The notes below the pieces were generated by a model that saw only the letters and a list, made by a program, of their open reading frames with translations, did not search any database and was not told the origin of the DNA. The translations under genes and the position numbers were made by a program. DNA of 63,526 nucleotides, counting the filler, from Octopus bimaculoides (lineage: Eukaryota): NCBI RefSeq assembly GCF_001194135.2. It is 10 parts of 9 records of this genome, joined end to end, with 100 filler letters (N's around TTAATTAATTAA, not from the genome) between each part and the next. Parts side by side here need not be neighbours in the genome. Positions count along the whole stretch, not along the records: positions 55,503 to 62,229 come from NC_069008.1; 9 more parts are not named here. One strand, 5' to 3'. Of the stretch, positions 1 to 63,526 are shown in pieces. Position 1 is the stretch's first letter; every line of letters starts with the position of its first letter.

Positions 1-175
1 AGGCACAGAAGTGGCGGTGTGGTAAGTAGCTTCCTTAGCAATCGCGTGCTCCCGGGTTCAGTCCCACTGCGTGGCAGCTTGGGCAGGTGTGTTCTACTAT
101 AGCATCGCGCCGACCAAAGGCTTTTGAGAGGATTTGGTAGACGGAAACTGAAAGAAGCTCGTTGTATATATATAG
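1..175 (+). mobile_element. tRNA-derived SINE family A, 5' half, running into (TA)n
   Basis: A-box GTGGCGGTGTGG, B-box GGGTTCAGTCCC, body ..GATTTGGTAGACGGAAACTGAAAGAAGC. Confidence 0.9.
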
Positions 176-295
176 TCACACACATACATATACATTTGCT
201 ATATCATATCCGTATACATAGTTATATCCATGCATGTATATATATATGCATATGTATATATTTATATATATATGTATTGATGAACGTATATATAC

Positions 296-347
<52 letters not shown>

Positions 348-780
348 TTATACACACACACATATATGTATATAAATTTTTGAATGCAGGTATACATACG
401 TAGGTAGGTATATACGTATGTAAGAATTTAAAATTTATCTTACTTTGGTATTTACTTATATACTAGTTTCTATTCTCTTTGCTCTCTCGTCTCTATTTTA
501 TTTTTGTGGTTGATGTTTTTGTTTTTTGTCTGCGTTTTACCTCTTGTTCTTGATGTTGTTTCCGTTGTTGACATTATTAACTTTCTGATGTTGTTTATAT
601 TCTTTTCCTATTTATTATATATGGTTGGTATTGATTTTGTATTTAATTCACAGACTCTTAAAGACAACATTGATTATATAAGTCAATACACTATTGAATA
701 ATTTGTTCGCTACATATACGCAGACATATATACACTCATATACACATACACACATATTCACTCATTCACACCTGCATATT

Positions 781-820
<40 letters not shown>

Positions 821-2325
821 TTCACATATTTCTATTTAGATATATATCCATGTGTATATGTTGTGTGCATGTATGTATGACTTGGCATTCGTGCGTATTC
901 GGAGTTAATGTGTATCTGTCTATCAACTTACACCAATGTTTTAATAGACACAAGTATACATACATACATACTAGACGCACTTTTTTAAACAAGTATGTTT
1001 ATGATAATTACATATCTATAATTGTATTTAATTATTTTTCTATCACATATTCACGCTATGTGATTTCCTCTTTTTTTATTTTTCTGCGAGATATCAAAAC
1101 AACTACAAGACTCGGAAATTTAACAAGGTAGAACCTACACCACTTTCAGTGACACTCTACACACGACTGCCACAAGAACATTTCATTCTTTCACTAATCA
1201 CATCATACCCAAAGAAAAAGTTCATTGATGTGTGGTACCCATATCGACAAAATTTCACTTATATTCTCCTTCCAAAGAAAACCTATTCACTCAAATTAAG
1301 TAGACCTCTACGCCACATTTCTCATTCTAGATAAAGCACGCTAACTTGCAACAATGCACCATTACGCGTAGATGTTTTTCTTTTATTACTGACAATCTGG
1401 AGAAATTTATTTTGCAAATTCGTGGTTTTGTGTTCGGTCCTGCAGTGCTTTGTGAGCAAATTTGGTAGAGGGAAACAGCGTGGAAGCCTATCATAAATAC
1501 ATATATTTATATATGCATGAGTGTGTCAGTGTTTGTGTCAGTGGCTGTCGGCCAATACCCTTTCACGGTTGGCGTTAGTTTGTTTGCGTCCCAGTAACGT
1601 AGAATATCGGTAAAAGTTGAGACAGAATAAATATGATGCTTTAAATAAGGAGCGTATTTACTGGAGACGATGTTTTCGACTAAATCCTCCAAGATGCAGC
1701 CGCAGGATTTTCTCGTCCAATGATTGAAACAAGTAAAATATAACACGCAAAACATTCTTTTTTTTTCTGTATTAAGGACTTTATAATCTTGTAAGGTTTT
1801 GGATTGTTAATTCAATTCAACCATTCTCCTGAATATCAAAACATTTATTTCTCTGATGATACCATAACAAGGCTGAAACATGCTCGATACTTTCTTGCCT
1901 CACATTGTAAAATAATAAAAGAGTGTTAATCATTCATTATTATCGATTTTTGTACTACATAATTATTTGCAGATAGTTAATTAATGCTTTCTGCGTTAAA
2001 TATGACTACACAAACTTTAACTAGGCTTCTTAAAAATGAGTGTTTCAAAGTAATTAATAATGTTGTGCTATATAATTTTCAAGTCGCCGTTTTGGAAATC
2101 GCTCAATTATTTGCATTGTTCTGACAATACAAATTAATGTTTTGTATTTATTGACTTCTGATGAGTTTTTCAAAATTCTGTGTTCGTTGACTAATATTTG
2201 ATATTGAATATTTAAACGCTTTTTAAAACTTCAGAAATGATTGGATGTGGTTAAAATATAGTGTTTTTTTTTGAGCCGGATAGAATCGGGATGACACTGT
2301 TCTTAACAATCCTATATTCTGTTAT

Positions 2326-2594
2326 TTTTTTACTTGTCTCAGCCATTTGAGTGCGACGATGCTGGAGCACCGCCTTGAATCGAACAAAGCGACCACAGGA
2401 GTTATTCTTAGTAAGCTTAACACTTATTCTATCGGTCTGTTTTGTCGAACCACTAAGTTATGAGGAGATAAATACACCAAAATACACACACACACACATA
2501 CACACGCCCACATACATTTATATACGACGGGCGTCTTTCAGTTTTCGTCTACCAAATCCACTCGCAGGACTTTGGTCGGCCTGAGGCTATAGTT
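2326..2594 (-). mobile_element. SINE family A (head truncated)
   Basis: Tail TACTTGT.TCAG.CATTTGA, internal (CA)n, body CAGTTTTCGTCTACCAAATCCACTC. Confidence 0.85.
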
Positions 2595-5076
2595 AAGAGG
2601 CACAGGGATAAATACAGATGCTGCACGGATGGTAGTCGAACCAATAAAGAAAGGTCAAGCCTGGCTGAACTCCGGTGCAGACTAAATTATGATCCAAATA
2701 ATAAGAAAACAAAGAAATCCTTTAACACATCTTTAATTATTCGTTACAATTGTTTCTGCGCCAACAACGACAGTTTACGCAACGATTGTTTACGCAAGAA
2801 TCCGAAGTTAAAATATAGGTAATATTTGCATTTTTAGACATCAAGGTTACCTACCACTCTAATGTCTAAAACTATAAGTAGGATTGGTGCAGAAACAATT
2901 CTAACGAATCATTAAGGACGTTTTAATGGATTTCTTTTTCTCCTTATTATTCGGATCACATACTACATATGTGTGCTTGTGTATTCTAGTAAAGTCAGGG
3001 TTTATCTTTTTGCATAGGTATGTGTGGCTGACAGTGTGCGTCTGTGCGTGCGAGTGTGTATACATGTTTATGTGTCTCTGTGTATATGTACACTAGCATT
3101 ACGAAATATTCAGTATTTTATTCATTTGTCAAAGCTATACAAAGGAAAATAGAAAAAATGAACAGAAGTATACTTCCATTTTCTCTGTTAAATATACTGG
3201 AAAATAAAATTAACAAAGCATGGTGCCATATATTATTGCTTCAATGGTATATGACATATGATTGGCTAACATAATGACTTGAACTAACTAGAGATCTAAA
3301 GAGGAAGTGTCTTATGCATCCGTGATTATCGTAAAGTATGTGTATTTTGATTTCTCTGAGGAGAGTGCGTATGTAATGCGGGGTATATCTAAGAGCCAAA
3401 AAAACAACAGCTCACTCTTTTATGAAGTACATCTAGGCAAAAATGTAAAAGTGTTCATAGGTTTTTGCTCATACATTCAATGTTGTTTTTCGCTTAATAT
3501 TTATAATCGAAATATATTAAGTAATAACGTTTTAAAGGGATTTGTCAATTCTAAAATATATTTTGAATAGTTCGTCCATTTAAGTGTTTGTTATATTTCA
3601 TTATTGATATGTATTTGAACTTAGGCTCAGAATGTTTTAGAATCCATTAATATAAAAGCTCAGATATAGCTGTTTAAAACTTAAATGTGACGTATTTGGC
3701 CAGGCACATTACTAGCATGTCCAGTCTACTGCTTTAAGTGTTTCAAACTCTGTGTCTAAATGTCAAACATAGTTTGTGCCAACAGCAACGAAACATAAAA
3801 GAAAGATATATAATAATACACGGAGTTGGATATACTAATAAATAAATTAGGTTCGATCTATTAATAATAAATAGATAAATACATTCCCTCTATGAAAAAT
3901 AGGCGAGACTCAATTAGTATACATTAAGAATGATTTGAGGACTCATCGAGCATGCTGAATCGTTTTGCACGCCGGGGAAATTACTTAGCGGCATTTCGTA
4001 AGTTTTTACATACTGAGTTCAAACTCAAAGAATGAAAGGCAAAGTAAGTCTTTCCTCCTTTGAGGAGTCGATATAATAAGTACTAGCAGAGCATTTGGGT
4101 TGATGTAATCGACCTGCTCAGAATGACAGAAGACGGCGAAACAGTAGAATAGTTGGCACGCCGGCAAAATGCTTAGCGGCATTGAATGCGCCTTTATGTT
4201 TAGAGTACGTTCCGCCTCTGTCGATTTTGCATCTTATCCGTTCGGAGTCGATCTAAAAAATGTACCATTTGAATACTGGATCCTATGAATTTGACTTACT
4301 CCTTAGCATTGCTACTAAAAGAAAAACATGGTTTACCATGTGGAATCTGGATTGAATCCGAAAATAATACATACGACATGATAACATTTGTACACAATTC
4401 AAACATTCATTAATAAATATTACTAAAATTTGTAAATCTAAATTTGCATTTTTGCTTTATATCAGTCACAGATATGTTTTAGAAAGATTTCTTCAATAAA
4501 AATCCAGCAAAAAAGTCAAACATATCTAATGCTTTATTGTATTAGTAATAATGCTTACACGAAAAATAAATAAAAAAACAGCACACGTTTTATTTCATAT
4601 ATTTAGTCTAAAACACAGAATACGAAATCACAGTTTGTAATAATCAGCTGATGAGTAGTTTTAAATGATACGGAATAAATTACCTTTTATTTTTCTTTCT
4701 CTAAGATTTTATACCATTAGGAGAACAATATCTTGACATTTCGGATAAAGTTATTTCTCAGAGGGGGTGACAGATTTATTGTCTTCTTCATGATGAAATT
4801 CTTTCCCCATCGGCGTACGAGCTTTTAAAAAACTATACTTTAGCTATAAAACAAATATTTACCAACGCAGACAGCTACGAGGTACTTCCGTTTTACTTTT
4901 TTTTAAGTTTCATTTAACAAACATTACGAAAAAAATTAGTAATAAAGTATTTATACCATCATTTGAAATCAATGATCACGTCACCAGAATATATCAGAAT
5001 TCGTATATTCTGAAACACAAAAACACAATATGGAGATCATCTTCTTCTTCTTTTTCTTCTTCTTCTTCTTCTTCTT

Positions 5077-5107
<31 letters not shown>

Positions 5108-5422
5108 GCAGAGGTAACGATGAAAATGCAGTTCTTACTAATAAGTGTAATCCCACAGCACAGGAAAGGAGCAGTGGTAGTTTACTTGATGAGAGACATA
5201 TAGATGATCTAAATCCACTCTTAGGTTTTTGGTCTGCCCGAGAAAATAGCAGAAGACACTTGCCCAAGTTGCCACGGCTGGAAATTGAAACCTAAAACTT
5301 ACCTGCGCACGCACGTACGAACACGCTCATACACACACAAACGCAAACACACAGACGCACATACATAAATATACACACCCATACACTCAAATATACAAAC
5401 GTTTACGATCATCCCCAATTAC

Positions 5423-5491
<69 letters not shown>

Positions 5492-5923
5492 TCGAGAGAG
5501 AGAGAGAGAAGCAAACAGAAAGAAAGACAGACAGTCAGAGATAAAGCAGAGAGCAAGATACTTAAATAGACATACCAGTCTGTTGGTAGATCCTACTTGA
5601 AACATAAATGTAATGTTAGAGAGGAAATCTAGACACATAATAACGGTCCAAATGAGAATTTATTAGAAACTGAGCTGAACATGTGTATNNNNNNNNNNNN
5701 NNNNNNNNNNNNNNNNNNNNNNNNNNNNNNNNNNNNNNNNNNNNNNNNNNNNNNNNNNNNNNNNNNNNNNNNNNNNNNNNNNNNNNNNNNNNNNNNNNNN
5801 NNNNNNNNNNNNNNNNNNNNNNNNNNNNNNNNNNNNNNNNNNNNNNNNNNNNNNNNNNNNNNNNNNNNNNNNNNNNNNNNNNNNNNNNNNNNNNNNNNNN
5901 NNNNNNNNNNNNNNNNNNNNNNN

Positions 5924-5961
<38 letters not shown>

Positions 5962-6535
5962 CACATATGTATGTATGCATGTATGTAGGCATGTATGTAT
6001 AGGTAAATGAAATACCTGTAGGAGGCATGTTATGTAGATTATTTTTCTCCTAATGTGCGTGGGATGTATAAATGTATATTAACTTCCCTGTTTGGCATTA
6101 CTCTCTGTTTAAAGAGCCCGTTGTGATCGCCGTTAGATTAGGTAAAATCAGACAAATGTGAGTCTAAGTCATGGTAGTGTGTATGAGAAAGAGATAGAGA
6201 TAGAGAAAAAGAGAGGGAGAGAGAGAGTGAATAAGAGAGATTGGGTGAAAGAGAGAACGCGAGAAGCCAAACATTTGAAACTATTGACATAAATAGATTA
6301 TAAAGAAGGAAAATATGCAGTAAAAATATTGTAACTACGAGATTGTTTCCCTTTCTTTAAGTCACCCTCGTCTCCCTCAGTCTCTCTCTCTCACTCTCTC
6401 CCTTTCGTTGTCTTACACTGCCTGCCTACTTCTCTCTTGATATCTACATATACATATACAGACAGACACACACGCACACACACACAGACACATATATATA
6501 TGTGTGTGTATATATATATATATATNNNNNNNNNN

Positions 6536-6614
<79 letters not shown>

Positions 6615-6636
6615 CAGAGAGAGAGAGGGAGATCGC

Positions 6637-6688
<52 letters not shown>

Positions 6689-6775
6689 CATACATATATA
6701 CATATAATATATGTGTGTGTTTATGTTTATATATGCACACTCACAAACACATGCATATGTATACACGCACTGACA

Positions 6776-6813
<38 letters not shown>

Positions 6814-6823
6814 NNNNNNNNNN

Positions 6824-6860
<37 letters not shown>

Positions 6861-7875
6861 CACGTGCATATTTTATTCACTGGCGAAATATGTACACATG
6901 TCAATAGGAGACAAATAAGCCGGAAATTTCCCTATTGGCAGCGCATAATCGCTTCTAGATATTACGACAGAAACGAAATCATTTATAACCATGCAAATCT
7001 GATTTCACCAGGGATAAGAACGGATGGTCATGTTATAATTCAATACGAGATAAGTTGTTTTGAAATTAAATAAAACCAACATTCCTAGGAACGGCATCAA
7101 ATTATTAAGTAATTTCCATTCACTAGCAATATTATACTGCACTACTTTCGAAAATTTCTGAGACAGGTAGAGAAGCGAGTAACACTCTCTAACGTCAGTA
7201 TTTCTTCCTATCTAGTTGATCGTCTGCTACGTCGCTAAATAACTTCTAACAAGCTGGCAATATTCCTGTTTGCTAAAATATTTGGCAATTCATTCTTCAG
7301 AGACGGAGAGGGTAGCATTTAGACAATCTGCAGATGAACGAATAAATGAATAAATAATAAGATTTATAGATCACTGTAACAGCTACGAAATCCTCTGAGG
7401 TTTAAAGTACAGCACCGATGAGGAAGCATTTGAAATAGTGTATCATGGGTGCTAGCATAAATAACGTAGATGGAGCAACGCTTTAATTAATTAAACTTGT
7501 ACATCAGTAAGGAGAAAACAAAACAAATACATTTTATGATTCATAGCTGGAGAATCAGTAGAGCGGTAGCAACATCGGCTTAGTTGTTTTAATTCGATTC
7601 TGCACACTGAGATCCGATCGTAACGAAGTCAACTTCTCCACTTTTCCAGTACTCATTTCGGGTTCACTGAAAAATACAGAAAAAACAGTATAGATCAAAA
7701 CATCTACCTCGGAATTGATGGATGCCTATTATATTTATACAAATGTACAAAGAATTGCACTGGTTAACGTTTTGCTCTTGCGTTTCAATCGAACGAAATT
7801 TAATTTTTATAGAATTATTTAGAATGGAATTTAATATCTATTATTAGAATGAGACAATAAATACAACAAAAATGA

Positions 7876-7918
<43 letters not shown>

Positions 7919-8462
7919 TAAATGGAAGAAAGTGGGATTTATAGGATGGAAATTGATCAATAAGTGTACAGGTAGAAATACTGACGAATTTTTACGTCAG
8001 AAGTAAGAATAGCATAAGAGAACGGGAAATGAAGTATAACATAAAGAATGAATGACTGGGATAAATGAATAAGGAAATTTTGGGAAAAGAATCGGAAATA
8101 TGGGATTATGGGATTAAAGTATGAAAGGGTCTTACGAATTTGTTTGAAAGAAAATTCATAAAAGTTTCGTAAGGAGGAGAAGTTGGTTTCGTCAAAACAG
8201 AAAAATACGAAAAATAATAGGTGAGGGGGGGGCAGAGATAGAAATTGAGAGAGTGAGAGAGAGACGGAAAAAGAAAGAAAGAAAGAAGGAAGGAAAGAAA
8301 TCAGGAAAATAAGAAGGAAAGAAAGGATGTGTATAAGGCTGGGGTGAGGAGATTTAAGATTGGAATGGAATCTGATAGAGCAAACAGGAGATATACAAAG
8401 TCGAACCGGAATATGAACTTTCAGAAAATATATTTATAAGTATATGAGTGTGTGTGTGTGTG

Positions 8463-8503
<41 letters not shown>

Positions 8504-8626
8504 NNNNNNNNNNNNNNNNNNNNNNNNNNNNNNNNNNNNNNNNNNNNNNNNNNNNNNNNNNNNNNNNNNNNNNNNNNNNNNNNNNNNNNNNNNNNNNNNN
8601 NNNNNNNNNNNNNNNNNNNNNNNNNN

Positions 8627-8662
<36 letters not shown>

Positions 8663-9512
8663 GCACATACATATGAAAGTATATAAATATACATGATGAA
8701 ACAAAAATACCAAGGGATTTTGAGATATACAAATAGAGGCGTAGCTGTGTGGTACGAAGCTTGCTTCCCAACCACATGGTTCTGGGTTCAGTCCCACTGC
8801 GTGGCACACTGGTCAAGTGCCTTCAGCTATAGCCTCGAGCTGAAGGAACGAAGATGGGAGAAATACATCATTTAATGATAATAAAATGCAGCAAAAAAAG
8901 AAAACAGAAATGGTATGATAAAACTACTCACAAGAATAAATTAGAATAAATGAAATCTCGAAGAATGAATGTGGAATAAAATACTTTCAGATGATTAAAC
9001 AATGTAAAAAATGTATTTGTGTATATTGCGCAGAGAGGAATCCGTCGACACAGAAAATGAGAACACTGTGCGAGAGAATGATTATGGGGAAAGAAATGAA
9101 TATACGAATGAGATATAAGCACACAGGGAGAGAGCGAAAAGGAATGAGAACTGTTAAAGGAAATTACTAAATATGGGAGAAACATGCCCAAAAGCACAAC
9201 TTATGTATGTCTGTATGTACGTACGTGCCTACATATGTATACATGGACGTATGTATGAATGTATGCAGGTATCTATCTCCTTTCTCTCATTATATATATA
9301 TATATTATACTATATTTTATATATATGTGTGTGTTTATGTATATGTATATATATAATATAAACATATATATATATATATATAGATATATATCCATGTACA
9401 TATACATACAAACGCATACAGACACTCACACACACACACATATATATATATATGAGTTTACACATACACATACGTATGCATATGCATGTATGCGTGAATG
9501 TATATACACAAT

Positions 9513-9553
<41 letters not shown>

Positions 9554-12041
9554 AGGATAATGTTATATAGATATGGTTATATATGCGTTTATTAGCGCGA
9601 GTAAGTGGAGTGCTTATAAACATGTATGATTTTCTTCCAGTGAAAGGGGGAGGCAGAGAGGGACACAGGTAAAAGTGACTTCGGAAATAGGAATAAACGA
9701 AGAGGAAATGAAAATGGAATTGAAGAATATTAAATTTGGAACATCTGGTACGAAATGCGCTAACTTTAAATAGGAAAAATGGTAAGGACTAAAACACCAA
9801 CTTTAACGACAATAAATGCTACAAAACGAACAACAACTTTATAAACCTTAAGACAACTAGAAAAGTAATAAGGGAAGATTAGAATCAAATCATTCTAATT
9901 TTTTTGTAACCAACAATAAACTGGTGCAACAACACGAACTGCAACAACAAAAAAAAAGGATTAAAAATAATATCAAATGCAAAACTGAAATTGCTTCTGA
10001 CTGCAACAACTTCAGTAGAAACAACAAAAGCAAAAGGAAGAGGAGATTCCACATGCAGGTTTGGCCTCCAGCGTAATTTATAATGTATTTTTATTATTTT
10101 AAATATATATTTATGTAAATAAGGTAGGAGGTATGACTAATCCACGAGCGCAATAGAATAAAGTTTTAAAGTTCTACAATCTATTTACATATCCACCTTG
10201 CCACCAGAGCCATGAACAGGAGCCTGCTTCATTTGTCGCTATGAAACCGTCACTGATTTACTGTTGACGATAAATGTTTGTTGTATTTCTTTTTTATTGC
10301 TTCTAATTCTATGGGGGCGTTGCGCATTCACGCTGTATGGCATCCTTGGCCCCCAATGCAGTATACGACAGGAAAAAAGTAGCCCCTGAAAGGGCCGGTG
10401 ACAAAAGTCTTTGTGATAATCAGACGATCAAAGGTGTAGAAAAGTCATTGCATCCTCCGTTGGAATTTGCCCTCACAGTGGTCCAGGGATTTGTTCTACT
10501 CGATCTCTTGTAATCTCGCAGATGGTAGTTATAATTTCATTATACAATTTCATTTATACTGTATATAGCAGAGCAACACCACTGAAACAACTTCCAATGC
10601 ACTCGGCTCACTATAAACAGCATCACCATAACCTACATTAGCATTGATAAACTCAAAACATCCATTCTAGACATCTACACCACCACGATAACTTGCAACG
10701 CTACCGCCAATCCAGAGTCAACATTACATCTTCCGTATTACCAATGCTTCTTCCATCCCACCTCTGCCACAACAAATAACTGATACGCCATTAGAAAATG
10801 ACACAGTCCCACCATCTCCGCCTCCATTAGCAAATTACCACCATTAATACTAGCGCAGTATCATTACTACCATCAACACTGTTATTATGCATTCTGTTCC
10901 ATCACCGCGAGCGCTAACTTCAGTACATCAGCCACACCATTGCTGCTATCAACTACCTAGCTCAAACACTACGACTAACACCAATTCTACACCAGTGCCA
11001 CCATATCGACCACCATCAAATAGCGAGCAAAATTACTTGTCTACCGTCACCAAAGACATAGTTCTCACCGCCATCATCACGAACACCACTATTACCAAGA
11101 GCACGCCATTATTATCACATTGCCAATATCTACTCATGAGAACAGCACGATCTGCTACAACAATACAACAGCAGTTCATACACCACCACGACCACCACCA
11201 CCAACAACAACAACAACATTATCACCATCAACTTAACCACCACCACAGTAACCACCTATGCAACCACTACAATCTGTCCCACTACCACCACGACTACTGC
11301 CAACATTGCAAACCCAATGCTGCCACACAATTAATTTCTTCATGTCCTCGTAAGTGAATATACTTTCTAAAGACCATACAGAATTCCCAATTGAAGTAAC
11401 AAGTGATCCTAAAGTTCTGTATGAACAGATATCCATTTATTTTTATTTCTATTTCGATATTTGTTTAATTTCCATCTCATTTTACATTTCCATTTATTAT
11501 ATACATTTTTTTCCCTAAAATAGTATTCTATATATCATTTATTTCATAATAGACCCACCGAGATGTCATTCTGTTAATCTATCAATAAGTACCTTCAGGG
11601 AAAACAATATATATATGTTCACACCGGAGACATAGAATTCTCTATTGAAACTGAAATCCTTTTTACAATGATATCGTATTTATTTTCCAGTTTCCGTTTT
11701 CTATTTTCGTATCTATAGAATGAGCACTTCACTAGGAAATGTCGTTAAATTTGACTGACCTCCATTGCTTTACACATATATTCAAAATATGAAGTCACTC
11801 GTCAAAATTGACACATAAATATATGCACACACGTTTGTTTGATTAGGAAAGAATCGCGAGGACCGGGCTAACTATAGAGAAATACCAGTACAATACTAAA
11901 TAACTATAGTAGTCCGCTGTGGTACAGGGTGCTTTCGGCCTCGTTCATTTACGCAGACATGTGCATACAAACACACACACACACACACACACACACANNN
12001 NNNNNNNNNNNNNNNNNNNNNNNNNNNNNNNNNNNNNNNNN

Positions 12042-12053
12042 TTAATTAATTAA
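12042..12053. other. Artificial scaffold spacer TTAATTAATTAA inside an ~100-bp N gap (also 15442, 24679, 29806, 35385, 39143, 49680, 55447, 62274)
   Basis: Identical palindromic six-frame-stop 12-mer centred in N runs of about 44 on each side, nine times. Confidence 0.95.
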
Positions 12054-12556
12054 NNNNNNNNNNNNNNNNNNNNNNNNNNNNNNNNNNNNNNNNNNNNATA
12101 TATATACATATATATTTATATGTGTGTGTGAGTGTGTGTGTGTATAAAGCAAATAAGTAACAAGGATGTCCAGGTACTTACTCAGTTCCTTGTTATTTAT
12201 TGATATTTATTTGCTTTTTATTCAACAAACTTCGAGCTGTACGGTCCACACACGACTAACTAACTTGATGCCTCAACTTAAGTTTCTAATCCAACTGAAT
12301 CTTAATTATGTCTTTTATATGTGTGTGTGGGGACGCGCCTTTCTGCCTGTTTGTCACCCACCACCGCTTAACAACCGGTGTTGGTGTGTTTGCGTCCCCG
12401 AGTCTTAGCGGTTCGGCAAAAGAAACCGATAGAATAAGTAGCAGGCTTTAAAAATAAATACGTACTAGGGTCGATCCATTAGACTAAAAAGGAAAACTCA
12501 AGGCGGTGTTCCAGTATGGTCACAATCTAATGACTGAAACAAGTAAAAGAATAAAA

Positions 12557-13467
12557 TCTATACTATAAATTGCAGTGTTCTTGATTGCTTGATTGATTGA
12601 TTGATTGATTGATTGATTAATTGGGTGTCGGCAGATTCACTCGAGAACGGTGCAGTGGAATCGCGTGAAATTCAGCACAGAGCGGCAGCATGGTCCGCTC
12701 ATGTTCAGGAGATTTTTATTACCCCTAACTCCCATGGTTACCGAGATAATCGATTATTACTTTTTAAGATAGGAATCTCCCATTCAAAGTGCGGAGGTGC
12801 GATTTTGTTGCCTTTCCCATGCGCGAAATTTTACGAAAAACCAGCACAATAAAGATTATTTTTTTCTAAGTAATGTAGCTGGGTTTGGTTTTCGAAAATT
12901 TTAATCAGAGGCACAGAAAAAAAATAATTTCAATTTTTTGTGCATTAAAAAAAAAAAGCTATAGCTTACGCTCTTTCTAATTACTATGCTTTTTTTAAAC
13001 TTCAGTTACAAATGCCTTCAAACGTCGACATTCAAACAGCTTTTCCATATTGAGACAAACGGACTCTGCACAATTGTATCCATCCGGGAACGCGTTTTCA
13101 ATAATTGAAATTCACAATTCTAATCAGTGTATGATTGATCTTAAACAGTTTCGATTAACATTCTTGTGTCGCCAATACAACAACCGCACTACCATATATT
13201 TTTCTTTTAGGGCGAGTTTATACCACAAATAAGGTTCCGTGACTACATGGGGCTATGGGTACACACGTGAAGTTAGTTTTAGAATATCGACCCGCAAAAT
13301 CCTTAGCATCGTATTGTTTTGGGGTTGTTCTTACTTTTCTTTTGTTTTTGGAATGTTTGTTGTTTTTTTTTTATTTTTAGTTCTTTTTATTATTCAAAAT
13401 ATACATAGGAAATAGCCTTTAACCAAATCCACTACACTGCCCGAGTGAAACCGGGAAAAACAGCTAG
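12557..13467 (+). mobile_element. Non-autonomous Helitron carrying a (GATT)n microsatellite
   Basis: 5' end A|TCTATACTATAA; 3' hairpin CCCG-AGTGAAAC-CGGG followed by CTAG|T; inserted between A and T with no TSD. Confidence 0.7.
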
Positions 13468-13482
13468 TAATATATATGTAGA

Positions 13483-13639
13483 CTCAGGCGTAGCCGTCTG
13501 GTAAAAAGATTGCTTCCAAATCACTTGCTTCTGAGTTCAGTCCCAATGCGTGGCACTTTGGGCAAGTGTTTTCTATAGCCTCGGGCTGACCAAAACCTTG
13601 TGAGGGAATATAGTAGACGGAAACTGAAAAGGTGTGGGG

Positions 13640-13670
<31 letters not shown>

Positions 13671-13866
13671 TTTATTCCCCACCATCGCTTGACAATGGAT
13701 GTTGGTGCGTTTACGTCCCAGTAACTTAGCGGTTGGGTAAAAGTGGCCAATAGAATTAGTACTAGGCTTACAAAGAATAAGTCCTGGAATCGATTCGTTC
13801 GACCAAAGGCGATGCTCCAGCGTGGTCGCAATCAAGTGACTGAAATCTGTAAAAGAGTAAAAGAAT
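13483..13866 (+). mobile_element. SINE family A, full length
   Basis: Head, internal (TG)n and tail ending GAGTAAAAGAATA; followed by an inverted tail at 13871-14045. Confidence 0.85.
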
Positions 13867-15281
13867 ATATATTACTTGTTTCAGTCATTAGACTGCAGCA
13901 CCACCTTGAAGAATTTTAGCAGAGTGTATTAACCCAGTACTTATTTTTTTCTTAAACTCTGGTACTCATTCTATCGTCTTTCTTTGATGATCCTCTTAGT
14001 TACGGAGACGTAAACACAACAGAACCGGTTGTCAAGCGGTGGTGGCCGGACAAACATTGAATGACATTTAGTCGAAAATAGTTCATATATACTTTTCCAT
14101 ATTAAGTTTTTTTCTAAAGTTTAGCTCTAGTTCAATTCTAGCTCTTCTGACCCATTTAAGACGTTTGCTCTTTTCTAAAATAGTAAAATGTTGTGTTCTG
14201 TCGTTGTCTTATGATGCACTTGTTAGAATAAATTTATATAAGTTTATATAAGTGGATATGAACGAATAAATGTGGTATGGTTATTCAGTATTTTACTATG
14301 GTACACATATAACAGAATGAATTAAAGTGTGTATAAACTATTGCTTTTTATCTCAAAAATAATTACCATCTAATATTTATTATTAAATCGTTGTTTTTCA
14401 AAACCCGTATGCTAGTTCTCAGGTTAGTGTTATTTTTTTAATACTTTAAAGGAACAGTTATAATGATAATATCTATTTAAATTGATTTGCTGTTAAGCCG
14501 ATGTAATTTATATCTACCTGATTAATGTTAGTTGTGAGAGTGGCTTCAGAGATAATGGGCAATTTCTGGACACTTGCCACTGATGGGACATACGTTTTTT
14601 GAATAATAAGTGCGTTTTGAGTTGCTAATATTAGTTGTGTTGAAGTAAGCTGTATTCTTTTCTAATTTTATCATGAAAGCATCGAGCTGGAAGACACATT
14701 AAAGTGCAGAAAAGTTCAATGCAGAATCTATTTCGCCTTCTTGCGTTCTGAGTTCATATTTCGCCAAGGTCAAGTTTGTCTTTCATTCTTCCAAAATCTA
14801 TAAAATAAAGTACCACTCCAAGACTGGAGTCGATAGTATCGATTACATTCATCACCATTATATTGGTGTCTAAATAAAATATCATTAGTATTTAATAACA
14901 TTATGTTACTGATGTTTGTTTCTATGATTATCATATTTTGATACAGTTTAGGTAAAAAAAAAATTGTATATTTATGTTCAAGAGGTAATTGAATTGATGG
15001 TCATTAGAGTTACAAATCTAAAAATCGATGTCTTGGTATTATTATCTAAAGATCTTACAGAAATCATGAAATAACATACCTCATACACACTAGGTAAAGG
15101 AAAGTTAAAGTAAGGCTATAATGAACTACACACAGAGTCAAAACTTCGAAAGATAAAATAGTCCCAAATCGTAAAAACAATTGTATTTCATTAGTGGGTT
15201 CAAATAGTGAAACATACTCAGCAAAATAAGCTACACAGTACAAACGAATTTCTTTAGAACACAATCATAAATAATAGGAAA

Positions 15282-15397
<116 letters not shown>

Positions 15398-15554
15398 NNN
15401 NNNNNNNNNNNNNNNNNNNNNNNNNNNNNNNNNNNNNNNNNTTAATTAATTAANNNNNNNNNNNNNNNNNNNNNNNNNNNNNNNNNNNNNNNNNNNNTAT
15501 ACACATACATATATATACATATATATATACATACATATATATATACATACATAA

Positions 15555-15591
<37 letters not shown>

Positions 15592-15644
15592 TACATATAT
15601 AGATAGATATATATGCTTTTGGTGTGATATATATACATAAATCA

Positions 15645-15680
<36 letters not shown>

Positions 15681-15865
15681 TACATATCATATTTACCAAC
15701 ATACATGTCAATGTCTTATATAGGTGTAGGCATTCAAACATGGTTGCTATCTTTCCAAATCCTGTTGCATTCCACATGGAACTTTTGGTTTCCAAAGTCA
15801 TCTTTGTGTATGTGATGATCTACCATCTTATACTCTAAATTTCAACTTGTATGTCAGAAAATACG

Positions 15866-15914
<49 letters not shown>

Positions 15915-16784
15915 TCATCATCATCATATATACATATATGTTTTATATACTGTATTTTCTGGCATACAAACCAGCATAGTATATAAACATACCATTTAAA
16001 CATTGAAACATCATCACTATCTTTCCAAATCCTGTCGCGTTTGTCATAGAATTTTGGGTCTTCCAAAGTCAAGTTGAGATATGTCGATCTGCCATTTTTT
16101 AGTGGAAATTTTCATGTGAAAATCTTGACTTGTATACAGGAAAATATGGTATTTATTCTCAAGAAACAGCTTCCTGTTGTTGTTGTTGTTGTTGTTATAG
16201 TTTATTGTTTTTTTTCGTTCTTTTTTGTTAATATATTATTTTATTTTTCATACCAGACTTGTTTTGCACTTTAGAACAACATCGTTAATATTTCTATTTA
16301 AGAAAAGAGAAATTGTGCTTGTTTTTTTTTTATATATATTTCTTTTGTTTTTTTTTTTTGTTTTGCTTTTGTTTTTTTCTCCTTGACAATTGTGTTGGCT
16401 CAGGAGTTTTAAACTAAAGCCAAACCTATCAAAGAATAATGGTTGAATCTCCAACCTGGATTGATACACCAAGGAATTGAAAGTTATAGAGGTTGAAAAG
16501 AGTTTGTCATGACAGTCACAAGAAATATTCTGCATTATTTAAAGAATCTATTGTATAATACACTTATATATATATATATATGTATATGTATATAGACACA
16601 CATATATATACATACATATATGTGTATGTATATATATATATATCTGAATTGAAACACATTTTTACCATTTGCTGCTGCTGCTTGTTCTTTGAAAGGATGT
16701 CGGTGAAGGAAATGAAAATTTGTACAATCACATATATACATATATATATATATTGATGTTTATACATTCATATGTATATACACA

Positions 16785-16900
<116 letters not shown>

Positions 16901-17549
16901 AATATATATATATACACACATATATCTATATATATACACACTTGTATACATACATACGTGTGTATATGCACATTGATGTGTACATGTGTGTATATATTAT
17001 ACATGTTGTGTATGTATACACATATAATCAATGGGTTGCATGAGAAGTGCAAGCTGAATCATTAATCTAGACAACAGTATTAATTAAACAGGTTAATTGA
17101 TAAAACAAGTGGTAACAGAGTATGTGTATATACATATATTTTTACATCTATATACATATAAATATATATATATACACATATATACAAACACACATAGATA
17201 TATGTGAGTGTGTGTATGCACATACCTATACACATACATATATATATATATATACATTGATATGTATATGTGTATGTGTATACGTATGTATATGTATGTG
17301 TATATGCATATATATATGTGTATATTGTCATACATATATCTATATATATATATATATTTATGTATACATGTTCTATCCATCTTGAAGTGTGTAATTGTGG
17401 TGGTGTGATAAGGAGACCGAGTGGGAAGCTGGTTGAAAGATAAACAAGAGCTAGGAGTGAAGAACAATTACTATAGTAACAAGGAAGGAAGGAAGGTTAA
17501 GTGCTTGGTTGGCCGTGGTGGTGGTGGTTGTTGGAACAGTATATGCTGA

Positions 17550-17730
17550 TCACGCACCCATCATCTTCTTGACTGTGTAACCAGGCATGGAATAGAAAAA
17601 TAGAGCCAACACTAAAACAAGCAGGATAAAGATGATAATTTTCAAAATCATCCATTTGTAGTTGTGCCATAGAATGTACCGGATTGATTTCAGTGGGTTG
17701 AGAAACCAAATAAATGATGAGTCTGGCCGG
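17550..17730 (-). CDS. OTOF: Otoferlin terminal coding exon (C-terminal transmembrane tail anchor)
   Basis: Pyrimidine-rich acceptor ...ttcttcattcttcag|C. The first base completes an AA|C Asn codon, then [59 protein letters not shown] (TGA at 17552-17550). This closely matches the recalled human otoferlin C-terminus (RPDT[SA]F[IV]WFLNPLKS...LFLYS[VL]PGY[LM]VKK[IL]LGA). The ORF track shows a different frame here. Confidence 0.96.
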
Positions 17731-17989
17731 CTGAAGAATGAAGAAAGAGAAAGATAAAGTGTTAAAAAGATTATTGGATAAAGAAGATTTAAAAGGAAAA
17801 GGGTANNNNNNNNNNAGGTTTATTGTCAATTAAAAGATTTCGATTAAAAAACATATATAAAATCAAATTGCCCATAAAAAGTATTTGCTGTCCACGGACC
17901 CCCTGTCTTGTCTTTGCGGACCCCTGGTCTAGCCTATAAGAACAGACCTATCACAAACACTTGTATAATGTATCAGAAACCATGTCGTA

Positions 17990-18300
17990 ACAGATTGCAA
18001 CATCAAGGGTTCCAGTTGCTTTGATCGATGGAACAGCCTGCTCATGAGATCAACATGCAAGTGGCTCAGCCTCCACACTCATGTGTACCCTAAGCATAGT
18101 TCCCGGGGAGATTTAGCGTGAATGTGGCAAGGTCAGCCCTTTGAAATATAGTAGGTACTCGTTTTTGGCTGCTGAATTGACTGGAGCAGTGTGAAATAAA
18201 GTGTCTTGCTCAAGGACACAATGCACCACTGAGTATCGAACTGACGACCTAACAACTGTGAACTGAATACATCTGACCACTAAGTTATGTGCCTTCACTA
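17990..18300 (-). mobile_element. Older SINE-B-related copy in the last OTOF intron (another at 46115-46395, plus strand)
   Basis: GGGTTCCAGTTG..GGAACAGCCTGCTC..CATGCAAGTGGCTCAGC shared with 63160-63240. Confidence 0.75.
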
Positions 18301-18507
18301 ATGACCATGCCATAGACACACTAGCAGAGTCTATAGGAGGTTTTAGTGGAATAAGTATTGGTGACCTGGTTATAGCTGTTCATCTGTCAGAGTGATGAGG
18401 AACATCTAGTCATCTCTTAGGATGACTGATGACATGTCTGGTGATTTTTGTATAAACTGAAGAAGAGTTGTGCACCATCATTCTTACTCTCTTGTCTGTG
18501 TCAATCA

Positions 18508-18908
18508 TTAACCCTTTTGATACCAATCTGGCTGAAACCAGCTCTGGCTCTGTAGCACAAATGTCTTGTTTTCATAAGCTTTGAATTAAAATCTTCCACC
18601 AAACCTTAGTCACAATTTACGTTTCTAACACTAGCTGAACGATAACTAAGTTATTTTACTAAATTCTTTGTTATATTTAACCCTTCTGATACCAACCCAG
18701 CTGAAACCAGCTCTGGTTCTGTAGCCCAAATGTCTTGTTTTCATAAGCTTTGAATTAAAATCTTTCACCAAACCTTAGTTACAATTTATGTTCCTAACAC
18801 TAGCTTAATGATAACGAAGTTATTTTATTAGATTCTTTGTTATATTTAAAATTAATTGAAAGAAACACAAAGAGCACCTCAACAGAAATATGGTAACGAA
18901 AAGGTTAA
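18508..18908. mobile_element. piggyBac-type MITE with a tandem partial copy
   Basis: TTAA-CCCT starts at 18508 and 18677 (~165-bp direct repeat); end AAGG-TTAA at 18905-18908; a third TTAA-CCCT element begins at that same TTAA. Confidence 0.7.
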
Positions 18909-19353
18909 CCCTTCAGCATTCAGATTACTCTCTGTCAAATGTAATGCATCTAGTTGTGGGGCCGCTAAGAATTTCGTCCAGCATGCTAACGCTTCTGCCA
19001 GCTCACTGTCATATAATACACATATATATTACACGTATAATACATGACTATTACATATATATAATACATATATAATATATATATATAATATATATATATA
19101 TATAATGCAAAAACACACTACAAACTGTAATGGTCAATAAAACAGAAATAAAATTAAACAAATTTATTGCCTCTTTGCAGTCCATAACCAAATGGTCCAT
19201 GGCCCTGTACTGGTGTGTGGTGCTGTGGTTGAGGACCCTGTCTGTTCGATCAATGCTACCCTGAGGTTAAGCAATAATAATAACAGCTCCTTATAAAAGA
19301 TGTTTCTGTCAACATCAAAGAACACAACTCTACTACTACTACTACTACAACTG

Positions 19354-19386
<33 letters not shown>

Positions 19387-19404
19387 TTATGAATAATTAC
19401 TTAC

Positions 19405-19505
19405 TTTGGTTTCTCTAGTGGGTCAGGCTCGTTACGTCCAAGGCCAGCAGGATGTTTCTCAGCGTCTTCCGTACTCAGTAAATGTAATTCCGCTTCTACT
19501 TTGCC
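19405..19505 (-). CDS. OTOF: Otoferlin penultimate coding exon (101 nt, phase 0 to phase 2)
   Basis: Acceptor ttttttctctcccctcag|GGC and donor AA|gtaagt. Encodes [33 protein letters not shown](N), versus recalled human [34 protein letters not shown]. Splices in frame to 17730. Confidence 0.96.
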
Positions 19506-19582
19506 CTGAGGGGAGAGAAAAAAACCAAAACAACAGAAAATGAAATACGTTGGATAAACATTGTGGAAATTCGGTGGGAGGT

Positions 19583-19642
19583 GGTAACACTGGAGAGGGG
19601 TAGCACTGGAGAGGGGTAGCGCTGGAGAGGGGTAACACTGGA
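19583..19642. repeat. 16-bp minisatellite (GGTARCRCTGGAGAGG) x ~3.7
   Basis: Directly visible, about 80 nt upstream of the OTOF penultimate-exon acceptor. Confidence 0.85.
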
Positions 19643-19654
19643 CTGTATGGAAAG

Positions 19655-19812
19655 AAGGAGTGACTGTATGGTAAGAAGCTTGCTTCCCAATCACATGGTT
19701 CTGGGTTCAGTCCCACTATGTGGCATCTTGGGCAAGTGTCTTCTACTACAGCCTCGAGCTGACCAAAGTCTTGTGAGTGGATTTGGTAAATGGAAACTGA
19801 AAGAAGCCCAAA

Positions 19813-19883
<71 letters not shown>

Positions 19884-20225
19884 TAGATGTACATATAAGA
19901 GGGATGACCACTAAGTGGACATCCATTATGCTAGATGTAGACCCCATATGGTCTGACCACTAAGAAAAGATGGTTCTCTAACCGGCAAAATATATGTATG
20001 TATATTTGTATGTATTTGTGTGTCTGTGTTAATCCCCCATACAATCGCTTGACAACCGTAGTTGGTTTGTTTACTTCCCTGTAACTTAGCGGTTCGGTAA
20101 AAGAGACCGCTAGTATAAGTATTAGGCTTACAAAGAATTAGTCCTGGGCTCGAATTGTTCGACTAAAGGTGGTGCTCCAGCATGGCTACAGTCAAATGAG
20201 TAAAACAGGTAAAAGAATAAAAGAA
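19655..20225 (+). mobile_element. SINE family A, full length with expanded (TA)n and an ~110-bp insert; lies in an OTOF intron
   Basis: Head GGAGTGACTGTATGGTAAG..., (TA)n at 19812-19880, tail ending GGTAAAAGAATAAAAGAATA. Confidence 0.9.
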
Positions 20226-20600
20226 TATATGTATATATGTAAATGTACTTGTGAACATGTATGTATGTGTATATATGTGTGTGTAAGTGCGTGTGTGTGT
20301 GTGAAAGAGAGAGAGAGGGTGACAGAGAGAGAGAGACAGGCAGAGAGAGGAAAAAAATGAAGACACACAAGAAGGAAGATATAAAGAAAAAGAGCAGGGA
20401 GGATTGTGACTCCCTCTCTTTGTCTTTCCCCTCTCTCTCTTTCTGTCTCTCTCTCTCTTCCTCTCTCTCTCTCTCCCGCCCCTCCTTTCTCTCTCTTTCT
20501 CTCTCCATACATGCTGGAGCATGTAATATGACACCAATATGAGACAGTACTAGGTTTCTAAGCTAGGGTTGCTGTGTAACATGATACATCTACCCAATGC

Positions 20601-20631
<31 letters not shown>

Positions 20632-20789
20632 AAGAGTGGCAGGGAGGAGAAGGAGAAAGGTGTGGTGTGGTGTGTGTGGGGGGAGACAGCTCTACTGTTT
20701 ATTGCTGCTATTCTGTAAGGAATTTAATTCCACTGCAGACTGAGAAATATATAAAGATATTAGTAGTCTTGGCATGAGATATGGAGCTA

Positions 20790-21310
20790 AATAATGGTGG
20801 TGGTGGTGGTGGTGGCAGTAGAGGTAGTAATAGCAGTAGTAGCAGTTGTAGTGATAGTAGTAGTGGTGGTGGTGACGATGGTGGTGGTAGTAATAGTAGT
20901 AGTACAGCAGTGGTGGTTGTGGTGGTGGTGGTGGTGGTGGTGTTGGTGATAGTTTTGGTGATTGTTTTAGTAGTAATAGTAATGTTGGAGGTTGTAGTAG
21001 TAGTAGTAGTAGTGGTGCTTAAGGGGTTAGGGTGATGGTGATGTGGTGGTTGTTTTAATGGTAATAGTAACATTGTTGTTGTTGGTAGTAGTAGTTGTAG
21101 CAGTAGTAGTAATAGTGGTAGTGGTGGTGGTAGTGTGGGTGGTGGTTACTTTAGTAGTAACGGTAATTTTAGTGGTTGTAGTTGCAATAGTAGTAGTAGT
21201 GGTGGTGGTGGTGGTTGCTTTAGTAAAAATAGTAATGTTAGTGGTTATAGTAGAAGCAGCTGTGGTGATGGTGGTGGTTGCTGTGGTAGTATTGTTAGAG
21301 GTATTAATGA
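20790..21310. repeat. GGT/AGT trinucleotide low-complexity tract (similar CAC/CAT tract at 10600-11310)
   Basis: Mixed triplet repeats; the Thr/Val/Gly-rich ORFs here are artefacts. Confidence 0.85.
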
Positions 21311-21813
21311 TGACGTAGGTAGGCCATGGCACTGATGGTAGCGTTAGTTGGTGCGAGGAAGGGTTGGGCCCGGGACTTTCAAAGTACGACAACGACAGGT
21401 TCAATGATAATGTAGGGAAGAATGTAAATGTAAAATAATATAAAAATAATTTAAATATGAAAAAAAGAGTACTGGAGTACTGCAAAGACAAAGAGAATAC
21501 AGTTGATGTAAAAGGAGTACAAGAGTTTCACAACGATACTGGATTGAGTATGAGAGTACAGCTCTGATATGCAACCATGTAGATATGAAAATAGTAAGGG
21601 AGTACAATGACACAAGTGACGATATGTTCGTAAAAGAATTGAGTACAAGAGTACAAGACATGCATGGAGTACAAGAATTCAATGACAGAAGCAGTAATGT
21701 AGTAGATATGAAAGGAGTTAAGTACAAGAGTACAATATAAATGGAGTACATGTATGGAACAATATGAAACACCATAACAAAATCAGTGTTAGTTATAATT
21801 TCTATAAAAATTA

Positions 21814-21977
21814 TCGTATTTTAATGGGTATAAAGAACCCCCTAATTTGGAGGGCTTAAAATTTTGGAAAAAATAGTTTTGTAAGGGATTATAATACTAT
21901 CAATGTGTAAGAAACTCCCATATTTTTTTAACCTAATTTTGGACAAAAATGGGTTCCATATACACATTAAAATACGG
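21814..21977. mobile_element. pogo/Tigger-type MITE
   Basis: TA-flanked ~28-bp imperfect TIRs TCGTATTTTAATGGGTATAAAGAACCC / GGGTTCCATATACACATTAAAATACGG. Confidence 0.7.
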
Positions 21978-22479
21978 TATATCCTATAACAATTACACAG
22001 CTCTATTTATTGACCATTTAAGCAATGTGCTTGTGGATGATAAATGGGCTGGATGGGTGCTGATGAAGGAGTAAAAACTCCCGAAACATGGTATACACAC
22101 ACAGTATTCATTTATCATCTTTGACCTCATTGTTGTCTACATCAAGCGTCTCGGATACGAAACATTGTAAGAAAATCAGTAGCAGCTTTGATTTCTATAG
22201 AAAATCTTGCAGAGATAGCCTGAATCAGGAAATCTTATCCAGCATGTTAATGGTTCTGCCAGTTCATTCCCTTATGTATGTCTATTGTAATAAAACAACA
22301 GTTACCCTCTTCAGCTTAATTACGTCTTTAACTTACACACTCACTACAAGATTCTGAAGTGGCAGGGTTAAATATTACAAGAGATCTTGTGTAATTACAT
22401 ATAATGAAATTTATATTGGAATCTTGTATTACATTGCTTACCGTCCAAATACACACATACAGAGATGCACAAACACACA

Positions 22480-22539
<60 letters not shown>

Positions 22540-23056
22540 NNNNNNNNNNNNNNNNNNNNNNNNNNNNNNNNNNNNNNNNNNNNNNNNNNNNNNNNNNNNN
22601 NNNNNNNNNNNNNNNNNNNNNNNNNNNNNNNNNNNNNNNNNNNNNNNNNNNNNNNNNNNNNNNNNNNNNNNNNNNNNNNNNNNNNNNNNNNNNNNNNNNN
22701 NNNNNNNNNNNNNNNNNNNNNNNNNNNNNNNNNNNNNNNNNNNNNNNNNNNNNNNNNNNNNNNNNNNNNNNNNNNNNNNNNNNNNNNNNNNNNNNNNNNN
22801 NNNNNNNNNNNNNNNNNNNNNNNNNNNNNNNNNNNNNNNNNNNNNNNNNNNNNNNNNNNNNNNNNNNNNNNNNNNNNNNNNNNNNNNNNNNNNNNNNNNN
22901 NNNNNNNNNNNNNNNNNNNNNNNNNNNNNNNNNNNNNNNNNNNNNNNNNNNNNNNNNNNNNNNNNNNNNAGACCAGAGTAAGCACATAAATGTGCAACAA
23001 GGTGGAAAAAAGAGTACTCAAATACCAGAGGTAGAGTAATATGCTTTATTAAAAAA

Positions 23057-23178
23057 GCAGCAAAAATATCACAAAAACTGTTACTCAGAGTTTCACGTTC
23101 CCATTCGTCAAACAGTTTTGTTTACAATGAACAGGAACGTGAAACTCTGAGTAACAGTTTTTGTGATATTTTTGCTGC
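23057..23178. repeat. Perfect 45-bp inverted repeat with a 32-nt spacer
   Basis: 23057-23101 is the exact reverse complement of 23134-23178. Confidence 0.95.
23074..23119 (-). ncRNA. Type I hammerhead ribozyme motif in a PLE-like terminus (core C3U variant)
   Basis: Minus strand reads AAAACTGT-TTGACGA-ATG GGAA CGT-GAAACTC T GAGT-A-ACAGTTTT: 8-bp helix I, GNRA-capped helix II, near-palindromic helix III and a GUA cleavage triplet. AATAAA lies downstream (plus TTTATT 23045-23050). Confidence 0.7.
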
Positions 23179-23455
23179 ACACACACACACACACGATGGA
23201 TCTGACTCAGAGTCGGTTTCATGTGTGGATTTGGGGCCTCCGTCTATACTTACCTACAATATACTACCAACACACGATACCTCTTAATTGTTTTACTTCC
23301 CTGTGAACTCACTGTTGTGGGACCCAGCCAGACCCTGGCATCCTACAGGTTGATGCACTTAGATTCTAATGAATCCTGTAATTAATCCCCCCTCTCTCTC
23401 TCGCTATATATATATATATATATATATATGTGTATGTACGTATGTATTATGTATG

Positions 23456-23501
<46 letters not shown>

Positions 23502-24805
23502 TATATATACACAGCAACACAGGCACACACACGTGTGTACACACATGCATATATATATATATACATGTGCACACACATTCATTTAGAGAAAAATACATAT
23601 GCATGTATATACCCTTCTCACTCTTGCAAACACACATATACACACACACATGCATATATACATACCTACATACACACACACACACACACACGCACGCGCA
23701 CGCACATGTATAATTTTTTTTTTTNNNNNNNNNNNNNNNNNNNNNNNNNNNNNNNNNNNNNNNNNNNNNNNNNNNNNNNNNNNNNNNNNNNNNNNNNNNN
23801 NNNNNNNNNNNNNNNNNNNNNNNNNNNNNNNNNNNNNNNNNNNNNNNNNNNNNNNNNNNNGGGGGGGGGGGGATAGAAGACAAAAAAGACAAGAGACAAA
23901 AATGGTTTACAAGAAATTTAAAGGTTAAGAAATTCCATTTATAGAATTTTTAATAGCTGTTTTTATTTTTTATATTTTGTCTGTTGGTTTTTTTTATTTT
24001 CTTTTTGTTTGTTTGGGTTTGCCAAGAATAGTTAAACTAAACAAATCTTATACATATGTATATAAATACTACGAGGGGGAACCTTTATATGACCATAAGT
24101 TGTGCTAGAAATAGCAACCATATCTCCAACCGACTATCTTTAGAATGGAAAGACGCATAGAATAATGTAATGTGATTCTGGATAGAATGTGAGAATGTGA
24201 TTGTAAACAAAAACCAAGCAAGAGAAAAAGACAAGGTAGCCAAGGCTGGAACGTCTTTTAGGTCTGTTTAGTCAGATTTGATCTGGAGCTAAACAACTGC
24301 TATTAGATAAACTGTTTTAACCCTTTAGTGTTGAGATCACTCTGCCAAATGTAATATTCATTTATCTCAAAGCCTTGGGAATTTCATAATGTGATTGTGA
24401 CTGAACCCGGAACCACGTGGTTGGTAAGCAAGCTACTTACCACACAGCCACTCCTTTTTCTCTGTCTCTCTTCCCCTTTTTTTCCCTATCACATGACTTT
24501 GTAAATGAACAATCTGGCATGTTTATTTTAATGACCTACCAGTGAGTTTCTTTGCCCTAGGTGTTGGGAAGACACTCAGCAAGAAATGGAAACAAAATTG
24601 AAAGAATTGATAATAATAATAATAATGGTTTCAANNNNNNNNNNNNNNNNNNNNNNNNNNNNNNNNNNNNNNNNNNNNTTAATTAATTAANNNNNNNNNN
24701 NNNNNNNNNNNNNNNNNNNNNNNNNNNNNNNNNNTATATATATATATATATATGTAACGATAAAAGGTTTTTGTGTAGCGATGATAATTTTGTCTAGTTA
24801 CCAAT

Positions 24806-25446
24806 TGTAACGGTTGTAAGATGAACGAAGAACAGTGATCGAAGTTGTAAAGAAATATTTATTTACCGTTACTTTAATAAATGCCATACTACGACGGGTA
24901 GGTTAGTGTAATAGGATAACACAGTTTGTAAAGCATGCAAAGTAAAGAAAGTTAATTTCGGCCTGTATATGTGTGTACACGATCTTGTAGCAGTATATAG
25001 ACAGAGATATGGTAATGTTACAGAGAAAAGAAAGTGAGTTAATGAAAGTTATAGAATAGAGGGAAGTTGTGTCTCATAGTTGGCTGGTTGCAACCTTCTT
25101 TCTCCCTCAGGTCGTTTGTCTTTTAGTGGCTGCCTGCTTGTGACTATGACTCTAGATGTCCGTTCACTAACTAATTGAGTTGTCACTAGCTGCTTCGCTC
25201 TGTTGTCACCAAGTGACTACTTCTCGTTGAGTCGTCACCGACTGGTGACTAAACTAAATTTTTCTTGAGGCTTCCTTACTTTTATAGCTATCTAGAAGGA
25301 TAGATTTATTATTGAGAACAATAGTTGGTGGTCTTGTTATCTCTATTGTAGCTTTTAGTGGAGTAGAAGAGATTAGGAAGGGTCAAGTGGTGAAGACATT
25401 GTTTCGGCCTAGCTAAAGGCATCTGGAAAATATTAAACTGCTGTCA
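24806..25446 (-). mobile_element. Probable solo LTR
   Basis: TG...CA termini (minus TGACAG...CCGTTACA), minus-strand TATAAAA at 25280-25286 and AATAAA at 24858-24863 in LTR order. No TSD found, so the ends are uncertain. Confidence 0.45.
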
Positions 25447-25544
25447 GAGAAAAACTATTGTTCCATCGTGGGAAAAGTTCTGTTGCAGTGTTAATTTAAA
25501 TTTGGCTATAGTGGATCGAATCCCCTTCATGCATGCAAGATCCA

Positions 25545-25626
<82 letters not shown>

Positions 25627-26185
25627 GCACTTAGACATATGTACTCATACACGCACATAGCATAGATAAATATGTGCATATATTCGTACGTAAAGCGAGA
25701 TACAGACGTCTGTGCAAAGTTTGACACGCATACGTGTTAATACACTCGCGTATACAAATAGGTAAATATATACACGCACATACATACATATACGCATACA
25801 CACACAGAGATACATACACATACACACACAGATACACATATGTATACGTATACACATATAAATATACGCCCGTGTACACGTATAGACAAATTCTCATTAA
25901 TTTATACATACACCTATAGAAAAAAAAGCGCAAATGCGCACCGATAGGGATTTAGACATTTCTATATCTCTATACGTATGTACATATACACACACGCACT
26001 CACAGACACACACACATATATATATGTATATATACACATACATACACACACACGTACACATATATGCACATTTCTGTATGTATTTATGTAAGGATGTGTG
26101 TGTGTGTGTGCGTGTGCGTGGTTGCATGCGTGAGTGTGTGTGCGTGCGCGTGTGGGTGTGCATGTGTGTGTGAGTGTCCGTGTGT

Positions 26186-26230
<45 letters not shown>

Positions 26231-26443
26231 TGTGTGCGTGTGAGAGGATGCATAGCCTAAGGGTTAGGATGCTGCACTCACGATGCGAAATCGTAATTTC
26301 AATTCCTAGACCTGACGAGCGGTACACCGTACACCTGTTCATAAAACATTGATTTGATAGAGGGAATGAGCTAATGTACAGCACACTCATTTGATTACTA
26401 CAAACGAATCATTTGTACAGGTCGTTCGGCAAAAGCTGAAAGC

Positions 26444-29160
26444 TAGGGTTGCCAACCATCCTTTATTTGTCCTTGTCCTTTATTGAGATTTGAAATGACA
26501 CTATTTGTCCTTTATTTTGAAATCATTTTGACTGGTAGTTCAATTTCCTGCTCAAGATGTGATTGCAAAAGCGTTCACTTCTTGTAAGAGTGCAGACTCT
26601 GTCAACTCTGCAATCTGCATAATACCAGAAGCACAGAGTGGTAGACCGCAGACCGGTGTGTAAAATTAACGTCATTTTATGTGTAACTCAATTCTCCATT
26701 TCAAAAAAAGGCACTCATCTTGGGAAAACGAGAAAATCGTAAACTATGTTACTAAATATGAGAATCACCACCAAGAAAAAAGAAAGGAAAAATCAATAGA
26801 GAAAGAAAGGAGATGCTGTTGGACGTTTGGAAAGGCAATACCTCCGCCTGAACTGAACTAGGACTCATGAAAGAAGAACCAAAACAAATCTGGCATATTA
26901 TACAACAAGGCCCTTCACAAAATCGAGCCATAATTTGTTATAAATACCAGAAGAACAGTGAAATCTATGTGAGAAAACTTGTAATAGTAGTGCCAATTTA
27001 TTGAAAGTGTGTTTTCGAGAAATGATAATTTTTACATTGTTACAAGAATGTACTGATTAGGCCCAACTTTTCAAGTGCTAGCATTTCGATTTCAGTTCAC
27101 ATTTCAAGTTATGCGCCTTTTAGATACATGTTTGTTGGGTCATATAGTCTCTTTTTGCTTAATATTGTCATGGTTGGTGAAAAATTATAATTAGTAATTA
27201 TTATTTTCAAATTCAATACAGCTAGTGACATTATCGTGAGCCTGTGAGGCCCAGTGCTTGTTGCTTGTTCAGTTGGATGCTAGTTCTCTTGCACCCCCCA
27301 TTAAATGGCCAAGAAGTAGGCTAGAGAATATTTCTTTAAGTAAGTTAATTTCAGGAGTTTGAAGTTATAAGAAATTCTGGACTTTATGCGCTAGCATAAT
27401 TTGCTTTTTCAGAAGCTAATAGACTTACCATAGCCTAAGTTATATTCGCATATTATTTGATATCTCTTCTAAGGGTGTCTGTGCGAGTGTGCGGATATGA
27501 GTTATCATTGACCTTTTCTTGACCTGCTTGAAGTGCATGCATCGACTCTAGACCTTGTTTCACAACATATATTTTATTTCAATGCTAAAACAATTATTTT
27601 CTTTCACAGGGTTTTAATACATTAGTAAGGCGCGACTGCAGCGACTGCTTAATATTCTGTAGTGAAAAAGAAGAGATTGTGCTCATATAACAAAGACTGG
27701 GAAAAGGAGTATGAATGGTTGGCAGCAACTAATAATCCACAAGAGACAAAGAACATTATTTGTAATAGTACCTTTAAAATTGGCTATATGGGTGTTGTAG
27801 CTATCAAACAACATAAAAACTTCTGATAGTCATTAAAATAACTGCAATGCTTCAGCTTCCAAATCTTTAATTGATAAATTTTTTGCAAAAGCCAATACAA
27901 AAAAAAGAAGTAGCTCAAATATATCATGCAGTTAAACACAATCATTCCTACAATAGCTTGAAATTGAATTCAAAACTTTACCAGGATTCCAAAATAGCTG
28001 GAAAGATATCTTGTGGTCGGACCAAATTGGAGGCCATAGTTACGAATGTGTTAGGTAAAAAAGCATTAGAAGTAGCATTGAAAGATCTGAAACAACATGA
28101 TCCTCCTCTATATTTTTGCCTTCACATTGATGCTTCTAACCACAAAAACAGGAAAATGTTTCCCGTATGTGTTCAATATTTCAATATGGAATATGGTGCA
28201 GTGAATTACATTATTGACTTCTTTTGAGAATGCTGATGAAAGTGCAGATGGAATGTTTAGATGTTTGAGAAAGACTATGAACAATTTGCATCTTGATTGG
28301 GAAAGAGTTTCATGCTTTAATGCAGATGATGCAAATTGCAATTTTGGAATAAAGCATTCTTTATATACCAACATTCTCACTAAATGACAGTGTTCTTAAA
28401 GCTAATTGCAATGCGCACATTTTACATAATTCAGTAAAAGGTGCTTTGGAAAACTTGAATGTAGATGAAGAAAATATTATCATAAAGATATATGGACATT
28501 TTTCAGTATCAGCAAAAAGAACTGAAACTCTTAAAGATTTTCATTTATTTGTAGAGACAGAATATGGAGAGATTCTTCGACATATACCTACTAGATGGTT
28601 ATCACTGTGGCCATGCATTGAAAGAATTTTACTTTCTTGGAAAGCTTTGAGTTCCTATTTCTTAAAAAGACCAACTGATTGCTCTTTCCATTGATAATGA
28701 TTCCACAGAAATACCCAAATTATTCGCAACATGTAATGGAAGTATTAAAATTATTGATTAAAGAACTTGAAAAGACTGAAACTACAGCGGTAGATATTTT
28801 CAATATCATGACAGATTTAAGAAACAAGTTAAGATCACGATATGCAGAATTTCTCAGCTATCAAGTTTAACAACAATTGAAAAATTTAGATACTGATGAG
28901 GCTCGAAAGATAGTTGAAGACTTAGAATTTTTTATTACTTCTGCCATCACATATTTGGAAAACAGAATAGATTTCGATGAAAATTCAACATTTGGCAAAT
29001 TATCACATCTAAGTTTCTTAGGCCATTAATTTCCAAAGTTTCAGAAATTTGTAGAAGTAGTAGAATATTTGGAGCTAGAAGGAAAGCTTAAATTAAAGAT
29101 GGATGAACTTTTTGATGAAGTAGTATTAATTCCAAGAAACTTTGACATTATCAAAAGCTC
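26444..29160 (+). mobile_element. hAT-superfamily (Blackjack/Tip100-like) transposon with transposase pseudogene; right end not seen
   Basis: Left end TAGGGTTGCCAACC at 26444 with subterminal GTCCTTTATT repeats. Frameshifted transposase at about 27668-29160: YNKDWEKEYEWL..FKIGYMG..IKQH (zinc-finger-like), LHIDASNH (D1), NADDANCN (D2), CNAHILHN (CxxH) and IPTRWLSL. No C-terminal dimerisation motif. Confidence 0.85.
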
Positions 29161-30387
29161 TGAGCTCTTCATAAGCTCAAAACAACAAGCAGAAAGTGAC
29201 ATTTTATTTTAAAATAGAAGTAGAAATAACAGTGACAATGGCAATTATGAGGATAATAGTGATATGCTTAATCCTGCCAACCATAATTTTAACCAACAAA
29301 TAGAATGTAGCAGTATTGATGTTGAGAGTATAATTGAAGTAGATATATATATATATGAATGCCAATAGGCATGAAAGCATACTAGCCTTTGTATATTTAA
29401 TACTCAATATTTCATATATTCAATAAGACATTCAATACTTCATTTCATTTTACTATTTATTTTATATATTCCATATTCTATATCCCACATTAATTTTATA
29501 AGAATATAAATAAAACATAAAAAACAGACAGAGCTGGAACTCTTTTAAATAATATATATATATATATATATAAAGCTGAAGTTGTGTGTCTGTGTGAAGC
29601 CTTTTTAAAAGTTTATAGAAATCCACATTTTCCACTTTTTCGTAAAAATTTTTACATCAATGGAATTTTCTCGATGTGAACTTTCTAGTGCAGTAATTAG
29701 ATTTTTAAATTCCGTTTACTTTGTGTGGTTTAAGGGAGATTTGGCTGTTGTTTCTAGCAACNNNNNNNNNNNNNNNNNNNNNNNNNNNNNNNNNNNNNNN
29801 NNNNNTTAATTAATTAANNNNNNNNNNNNNNNNNNNNNNNNNNNNNNNNNNNNNNNNNNNNTGATTGGTTGAAATTACAGAAATACGACAACTTGGAATA
29901 ATTTATGGATTTCTTTTTTTTTTAAGAAGACTAAGAGAAAAAGATGTTTTATATGACACATTCTACCAGTGTTCCAAGTTTCAAAGTGTTTCGTTAATGA
30001 AAAATGTGGCCCCCGTTTTAAAAAAGATCCTAATTTCCTTAATATGATAGTAATTAATTATCGTGTAAATTATCATACATGCTTACAAGCTTAGTTTGAA
30101 TTCAGAAAGGTAACGATCGAGATCCATGATTCGAACCCGATTAACTATAACGGTGATTCGAACCCGATTAATTTCACTTCGCTTTCGAAGTCAGAATGGT
30201 ATATATTAACGCGATGACAACATGGAGGAAGGGAGTAAAAGAATAAGGAAATGGAAAGAAATTAAAAAAGAGAAGCATAAAAGTTCATAGTTCAACTTAC
30301 CGAAGTTTGCAATCCTGCATACATTCATCTACCTGCCTGCCTACCTTTCTATCTATCTATCTATCTACCTATCAGCCTGTCTGATAG

Positions 30388-30634
30388 ACCTGGGCTGAGG
30401 TGGTGAGGCAAGACCTTCGAACATTGGGCCTCACCGAGGCGATGACTACTGACCGAAACCTTTGGAAATGTGCTGTGCGTGAGAAGACCCGGCAAGCCAA
30501 GTGAGATCGTTGCCAGGGCCCCTGGACTGGCTCTTGTGCGGGTGGCACATAAAAGACACCATTTCGAGCGTGGCCGTTTTTGTGCGGGTGACACATAAAA
30601 GCATCCACTACACTCTCTGAGTGGTTGGTGTTAG
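30388..30634 (+). mobile_element. 5'-truncated RTE-clade LINE 3' end
   Basis: TWAEVVRQDLRTLGLTEAMTTDRNLWKCAVREKTRQAK* (30388-30504), then a 3' UTR nearly identical to 48844-48955. Confidence 0.85.
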
Positions 30635-32719
30635 NNNNNNNNNNNNNNNNNNNNNNNNNNNNNNNNNNNNNNNNNNNNNNNNNNNNNNNNNNNNNNNNNN
30701 NNNNNNNNNNNNNNNNNNNNNNNNNNNNNNNNNNNNNNNNNNNNNNNNNNNNNNNNNNNNNNNNNNNNNNNNNNNNNNNNNNNNNNNNNNNNNNNNNNNN
30801 NNNNNNNNNNNNNNNNNNNNNNNNNNNNNNNNNNNNNNNNNNNNNNNNNNNNNNNNNNNNNNNNNNNNNNNNNNNNNNNNNNNNNNNNNNNNNNNNNNNN
30901 NNNNNNNNNNNNNNNNNNNNNNNNNNNNNNNNNNNNNNNNNNNNNNNNNNNNNNNNNNNNNNNNNNNNNNNNNNNNNNNNNNNNNNNNNNNNNNNNNNNN
31001 NNNNNNNNNNNNNNNNNNNNNNNNNNNNNNNNNNNNNNNNNNNNNNNNNNNNNNNNNNNNNNNNNNNNNNNNNNNNNNNNNNNNNNNNNNNNNNNNNNNN
31101 NNNNNNNNNNNNNNNNNNNNNNNNNNNNNNNNNNNNNNNNNNNNNNNNNNNNNNNNNNNNNNNNNNNNNNNNNNNNNNNNNNNNNNNNNNNNNNNNNNNN
31201 NNNNNNNNNNNNNNNNNNNNNNNNNNNNNNNNNNNNNNNNNNNNNNNNNNNNNNNNNNNNNNNNNNNNNNNNNNNNNNNNNNNNNNNNNNNNNNNNNNNN
31301 NNNNNNNNNNNNNNNNNNNNNNNNNNNNNNNNNNNNNNNNNNNNNNNNNNNNNNNNNNNNNNNNNNNNNNNNNNNNNNNNNNNNNNATATATATATATAT
31401 ATAGATAGATAGATAGATAGATATATAGATAGATAGATAGATAGGTAGGTAGGTAGGTAGGTAGGTAGGAAGGTAGAGATACAAGCAGATAGCTAAACAG
31501 ATATATAAATGGAAGATATCATGCATATGACCAACATAGCATAGATGTAAGTTAGACACTCTTTATCCTTATTTTGCTTTTGTGTAACAGCGCTACGTTT
31601 ATAGTGGAATAATGCCATCACGTTTGTAAAATGGGTCACATAGGTAAAGGTAGCTAAGGTGTTTTAGGAACAATGAATGTAGGTTAATAGCATGGCTAAG
31701 ATTTCATCTAAAGAAAATTACATTTTGTCAGCATGGAATTTCAATGTTTGTGTTGTTGCCTTTTCTCAACCCACGCTTCATTTAACAGACCTATATTCGG
31801 TGGCTCTCCACCCACAGCCTCGGATCACTCAAAGCCCTGTGAGTGGATTTGGTAAGCCTGTCGGATATGAAACGTAATGGATGTGTCTGTATGAGTGAAT
31901 ACAAATACATAAAGCTGAACAGGCTCGCATGCACATACATATATGACTATGAGCACATCTAGATATGCAAGTTTATGCATGAGAACATACATGAAACAGA
32001 ACATACAGATCTGCACATATACATTCATGCATACAAACAAAAATATCGTTGTTAATGTTGAAATTCCAATGAAGGTGCCTTGGATCTAGGTTAGAAACCA
32101 GTTCTTCCTTTATTGGCCTTGAAATAAAACTGAAGAACAACATACATTGTGAGACTTGTGTTTCACTGTTGAAGCCATGAACATGAAAGTAAGTGGGTGC
32201 ATCCATAAAGTTTTTATAGCAATTAACAAACAACCAGTGACAGAACTGATGCCAAAACAATTGGTTGCTCTACAGTTGATTGCCCGATAGAGTTATACTT
32301 AAATATTCATCGTCTGCAAAATCTTGAGGCTTTGCTTTCTTTCTGTTAGCACGTATTCTTTTATTTCTTACTTGTTTCTGTCATTTGACTGCGGTCATGC
32401 TGGGGCACTGCCTTAAAAGGTTTTTAGTTGAAGAAATCGATTGCAGGACTGATTCTTTGTAAACCTAGTACTTATTCTATATCGGTCTTTTTTGTTGAAC
32501 CGTTAAGTGACGGGGATGTAAGCACACCGACACTGGTTGTCAAGCATTGGCCGGAAGACAAACATAAATACAAAGACACGCACATAAATATAATTATCTA
32601 AATGGAAAGACTTCCATTTGTACCCCCTCCCCTATAAAATTTTTAAAAACTATTAGACATGGTTGAAAGTTGATTTCCTACCATGTCTTATAATAATCCT
32701 TTCCACTTACACACAAGGC

Positions 32720-32900
32720 CTGAAATTTTGTGGGAGGGGGCCCAGTCGATTAGATCAATCCCAGTATGCAACAGGTACTTACTTTATCGACCCCAAAAGG
32801 ATGAAAGGCAAAGTCGACCCCGGCAGAATTTGAACTCAGAACATAAGGACAGACGAAATGCCACTAAGCATCTCACCTGGTGTGCTAACGATTCTGCAGC
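32720..32900 (-). mobile_element. tRNA-derived SINE family C (other copies near 3945-4270, 14690-14850, 33705-33830, 50150-50530)
   Basis: Shared GTCGACCCCAAAAGGATGAAAGGCAAAGTCGACC..AATTTGAACTCAGAAC..GAAATGCC.CTAAGCAT. Confidence 0.8.
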
Positions 32901-33869
32901 CTGCTGCCTTCCCATGTCTTATAATAATGATGAAAAAGGCCAAAAATCTTTCGGAGATTGTTGCGTGATTATATTTTCATTGTTTAAGTCTGCTGTTCGT
33001 GATTATATTTCTTTGTTTTGTATATCTTTTCCCTCTTATCTTTTACTTGTTTCAGTCATTAGACTGTGGCCATCCTGGAGCACCACCATGGAAAATTTAT
33101 AGCTGAATGTATCGACCCCAGTACGTTTTTTTTTTTTTTTGTAAAGACAAAAAAAAATAATAGCTGGAAAAAAATAACCAATAACTGAAACGATTAANNN
33201 NNNNNNNNNNNNNNNNNNNNNNNNNNNNNNNNNNNNNNNNNNNNNNNNNNNNNNNNNNNNNNNNNNNNNNNNNNNNNNNNNNNNNNNNNNNNNNNNNNNN
33301 NNNNNNNNNNNNNNNNNNNNNNNNNNNNNNNNNNNNNNNNNNNNNNNNNNNNNNNNNNNNNNNNNNNNNNNNNNNNNNNNNNNNNNNNNNNNNNNNNNNN
33401 NNNNNNNNNNNNNNNNNNNNNNNNNNNNNNNNNNNNNNNNNNNNNNNNNNNNNNNNNNNNNNNNNNNNNNNNNNNNNNNNNNNNNNNNNNNNNNNNNNNN
33501 NNNNNNNNNNNNNNNNNNNNNNNNNNNNNNNNNNNNNNNNNNNNNNNNNNNNNNNNNNNNNNTAACAGGGACTATATACTCAATGAGTACATTATCTTTT
33601 TTTAAGAGTTAGGTATCAGTTTTATTGGAATATAACACGTTTGGAAAGGATGTATATGTAATACAAATGGAAAAAATAACAAAGAAACTAAAAAAAAGCA
33701 CAAGGCCAGCAATTTCGGGGCAAAGTTGACCCCGGTGGAATTTGAACTCAAAACGCAAAGTCGGAAGAAATGCCGCTAAACATTTTTCCGGCGCGGAAAT
33801 GATTCTGCCAATTCGCCGCTTTACGGATACAATATATTGCACGATACTACATAGTATTCCTGGATGTCT

Positions 33870-34040
33870 GGAAACCGGAAAAGAGGTCCCGTACTGTACT
33901 TCAAATGGTTAGAAGAAATTTAAACAAGTTTCATTCATAAATTTCTCTGCCGAAATGTGATTTCTATATGGCATGATTCGAAAGTACGGCTTATGAATAT
34001 CAATGGAGCTAGCTTTCATGGCGGATGTGACGTCACAGTG
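33870..34040 (+). promoter_or_regulatory. Candidate housekeeping-type promoter
   Basis: ETS-like CCGGAA (33875-33880), YY1-like CATGGCGG (34017-34024) and a perfect 12-bp palindrome TGTGACGTCACA containing a CRE/ATF site (34026-34037). Locally CpG-richer unique sequence followed by a strong donor. Confidence 0.55.
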
Positions 34041-34174
34041 TACTGAAGTCTGTTAGAAGTGAATCGCTGTCGTCCACTCCATTATTGACCCTCACCATTG
34101 CATACATAACAACAACATACATCAATAATACTAGGTAGGTGATACGATATTCTATTTGAACTACTGAACAACAG
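34040..34174 (+). other. Candidate non-coding first exon (start approximate)
   Basis: No ATG after the CRE; ends in a consensus donor CAG|GTAAGG at 34174/34175 (alternative TAG|GTAGGT about 40 nt earlier). Confidence 0.4.
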
Positions 34175-34425
34175 GTAAGGTTACTGAATTTGTACATAAC
34201 GACCTCTGGCAAAAATGAAGACTCACCTAGACACTAAAAGCTGGGTGGCCCTCAATGTCTACAAAACTTCTAAACTATGGCATTGTGTTTATTGTTGATA
34301 AGGTATATCTTAAAACAATAATTCAGTCGGGTTAATGAGCCTTAGTAATTATAGGATTCTTTATTAGCTTAAAAAACATATTATTTACGCTACCTATGTG
34401 GATTCCGAATATATACAAAAATTTC

Positions 34426-34561
34426 GGTAATTTTTCAGATTAACATCCGCACGATCTTCACTAGGGTTTTAGGTTCGGGGTTACGGTTAGGGACGAATTC
34501 CCTAACCCTAACCCCCAACACTCTAGTGAAGATCGTGCGGATGTTAATCTGAAAAATTACC
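34426..34561. repeat. Near-perfect palindrome with telomere-like core
   Basis: 39-bp perfect arms (34426-34464 / 34523-34561) enclosing GGTTAGGGA-cgaat-TCCCTAACCCTAACC. Confidence 0.9.
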
Positions 34562-35010
34562 AAAATTTCTACGACGTGTTGTTTAATGTCTATAAAAGAC
34601 ACCATAAAATAGTAATTACCTCAGTTTAATTAAATCATGGTTGTAATTTGGGTGAATGTAGCATGTCGTTTGTTTGTGGTCCCTGTTAAACCATCCAACC
34701 CATACCAGCATGGAAGGTGGACGTTAAACGATGATGATAATGATGGTGAATTCAGTATTGTTTATTAAAACGACTATATGGAAAAATAATTAACTTTATA
34801 ATTGCTAATTAGATGCTGTTTATACTTTGTACCTGGGGTTAAACAACGCCAAAGGTCAAGCTGGTCTTTAAAATTCTGATTCTTTTACTAGTTCCAGTCG
34901 TTTGACTGAGGCCATGCTGGAGCACCACCTTGGAGGCTTAGTGCTTAGTGCTTATTCTATCGGTCTATTTTGCTGGACCACTAAATTACGGGTACATAAA
35001 CACACACACA

Positions 35011-35340
35011 CATATAGCCAGAGGGGAAGCAGATAAGGAAAGATTTGCCAATGTTCTGCGCCGTGAGGACCAAAGACTCGAGGTATTTCGTGTTGCAAGA
35101 CAGTGTAGGAGAGAGAATAGTGATGTTGTAGGAGAGAAATGTGTTCGCATGGATGATGGTACGCTTGCATTAAATGAGGATGCAAAGAAAGAGGTCTGGA
35201 GATGCCACTACGATAGATTGCTTAATAAAGAGAATGAATGGGAGAAAGAGAGCCTGCCGTATGTCGACCCAATAGAGGGACCAGCTATCCGAGTCGATAG
35301 TACCAGGGTAGATAAAGCAATTAAGAGTATGAAGACCGGG
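35011..35340 (+). mobile_element. RTE LINE ORF2 fragment (linker upstream of RT), cut by a gap
   Basis: Open frame ARGEADKERFANVLRREDQRLEVFRVARQCRRENSDVVGEKCVRMDDG..WRCHYDRLLNKENEW..VDKAIKSMKTG; abuts the (CA)n of a SINE. Confidence 0.85.
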
Positions 35341-37129
35341 NNNNNNNNNNNNNNNNNNNNNNNNNNNNNNNNNNNNNNNNNNNNTTAATTAATTAANNNN
35401 NNNNNNNNNNNNNNNNNNNNNNNNNNNNNNNNNNNNNNNNAAATTGAAAGAGAGAGATAATGCCTAATTCTACGCATGCATGAAACATGGGACGAAAGTT
35501 CTTCAGTTCTTAACACCTTTTGGGAATCAAAATCTGAAATACAAAAATACAAAATACAATCAGAAAAGTGCACAGTAACTTTCCAAACATACTGTATAAC
35601 ACATGCACATGTATGTACACACACATACACACTCGCACACATATAGAACACATCAACTGGAGGACTTACATCTAACTCATAGTTTTCATTTTTGGCTTGG
35701 TTTCTACAGCTGAATTTCCTGACAATCACAAATGAATTTACATACTGTACTGTATGTATGCAAGTTATAATAGTACTAACACTTGAGAATTCGGTGCTTA
35801 AAATTAAAGAAACTCTCATTCACTATGACATCATGTTGCTTCTGCTCTTTTGCTATCCTCTTAAAAGAGTACAGGCTACATTTCACTCTGGCCCCAACAT
35901 CAGTAAAGTTCCTATACACTCAGTAGGGCCAAAGAATCTGCATTACTCTACATATATCTGTTCATTGAAAGCAACATATTCGAGAGGGTGAACAGCAGTA
36001 AGAGTGATGACAGAAGAACTGGTGTGGTTTATATAAAAAGAGTGAGATTATGATGGAGTAATTAGGGGGAGAAGTATAATTGTTATGAAAAGGGTTGGCA
36101 GGTGTTTAACTGATGGTGAGAGAGAGAGAGAGATCAAGTGATGGATTATAATAAAGATGGTAAGAGAAATTGATGTATTTTGATAGCAGTGGCCTTGAGA
36201 AAAGGGAAAGATGGCTGGTGTCACAGGAAAGATGAAGGTGGGTTGTATTGGATATATTGGATACAAACATATCTAATGTAGTCTTTCATACACCAATGTC
36301 ATGATAAGAAAGAGAGAATGTTGTAATAAGGATGGTGGTAGGGGTAGATTGAATACAGATGAGTCCAGTGCCGTCTGTTGTCCCACAAACACCATGGTGC
36401 ACTGAATGAGAGAGAAGGTGAACAGAGATAGAATGAGAGTCCATCAGAGATGAGAAGGTTGGACATACCCAATGCTGTACCTAGTTACACATGCAGCATA
36501 GTACAGTGAATAGGAGAGAGAGGAGTGGGGTGAGAGAAAGATGAGAGTTGTCCAACAGCAAAAGAAGGCATATTTTAGAGTTTGTTATTCACTGTTTAAA
36601 TAGGGAGTGTTTAATTATAAACACACACATGCAAACACTAACACACATCCCCCACACACACATACATATACCCATACATAAATACATACATAGAGAGATG
36701 TACACACATACATATACACACATAAACATGTACACACTTAAACATATACACACATAAACAGTACCTTACATATATATACACGCAGAGAAACACATATACA
36801 TGTATTCATTCACATATACATACACACACACACACAATAACCAGGAGGAGAATTATGTAGATCAAGAATAAAGAAAAGGCAAGAAAGTGTGAGGGCAGTT
36901 GCTATGGCATTGAAGTAGATTCAGCCACCCCCGTTAATGGGGACAAAACCTGGATTTAAAACACGGGATGATGATGATTATGCAATACATTTGTACAAAC
37001 AGTACATATTACAATATGTTCCTAATGTACGTATATTAACAGCCAATATAGGAGCTAAACACAGTGGGGAATAAACAACTAACTACCTAAATTTCCATGA
37101 GAAAAATATATTTGGGGATCAGTAGACAT

Positions 37130-37560
37130 TATGTAACAGGTTTAAGGTATGCTAATGCTCTTCTAGTATGATGCAAACAGTTAAGCCTCAGTTTGGTTTT
37201 TCTATTAAGTAGGTTATCTTGATATTTTAATGTTTCATACAGTTCAATGCAGCTTATTCTGCAGCTGTACCTGACATTTGAATATGGTAAGGCTCTCCTA
37301 ACTATACTCCAGGCAATCTCAAATTGAGTATTATTGTCCTTTAGTTCCCACATCTTTTCTGTAAGGGATGTTTGTTAGCTTTATGATGGTGTCTAAAGGA
37401 CAAGAGGTGATTACACAATCTCAATTTGAAGTCACATGAAGACACATCTATGTAGGTAAAAGTGTTAGCACAGGTTTTTATATAACATCTATAAACAATA
37501 TTGTTAGTCAGGAAGGCCCCTCTAAGTGGACAATTACTTCGGTCCTGAGAGTTGCATTTT
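37130..37560 (-). pseudogene. Penelope-like element GIY-YIG endonuclease remnant
   Basis: Frameshifted minus-strand peptides: KCNSQDRSNCPLRGAFLTNNIVY, FKLRLCNHLLSFRH, WELKDNNTQFEIAWSIVRRALPYSN and LLNRKTKLRLNCLH. These match the PLE Cys-rich linker, GIY-YIG domain and C-terminal pattern. Confidence 0.8.
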
Positions 37561-37689
37561 TTGGAGCCATGCCATTACTACTCATGTCACCATTATTGTT
37601 ATTAAAATGGATAGAAAGCATGAAACATAGCATTTCCAGAACTCAGTTTTGCTGAGGGGAGCAGGTCTTCTCAAGAACATCATATCACC

Positions 37690-37880
37690 TGAGAATCCAG
37701 TACTTTGCCATCTCCTCTGTCGGTTTCTAAGGTCAGCCTTCACCATTTCATCCCATGTCTTCCTGAGTCTCCCTCTACTGTAAGTTCTAGCCAGGGTTTA
37801 GCTTCATTACATGATAGCTTGAACAAGTATCATCTTCTATAGACATGGGCTAATACCTTTTGAGTGGAAACTAAGAAGTC
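37690..37880 (-). mobile_element. Old RTE LINE C-terminal remnant
   Basis: Minus-strand RGRLRKTWDEMVKADLRN. Confidence 0.65.
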
Positions 37881-38268
37881 TGTCAGACACAAACACACAC
37901 ACACATGTAAGAAAAAGATATTTGCTTACATTTTCTGATAAGCAGACGGCTTGTAATTTCAATTCTCAAAGTGTGCAGACCACTGGAATGAAAAGTAAAT
38001 ACCTTACTTGGAAAACAGGTAAGGGTTTGCAATTGGAAGGGCATCCACTTTAAGAAAATGTGCATGTTTCAATCCACCTCATGCCAACTAGCATTTCTGT
38101 GTATGAATATATGTATGTATGTATATAAAATATATATATGTATATGAAGGGTGTAAACTTGTTAGACAAATATGACCATCGCTGATACATGGAGGCATCT
38201 TTCCTCTCTCCATCTTTCTTTCTCTTTGACTATCTTCTGTTTTGTACATTTCTTCCACACTTTCACAG

Positions 38269-38461
38269 CAGGTGAACCGGCATCAGAGAAAGAGCAACAA
38301 CATGCTGCACAACTGCTTCAGAAGGCATACCAAGCCCGACAGACAGCAGTGAGTATGGCTAAGCAATTACTGCAGAAACTGGACCGCAGTTGTGGTATTA
38401 ACACTCACCAGAACTGTTCACCTCGGCCGTGGGATGAAATGTCAACAAACCACACTGTCAG
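38269..38461 (+). CDS. Internal coding exon of an unidentified protein (phase 1 to phase 2)
   Basis: Long polypyrimidine tract, tandem CAG/CAG acceptor and donor CAG|GTAAAC. Only one frame is open: (A)GEPASEKEQQHAAQLLQKAYQARQTAVSMAKQLLQKLDRSCGINTHQNCSPRPWDEMSTNHTV. GC-richer than its flanks; family not recognised. Confidence 0.7.
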
Positions 38462-39049
38462 GTAAACATCATCAGTTCATTTGCTCTCATCATCGATTAC
38501 TCTTACCCTCAAGCTTGGTTTCACATACCTTTTGCATATCTTTGTATGTGTGTGTGTGTGTATAACAAAAAAAAGGGGATTAAAAAATCCAGGCAGATAT
38601 CAATAAAGCACTCAGTTTTGAATGAATTTGGTTAACAATATCCAACAATCAGACACAAATAAATGCAAGGAGAAAACACATCCAAAGTAACTCTTCATAT
38701 ATGACAAGCAAATCCAAATATCATTTAGAAGAAGTTTGAAAAAATCACATCTATAATTGTTATGTGAATAATAGTCAAACTGATGTAGGTGTTACCAAGT
38801 GTGTCTATTCAAAAAGTTAGAACAAAAGTCAAATACATATAAAAGTTAACAATTGTGTATGCTCAAATATTGGTAGAAGGTTACTCATGGTGTGTACAAT
38901 AGGTTAGTTATTTAGGTTGATTGGTATAAAATGATACTAAATATAGGTGTAATGCATGTGTGTGTGTACATAAGTATAAATATACATATGTGCAATGGTA
39001 TATTATGTGTATACATTTAAATGCATGTAACTAATTCTGAATGTCCCTG

Positions 39050-39098
39050 ACGAGAATGGGCCCCAACTACGCGAACCTGTTCGTTGGTTATGTTGAGG
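39050..39098 (+). pseudogene. Penelope-like reverse transcriptase fragment, cut by a gap
   Basis: TRMGPNYANLFVGYVE matches the PLE RT motif G.AMG..MGP.YA.LF.G..E. Confidence 0.7.
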
Positions 39099-39912
39099 NN
39101 NNNNNNNNNNNNNNNNNNNNNNNNNNNNNNNNNNNNNNNNNNTTAATTAATTAANNNNNNNNNNNNNNNNNNNNNNNNNNNNNNNNNNNNNNNNNNNNTA
39201 TATATATATATATATACGTATATGTATATATATATATATACGTATATGTATATATATATACGTATGTATATATATATACGTATATGTATATATATATATA
39301 CGTATGTATATATATATATATGTATATATATATATACGTATGTATATATATACGTATATGTATATATATATATATATACACGAGTGTGTATATGTATATA
39401 TATACGTGTATGTGCATACATATGTATGTATATATATATATGTAGGTATATAGATATGAATATATACATGTGCGTGTATGTGTAAATATATATATATACT
39501 TCCGGTGCAAATAGTTTTGTTAGTGGTGTCGAGTACTACAATTTTGTAAAATAATAATTGTATTTTTTTATAAGCTTATAGCGATCACCATGCAAATAAC
39601 AAAGGAAAATAGTCTAAGAATGGAGCATATAAGCCTTCTACCAAAAAAAAGTAAGCTTTCCCGTACATGTTGGATAAGCCTACTTTTTTCTGACAAGAGT
39701 TTATGCCCTATTATTTGACTATTTCCCATCGTCATTTGCACGGTGATCATTATAAGTCTTAAGCTTATTAAAACAAATAAAATTATTATTTATAGAATCG
39801 TAAAACTTGATGCTGCTTAACAAAACCATTCACAATGAAAGCACATAAAGTTTGTTTACAAAATCAACTATGAACTGATATAGTTCTTAAATTTGACAGA
39901 AAGGAGCAGGCT

Positions 39913-40098
39913 GGTTCGTTGGTGTAATCGGTAACACACTCAGTTGCGTTAACAAAGTGACGTGGGTTTGCATCCCGCACGAACGGGAAAGCCTACTTTT
40001 TTCTGTCAAGGGCTTATATACCCCATTATTAGACTATTTTCCTTAGTCATTTGCACGGTGATCACTATAAGCTTTAAGCTTATAAAAAAATACAATTA
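39913..40098 (+). mobile_element. Rare tRNA-headed SINE with two headless sister copies (39553-39665 minus, 39675-39790 plus)
   Basis: Acceptor stem GTTCGT/ACGAAC, A-box TGGTGTAATCGG, T-arm GTGGG-TTTGCAT-CCCGC. No valid anticodon arm, so not a functional tRNA. Confidence 0.65.
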
Positions 40099-40118
40099 TA
40101 TATATATATATATATATA

Positions 40119-41628
40119 TTGGGTTATCAACTAAGTTCCTACCATTTAAAAAAAAATTTTAACGCTTTAAAAGGTTTAATAAAAAAAACAATAACTAATT
40201 AATCAATAATATATTCACCCTTGTTGTNNNNNNNNNNNNNNNNNNNNNNNNNNNNNNNNNNNNNNNNNNNNNNNNNNNNNNNNNNNNNNNNNNNNNNNNN
40301 NNNNNNNNNNNNNNNNNNNNNNNNNNNNNNNNNNNNNNNNNNNNNNNNNNNNNNNNNNNNNNNNNNNNNNNNNNNNNNNNNNNNNNNNNNNNNNNNNNNN
40401 NNNNNNNNNNNNNNNNNNNNNNNNNNNNNNNNNNNNNNNNNNNNNNNNNNNNNNNNNNNNNNNNNNNNNNNNNNNNNNNNNNNNNNNNNNNNNNNNNNNN
40501 NNNNNNNNNNNNNNNNNNNNNNNNNNNNNNNNNNNNNNNNNNNNNNNNNNNNNNNNNNNNNNNNNNNNNNNNNNNNNNNNNNNNNNNNNNNNNNNNNNNN
40601 NNNNNNNNNNNNNNNNNNNNNNNNNNNNNNNNNNNNNNNNNNNNNNNNNNNNNNNNNNNNNNNNNNNNNNNNNNNNNNNNNNNNNNNNNNNNNNNNNNNN
40701 NNNNNNNNNNNNNNNNNNNNNNNNNNNNNNNNNNNNNNNNNNNNNNNNNNNNNNNNNNNNNNNNNNNNNNAGCCGAGTTAAGTCGTTCCATCTGTTGAAC
40801 ATAGAGTTCTGCATTGTCCGTTTAGTTACGTTCAAGCAATTCGTAATGGATAATCCCTTCCCAGTCCCATATACGCACAACGTTTTACGTGGATGAAGAT
40901 CTTGTTTCACGTGCGGTGTCACTTGTTTACCGGGGCTAAGCCATTCCTTACGCTGCTTACTATTGATGTACAGGCACCATTTTTCGTCGCCAGTAACGAT
41001 TCGGTAAAGAAATCGTTCCTTGTGTCCATGAGTTGAGTGGTGACGAGGAAGCAATCCAGCGGAGATTGTGGCTCATTGATTTTTGTTGTTTTCACTTAAA
41101 GCGTGCGGAACCCCATGCTCCATACTTCTGAACCTTTCCCATCGTGCGAAGATGCTTCTCTATAGCAGTGTGGGAGCATTGCATTTTCTTTGCAAGTTCC
41201 CTTGCTGTTTGACGAGAATTTTCGTGCAACAGTTGGTTTAATCGCTCTTCATCGAACTCAACTGGACGGCCAGAACGAGGTTCGTCTTTGAGGTCAAAAT
41301 TTCCATTTTTGAACTTGGCATACCAATCACGAACGGGCACACTCTTTATACACAGCACAAATGTCGCGAGCAACTTTTGCAGACTCAGAACCTTGATTTA
41401 AAGCAAAAAGAAAGAGGTGTCGTAAATGCTCGTTCTTCTTAACTTAACATTCCATTTTAAAGGTCTGAAAATGAACAACAATTAACTAAAATTTACAAGT
41501 AAAAAAAACAAAATAGATTCCAAAATTATTCAAAAATAGAATTCTTGAAAAAAATAGATTCCAAAATTTAAAAACGCAATAAATTCCAAAATTTATAAAA
41601 ACAGCGGGAACTTAGTTGCCAACATCAA
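40119..41628 (-). mobile_element. Mariner element with both TIRs and a transposase pseudogene (spans a 543-N gap)
   Basis: TIRs TTGGGTTATCAACTAAGTTCC (40119) and its degenerate inverse GGAACTTAGTTGCCAACATCAA (to 41628), each flanked by TA. ATG at 41455; motifs DLKDEPRSGRP, GAWVPHA (WVPHEL-like), RIVTGDEKW (first catalytic D) and DLHPRK, with stops and frameshifts. Confidence 0.93.
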
Positions 41629-41640
41629 TATATACAAGTA

Positions 41641-41686
<46 letters not shown>

Positions 41687-41738
41687 TACATACAAATATG
41701 TATGTGTGCATGTATACATATACATGTATGTATATACA

Positions 41739-41776
<38 letters not shown>

Positions 41777-42033
41777 CACNNNNNNNNNNNNNNNNNNNNN
41801 NNNNNNNNNNNNNNNNNNNNNNNNNNNNNNNNNNNNNNNNNNNNNNNNNNNNNNNNNNNNNNNNNNNNNNNNNNNNNNNNNNNNNNNNNNNNNNNNNNNN
41901 NNNNNNNNNNNNNNNNNNNNNNNNNNNNNNNNNNNNNNNNNNNNNNNNNNNNNNNNNNNNNNNNNNNNNNNNNNNNNNNNNNNNNNNNNNNNNNNNNNNN
42001 NNNNNNNNNNNNNNNNNNNNNNNNNNNNNNNNN

Positions 42034-42088
<55 letters not shown>

Positions 42089-42288
42089 TCATGCATATTG
42101 TTTTTCATATTGTCTGTTACCATTAATAGCCAATGAGAATGCATCGTAGCTCTTTGCTCCAACATTCAAAACTCTGAATCCTATAATGACAACTTTTTAC
42201 TGTTTGTTCTAAATTATAACATATATAAATAATCCTCTATTTCTCTAATATCGAGGTCTTATTCTTTTGTTGTTACTTATTATATGTG

Positions 42289-42345
<57 letters not shown>

Positions 42346-42739
42346 TTATACACATGTATGTAAATAATATTATTACGTTGTGTGTGTCAGTGTTATACAC
42401 TGAGGGGAAAGCCACTAAGTGGTTTTCCATCATGCTAGAAGTGGGAGTTAAATCCCAAACCTCCAAAAAGCTATTCTTATTTTAGCATGTTGAATGGAGG
42501 CAGACAGGACAATTTGAGAGAATTCAAAAATGATTAGTCATTCCCGTACTTCGAAGTTTCACCCTTAATGATTAAATACATTAATTAATTAATCAATCAA
42601 TGTATTAATCCATCTATGGCTTATCAACGAGAATTGCTATTGATATATAAATACAAATACTCAAATACATACAAGTAAAAGGATAAAAGCATACGCTTGC
42701 AAGAGGACCCAAAATTGTTGACCATACAGGGCACCCAGT

Positions 42740-44400
42740 CTGCAGGCTCGTCATGGCTGACGTAACAGTCATTCCACATTGATCCAAGGGACATGATGAA
42801 CACTGGACTTGCTGGAAAAGCTAGTCACACAGTCCTGCATGAAGTTCAGTCCACCAAAGTCTTGGTACTGTGTATCCTCAAAGAAAGGCTGATAAATGAC
42901 AACTCCAGTATTTGTTATAACCTTACTTGAAAATATGTTTTCATTCAGCATGGCATCACGACCAAACTGCAGAGGCCATTTTTACTTTATGATTTGGCCA
43001 TGATTTGGGTGGAGGCAGTGAAAAGGCCATACAGAGAATTCGTGTAAAGGTGGCTGGGCATCCCTCCAATTTCCTGTACAGCAAGACATCTATTAGCCCC
43101 ACATACCAGTTTCATTAGTGGTTGAGTTATTCAAAGCCAGCAAAGCAAGAACAATCAAGGGTCTGGCATGCCGTCAGGACCATGAAGTGCAGCAGAAAGC
43201 GGAAGCTCCGAATGAAGATGGCTAGGGCATCTACAGTGCTAACTACAATGCCAAGAGGTGGGAAAACACTAATACCAGTATTAAGAGTGAGCTCATAGGG
43301 AAGAGGCTCTATGATTCAACAGAGGAAGATTGCCATGTAAGGCAGTAGGGCTTGCCCACCAGGAACAATGGATACAGTGGACACTCAGGACCCCACTGCA
43401 GTGGAAGGGACTCAGGAATGCTGACCAGGAAAACTTGTCCTTCTTGTCTATTACCAACCCCAAATAACTTTAAAGTATTGAGCTGAGGAGAAAACAGTAC
43501 AATGCAGTACAAAGCAACTCTTTGCACCCTGGACCACATTTTGACTGGATGTCCTCGGCCACTGGGAGTGGAAACACAACAAGGTTCTTGCAGAAATTGC
43601 CTTGTGGATACACATGTAAAAGGTTAAGGCTAACAAACAGCAGCCCCCACCACCCAAGGATATCAGATTCTTTAGGGAAAGTGTTATGGCTCCTGATATG
43701 AATGCAACAATAGGGCATTCATTTTCTATTTTGCATCCAGCCTCAACTGGGAGATGCAAGTGGACCTGAAGGACAGATTCATCTTCCCAGAGACAGTAGT
43801 AATAATATCTCTCTCCAGGAGTTCAAAAACTATCTTCATAGTTGAATTTAGAGTACCCTGTGAGGACAGACTTGATAATTCTCACCAACTAAGTGTAAAG
43901 ACTGCCTTCGATCATGCCTGACCATGGAATTGTACTAGAAAGTTTCCGAGGTACAAGTCTGAGCAAGGTTGTTTATGGAAGACCAGTAATCGCCCATGCA
44001 TACCATCCTCCCCTCTCCATGCCACTGATGTTACCCAAGGGAAGGGCAAAGGGGCCGATACAGCTTGGCACCACTGATGTCACAACTCATTTCTACAGCT
44101 GAGTTAACATGGAGCAATGTGAAATAAAGTGACTTCATTAGCTAAAGAAAACCAAATATCAGGACTTGATTGACAAGGAATTTGCTAAGGGCTGGCATGT
44201 GGCCTTGTTCCTTATTGAAGTTGGCTGCTATGACTTTCCAGTTAGATCGATGTGCTATTTCTTGCAGTAAATATGTCTGGAACTCAGACAACCAAAGAAA
44301 GAGATAGCCCAAGGTGTCTTTGGTTGAAAAAGGTTCATAGATAGAATCCTTCCTCAGGAGAAGACTAATCCAGTCCTCACTGCCCAACTTTGGCAAAGCA
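42740..44400 (+). mobile_element. Decayed non-LTR retrotransposon with REL endonuclease (HERO/R2-superfamily-like), split by a SINE
   Basis: Peptide remnants in the expected order: LEKLVTQSCMKFSPPKS (RT end), WPFLLYDL..RWLGIP (thumb), TLDHILTGCP..WKHNKVLAEIA (zinc knuckle region), WEMQVDL, IVEFRVPCE and KTKYQDL..GW..IEVGC (REL). Confidence 0.8.
43886..44141 (-). mobile_element. SINE body inserted in the REL domain of the LINE
   Basis: Same sequence family as 50925-51230, which retains a tRNA-like head at its right end. Confidence 0.75.
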
Positions 44401-44666
44401 TACGGGTTAAGGGGCAAAATGCTTGTAACCCTCAGATACCTGCTGACGATACAGAAGGGTTTCTGACATGGTGGTCAATTCAGAAGATCTTGTAATACCT
44501 CTGAGTAGTTACTGCAGTTATCACATCAGGATTCTACATTAAGGCATGAAATGATGTTTTCTCAATCCACCAATTGCAAATACATGCATGCATATCTATG
44601 TATATATGTGTGTGTGTGTGTGTGTGTGACTGTTTTCCCTTTGTCTTGCTTTTGTTGGTCTATGGT

Positions 44667-44904
44667 CAGTGGTTCTTAACCATTTTTTTTTCACCTATGG
44701 ACCCTTTCAGTTCTTATTTTACTTGCATGGACCCTCCTAGCCATTTGGTGTTTAGAAACCTCCTATTAGATGTTTATAATTAAATTTTATTAAGAATTAC
44801 ATTTAAAAAATTAAAATATGTTGCTTATTGCAGAAGTATAACCAATTTGTCGCATATAAATCTTATCAGAAAAATCTTACATGGAAGCCAGTTAAGAACC
44901 ACTG
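44667..44904. mobile_element. hAT-type MITE
   Basis: Perfect 14-bp TIR CAGTGGTTCTTAAC/GTTAAGAACCACTG; flanking direct repeat gtctatggt/gtttatggt. Confidence 0.85.
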
Positions 44905-46439
44905 GTTTATGGTTACGCTTTTAGCATAAGATATGAGAAATATTAATTTTTATATAAAATATGAAAATTTGCAAGTTACATGAAATGAATACCTGAACAT
45001 TAACAAACTGTTTGGGCACACATTCTTCCAGTCACTTATATGCATGCATAGTCTACTCGTGGTTTTGTTGTTCAAATTTCACTTCATTGGCTGAATATAA
45101 TTTTCTTTGGAAGAACTGTTCACAATACAAGTTGTTTATTTAGTGCACTGTCCGTATAAGCTCTCCCAACACTCATACATGTGTATAGTCTACTCTTTGT
45201 TTGTTGTTCATATTTCAGCTCACTAAGCAAATCCGCTCCCAGCCACTTAGACACATGTGTAGTCTGCTTGCGGTTCATTAATCAATTTTCAGCTCATTAT
45301 GCGAGTTTAATTTTCTTCAGAAAACCCATTAGTTATTCAGTTTGTTTGTTTAGAAAACCATTCATATATGGGTATCCCACTGTATCCATATCTATCTATA
45401 TATATGTATGTATGTATGTGCGTATGCATGTATGTATGTCAGTCAGGTTTCTCTTAGTGCTATTGGTAACACACAGCCCAATACATCCTGTTGGCTGATT
45501 GTGCTGTCAATAACTAAACTGGCAACCCCACCAAGCCTGTTTCGTAAGGAGAGTGGTTTCCATTGGATCTCTGCAGGATGAAAACCAAAACCTGTTAGAA
45601 GCCAGATGATCTCAGTAGAATCAATGGGCATCCAGTTGCTGAGAGCACAAGACCCTAATCTTTGTTTAGGTACTTCTCTAGAAGAAGAAAAACTCTGAAG
45701 TAACACCTGTGCCTTTGCATCCAATGATGTAGACTAGTTCTTTTCGGGCAAATGCATACATTAATCAGAGAGTGGGATTGGCCCTGAGCAAGGCCTTTCT
45801 TTGCTTTAAAAGGCTTCAAGTACAGGCATTCTGGATTTAAAAACATTTTTTTTTAACATCTCTTTTGTGTGTTGTATACTCTGGCTGACAGTAGCCAAAG
45901 AACAAAAAGCAAAATGCTCAATGAAAAATTGAAGGAATGTGTCAGTGTGGGTGGTAGGCTCTGTGAACACCTACTACAAAAGGTGCCCATTGTTGTCACA
46001 TCTGTGCAAAAGAGTTGAAATCCTTAGCAGGACTGAAAAGCTACATCTGCTGTTCATGTTTAAGAGAACAAACTCAATTGATGGTATTGCTTGAAATCAA
46101 GTCGCAGCTATCGTATGTTTGTGGCTTAGTGATTAGAGTATTTGGCTCACTATCATAAGGTTGTGAGTTCAAATTCCGGTGGTGTGTTATGTCCTTGAGC
46201 ATGTTGCTCCAGTCCACTCAGCTTACAAAAATGAACTGTACCTGTAATTCAAAAGGCCATCCTTGTCATAATCTATGTCATGCTGAATCTCTCTGAGGAT
46301 TATGTTAAGTGTATGTGTGTCTGTGGAGTGCTCAGCCACTTGCACATTAATTTTACAAGCAGGCTGTTCCATTGATCAGATAACTGGGACTGCCAGTGTT
46401 ATATGTACACATATATGTATATCTGGGTTGCCAGCAGCC

Positions 46440-47050
46440 AGAGGCTTGAAATTCATTTACAGAACATACTTCTAGTGGCAAAAATAATGGACTATTTTAT
46501 TGTTAATAGTCCATTCTTTCTGTTGATGGAACTGCAGGTTGGTGGAATACGCATAGTCTCCCCTGGAGGCAGAGTTTATAATGTGAGTTCCAGGTAGTTA
46601 GGGGTCCTGTCATCAATACTCATTTGATGTGGAGAAAGTTGTTTTGATACTTACAGTGTCTTCAGACGAAGCAGGACAGAAAAGTGGAGTTTTCTTTGTC
46701 CCTGCATCTAAAAGAATGCATGTGCTATTCATACCTTCCCTTAAGGTTGTTGGCTGTCATGCCTGCATAGTGTTTTGTGATGTCATTTGCAATGCCCAAT
46801 ACAGGAAACTGATTGTTGCTGTGTGTACTGTGCTGTATCCTAGTGTATCCTGTCTGAGCACACAGGCGTAAAAATAAAGAAAATAACTTGTCATTGTAAT
46901 TGCATTAATATCATGTTACCCGAGCTGACCATTAGAGGCCTAAGCACCTAGAAGCTGTTTCAAATTTCCTGCAAAATGCCCACTCTGCTTCCTAGCGTCT
47001 GATAAGACGGATGTGTCCTACAAACCTATAAAATTAAAAGTCATGTGGAA
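46440..47050 (-). pseudogene. Second Penelope-like GIY-YIG remnant
   Basis: Minus-strand KHYAGMTANNLKGRYE*HMHSFRCRDKENSTFLSCFV and downstream YKLCLQ..ETMRI resemble the PLE consensus YIGMT..FK.RY.NH..SF....NST.LS..W and C.LCL.EK.RI. Confidence 0.7.
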
Positions 47051-47809
47051 CTAAATCTAACCATTGAAAAACAAATATATATATATATATATATAGATAG
47101 ATATAGATCTATATAAATATATAAATATATATATATATATGTATATGTATGCATGTAGGTGCTGGTTAAGCTCTGTGGTTAAAGAGTTTTCTCTTTTCAA
47201 CCATTTAGTTTCAAGTCAAGTCACTTAGGCTTAGTGTCTTTTATTGTTGCTCCAGGCTGATCAAAGCCTTGTGTATGAATTTGATTGACATAAGCTGAAA
47301 GACAACTGTCAAGCATGCATGTGTGTGTGTATGCATGTATGTATGTATGTATGTCTGTCTACATGTGTGGTATGAATGTGTGTCACTCCTTATCTTCGCA
47401 GCATGTAATATTTGTGAACAAGAATCACTGACATGCAAGTGGTGACCTTCATTTTCAATCTTCCATGAAAACTTGTCTGGATATGGGGAAATGTGACCTT
47501 GTGTGGAAGTAGGTGATGGTGGTTTGCAATAGGAACAGTATCTAGCTGTAGACAATCCATTTCAATGAATTCTCTCTTCTGCTCATGTGAGCACGGAGAA
47601 GTGGGTGTCAAAACTGATGATCCTAATCTATATTCTTCTGTGTATATGATATGTGTATATTCTTGTATGTGTGTGCACAAAGAGATTCATGCATATGTGC
47701 ATATTCGTGTATATATGCACACACATACAAATATATACCTACACAAACACTTGTATCTTATACATATATAAACATCTGTATTATATATATATATATATAT
47801 ATAATTTTT

Positions 47810-48190
47810 TTTACTTGTTTTAGTCATTTGACTGCAGCCATGCTAGAACACTGCCTTTTAGTCGCATAAATCGACCCTCGAACTCATTCTTTGTAAGCCC
47901 AGTACTTATTCTATTGGCCTCTATTTGCTGAACTGTGAAGTTGCGCAGACCTAAACACACCAACATAGGTTGTCAAGCGATGGTGGTGGTTGTGGTGGGG
48001 GGGACACAGACGCATAAATACCTACATACGTATATATATATAGATATATGACAGGCTTCTTGCAGTTTCCCTCTACCAAATCCACTTACAAGGCTTTGGA
48101 CAGCCTAAAGTTATAATAGTAGACACTTGCCCAAGGTGCCACCCAGAACCATGTGGTTGGGAAGCAAGCTTCTTACCACACAGCTACTCC
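47810..48190 (-). mobile_element. SINE family A, near full length
   Basis: Tail, internal microsatellite and head in reverse orientation. Confidence 0.85.
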
Positions 48191-48843
48191 NNNNNNNNNN
48201 NNNNNNNNNNNNNNNNNNNNNNNNNNNNNNNNNNNNNNNNNNNNNNNNNNNNNNNNNNNNNNNNNNNNNNNNNNNNNNNNNNNNNNNNNNNNNNNNNNNN
48301 NNNNNNNNNNNNNNNNNNNNNNNNNNNNNNNNNNNNNNNNNNNNNNNNNNNNNNNNNNNNNNNNNNNNNNNNNNNNNNNNNNNNNNNNNNNNNNNNNNNN
48401 NNNNNNNNNNNNNNNNNNNNNNNNNNNNNNNNNNNNNNNNNNNNNNNNNNNNNNNNNNNNNNNNNNNNNNNNNNNNNNNNNNNNNNNNNNNNNNNNNNNN
48501 NNNNNNNNNNNNNNNNNNNNNNNNNNNNNNNNNNNNNNNNNNNNNNNNNNNNNNNNNNNNNNNNNNNNNNNNNNNNNNNNNNNNNNNNNNNNNNNNNNNN
48601 NNNNNNNNNNNNNNNNNNNNNNNNNNNNNNNNNNNNNNNNNNNNNNNNNNNNNNNNNNNNNNNNNNNNNNNNNNNNNNNNNNNNNNNNNNNNNNNNNNNN
48701 NNNNNNNNNNNNNNNNNNNNNNNNNNNNNNNNNNNNNNNNNNNNNNNNNNNNNNNNNNNNNNNNNNNNNNNNNNNNNNNNNNNNNNNNNNNNNNNNNNNN
48801 NNNNNNNNNNNNNNNNNNNNNNNNNNNNNNNNNNNNNNNNNNN

Positions 48844-49112
48844 CCTGGACTGGCTTGTGCGGGTGGCACATAAAAGACACCATTTCGAGCGTGGCCGTTT
48901 TCGTGCGGGTGACACGTAAAAGCACCCACTACACTCTCTGAGTGGTTGGCGTTTGGAAGGGCATTCAGCTGTAGAAACTCTGCCAAATTAGATTGGAGCC
49001 TGGTGTTGCCATCCGGTTTTACCAGTCCTCAGTCAAATCGTCCAACCCATGCTAGCATGGAAAGCGGACGTTAAACGACGACGATGATGATGATGATGAT
49101 GATGATGATGAT
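48844..49112 (+). mobile_element. RTE LINE 3' UTR with (GAT)n tail
   Basis: Ends CCAACCCATGCTAGCATGGAAAGCGGACGTTAAACGACGACGATGATGAT; same family as 30520-30634. Confidence 0.85.
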
Positions 49113-49361
49113 ATCATTATTTTAACATCCACTTTTCCTTGCTTGCATGGGTCACATGGAGTTTATTTGATACAGATTTTCTGTATCTGCACGCCCTCCC
49201 AGTCACCAAAACTCACCTGTCTCCGGGCAAGGTAATATTTCTCCATGTCCAGATTTGTCTTTGCAGAATATTGGAAAGGAATGACACTGCTTGTATGACA
49301 GTGACACTCATTTACAACTATCAATGCAATGCCAAAATAAGGAGACAGAAAAACACACATC

Positions 49362-49500
49362 ATCATCATCGTCGTTTAACATCCGCTTTCCATGCTAGCA
49401 TGGGTTGGACCAGGAGGCGATACCAGGCTCCAATCTGATTTGGCAGAGTTTCTACAGCTGGATGCCCTTCCTAACGCCAACCACTCCAAGAGTGTAGTAT
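49362..49500 (-). mobile_element. Inverted RTE 3' tail
   Basis: Reverse complement of parts of 48930-49085, with an internal deletion. Confidence 0.8.
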
Positions 49501-49735
49501 AAACTATAAACATGTGTAATATAAACTATCCAACCCATGCCAGCATGGAAAACAGACATTAAATGATGATGATATGTATGTGTGCATATATTTATATATA
49601 TATATATATATCATCACCATCATCATCATCGTTTANNNNNNNNNNNNNNNNNNNNNNNNNNNNNNNNNNNNNNNNNNNNTTAATTAATTAANNNNNNNNN
49701 NNNNNNNNNNNNNNNNNNNNNNNNNNNNNNNNNNN

Positions 49736-49767
<32 letters not shown>

Positions 49768-50924
49768 GAGGGAGAGAAAGAGGGTTAGTTTGTAGTAGAA
49801 GAGGTTATGAGATTTTAGCAGGGCGTGGCAGGATTTGAAGTGATTATAAAATTGATGAGGTTTGTTATAATGTAGGCGTCACTAGTTGTTACTATGTTAG
49901 TAGATATTTGTAATAGTGGTGATAATAAAGAAGCTATATTGGAATCGTTATTGAAATAATGTACAAGAGGAAACTGGTATATACTTGCATGAATGTTTAA
50001 CTGTATTTAAGCGAATCAAAGTCAACTTCGTTCCAACCGTGATGAGCCAACGATCCAACCTATGTTACACCTAATCACTAGAAATAGTTAGAATATGTAT
50101 TTGGCTTCAAAGTTTGGCATTAGGCCAACAATTTCGGGTGAGGAAGTGATTTGTTTACATCAACTCCAGTATCCAAGTGGTTCTTGATTTTATCCACCAC
50201 GAAAGGATAAAATTCAAAGTTAACTTCGGCGCAATTTGAACTCAGAAGAAAAAGACGGATGAAATGCTGCTAAGCATTTTGCCCAGCATGCTAATGATCC
50301 TGCCAGGTCACCGCCTAATTTAGAATAGCTATTCGTTTCAAATTTTGATACAAGGGGAGTAATTTTCAGAGTGGGGGTGCGTCCATTACATCGACCCCAC
50401 TGCTTAACTGGCACCTAGGTTATCGACCCGGAAATGATGAAAGGCAAAGTCTACCTCGGCGGAGTGTGAACTCCGAACCTAAAAGATGGAGCCAATGCCT
50501 CTAAGCATTTTGCCTGGTGTGCTAACGAATCAGAAATGAATGTCTCTTCATAATTACGAAACTACAAGCAAACCCCAGGACGCAGTTAGGACAAGTAATA
50601 GAATATAAGAAATATAAACGTAAGCATGAACATGGTAAGATTCAGGAGTCAGGTCGTTGTCAGGGACATTATGTACAATACATTTACATGGATGCACGAT
50701 GCATTTGCAATAAGGAGGCATTACATTTCAATGCACGAAATATATTAGTAAAGATTAAGCTACTTGACAACTCCATAACAGTTTAAAGAATTCCATAAAA
50801 ATTGAGAAATACGTTACGTTTTTATCAAGAGTAAAAGTGAAACCTGAATTAAACATAAACACATCACACGTGAGAAGTACTTCGGGAATAACGTTCACAT
50901 AGTTGGAAACAGTTATAAAAACGC

Positions 50925-51230
50925 ACTTCGGTCATAAATGGCCATGGTATTGCACCTAGAAAGTTAACATCCTAGGCAAGGTTGCTTTTGTAGAAGACCA
51001 GCAGTCTATTCACACCAAGCTCCTCTCTCCACGCCACCGATGTTATCCAAGGAAAAGCCGATACAGCTTGGCACCAGTGATGTGGCAACTCAATTCTACA
51101 GATGAGGGAAAGGGAGCAAGATGAAATAAAGTGTCTGGCTCAAGAACACAACACACAGCCCGGTCCGGTAATCTAACTCAATTCCTCGTGGTTGTGAGCC
51201 AAACGCTCTAACGCCTGAACCATGCACTTT
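50925..51230 (-). mobile_element. tRNA-derived SINE (family D)
   Basis: Shares CCGATACAGCTTGGCACC..CAACTCA.TTCTACAG..GAAATAAAGTG with 43886-44141; decayed A/B boxes near 51160-51225. Confidence 0.7.
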
Positions 51231-51510
51231 CGGTTATAAAATGATCGACTGATCATCTTATAACCCAAGTTTTCTTTTGATTTAATACTGAACACGTGGA
51301 CATTACAACGATTTATTTTGGAAATGAGTTTCTGAAAATCTCGGAACGCCAGGCTTGTTGGATTTAGAAACATCGCTGCAGCAACCAACATAAAAGGATT
51401 AATAAGGACATTTGAAATGTGTTTAATAAGCATCATCCACTGTGAGCATAATCATGGTTTTAAGATTGCACACACAGACGCACACGCTGAGACATAACAC
51501 ACACACACGC

Positions 51511-51560
<50 letters not shown>

Positions 51561-52448
51561 NNNNNNNNNNNNNNNNNNNNNNNNNNNNNNNNNNNNNNNN
51601 NNNNNNNNNNNNNNNNNNNNNNNNNNNNNNNNNNNNNNNNNNNNNNNNNNNNNNNNNNNNNNNNNNNNNNNNNNNNNNNNNNNNNNNNNNNNNNNNNNNN
51701 NNNNNNNNNNNNNNNNNNNNNNNNNNNNNNNNNNNNNNNNNNNNNNNNNNNNNNNNNNNNNNNNACACACACACACACACACACACACACATATGCATAT
51801 ATATATGTGACGGGCTTCTTTCAGTTTCCGTTTACCAAATCCTCTCACAAGGCTTTAGTCGGATTGAGGCTATAGTAGAAGACAATTGCCCGAGGTGCCA
51901 CGCAGTGGGGCTGAACCCGGAAGCATGTGGTTGGTAAGCAAGCTACTTAACACACAGCCACTATATATACATATACACCACATAACAATAAAATAAATAC
52001 CTGACAATGCACTGATGTCGATATAATCAACCAGAACTGTTGAGCATTTTCCCATTATCATGGCCAGTGACTGCAACGAATAAAATAGTACATTAACAGA
52101 AGCAGTAATGGTCAAAGAGTTCTGAAGCTTGATATTCTTTCAAAAGTCATTCAGCAAAGGTCACTGAACGTTGACACCAACCTCATCATTTAACTTGGCA
52201 AATTGACCTTTGAAAGTAGTTGCTGCAAGAATGAAATTCATGTTTATTTTTGGATTTATTTAAGATAAAAAGTAGCATTCGTAGCCCCTTTTATGGCCCC
52301 GATACAGCTGGGTAGAATGGAAGCATTTATCTTCAGAGCGAAGTTCATAAAGCTGAATATATTGCTTACAACAGAGTGGGATTCCAGTAAAGAGCCGCAA
52401 GGAAAACATTGATGTGTTAAACTAATCACACATTAACAGCTGTCTACA

Positions 52449-52499
<51 letters not shown>

Positions 52500-55124
52500 T
52501 GTGCGTACATGCATATGTTTGTGTGTATAAACATATCTATCTATTTATATATAATGTTTGTGTGTGTGTGCGTGCTTTTTCCCCACCCCTTGACCGTTGG
52601 TGTTGGTATGCTTATGGCTCGAAACCTATCGGTTCGGCAAAATACGCTGATAAAATAAGAAGAAGTCTTTTAAAATATCAGTAATTGGGTCGACTTGTTT
52701 GACTAAACCTTTCGAAGCAGTGCCTCTACTGGCCGCAGCCTAATAACTGAAACAAGTAAAAGTGTTAAAGAAAATTAAAAGTTGGGAGTGTCCCTCTCCG
52801 GAAAGCTCCTACACAGAACACGCCTGCTAAAGTTTCGCCCCTCAATTCTTCGTTCGGCTATAATAGAAAAAAAATCAATTCCTTAATATGGTGCCTTGTA
52901 GTGGGATCAAACACTAAAATATAGAATTACGAAAAGAAATTCTTTACCACGCAGTCATTGAAAGTGAAGATGAGGATTTCAAAATAAAGCACAACCCATC
53001 CTTCACCCCGCAAGAATTAATGCATCTTCGAATTCATTAACTGCAAAATCCTCAATTACATTTCCTATTGCTCTGCTATCAAATCCTCATTAGCAGCTAC
53101 ATCTAAAGTATTCTTGAACAAATTATCTTCATTTATCTCTGTTTTTCTCCTTTGTCTCTCACTCTGTGGCCGTCAAATTAGTCATTTCTACTTTCCTTTA
53201 TTTTCACCTTCCCAGCAAAACCTAGTTTAGCATGAAGGAGTCTAGAAAGCTATTAGATTTTCACAGAAAACAAAACTGAATATTGATTTCTTTGAGAGAA
53301 GGATTTTCTCCACCCCTCACATCCATTTTACTTCTTTCTTGTCTTCGTTCCATTTTTATTTTTATTCCCTCTTCACGCGTTGATTACACGACCTATTATT
53401 AAATTTGAAAGGTTTAAATATCTTGATGTTGCATACAGACCTTAAAGTCTCAAGAACAATGCTCCAACTGAATATTTAGTAATTGTATTTCATAAGAAAG
53501 ACATCTCATCTTCGTTGGCCTTTGCAGTAATCATTGCACAATAAGAAACCGAATTTACTAAACCATCTGCGCCAATAGAAAATTCTACTCGATTCAAAAG
53601 CTTTTATTCTTGTCTTCAAAGTAACACAACGTCGTCTATTTTTAAATTGACTTAAATTAGAAGCTTTTAGAAGTTGGATCCAGGGACAGGAAATCCGTTT
53701 AGATTTAAATAAATAGATCTGCCGAACAACCCTCTTAACAACGGAAAGGTCTCTTGAAATATCAAACCATTTATAGAAATATAAATTTACTTGAAGTAGA
53801 TGGAGAGCAATTTCAATTGTCGGGTTAATAATAACATTTAATCAGGAAAGATGAGGAGCAGACAGCAAAACCCAGGAATAAAATATATCTAAGTATCTTA
53901 GATTGTTCTTGTACGTCCTTGGTTCAACTTCAGTTCAGAGAATAAGCTTTACTTTCCTTACTTGTAAAATCGTTGTAGTATTACACTGTAGAAATGACGA
54001 TCCATCGAGTTCGAATCCCACTCAAATTACATTCCACTGACAAAAGATGGATACATTGCGTTTGAATAAAAGAAGCGTTGAATAAAAGAAGACTGAATAA
54101 AAGAAGGATTGCTCGAGTAAAGTTCATTTAGCGATGGCCCATCAAAGTCGACAGCAGTGATAACAATTAACTCAGAATTGGGGTTTAAAGATTTTTGTAT
54201 TGATGGAGAGAGGGCCTCGAGTTCATAATTTTGACACAATTGTTCCTCCTTGAGCTGCAGTAAAGAGTACGGATTGTAAGAAAGGTCAGGCATCTGTTTT
54301 CATCGAAGAGTTTTCATGATTCTTTGCTTGATAAATAGTATTCGAATGTTAAAAAAAAAGTGTGATAAGACTAAAAACTTCATGACACATCACCGTTTAA
54401 CATTCAACAAGCTCAAGTTACAGCTTGTTTCCATGAAACCACTTGATAATGGACGTGATTAACACTTTTAACTCTCAGCCCTTTCTCTTAATACATATTT
54501 AAATGCAATTTATTAAAAGTTAATATTAGTTCCATGTATTAATTTCAGAACATCGTCTATAGTTGTTTATAGGTCTAACTATATCTTCTGCAGACAGAAG
54601 GGATTCCATGAAAATTCAATGTCTATAAAATATGAAATGGGACCGTTAGCAATACGAGGGCAAACAAATATATCCAATCTCGTAATGTGGTCCTGTGAAC
54701 ATGTTATACATGAATTGGGACAGTGAATAGGGAGGTGGGTTCAACATGTCATATTTCTAGACATCCATGTGAGCGACAGGAGTTGGGTTATGAGATAGTG
54801 TTCGGTACCATGACGACGGTGGTGAACTGATTATCTGGTCATGACATCAATGAGGCTAGCCATCCACGAAAGCAGTGATTGATAAGAAACTTAGCAGATA
54901 AATATCTAATTAGATCACGCGTTTCGTTCGATGCAGGGATTTCAAACAGTATAGCCAGTTATTATTGTCGGAGCATTTTAACAGCTGGCCAACTTGCAAT
55001 AAAAGATCTGCGAGCAAACCTATTTCAGCCATAGTCATGTCATATACCAACAAGGTTTACACACACAAGCACACAAATACACACATGTGCAAATACACAT
55101 AAGCACACACACACACGTTTTTCG

Positions 55125-55295
55125 TTTTCTCACCATTTTTTCTCTCCATTTTTTCCTCTTAAACCTTTGCGTCGACGAGCGTAGACTCGAAACGTCAAAG
55201 ACTTCTGCATTTTTCCCGAGCGTCAAACTATTGCACATGCTTGATGTCCCCTCGCCTGTCTCCGGCTTTGTTATTTGTAAATTTGGACTATATAT
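55125..55295 (+). mobile_element. Second copy of the 61.6-kb PLE-like terminal repeat family (hammerhead core decayed)
   Basis: Shares GAGCGTAG-CTCGAAACGTCAAAGACTT...TTCCCGAGCGTCA-ACTA with the reverse complement of 61600-61700; the core is degenerate (GCGTCGAC). Confidence 0.6.
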
Positions 55296-55343
55296 ATGTG
55301 TATTTTTGTATATACATAAACATATATATACCTGCATATATAC

Positions 55344-55374
<31 letters not shown>

Positions 55375-56251
55375 CATACATATATATTTATATATATATA
55401 TANNNNNNNNNNNNNNNNNNNNNNNNNNNNNNNNNNNNNNNNNNNNTTAATTAATTAANNNNNNNNNNNNNNNNNNNNNNNNNNNNNNNNNNNNNNNNNN
55501 NNGTCTTGGTTTGTGTTTGCCACCTTGGAATCCTCTGTGTAGTGGATTGATCCACTACTCAGGAAGAGACTATTCTAGAGTACGTTCTGTCTTATCTTCG
55601 AAACGTCTAGATAGAATAGAGACAGCTGATGAAGGGATATTCCAAGTGGCTTTCCGTTTTCCTATGTGTTCGTTCCGTTGTCTGTAGTTTATTGTTCTAA
55701 CGTCCTGTACCCTGATATGCATGTATATACACATGTAGATGTAAGTATGTACATATATGTGTGTATACATGTATATATATTCTTTGTATTATATATATAC
55801 ATATATATATATATATATACATACATGCATACATATATGTATATATTTATGAATATATATGTGTGTGTGCATATGTGTATATGTGTGTATGTTCTTTCCT
55901 ATCTGTTCTGGAAGCATACTTTTGCAGACACGTATACACCCAATGGGAAATTCTGCCTATAAAATTACATCACAAGGATTCGGTGTGTGTGTGTGCTTAT
56001 ATTTATATACACAGACACACAGACACACACACAGACATATGTACATAAAGATCAGCATCATGAATATCCCTTAACTGATGCAGCCAGTCACTGGGGCACC
56101 GCTGTGGATGCCTTCATAGTCAGCCGGCACCACTGGTTTCTGTTCTCTGTCATGCATAGCAGGTTCACTGTGTTGCGACCTGTGCAGTCCTTGATGTTGT
56201 CAAACCAGGATTTTCCCTCCTGTCTGCTTTTGTTTTGCAGAGAGAGAAGTA

Positions 56252-56311
<60 letters not shown>

Positions 56312-56646
56312 GTATGCATATATATATACATATGTATGTATGCTTATCTATCTATCTATATATATANNNNNNNNNNNNNNNNNNNNNNNNNNNNNNNNNN
56401 NNNNNNNNNNNNNNNNNNNNNNNNNNNNNNNNNNNNNNNNNNNNNNNNNNNNNNNNNNNNNNNNNNNNNNNNNNNNNNNNNNNNNNNNNNNNNNNNNNNN
56501 NNNNNNNNNNNNNNNNNNNNNNNNNNNNNNNNNNNNNNNNNNNNNNNNNNNNNNNNNNNNNNNNNNNNNNNNNNNNNNNNNNNNNNNNNNNNNNNNNNNN
56601 NNNNNNNNNNNNNNNNNNNNNNNNNNNNNNNNNNNNNNNNNNNNNT

Positions 56647-57197
56647 TACTTGTTTCAGTGATTTGACTGTGGCCATGCTGGAGCACCACCTTTAGATGAG
56701 CAAATCGACCCTAGGACTTATTCTTTGTAAGCCTAGTACTTATTCTATCGGTCTCTTTTGCTGAACCGCTAAGTTACAGGGATGTAAACACATCAGCATC
56801 GCTTGTCAAGCGATGTTGGGGGGACAAACAGTAGCTTGCTTACCAACCACATGGTTCCGGGTTCAGTCCCACTGCGTGGCACCTTGGGCAAGTGTCTTCT
56901 ACTATAGCCTTGGGCCGACCAAAGCCTTGAGTGGATTTGGTAGACGGAAACTGAAAGAAGCCCGTCGTATATATGTATATGTTATATATATGTGTATTTG
57001 TGTATCTGTGTTTGTCCCCCCACCATCGCTTGACAACCGATGCTGGTGTAGTTATGTCCCCATAACTTAGCGGTTCGGCAAAAGAGACCGGCTTACAAAG
57101 AATAAGTCCTGGGGTCGATTTGCTCGACAAAAGGCAGTGCTCCGGCATGGCCACAGTCAAATAACTGAAACAAGTAAGACAGTAAAAGAGTAAAGAG
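56647..57197. mobile_element. Two SINE-A pieces fused in opposite orientation
   Basis: Minus-strand tail at 56647-56829 joined directly to a plus-strand, slightly 5'-truncated copy at 56830-57197. Confidence 0.9.
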
Positions 57198-58056
57198 TAT
57201 ATATATATATATATTCAACACTGAGTTTGTGTGGTTTCCCTTAAAGATAAAATAGTTGAAACAACATGGTCATTTTGTAAGGAAACCTTCAATAAAATAA
57301 ACCTAGGTTTTCTTCTAAACACTGTTCTTTTTTTATTGCAAGTTCCTTTAATTGTAAGATGAGTCTAGCCGTGTGGTTTCAAAGACATTATATATTATAC
57401 ACAGAACAGCATAAACATTCATTAATGCAAAAAATAGGAAGTGAAATATTATATGGTATAATCATCTTTATAGCTGAAATTTTGATCCTACTATTGCCAA
57501 GATTTTCCGTAACTAGTAAATAAGCATTTCCCTACAGACCATAGATATATGATATTTAATAGAATTATCTGAAAGATGAATTATATTTCCTCCAAAAGTT
57601 TGCCAATATCAACAAAAGAAATTGGTTCAGTATGAACACACAGAACTACTTCTATGTAGTTGCAACCACCACATCTGCCTTCTCAATTGTATGTATCTTC
57701 TTTCTAATACTTTAGGTCATTCTTTAAATGAGTTAGATCATGAGTTATTTATGGCTTACTGAAAAGTCATTTAAACAAAACATTTTTGCAACATATGTAT
57801 GTGTCCAGACACTCAGAAAGACGCTTCACTACTTCACTCAAATATATCTGGAGTGTAATGGATGGAAGTATTAACAATTTGCATCATTCACATTATATGC
57901 CACGGGCATGTGGTGTAGTGGTTAAGAGCGCGGACTACTAATCCCAAGATTCCGAGTTCAATTCCAGGCGGTGATCTGCATAATAATAATAATAATAATA
58001 ATAATAACATCGAAAAATACCTTAGGAATGAGAACCCAGGTTTGAAATTTTCCCAA

Positions 58057-58102
58057 GACACCTGATGAAGGGTGGAGGGTATATCAGATGAAATGTTGTG
58101 TT
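58057..58102 (+). ncRNA. Minimal type I hammerhead motif (copy 1, helix II damaged)
   Basis: GACAC-CTGATGA-A-GGGTG..CAGAT-GAAAT-GT-T-GTGTT; aligns base for base with copy 2. Confidence 0.6.
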
Positions 58103-58178
58103 AACAACAAACAAGATGAGGACAAATATCTGTCAAATGTAAATAATGTACATAATTCCTCATCTCTTAACTACAGAA

Positions 58179-58213
<35 letters not shown>

Positions 58214-58271
58214 CAACAACAACATCAAAAAATACCTTAGGAATGAGAACCCAGGTTCGAAATTTCCCCAA

Positions 58272-58317
58272 GACACCTGATGAAGGCTGGAGGGTATATC
58301 AGCCGAAACATTGTGTT
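58272..58317 (+). ncRNA. Minimal type I hammerhead ribozyme motif (copy 2)
   Basis: Helix I GACAC/GUGUU, core CUGAUGA plus one extra A, helix II GGCUG/CAGCC with a 10-nt loop, then GAAAC-AU-U. Helix III has no loop (dimer type). Confidence 0.75.
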
Positions 58318-58754
58318 AACAATAAACAAGATGAGGACAAATATCTGTCATATGTAAATAATGTACATAATTCCTCATCTCTTAAATGTAGAATGTATTT
58401 TTTTCTTGTGAATTATTTGCTCGAAACACGGAGTAGATGAAACAGGGACACCTGAAGAAGGGGTCTATTCTTTATGTTGCATGTCTCGTTTCTCTGTTTG
58501 TTTTTTACGTTGTTCAAAAAAAAGTTCGTTTTCTATGTTTTCGTTTCTCATTGTGTTTAACGTTTTATTTTATGTCCTGTGGCTCATCTGTTTTCCTATG
58601 TGTTCATTCTGTTGTCCGTAAAAAAAAGTCCGTTTTTGTGCTTTGTTCCCGTTCCTTTTTTGACGTCCTGTACCCAGATATGCATCTATATATACATGTA
58701 GATGTAGGTATGTACATACATGTATGTATACATGCATACGCTCATATATCTCTT

Positions 58755-59213
58755 TTACACTTTTACTTGTTTCAGTCTTTTGACTGTGGCCATGCTGGAG
58801 CACCGCCTTTAGTCGAGCAAATCGACCCCAGGACTTATTCTTTAGAAGCCTAGTACTTATTCTATCGGTCTCTTTTTGCCGAACTGCTAAGTTACGGGGA
58901 CATAAACACACCAACATCGGTTGTCAAGCGATGTTGGGGGGACACACATACAAACATATACACACACACACATATATATATATACACATATACNNNNNNN
59001 NNNNNNNNNNNNNNNNNNNNNNNNNNNNNNNNNNNNNNNNNNNNNNNNNNNNNNNNNNNNNNNNNNNNNNNNNNNNNNNNNNNNNNNNNNNNNNNNNNNN
59101 NNNNNNNNNNNNNNNNNNNNNNNNNNNNNNNNNNNNNNNNNNNNNNNNNNNNNNNNNNNNNNNNNACCATGTGGTTGGTAAGCTAGCTACTTACCACACA
59201 GCCACTCCTACGC
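58755..59213 (-). mobile_element. SINE family A spanning an N gap at its internal microsatellite
   Basis: Tail at 58755-58960, gap at 58994-59166, head at 59167-59213. Confidence 0.85.
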
Positions 59214-59315
59214 CTATATCATTTGTATTATTATATATGTATGTATATATACATATATATGTAGGTATGTACATATATGTATGTATATATGCATATATTT
59301 ATATATTATTTATAT

Positions 59316-59366
<51 letters not shown>

Positions 59367-59380
59367 CATGTATGTGTGTG

Positions 59381-59413
<33 letters not shown>

Positions 59414-59798
59414 ATGTGTGTGTGTAATCCATTTAAAAGGAACAAATGTGAAATACTAGGATAGAACCATCCTCTCTCTCCCACCTTTGTTACTACCACT
59501 GCAGCTGCCACTGCCATTCATGCTACCACCACTCCCACTACTGCCACCCCTACCCCCCGACCACTACCACCACCACAACCACTTACAACAAATGTTATAG
59601 TGACATGGAGGTGGAAGCCTTTGTCCTACGTTTATTTTTTTTAAATATGCATTAGCAAAGGCAGTATAACCAGGAAGTTGATATTCTGTTGTACTTTTCC
59701 TGTCTGACATGTTTCTGTGTGTCCTCAATGCTCATAGTTCACACCTTTTCAAATTCATGATAAGAAAAATATATCTATTTCTCTGCATGAATGTGCAT

Positions 59799-59839
<41 letters not shown>

Positions 59840-59921
59840 GCAAGGTGCTCAACGTGTCCACGGAGAGAGAAATAACCTTAAAACCAGTCTAGGTATGTTT
59901 AAGAGGTATATGGATGTGTAA

Positions 59922-60310
59922 GTGGAGGCGCAATGGCCCAGTGGTTAGGGAAGCGGACTCGCGGTCATAGGATCGCAGTTTCGATTCCCAGACCGGGGCG
60001 TTGTGAGTGTTTATTGAGCGAAAGCACCTAAAAGCTCCACGAGTCTCCGGCAGGGGATGGTGGCGAACCCTGCTGTACTCTTTCACCACAACATTCTCTC
60101 ACTCTTACTTCCTGTTTCTGTTGTGCCTGTAATTCAAAGGGTCAGCCTTGTCACACTCTGTGTCACGCTGAATCTCCCCGAGAACTACGTTAAGGGTACA
60201 CGTGTCTGTGGAGTGCTCAGCCACTTGCACGTTAATTTCACGAGCAGGCTGTTCCGTTGGTTGGATCAACTGGAACCCTCGACGTCATAAGCGACCGAGT
60301 GCCAACAACA
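59922..60310 (+). mobile_element. tRNA-derived SINE family B, full length with 10-bp TSD
   Basis: A/B boxes (TGGCCCAGTGG; GTTTCGATTCCC) and (AAC)n tail; GGATGTGTAA flanks both sides (59912-59921, 60311-60320). Confidence 0.92.
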
Positions 60311-60599
60311 GGATGTGTAAAGACTTTACACTGCAGTTTGTCATGGAGAATATTACCTGGAAGTCTTCTGTCATGCATCTGTGACCCCTTCAGCGACCCT
60401 TTCCATCCACATGTATACTCCTGCTCCGCTTAGTCCATGGAGTAAAGGTTGCTGAAGAGGTCACAGAGGTGTGATGAAAGATTTCCAAACAATGGACATA
60501 AGATAAAATAAGAACTGTAATAAATGGATGTGTGTGTTTATCTGGCAAAAAAAAAATCAAATAACACTGACATCTCATTTTAACAAATATATTTAGCAA

Positions 60600-61360
60600 T
60601 GTTACATAAAAAATATCTTGAAATACTAAAGAGTAAGTTTATTCAATAAAATTGCCATTGGCTTCAACCATGGCCTCCAGATGACTTCAGAATCTCCTGC
60701 AACTCTTCTGGATGGTTTCCTAGTTTAGGTTGGTGAATGCTGCCATAATTCTTGCCTTAAGTTCATATTTGGTGACAAAAACCAAAGCATGTTTGGTTGG
60801 AGGGGATGCTTGAGTTTGTTCAAAAGCTTCATAGTGTAGTCTTTCCTCTTGTCCTTGATGGCTCGGGATAAAAATTGGCCCTTTCTCATCTTATATGAGG
60901 AATATTAAATGTTTCCATGCACTACCTGCCTGATAAGAAACTCAGATACTCTCATGTCCCTGGCGATGGACCTGATTGACTTGGAAGGATCATTGTCAGT
61001 CATAACCTGAATCTCACCAAGAAATTCAAGAATTCTTTTCTTATCAGAACGATCAAGGTGAGTTTCCGAGCTGCTATATCCTTGTAATCACCATTAGACT
61101 CACCCAACTCTTTCTGAATCCTCTGCACTGTCCTCAGATTGACATCCAAACACTCTGAAATGTTTGTATCGGAGATTCCGGCATGATTGCCAAGCAACAC
61201 ATGTCATTTCCAAATTTTTGGCAGAGTGAATTGCATCATGGTGCTGTTTTTCTGACAGATGGTACCCAAGTGACCCTACTATACTGTGTATAGTAGGGTC
61301 AAAAACAAACATTGCGCATGTGCAAAATTAAAAGTATAAAATGGCGACAGTTTACCCATT
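60600..61360 (-). mobile_element. Internally deleted Tc1/mariner (maT-like) element
   Basis: N-terminal LDVNLRTVQRIQKEL..DNDPSKSIRSIARDM..YKMRKGQFLS..KLLNKLKHPLQPNMLW is joined directly to C-terminal ELKARIMAAFTNLN..SHLEAMVEANGNFIE*. 5' end TACAGG...CTGTCGCCATTTTATAC at about 61335-61360; the other TIR is unclear. Confidence 0.75.
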
Positions 61361-61405
61361 GCCTCCTGTATATATGTGTATGTGTGTGTGTGTGTGTGTG
61401 TGTGA

Positions 61406-61446
<41 letters not shown>

Positions 61447-61636
61447 AGTGTACATCCAAACAGAAAGAAAGCAAAGACTGATGATGAATATCTAAGTATN
61501 NNNNNNNNNNNNNNNNNNNNNNNNNNNNNNNNNNNNNNNNNNNNNNNNNNNNNNNNNNNNNNNNNNNNNNNNNNNNNNNNNNNNNNNNNNNNNTAACAAA
61601 AGTATATATTAGTATGACGCTCGGGAATACGGAAAG

Positions 61637-61673
61637 TCTTTGACGTTTCGAGCTACGCTCTTCAACAGAAAGA
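61637..61673 (-). ncRNA. Hammerhead-like motif with A6U core variant in a PLE-like terminus (element about 61600-61740)
   Basis: Minus strand: TCTTT-CTGTTGA-A-GAGC GTA GCTC-GAAAC-GTC-AAAGA. Helix I 5 bp, helix II 4 bp, palindromic ACGT helix III. Confidence 0.55.
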
Positions 61674-61737
61674 ATACGGAGACAAGGAGAAAAACACGGA
61701 GAAAAAAAATTGAATAGTGTTCAGTCAACGGTCAATC

Positions 61738-61770
<33 letters not shown>

Positions 61771-62329
61771 TACATATGTATATACACATACATATTTATA
61801 TGCATATATATATATAGAAGAAGAAGAAGAAGAAGAAGAAGAAGAAGAAGAAGAAGAAGAAGAAGAAGAAGAAGAAGAAATGATGAAGGAGAAGAAGAAG
61901 ATGAAGTATAAAGAAGCTAAAAAAGAAGATGAGGAAAAAGAAGAAGAAAAGGAGGAAGAGGGAGAAGAAGAAGGAAGACAAAAATGAAGAAGAAGAGGCG
62001 GCGGAAGAAGAAGAAGAAGAAGAAAAAGAGGAGCAAGGAAAGAAGGCAAAGCAGAACAGCAAGTAGCAGCAGCAGCAGCTTCAGGTTTGGTCGGATTCGG
62101 TGCCAAAAACATCAGATCACTTCTGTGGAATTGGTGGAAATAGGGTCGGTGTTTGTTGATGTTACCTGGAACGGGGGTGTAGGCGGTTGGGTTTGGGTTT
62201 GGGTTTGGGTAAGGGCTGGTCGAGTTGGGNNNNNNNNNNNNNNNNNNNNNNNNNNNNNNNNNNNNNNNNNNNNTTAATTAATTAANNNNNNNNNNNNNNN
62301 NNNNNNNNNNNNNNNNNNNNNNNNNNNNN

Positions 62330-62771
62330 ACTGAATAAATCGGTCGGAATGTTGAGAGTCTGTGAGGTCGAATTTCTCATCCTTGAAGCGTGAAAATAAT
62401 TTCTGTGCAATTCTTTCAGTAATAGAGCATTCTCTGTACACAGCACAAATATCTCGAGCGATTTTGGCAGTTTTGGAACCTTGACTAAAAGCGATGAGAA
62501 GCGGGTGTCGAAAACGTCCATTTGTTTTTCTTTTTCACTTGATAATCCATGATACTGTCTGAAAAGAGGTTACATTTATTCAGAATTCAAAATGGTAAAC
62601 AGAAGTTGTAGAGGAAGAATAGAGTTACAAAAATAACCTAAAATACTACTATAAAAATAGCTTTCGTGTTAATTCAAATAGCATTGAAATGAAACGAGCG
62701 AATTTATTAGACAAACCAATAGGCTCTTTGTTCCAACATATTAGACAAACCAATTAGTTCTTTGTTCCAAC
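62330..62771 (-). mobile_element. 5' part of a second mariner-type element, with a tandem ~36-bp duplication at its end
   Basis: FRHPLLIAFSQGSKTAKIARDICAVY..ITERIAQKLFSRFKDEKFDLTDSQHSDRP parallels the 41.4-kb transposase N-terminus. TATTAGACAAACCAAT..TTGTTCCAAC occurs twice at about 62704-62771. Confidence 0.75.
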
Positions 62772-63131
62772 TTCATGTCCATGACAAAATCGCAGACTAC
62801 AGCACACACGTGATCACAAAAACACAAACTTCACAAATTGTGAAGTAAACACAGCGATGTTGCTCGACACACTGCCTCATGATAGTGAAGTAGAGTTAGA
62901 CGTCAAAGAATAGAAAATGGGTAGATCGAAATATACGTATTAAAGAGAGGAGTTTTGTTTCCAGGTACGCTCGCTGAACTGTCTGTCTATCAGGTGGCTG
63001 CAAGCCGTCAGCCGTGTTTACTCTTAACAGAAGCATCTGAAGATAGACGCCAGCAGCTGTATCTGATAAGGGAATGGGAATTATATATGTCGGTGGGAAT
63101 AGATTAAATATTAGCAAACTGGTAATGACGT

Positions 63132-63484
63132 TGTTGTTGGCACTCCGTCGCTTACAACGTCGAGGGTTCCAGTTGATCCGATCAACGGAACAGCCTGCTC
63201 GTGAAATTAACGTGCAAGTGGCTGAGCACTCCACAGACACATGTACCCTTAACGTAGTTCTCGGGGATATTCAGCGTGACACAGTGTGACAAGGCTGACC
63301 CTTTGAATTACAGGCACAACAGAAACAGGAAGTAAGAGTGAGAGAAAGTTGTGGTGAAAGAGTACAGCAGGGTTCATCACCATCCCCTGCCGGAGCCTCG
63401 AGGAGCTTTAGGTGTTTTCGTTCAATAAACACTCACAGCGCCCGGTCTGGGAATCGAAACCGCGATCCTATGACCGCGAGTCCG
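63132..63484 (-). mobile_element. SINE family B, 5'-truncated, with 11-bp TSD
   Basis: Highly similar reverse complement of 59960-60310; GGTAATGACGT at 63121-63131 and 63485-63495. Confidence 0.92.
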
Positions 63485-63526
63485 GGTAATGACGTGGAAA
63501 ATAAATATAATAAATGCAATTAATTG

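What the first reader, a model, noticed from the sequence alone, without database searches (positions are those of the whole stretch)
57904..58404. Pol III/tRNA head fused to a tandem hammerhead-ribozyme unit: a candidate SINE-retrozyme hybrid
Seen: a tRNA-like head with A and B boxes runs into two head-to-tail units. Each contains a minimal type I hammerhead motif, and a T7 run follows at 58398-58404. The predicted cleavage sites (after 58097 and after 58312) are 215 nt apart. Established: minimal, dimer-forming type I hammerheads mark Penelope-like element termini, and non-LTR retrozymes are short tandem hammerhead repeats that yield small linear or circular RNAs. Inference: this is a non-autonomous element with its own Pol III promoter and a PLE-type ribozyme terminus, mobilised by PLE machinery rather than by a LINE tail. 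PLE RT and GIY-YIG remnants occur in the same window. Caveat: unit 1 has acquired TTTT at 58048-58051, which could stop Pol III in this copy.
Basis: partly seen in the sequence, partly recalled or inferred. Interest (0 to 1): 0.9.

Follow-up and report, generated by a model that had tools for sequence, protein, structure and literature searches.

The report
Octopus SINE carrying a minimal hammerhead
This is a decayed copy of a repeated cephalopod "jumping" element that joins a Pol III promoter head to a body holding a small self-cleaving-RNA (hammerhead) motif, a combination known so far mainly from blood flukes.

Summary
There is a 76-nt head with A and B boxes, two 215-nt head-to-tail units (92% identical), hammerhead boxes in both units, a T7 run, and TTTT in unit 1.

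The piece comes from an octopus. The head-to-body junction is not a chance adjacency. It recurs in at least three other independent octopod copies. A sister family in another, unidentified eukaryote has the same build in 5 of 5 copies.

The family consensus encodes a complete Penelope-type minimal hammerhead: CUGANGA, a bulged A, a 6-bp helix II, then GAAA-CG-UU. In this window the CG has decayed to TG in unit 1 and to CA in unit 2. Unit 1 has also lost helix II.

Most octopod relatives carry one body, not two. The dimer here is a full copy followed directly by a 5'-truncated copy. The T7 lies just outside the element. The 215-nt RNA is poorly structured, so a retrozyme circle from this locus is unlikely.

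Five related loci show abutting 5'-to-5' inverted pairs. That is a Penelope-like insertion signature, but no partner element was found.

Verdict: a real SINE with a hammerhead, an Sm-alpha-like kind in a new phylum with a minimal ribozyme. This copy is probably dead.

The parts
57904..57979 (+). SINE head with Pol III type-2 promoter boxes (tRNA-related, anticodon-loop-like CTACTAA)
   Evidence: Read directly. The A+B pattern occurs once in the piece and in 0 of 2000 shuffles. Homologous heads sit in the same position in L006(+), L006(-) and L014. It is not a cloverleaf by ARAGORN or Rfam.
57911..57921 (+). A box TGGTGTAGTGG
   Evidence: Conserved as TGGCATAATGG in L014.
57954..57965 (+). B box GAGTTCAATTCC
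   Evidence: GAGTTTGATTC in L006 and TAGTTCAATTC in L014.
57980..58007 (+). Linker, (ATA)9, expanded from a short AATAATAA in relatives
   Evidence: TRF. In L006 the linker is only GAATAATAACAT.
58008..58179 (+). Body copy 1, running to the family's 3' terminus ...ACAGAAC
   Evidence: The 3' ends of relatives diverge after AGAAC.
58048..58051 (+). TTTT private to this copy (C to T), a possible premature Pol III stop
   Evidence: Relatives have GAAATTCCCC, GAAATTTCTC and similar at this place.
58057..58102 (+). Hammerhead 1, degenerate. The core boxes are kept, helix II is broken, and the 3' part reads GAAA-UG-UU, with the predicted cut after 58097
58180..58221 (+). Junction of the duplication: TGA (the last bases of the head) plus linker (ATA)n(ACA)n
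   Evidence: Compare the head/linker border CTGAATAATAA in L006.
58222..58394 (+). Body copy 2, a 5'-truncated second copy complete to its 3' terminus
58272..58317 (+). Hammerhead 2, complete by the minimal descriptor except for CA at 15.2-16.2. The predicted cut is after 58312
58398..58404 (+). T7 run 3 nt past the element's 3' end. It lies in flanking DNA and could stop Pol III in this copy
   Evidence: It is not conserved in relatives.

Best explanation
This is an old, CpG-decayed copy of a multi-copy cephalopod SINE.

Build of the family: a roughly 76-nt tRNA-related head with A and B boxes, a short A/T-rich linker, and a roughly 175-nt body. The body carries a Penelope-type minimal type I hammerhead that has no helix III of its own.

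Build of this copy: a full element is followed directly, at its own 3' terminus, by a second element truncated to the last 3 nt of the head. This gives the 215-nt 'tandem unit'. A template jump during reverse transcription is the likely cause (inferred).

How the family probably works (inferred): Pol III starts at the head and stops at a T run in the flank. Because helix III is only ACGU, the ribozyme can form only when two copies pair. A single SINE RNA therefore stays uncut and keeps its promoter.

Integration: the pattern seen in relatives (abutting 5'-to-5' inverted pairs and partial tandems) points to the reverse transcriptase and endonuclease of a Penelope-like element rather than a LINE (inferred, not shown).

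State of this copy: probably inert. Unit 1 has a broken helix II and an internal TTTT. At most one cut, after 58312, is plausible.
For: Source: the unit's translation matches Octopus bimaculoides proteins. The Logan loci share the window's other abundant SINE.

The composite recurs. Loci were fetched through ORFs of the body only, so the presence of a head is an unbiased observation.
- The head is joined to the body in the window, L006(+), L006(-) and L014. Alignments run collinear across the junction (57900-58183 against L014 446-758, and 57935-58160 against L006 250-446).
- Partial heads are present in L012 and L002.
- Flanks do not match between loci.

Sister family (ENA ERZ21867824): head, linker, 87-nt 5' body, then 1-3 hammerhead units of 126-129 nt. 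The head is present in 5 of 5 copies that have a 5' body, at 82-96% identity (body5b range). The bodies are homologous to the octopus unit (74-82% over 68-88 nt).

Hammerhead:
- The descriptor hits only this module in 75 kb, 7 hits, and 0 of 3000 shuffles.
- It has the hallmarks listed for Penelope minimal hammerheads (PMC4209133): an unpaired base after A9, G10.1-C11.1, a long helix II and a short helix I.
- GAAA-CG-UU is seen in 7 of 12 DNA copies. In 53 translated copies this site reads K[R/H/C]: R 18, H 26, C 6. That corresponds to CGU with its two CpG-decay products.
- The helix II pair 10.4-11.4 is U-A in the octopod type and C-G in the sister type, and is never unpaired.

Insertion pattern: abutting 5'-to-5' inverted pairs with overlapping coordinates occur at L002, L004, L006, L011 and L015. 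The published description for Penelope-like elements is an inverted 5'-truncated copy adjacent upstream, plus partial tandems (PMC8557442). Every tandem unit ends at the element's own 3' terminus.
Against: - No autonomous Penelope-like element sharing the ribozyme or the 3' end was seen. The only reverse transcriptases near relatives are RTE-type LINE fragments, although they share no tail with the SINE.
- One related event ends in A9-A10, which looks LINE-like.
- The window copy has no inverted partner and no clear target-site duplication.
- The head fails the tRNA detectors. Pol III use is inferred from the boxes only.
- Covariation in the hammerhead is not significant. Most variation is neutral CpG decay.
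- Only about 15 copies were examined.
- No transcription or cleavage data are available.
Confidence: 0.65

Rival explanations
1. It is an ordinary LINE-dependent tRNA SINE. The hammerhead module is a passenger picked up once from a Penelope-like end and plays no part in mobility. The tandem and inverted arrangements come from template jumps by a LINE reverse transcriptase.
For: RTE LINE fragments are common near relatives. One event carries an A9-A10 tail. The hammerhead shows neutral CpG decay and no significant covariation. SINE bodies are known to be mosaics (PMC5786205).
Against: The RTE 3' ends share nothing with the SINE. Five abutting 5'-to-5' pairs with overlapping coordinates among about 14 sites are not what twin priming of one RNA gives. 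The hammerhead module is the best-conserved part between the two families.
Confidence: 0.28
2. It is a working non-LTR retrozyme locus. The dimer is transcribed and cut at both hammerheads, and the 215-nt monomer is ligated into a circle that serves as a rolling-circle template.
For: There are two head-to-tail units with predicted cuts 215 nt apart. The helix III halves AUGU (unit 1) and ACAU (unit 2) are mutually complementary (direct reading). The sister family forms arrays of 2-3 units.
Against: Unit 1's helix II is broken at G10.1-C11.1 and two further pairs. The monomer RNA has z = -1.04 and is mostly unpaired, including about 45 nt of microsatellite, whereas published retrozyme RNAs are over 70% paired (PMC4918200). 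All five other octopod loci carry a single body in direct orientation. The array has a head at one end and a visible junction that re-uses the head's last bases, which a circle template would not leave.
Confidence: 0.05
3. It is a chance adjacency of an unrelated SINE head and a short satellite with a hammerhead-like string.
For: Only one head sits before two units. Rfam finds neither a tRNA nor a hammerhead.
Against: The junction recurs in at least 3 other independent octopod copies and in 5 of 5 copies of the sister family. The motif gave 0 hits in 3000 shuffles.
Confidence: 0.02

Closest known systems
Sm-alpha / Sj-alpha SINE-like retroposons of Schistosoma (Ferbeyre 1998; Laha 2000; as described in PMC2770079 and PMC4918200)
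   Same: A tRNA-derived part with a Pol III promoter and a type I hammerhead lie in one short, non-coding, high-copy element. Copies are both dispersed and tandem.
   Different: The hosts are flatworms, not molluscs. The Sm-alpha ribozyme is a canonical hammerhead with its own short helix III and loop-loop contacts. Here helix III is reduced to ACGU, the Penelope minimal type. In Sm-alpha the tRNA part lies inside every repeat. Here the head occurs once and only the body repeats. Sequence homology was not tested because no Sm-alpha sequence was on hand.
Minimal hammerheads of Penelope-like elements (Cervera and de la Pena 2014, PMC4209133)
   Same: The core boxes, an unpaired base between A9 and G10.1, G10.1-C11.1, a 6-bp helix II, a 3-5-bp helix I, no helix III loop, and a palindromic C15.2-G16.2 in the consensus. 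The ribozyme is expected to act only as a dimer.
   Different: Those motifs sit in the pseudo-LTRs of protein-coding elements, or were taken as relics of truncated ones. Here the motif is cargo of a promoter-bearing SINE.
Non-LTR retrozymes of animals (PMC7229834; bioRxiv 10.64898/2026.07.22.740005)
   Same: Short non-coding head-to-tail repeats with type I hammerheads. Proposed dependence on Penelope-like elements.
   Different: Retrozymes are said to lack promoters (PMC7761336), to be tandem as a rule, and to give highly paired circular RNAs. This family has a Pol III head and is usually monomeric in octopods. Its monomer RNA is weakly structured.
Classical tRNA-derived SINEs (for example octopus OK, OR1 and OR2; Ohshima and Okada 1994, cited in PMC4758252)
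   Same: A 5' head with A and B boxes, a non-coding body, and dispersed copies with a common 5' start.
   Different: No LINE-derived tail was identified. The body holds a ribozyme. Copies are often in abutting inverted or partial tandem arrangements.

Membership tests
Type I hammerhead, Penelope-type minimal variant | CUGANGA and GAAA core boxes in the right order and spacing | tested here: met
   Both units. Kept in 9 of 12 aligned DNA copies. PE/PD-E and K are kept in the translated copies.
Type I hammerhead, Penelope-type minimal variant | Helix II of at least 4 bp closed by G10.1-C11.1, with an unpaired base after A9 | tested here: met
   Unit 2 has 6 bp plus a bulged A. Unit 1 does not meet this (G-U, G-A, G-G). 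The family is 83% paired in helix II.
Type I hammerhead, Penelope-type minimal variant | No helix III loop; positions 15.2-16.2 palindromic; U16.1 and H17 | tested here: inconclusive
   The window units read CA and TG, which are not palindromic singly but are complementary to each other. The consensus is CG (7 of 12 DNA copies; R18/H26/C6). UU follows in both units.
Type I hammerhead, Penelope-type minimal variant | Covariation supporting helices I and II | tested here: inconclusive
   79% of cells are paired, against 20-52% when partners are slid, but this is no better than column shuffles. There is one compensatory pair. CpG decay explains most of the variation.
Type I hammerhead, Penelope-type minimal variant | Self-cleavage as a dimer | not testable with these tools
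   Needs in vitro transcription of the consensus monomer and dimer.
Hammerhead_1 (Rfam RF00163) and other Rfam hammerhead models | Score at or near the family's gathering threshold | tested here: not met
   No match even at E up to 10 on 581 nt, and none in relatives. These models describe hammerheads that have their own helix III.
tRNA-derived SINE | 5' head with Pol III A and B boxes at tRNA-like spacing | tested here: met
   The boxes are kept in relatives.
tRNA-derived SINE | Head recognisably similar to a tRNA | tested here: not met
   ARAGORN at default settings and the Rfam tRNA model give nothing for the window, L014 or L011 heads. Only a relaxed ARAGORN run calls the L014 head tRNA-Ser(ACT), among many false calls. 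A likeness to tRNA-Ser comes from memory only.
tRNA-derived SINE | Dispersed multi-copy element with common 5' and 3' ends | tested here: met
   67 protein-cluster representatives translate the body. About 15 DNA copies were examined in unrelated flanks. The genome-wide copy number was not measured.
tRNA-derived SINE | 3' tail shared with a partner LINE; target-site duplications | tested here: inconclusive
   No similarity to the RTE 3' ends found nearby. Only weak candidate duplications were found (ATTATATGC at 57892-57900 and ATTATTTGC at 58412-58420, neither flush with the ends).
Non-LTR retrozyme | Tandem arrays as the usual form, each unit with a hammerhead | tested here: not met
   The window has a dimer, but L002, L004, L006, L012, L013 and L014 have single bodies in direct orientation. 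The sister family has 1-3 units.
Non-LTR retrozyme | Monomer RNA highly self-paired and stable | tested here: not met
   MFE -31 kcal/mol, z = -1.04, and 31 of 200 shuffles fold as well.
Non-LTR retrozyme | Accumulates as circular RNA | not testable with these tools
   Needs northern blot, RNase R treatment or divergent RT-PCR.
Non-autonomous partner of a Penelope-like element | Insertion architecture of Penelope-like elements: partial tandems and an abutting inverted 5'-truncated copy | tested here: met
   Inverted pairs at L002, L004, L006, L011 and L015. Partial tandems in the window, L001 and L011. Criterion taken from PMC8557442.
Non-autonomous partner of a Penelope-like element | Sequence shared with the end of an autonomous Penelope-like element in the same genome | not tested
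   No Penelope-like coding sequence is present in the piece or in the fetched loci, and no cephalopod genome could be searched at the DNA level.

The most novel reading that the evidence does not exclude
This may be the first SINE superfamily mobilised by Penelope-like elements rather than LINEs. It would be a Pol III-driven, tRNA-headed element, conserved across cephalopod lineages, whose minimal hammerhead module is the handle that the Penelope-type machinery recognises or processes. The ribozyme's dependence on dimers would protect the single SINE RNA from cutting off its own promoter. This would also mean that many of the 'orphan' dispersed minimal hammerheads in animal genomes are SINE cargo and not relics of truncated Penelope-like elements.
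Probability: 0.3. Interest if true: 0.75.

Novelty: new variant of a known kind. Interest (0 to 1): 0.55.

Why it matters
Reviews of animal retrozymes state that these elements carry no promoter and no motif that reveals their autonomous partner (PMC7761336). This family joins a Pol III promoter head to a Penelope-type minimal hammerhead, and its insertion pattern resembles that of Penelope-like elements. That makes two open questions testable in a tractable short element.

- What does the hammerhead do in Penelope-type retrotransposition?
- Can that machinery mobilise RNAs in trans?

It would also give a source for part of the thousands of dispersed minimal hammerheads reported in animal genomes. 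It adds a ribozyme-bearing family to the SINE-rich cephalopod genomes. If the partner turns out to be a LINE, it is still a second, independent case after the schistosome Sm-alpha of a SINE that carries a hammerhead.

Tried and rejected
- **Rfam.** Searches of the piece, the locus, the heads and the relatives found no tRNA and no hammerhead. This is read as the models not covering helix III-less hammerheads or degenerate heads.
- **ARAGORN.** Default settings gave nothing. Relaxed settings gave mostly false calls.
- **Protein search with the junction ORF.** No hits.
- **Six-frame concatenated query.** No hits. This is uninformative, because it missed even P0001, probably swamped by low-complexity words.
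- **DNA pattern scan of JGI metagenomes.** Nothing.
- **P0001 and P0002.** They gave no DNA.
- **Literature search for the run and assembly accessions.** Nothing. Lunse 2017 and Ferbeyre 1998 are not held.
- **Target-site duplications.** Only a weak 9-nt pair, not flush with the ends.
- **Inverted partner upstream of the window copy.** None; the alignment score equals the shuffle mean.
- **Shared tail with RTE LINEs.** None.
- **Covariation.** Not significant. The W/R/Q codon combinations fit independent CpG decay: 67% paired observed against 69% expected (counts).
- **T7 as the poly(A) tail of the neighbouring minus-strand repeat B.** Considered and rejected. The other B copy has no T run at that border.
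- **GAAAC in repeat B as half a hammerhead.** Considered and rejected. It is part of a B-box-like TTCGAAAC, and no helix II or GAAA follows the CUGAUGA.
- **The hairpin GUUGU-GUUA-ACAAC as helix III.** Considered and rejected. No U16.1-H17 follows it.
- **The Ceph, MESC and CORE SINE domains.** Considered and rejected. No hammerhead or likeness is described for them (PMC5786205, PMC4758252).
Full report
**1. What is in the window**

The piece is AT-rich, full of microsatellites, and broken by assembly gaps.

- Tandem Repeats Finder reports one long-period array at 57980-58385: period 215, 1.9 copies, 92% matches. The two units align without internal gaps at 93% identity.
- Upstream lies a 76-nt stretch (57904-57979). 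It has TGGTGTAGTGG at 57911-57921 and GAGTTCAATTCC at 57954-57965.
- A regular expression for an A box, 25-45 nt, then a B box matches once in the piece and in none of 2000 dinucleotide shuffles.
- T runs of four or more inside 57904-58410 are only TTTT at 58048-58051 and T7 at 58398-58404.

**2. The hammerhead**

Unit 2 reads GACAC-CUGAUGA-A-GGCUGG-AGGGUAUA-UCAGCC-GAAA-CA-UU, then GUGUU. The parts are:

- helix I of 5 bp;
- the CUGANGA box;
- an unpaired A;
- helix II of 6 bp closed by G10.1-C11.1;
- the GAAA box;
- no helix III loop;
- U16.1 and U17, with the predicted cut after 58312.

I wrote a descriptor with these elements, leaving 15.2-16.2 free. It finds this one site on both strands of the piece and none in 3000 shuffles.

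Unit 1 has the same boxes 215 nt upstream but fails the descriptor. Three changes turn helix II into G-U, G-A, G-G, U-A, G-C, G-U.

The two units differ at 15.2-16.2: UG in unit 1 and CA in unit 2. These are the two products of CpG deamination, so the ancestor should have read GAAA-CG-UU. That gives the palindromic 15.2-16.2 that Cervera and de la Pena list for Penelope minimal hammerheads. They list it together with the unpaired base after A9, G10.1-C11.1, a long helix II and a short helix I (PMC4209133). The prediction was later confirmed (section 5).

Rfam finds no hammerhead and no tRNA here, even at E up to 10 on 581 nt. ARAGORN finds no tRNA.

**3. Where it comes from**

A protein search with the stop-free translation of unit 2 returned two Octopus bimaculoides entries that translate other copies of the unit. 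The piece also holds copies of another abundant SINE (56646-57190 and 58750-59212). Fragments of that SINE occur in the related loci fetched later.

**4. Is the head-unit junction recurrent?

No eukaryotic DNA collection could be searched directly, so I used the translated unit as a handle.

- An exhaustive HMMER search of 1.84 billion cluster representatives gave 67 proteins at E up to 0.001. All the ones inspected were spurious ORFs across copies of the same module.
- Their contigs could be fetched.
- The handle is the body, so the presence of a head upstream is an unbiased observation.

Octopod-type copies come from Logan runs SRR11869384-94.

| Locus | What is seen |
|---|---|
| L006 | Two diverged copies (73% identical to each other). 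Each has the head joined to the body through a short GAATAATAACAT linker. |
| L014 | Head, an A/T-rich linker, and one body. |
| L012 | The B-box half of a head in the right place. |
| L002 | An internally deleted head starting GGGCATATGG. |
| L013 | The contig starts inside the linker. |
| L004 | 5'-truncated. |

These observations rest.

BLAST aligns the window collinearly across the junction with L014 (57900-58183 against 446-758) and with L006 (57935-58160 against 250-446). Nothing outside the element matches.

The second group comes from ENA assembly ERZ21867824, organism unknown. It has its own A/B-box head, a 35-nt linker, an 87-nt 5' body, and one to three hammerhead units of 126-129 nt. 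The head is present in all five copies that have a 5' body (L001, L011 minus, L015, L016 plus and minus).

The two families are homologous in the hammerhead and the roughly 30 nt after it (74-82% identity). L012 bridges their 5' bodies. Read by eye, with no alignment run, the first 30 nt of the two heads also look alike (about 67%).

The junction is therefore a family feature, and chance adjacency is excluded.

**5. The family's hammerhead**

- In 75 kb of window plus non-redundant loci, the descriptor hits only this module, seven times. Five of those hits have CG at 15.2-16.2.
- Twelve aligned DNA copies give the consensus ACAC-CTGANGA-A-GGCTGG-loop-TCAGCC-GAAA-CG-TT-GTG.
- In 53 translated copies the codon after K (the AAA of GAAA) is R (CGU) 18 times, H (CAU) 26 times and C (UGU) 6 times. 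That is the CpG-decay series predicted from the window.
- Pair counting shows 79% of cells paired, against 20-52% with slid partners, but no excess over column shuffles.
- The one clean compensatory pair is 10.4-11.4: U-A in the octopod type and C-G in the sister type, with U-G intermediates and never unpaired.
- The W/R/Q codon combinations at the two CpG sites of helix II fit independent decay: 67% paired observed, 69% expected from the margins (counts).

The consensus is a complete minimal hammerhead, but most copies are decaying neutrally, as expected for dead transposon copies.

**6. What the dimer in the window is**

The octopod relatives have one body each. Their 3' ends agree up to ...TAYAGAAC and diverge after it.

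In the window, body 1 runs to exactly that terminus (58179). It is followed by TGA-ATAATAA..., which is the last bases of the head plus the linker (compare CTGAATAATAA at the head/linker border of L006). Body 2 comes next.

The array is therefore a full element followed, with no flank between, by a second element truncated to the last 3 nt of its head.

The arrays of the sister family have the same logic. Each unit ends at the element's own 3' end (...TTTAGACAAC), and the next unit starts inside the 5' region.

The simplest reading is a jump of the reverse transcriptase from the 5' part of one RNA to the 3' end of another (inferred).

The T7 starts 3 nt after the terminus of body 2 and has no counterpart in relatives. 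It is flank, although it could serve as this copy's Pol III stop.

**7. Is it a retrozyme?**

The 215-nt RNA between the two predicted cuts folds to -31 kcal/mol with z = -1.04. Thirty-one of 200 shuffles fold as well, and most of it is unpaired, including about 45 nt of microsatellite. Published retrozyme RNAs are described as over 70% paired (PMC4918200).

Unit 1's ribozyme is damaged. The helix III halves of the two units (AUGU and ACAU) are still complementary to each other, so a single cut after 58312 remains conceivable. Release of a monomer is not.

TTTT in unit 1 is private to this copy. Relatives read GAAATTCCCC and similar.

I therefore do not file the locus as a working retrozyme.

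**8. How the family moves**

Five of about fourteen insertion sites in the related loci are abutting 5'-to-5' inverted pairs:

- L002: an inverted 3' part lies 19 nt before a full copy.
- L004: both copies are truncated and overlap by 1-2 nt.
- L006: two full copies.
- L011: a head-bearing copy lies against a 3-unit array.
- L015: one member starts within 1 nt of the hammerhead cut site.

These rest.

The two members of each pair overlap in element coordinates, so they are not the two halves of one RNA as in twin priming.

Craig et al. describe exactly this for Penelope-like elements: partial tandems, plus an inverted 5'-truncated copy adjacent upstream (PMC8557442).

Against a Penelope partner:

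- no such element is in the data;
- the reverse transcriptases near relatives are RTE LINE fragments, although their 3' ends share nothing with the SINE;
- one event ends in A9-A10.

I put Penelope dependence at roughly 0.4-0.5.

**9. How it most likely works**

Shown:
- a composite, recurrent element with Pol III boxes;
- a consensus minimal hammerhead.

Inferred:
- Pol III starts at the head and stops at a flanking T run.
- Helix III is only ACGU, so the ribozyme forms only when two copies pair.
- A single SINE RNA is therefore not cut between its promoter and its 3' end. Kojima pointed out this problem for ribozymes placed behind SINE heads (PMC5786205).
- Reverse transcription is by a machinery prone to template jumps and inverted second copies.

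**10. Comparison with what is known**

- **Closest kind:** schistosome Sm-alpha/Sj-alpha, SINE-like, tRNA-derived, with a type I hammerhead (PMC2770079; PMC4918200; PMC8490949).
- **Differences from Sm-alpha:** a different phylum; a minimal, helix III-less ribozyme of the Penelope type instead of a canonical one; a head outside the repeated part; and a Penelope-like insertion pattern.
- **Against animal retrozymes:** the review literature says they have no promoter and no clue to their partner (PMC7761336). This family has a promoter.
- **Literature search:** I found no paper in the held library that describes a hammerhead in a cephalopod SINE. Repbase and Dfam could not be checked, so an unannotated entry may exist.

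**11. Verdict**

The feature is real. It is a new variant of a known kind, this copy is probably inert, and the family is worth a genome-wide follow-up.

Noticed in passing
window 55585-55786 and 58406-58756: A second repeat family ('B') starts right after the T7. It shares with the SINE body a 17-nt string AGACA[G/C]CTGATGAAGGG (55620, 58446; also 58056, 58271) preceded by TTCGAAAC, but it has no helix II or GAAA after it. It may be a rearranged relative of the same module. Copy B2 carries an internal duplication of about 104 nt (58466-58570 and 58571-58675).
   Followed up: partly
L002 774-845, L004 738-822, L006 1-235, L011 9716-10005, L015 892-962: Relatives of the element sit in abutting 5'-to-5' inverted pairs far more often than chance allows. 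In L015 the inverted member starts within 1 nt of the predicted hammerhead cut (…GAAACGTT|GTGG).
   Followed up: partly
L015 650-724 and 892-962 (minus strand): Two short copies of the sister family end at an internal A-rich site extended to A9-A10. Their flanks are alike, so they probably represent one event later duplicated. An A tail is not expected of a Penelope-type insertion.
   Followed up: no
window 56646-57190 and 58750-59212: These are copies of another very abundant tRNA-headed SINE in direct and inverted orientation, interrupted by assembly gaps (N runs at 56368-56645 and 58994-59165). Fragments of the same SINE occur in the Logan loci at 79-88% identity, which ties those runs to an octopod.
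   Followed up: partly
window 59925-60310: A third SINE-like element with a head (GGCGCAATGGCCCAGTGGTTAGGG...GGATCGCAGTTTCGATTCCC) is about 65% like the head at 57904 by eye. No detector called it.
   Followed up: no
window 60520-61330 (minus strand): Stop-ridden reading frames give only a weak helix-turn-helix match (HTH_23, E = 0.007, below the cut-off). This is possibly a decayed Tc1/mariner-type transposase.
   Followed up: partly
L011 2000-3450 and L015 16300-19100: Decayed RTE-type LINE reverse transcriptases end in ...WRERVR[ED]IRAS followed by (ATG)n or (TA)n. They are common in the genome that holds the sister family, and they have no tail in common with the SINE.
   Followed up: yes
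window 61816-62029 and 62187-62210: A long (AGA)71 microsatellite, and four TTGGGT repeats at the very end of the piece.
   Followed up: no
(tool behaviour): A concatenated six-frame query with low-complexity runs returned nothing. It missed even P0001, which a plain query finds at 84 bits. Negative results from such queries should not be trusted.
   Followed up: no
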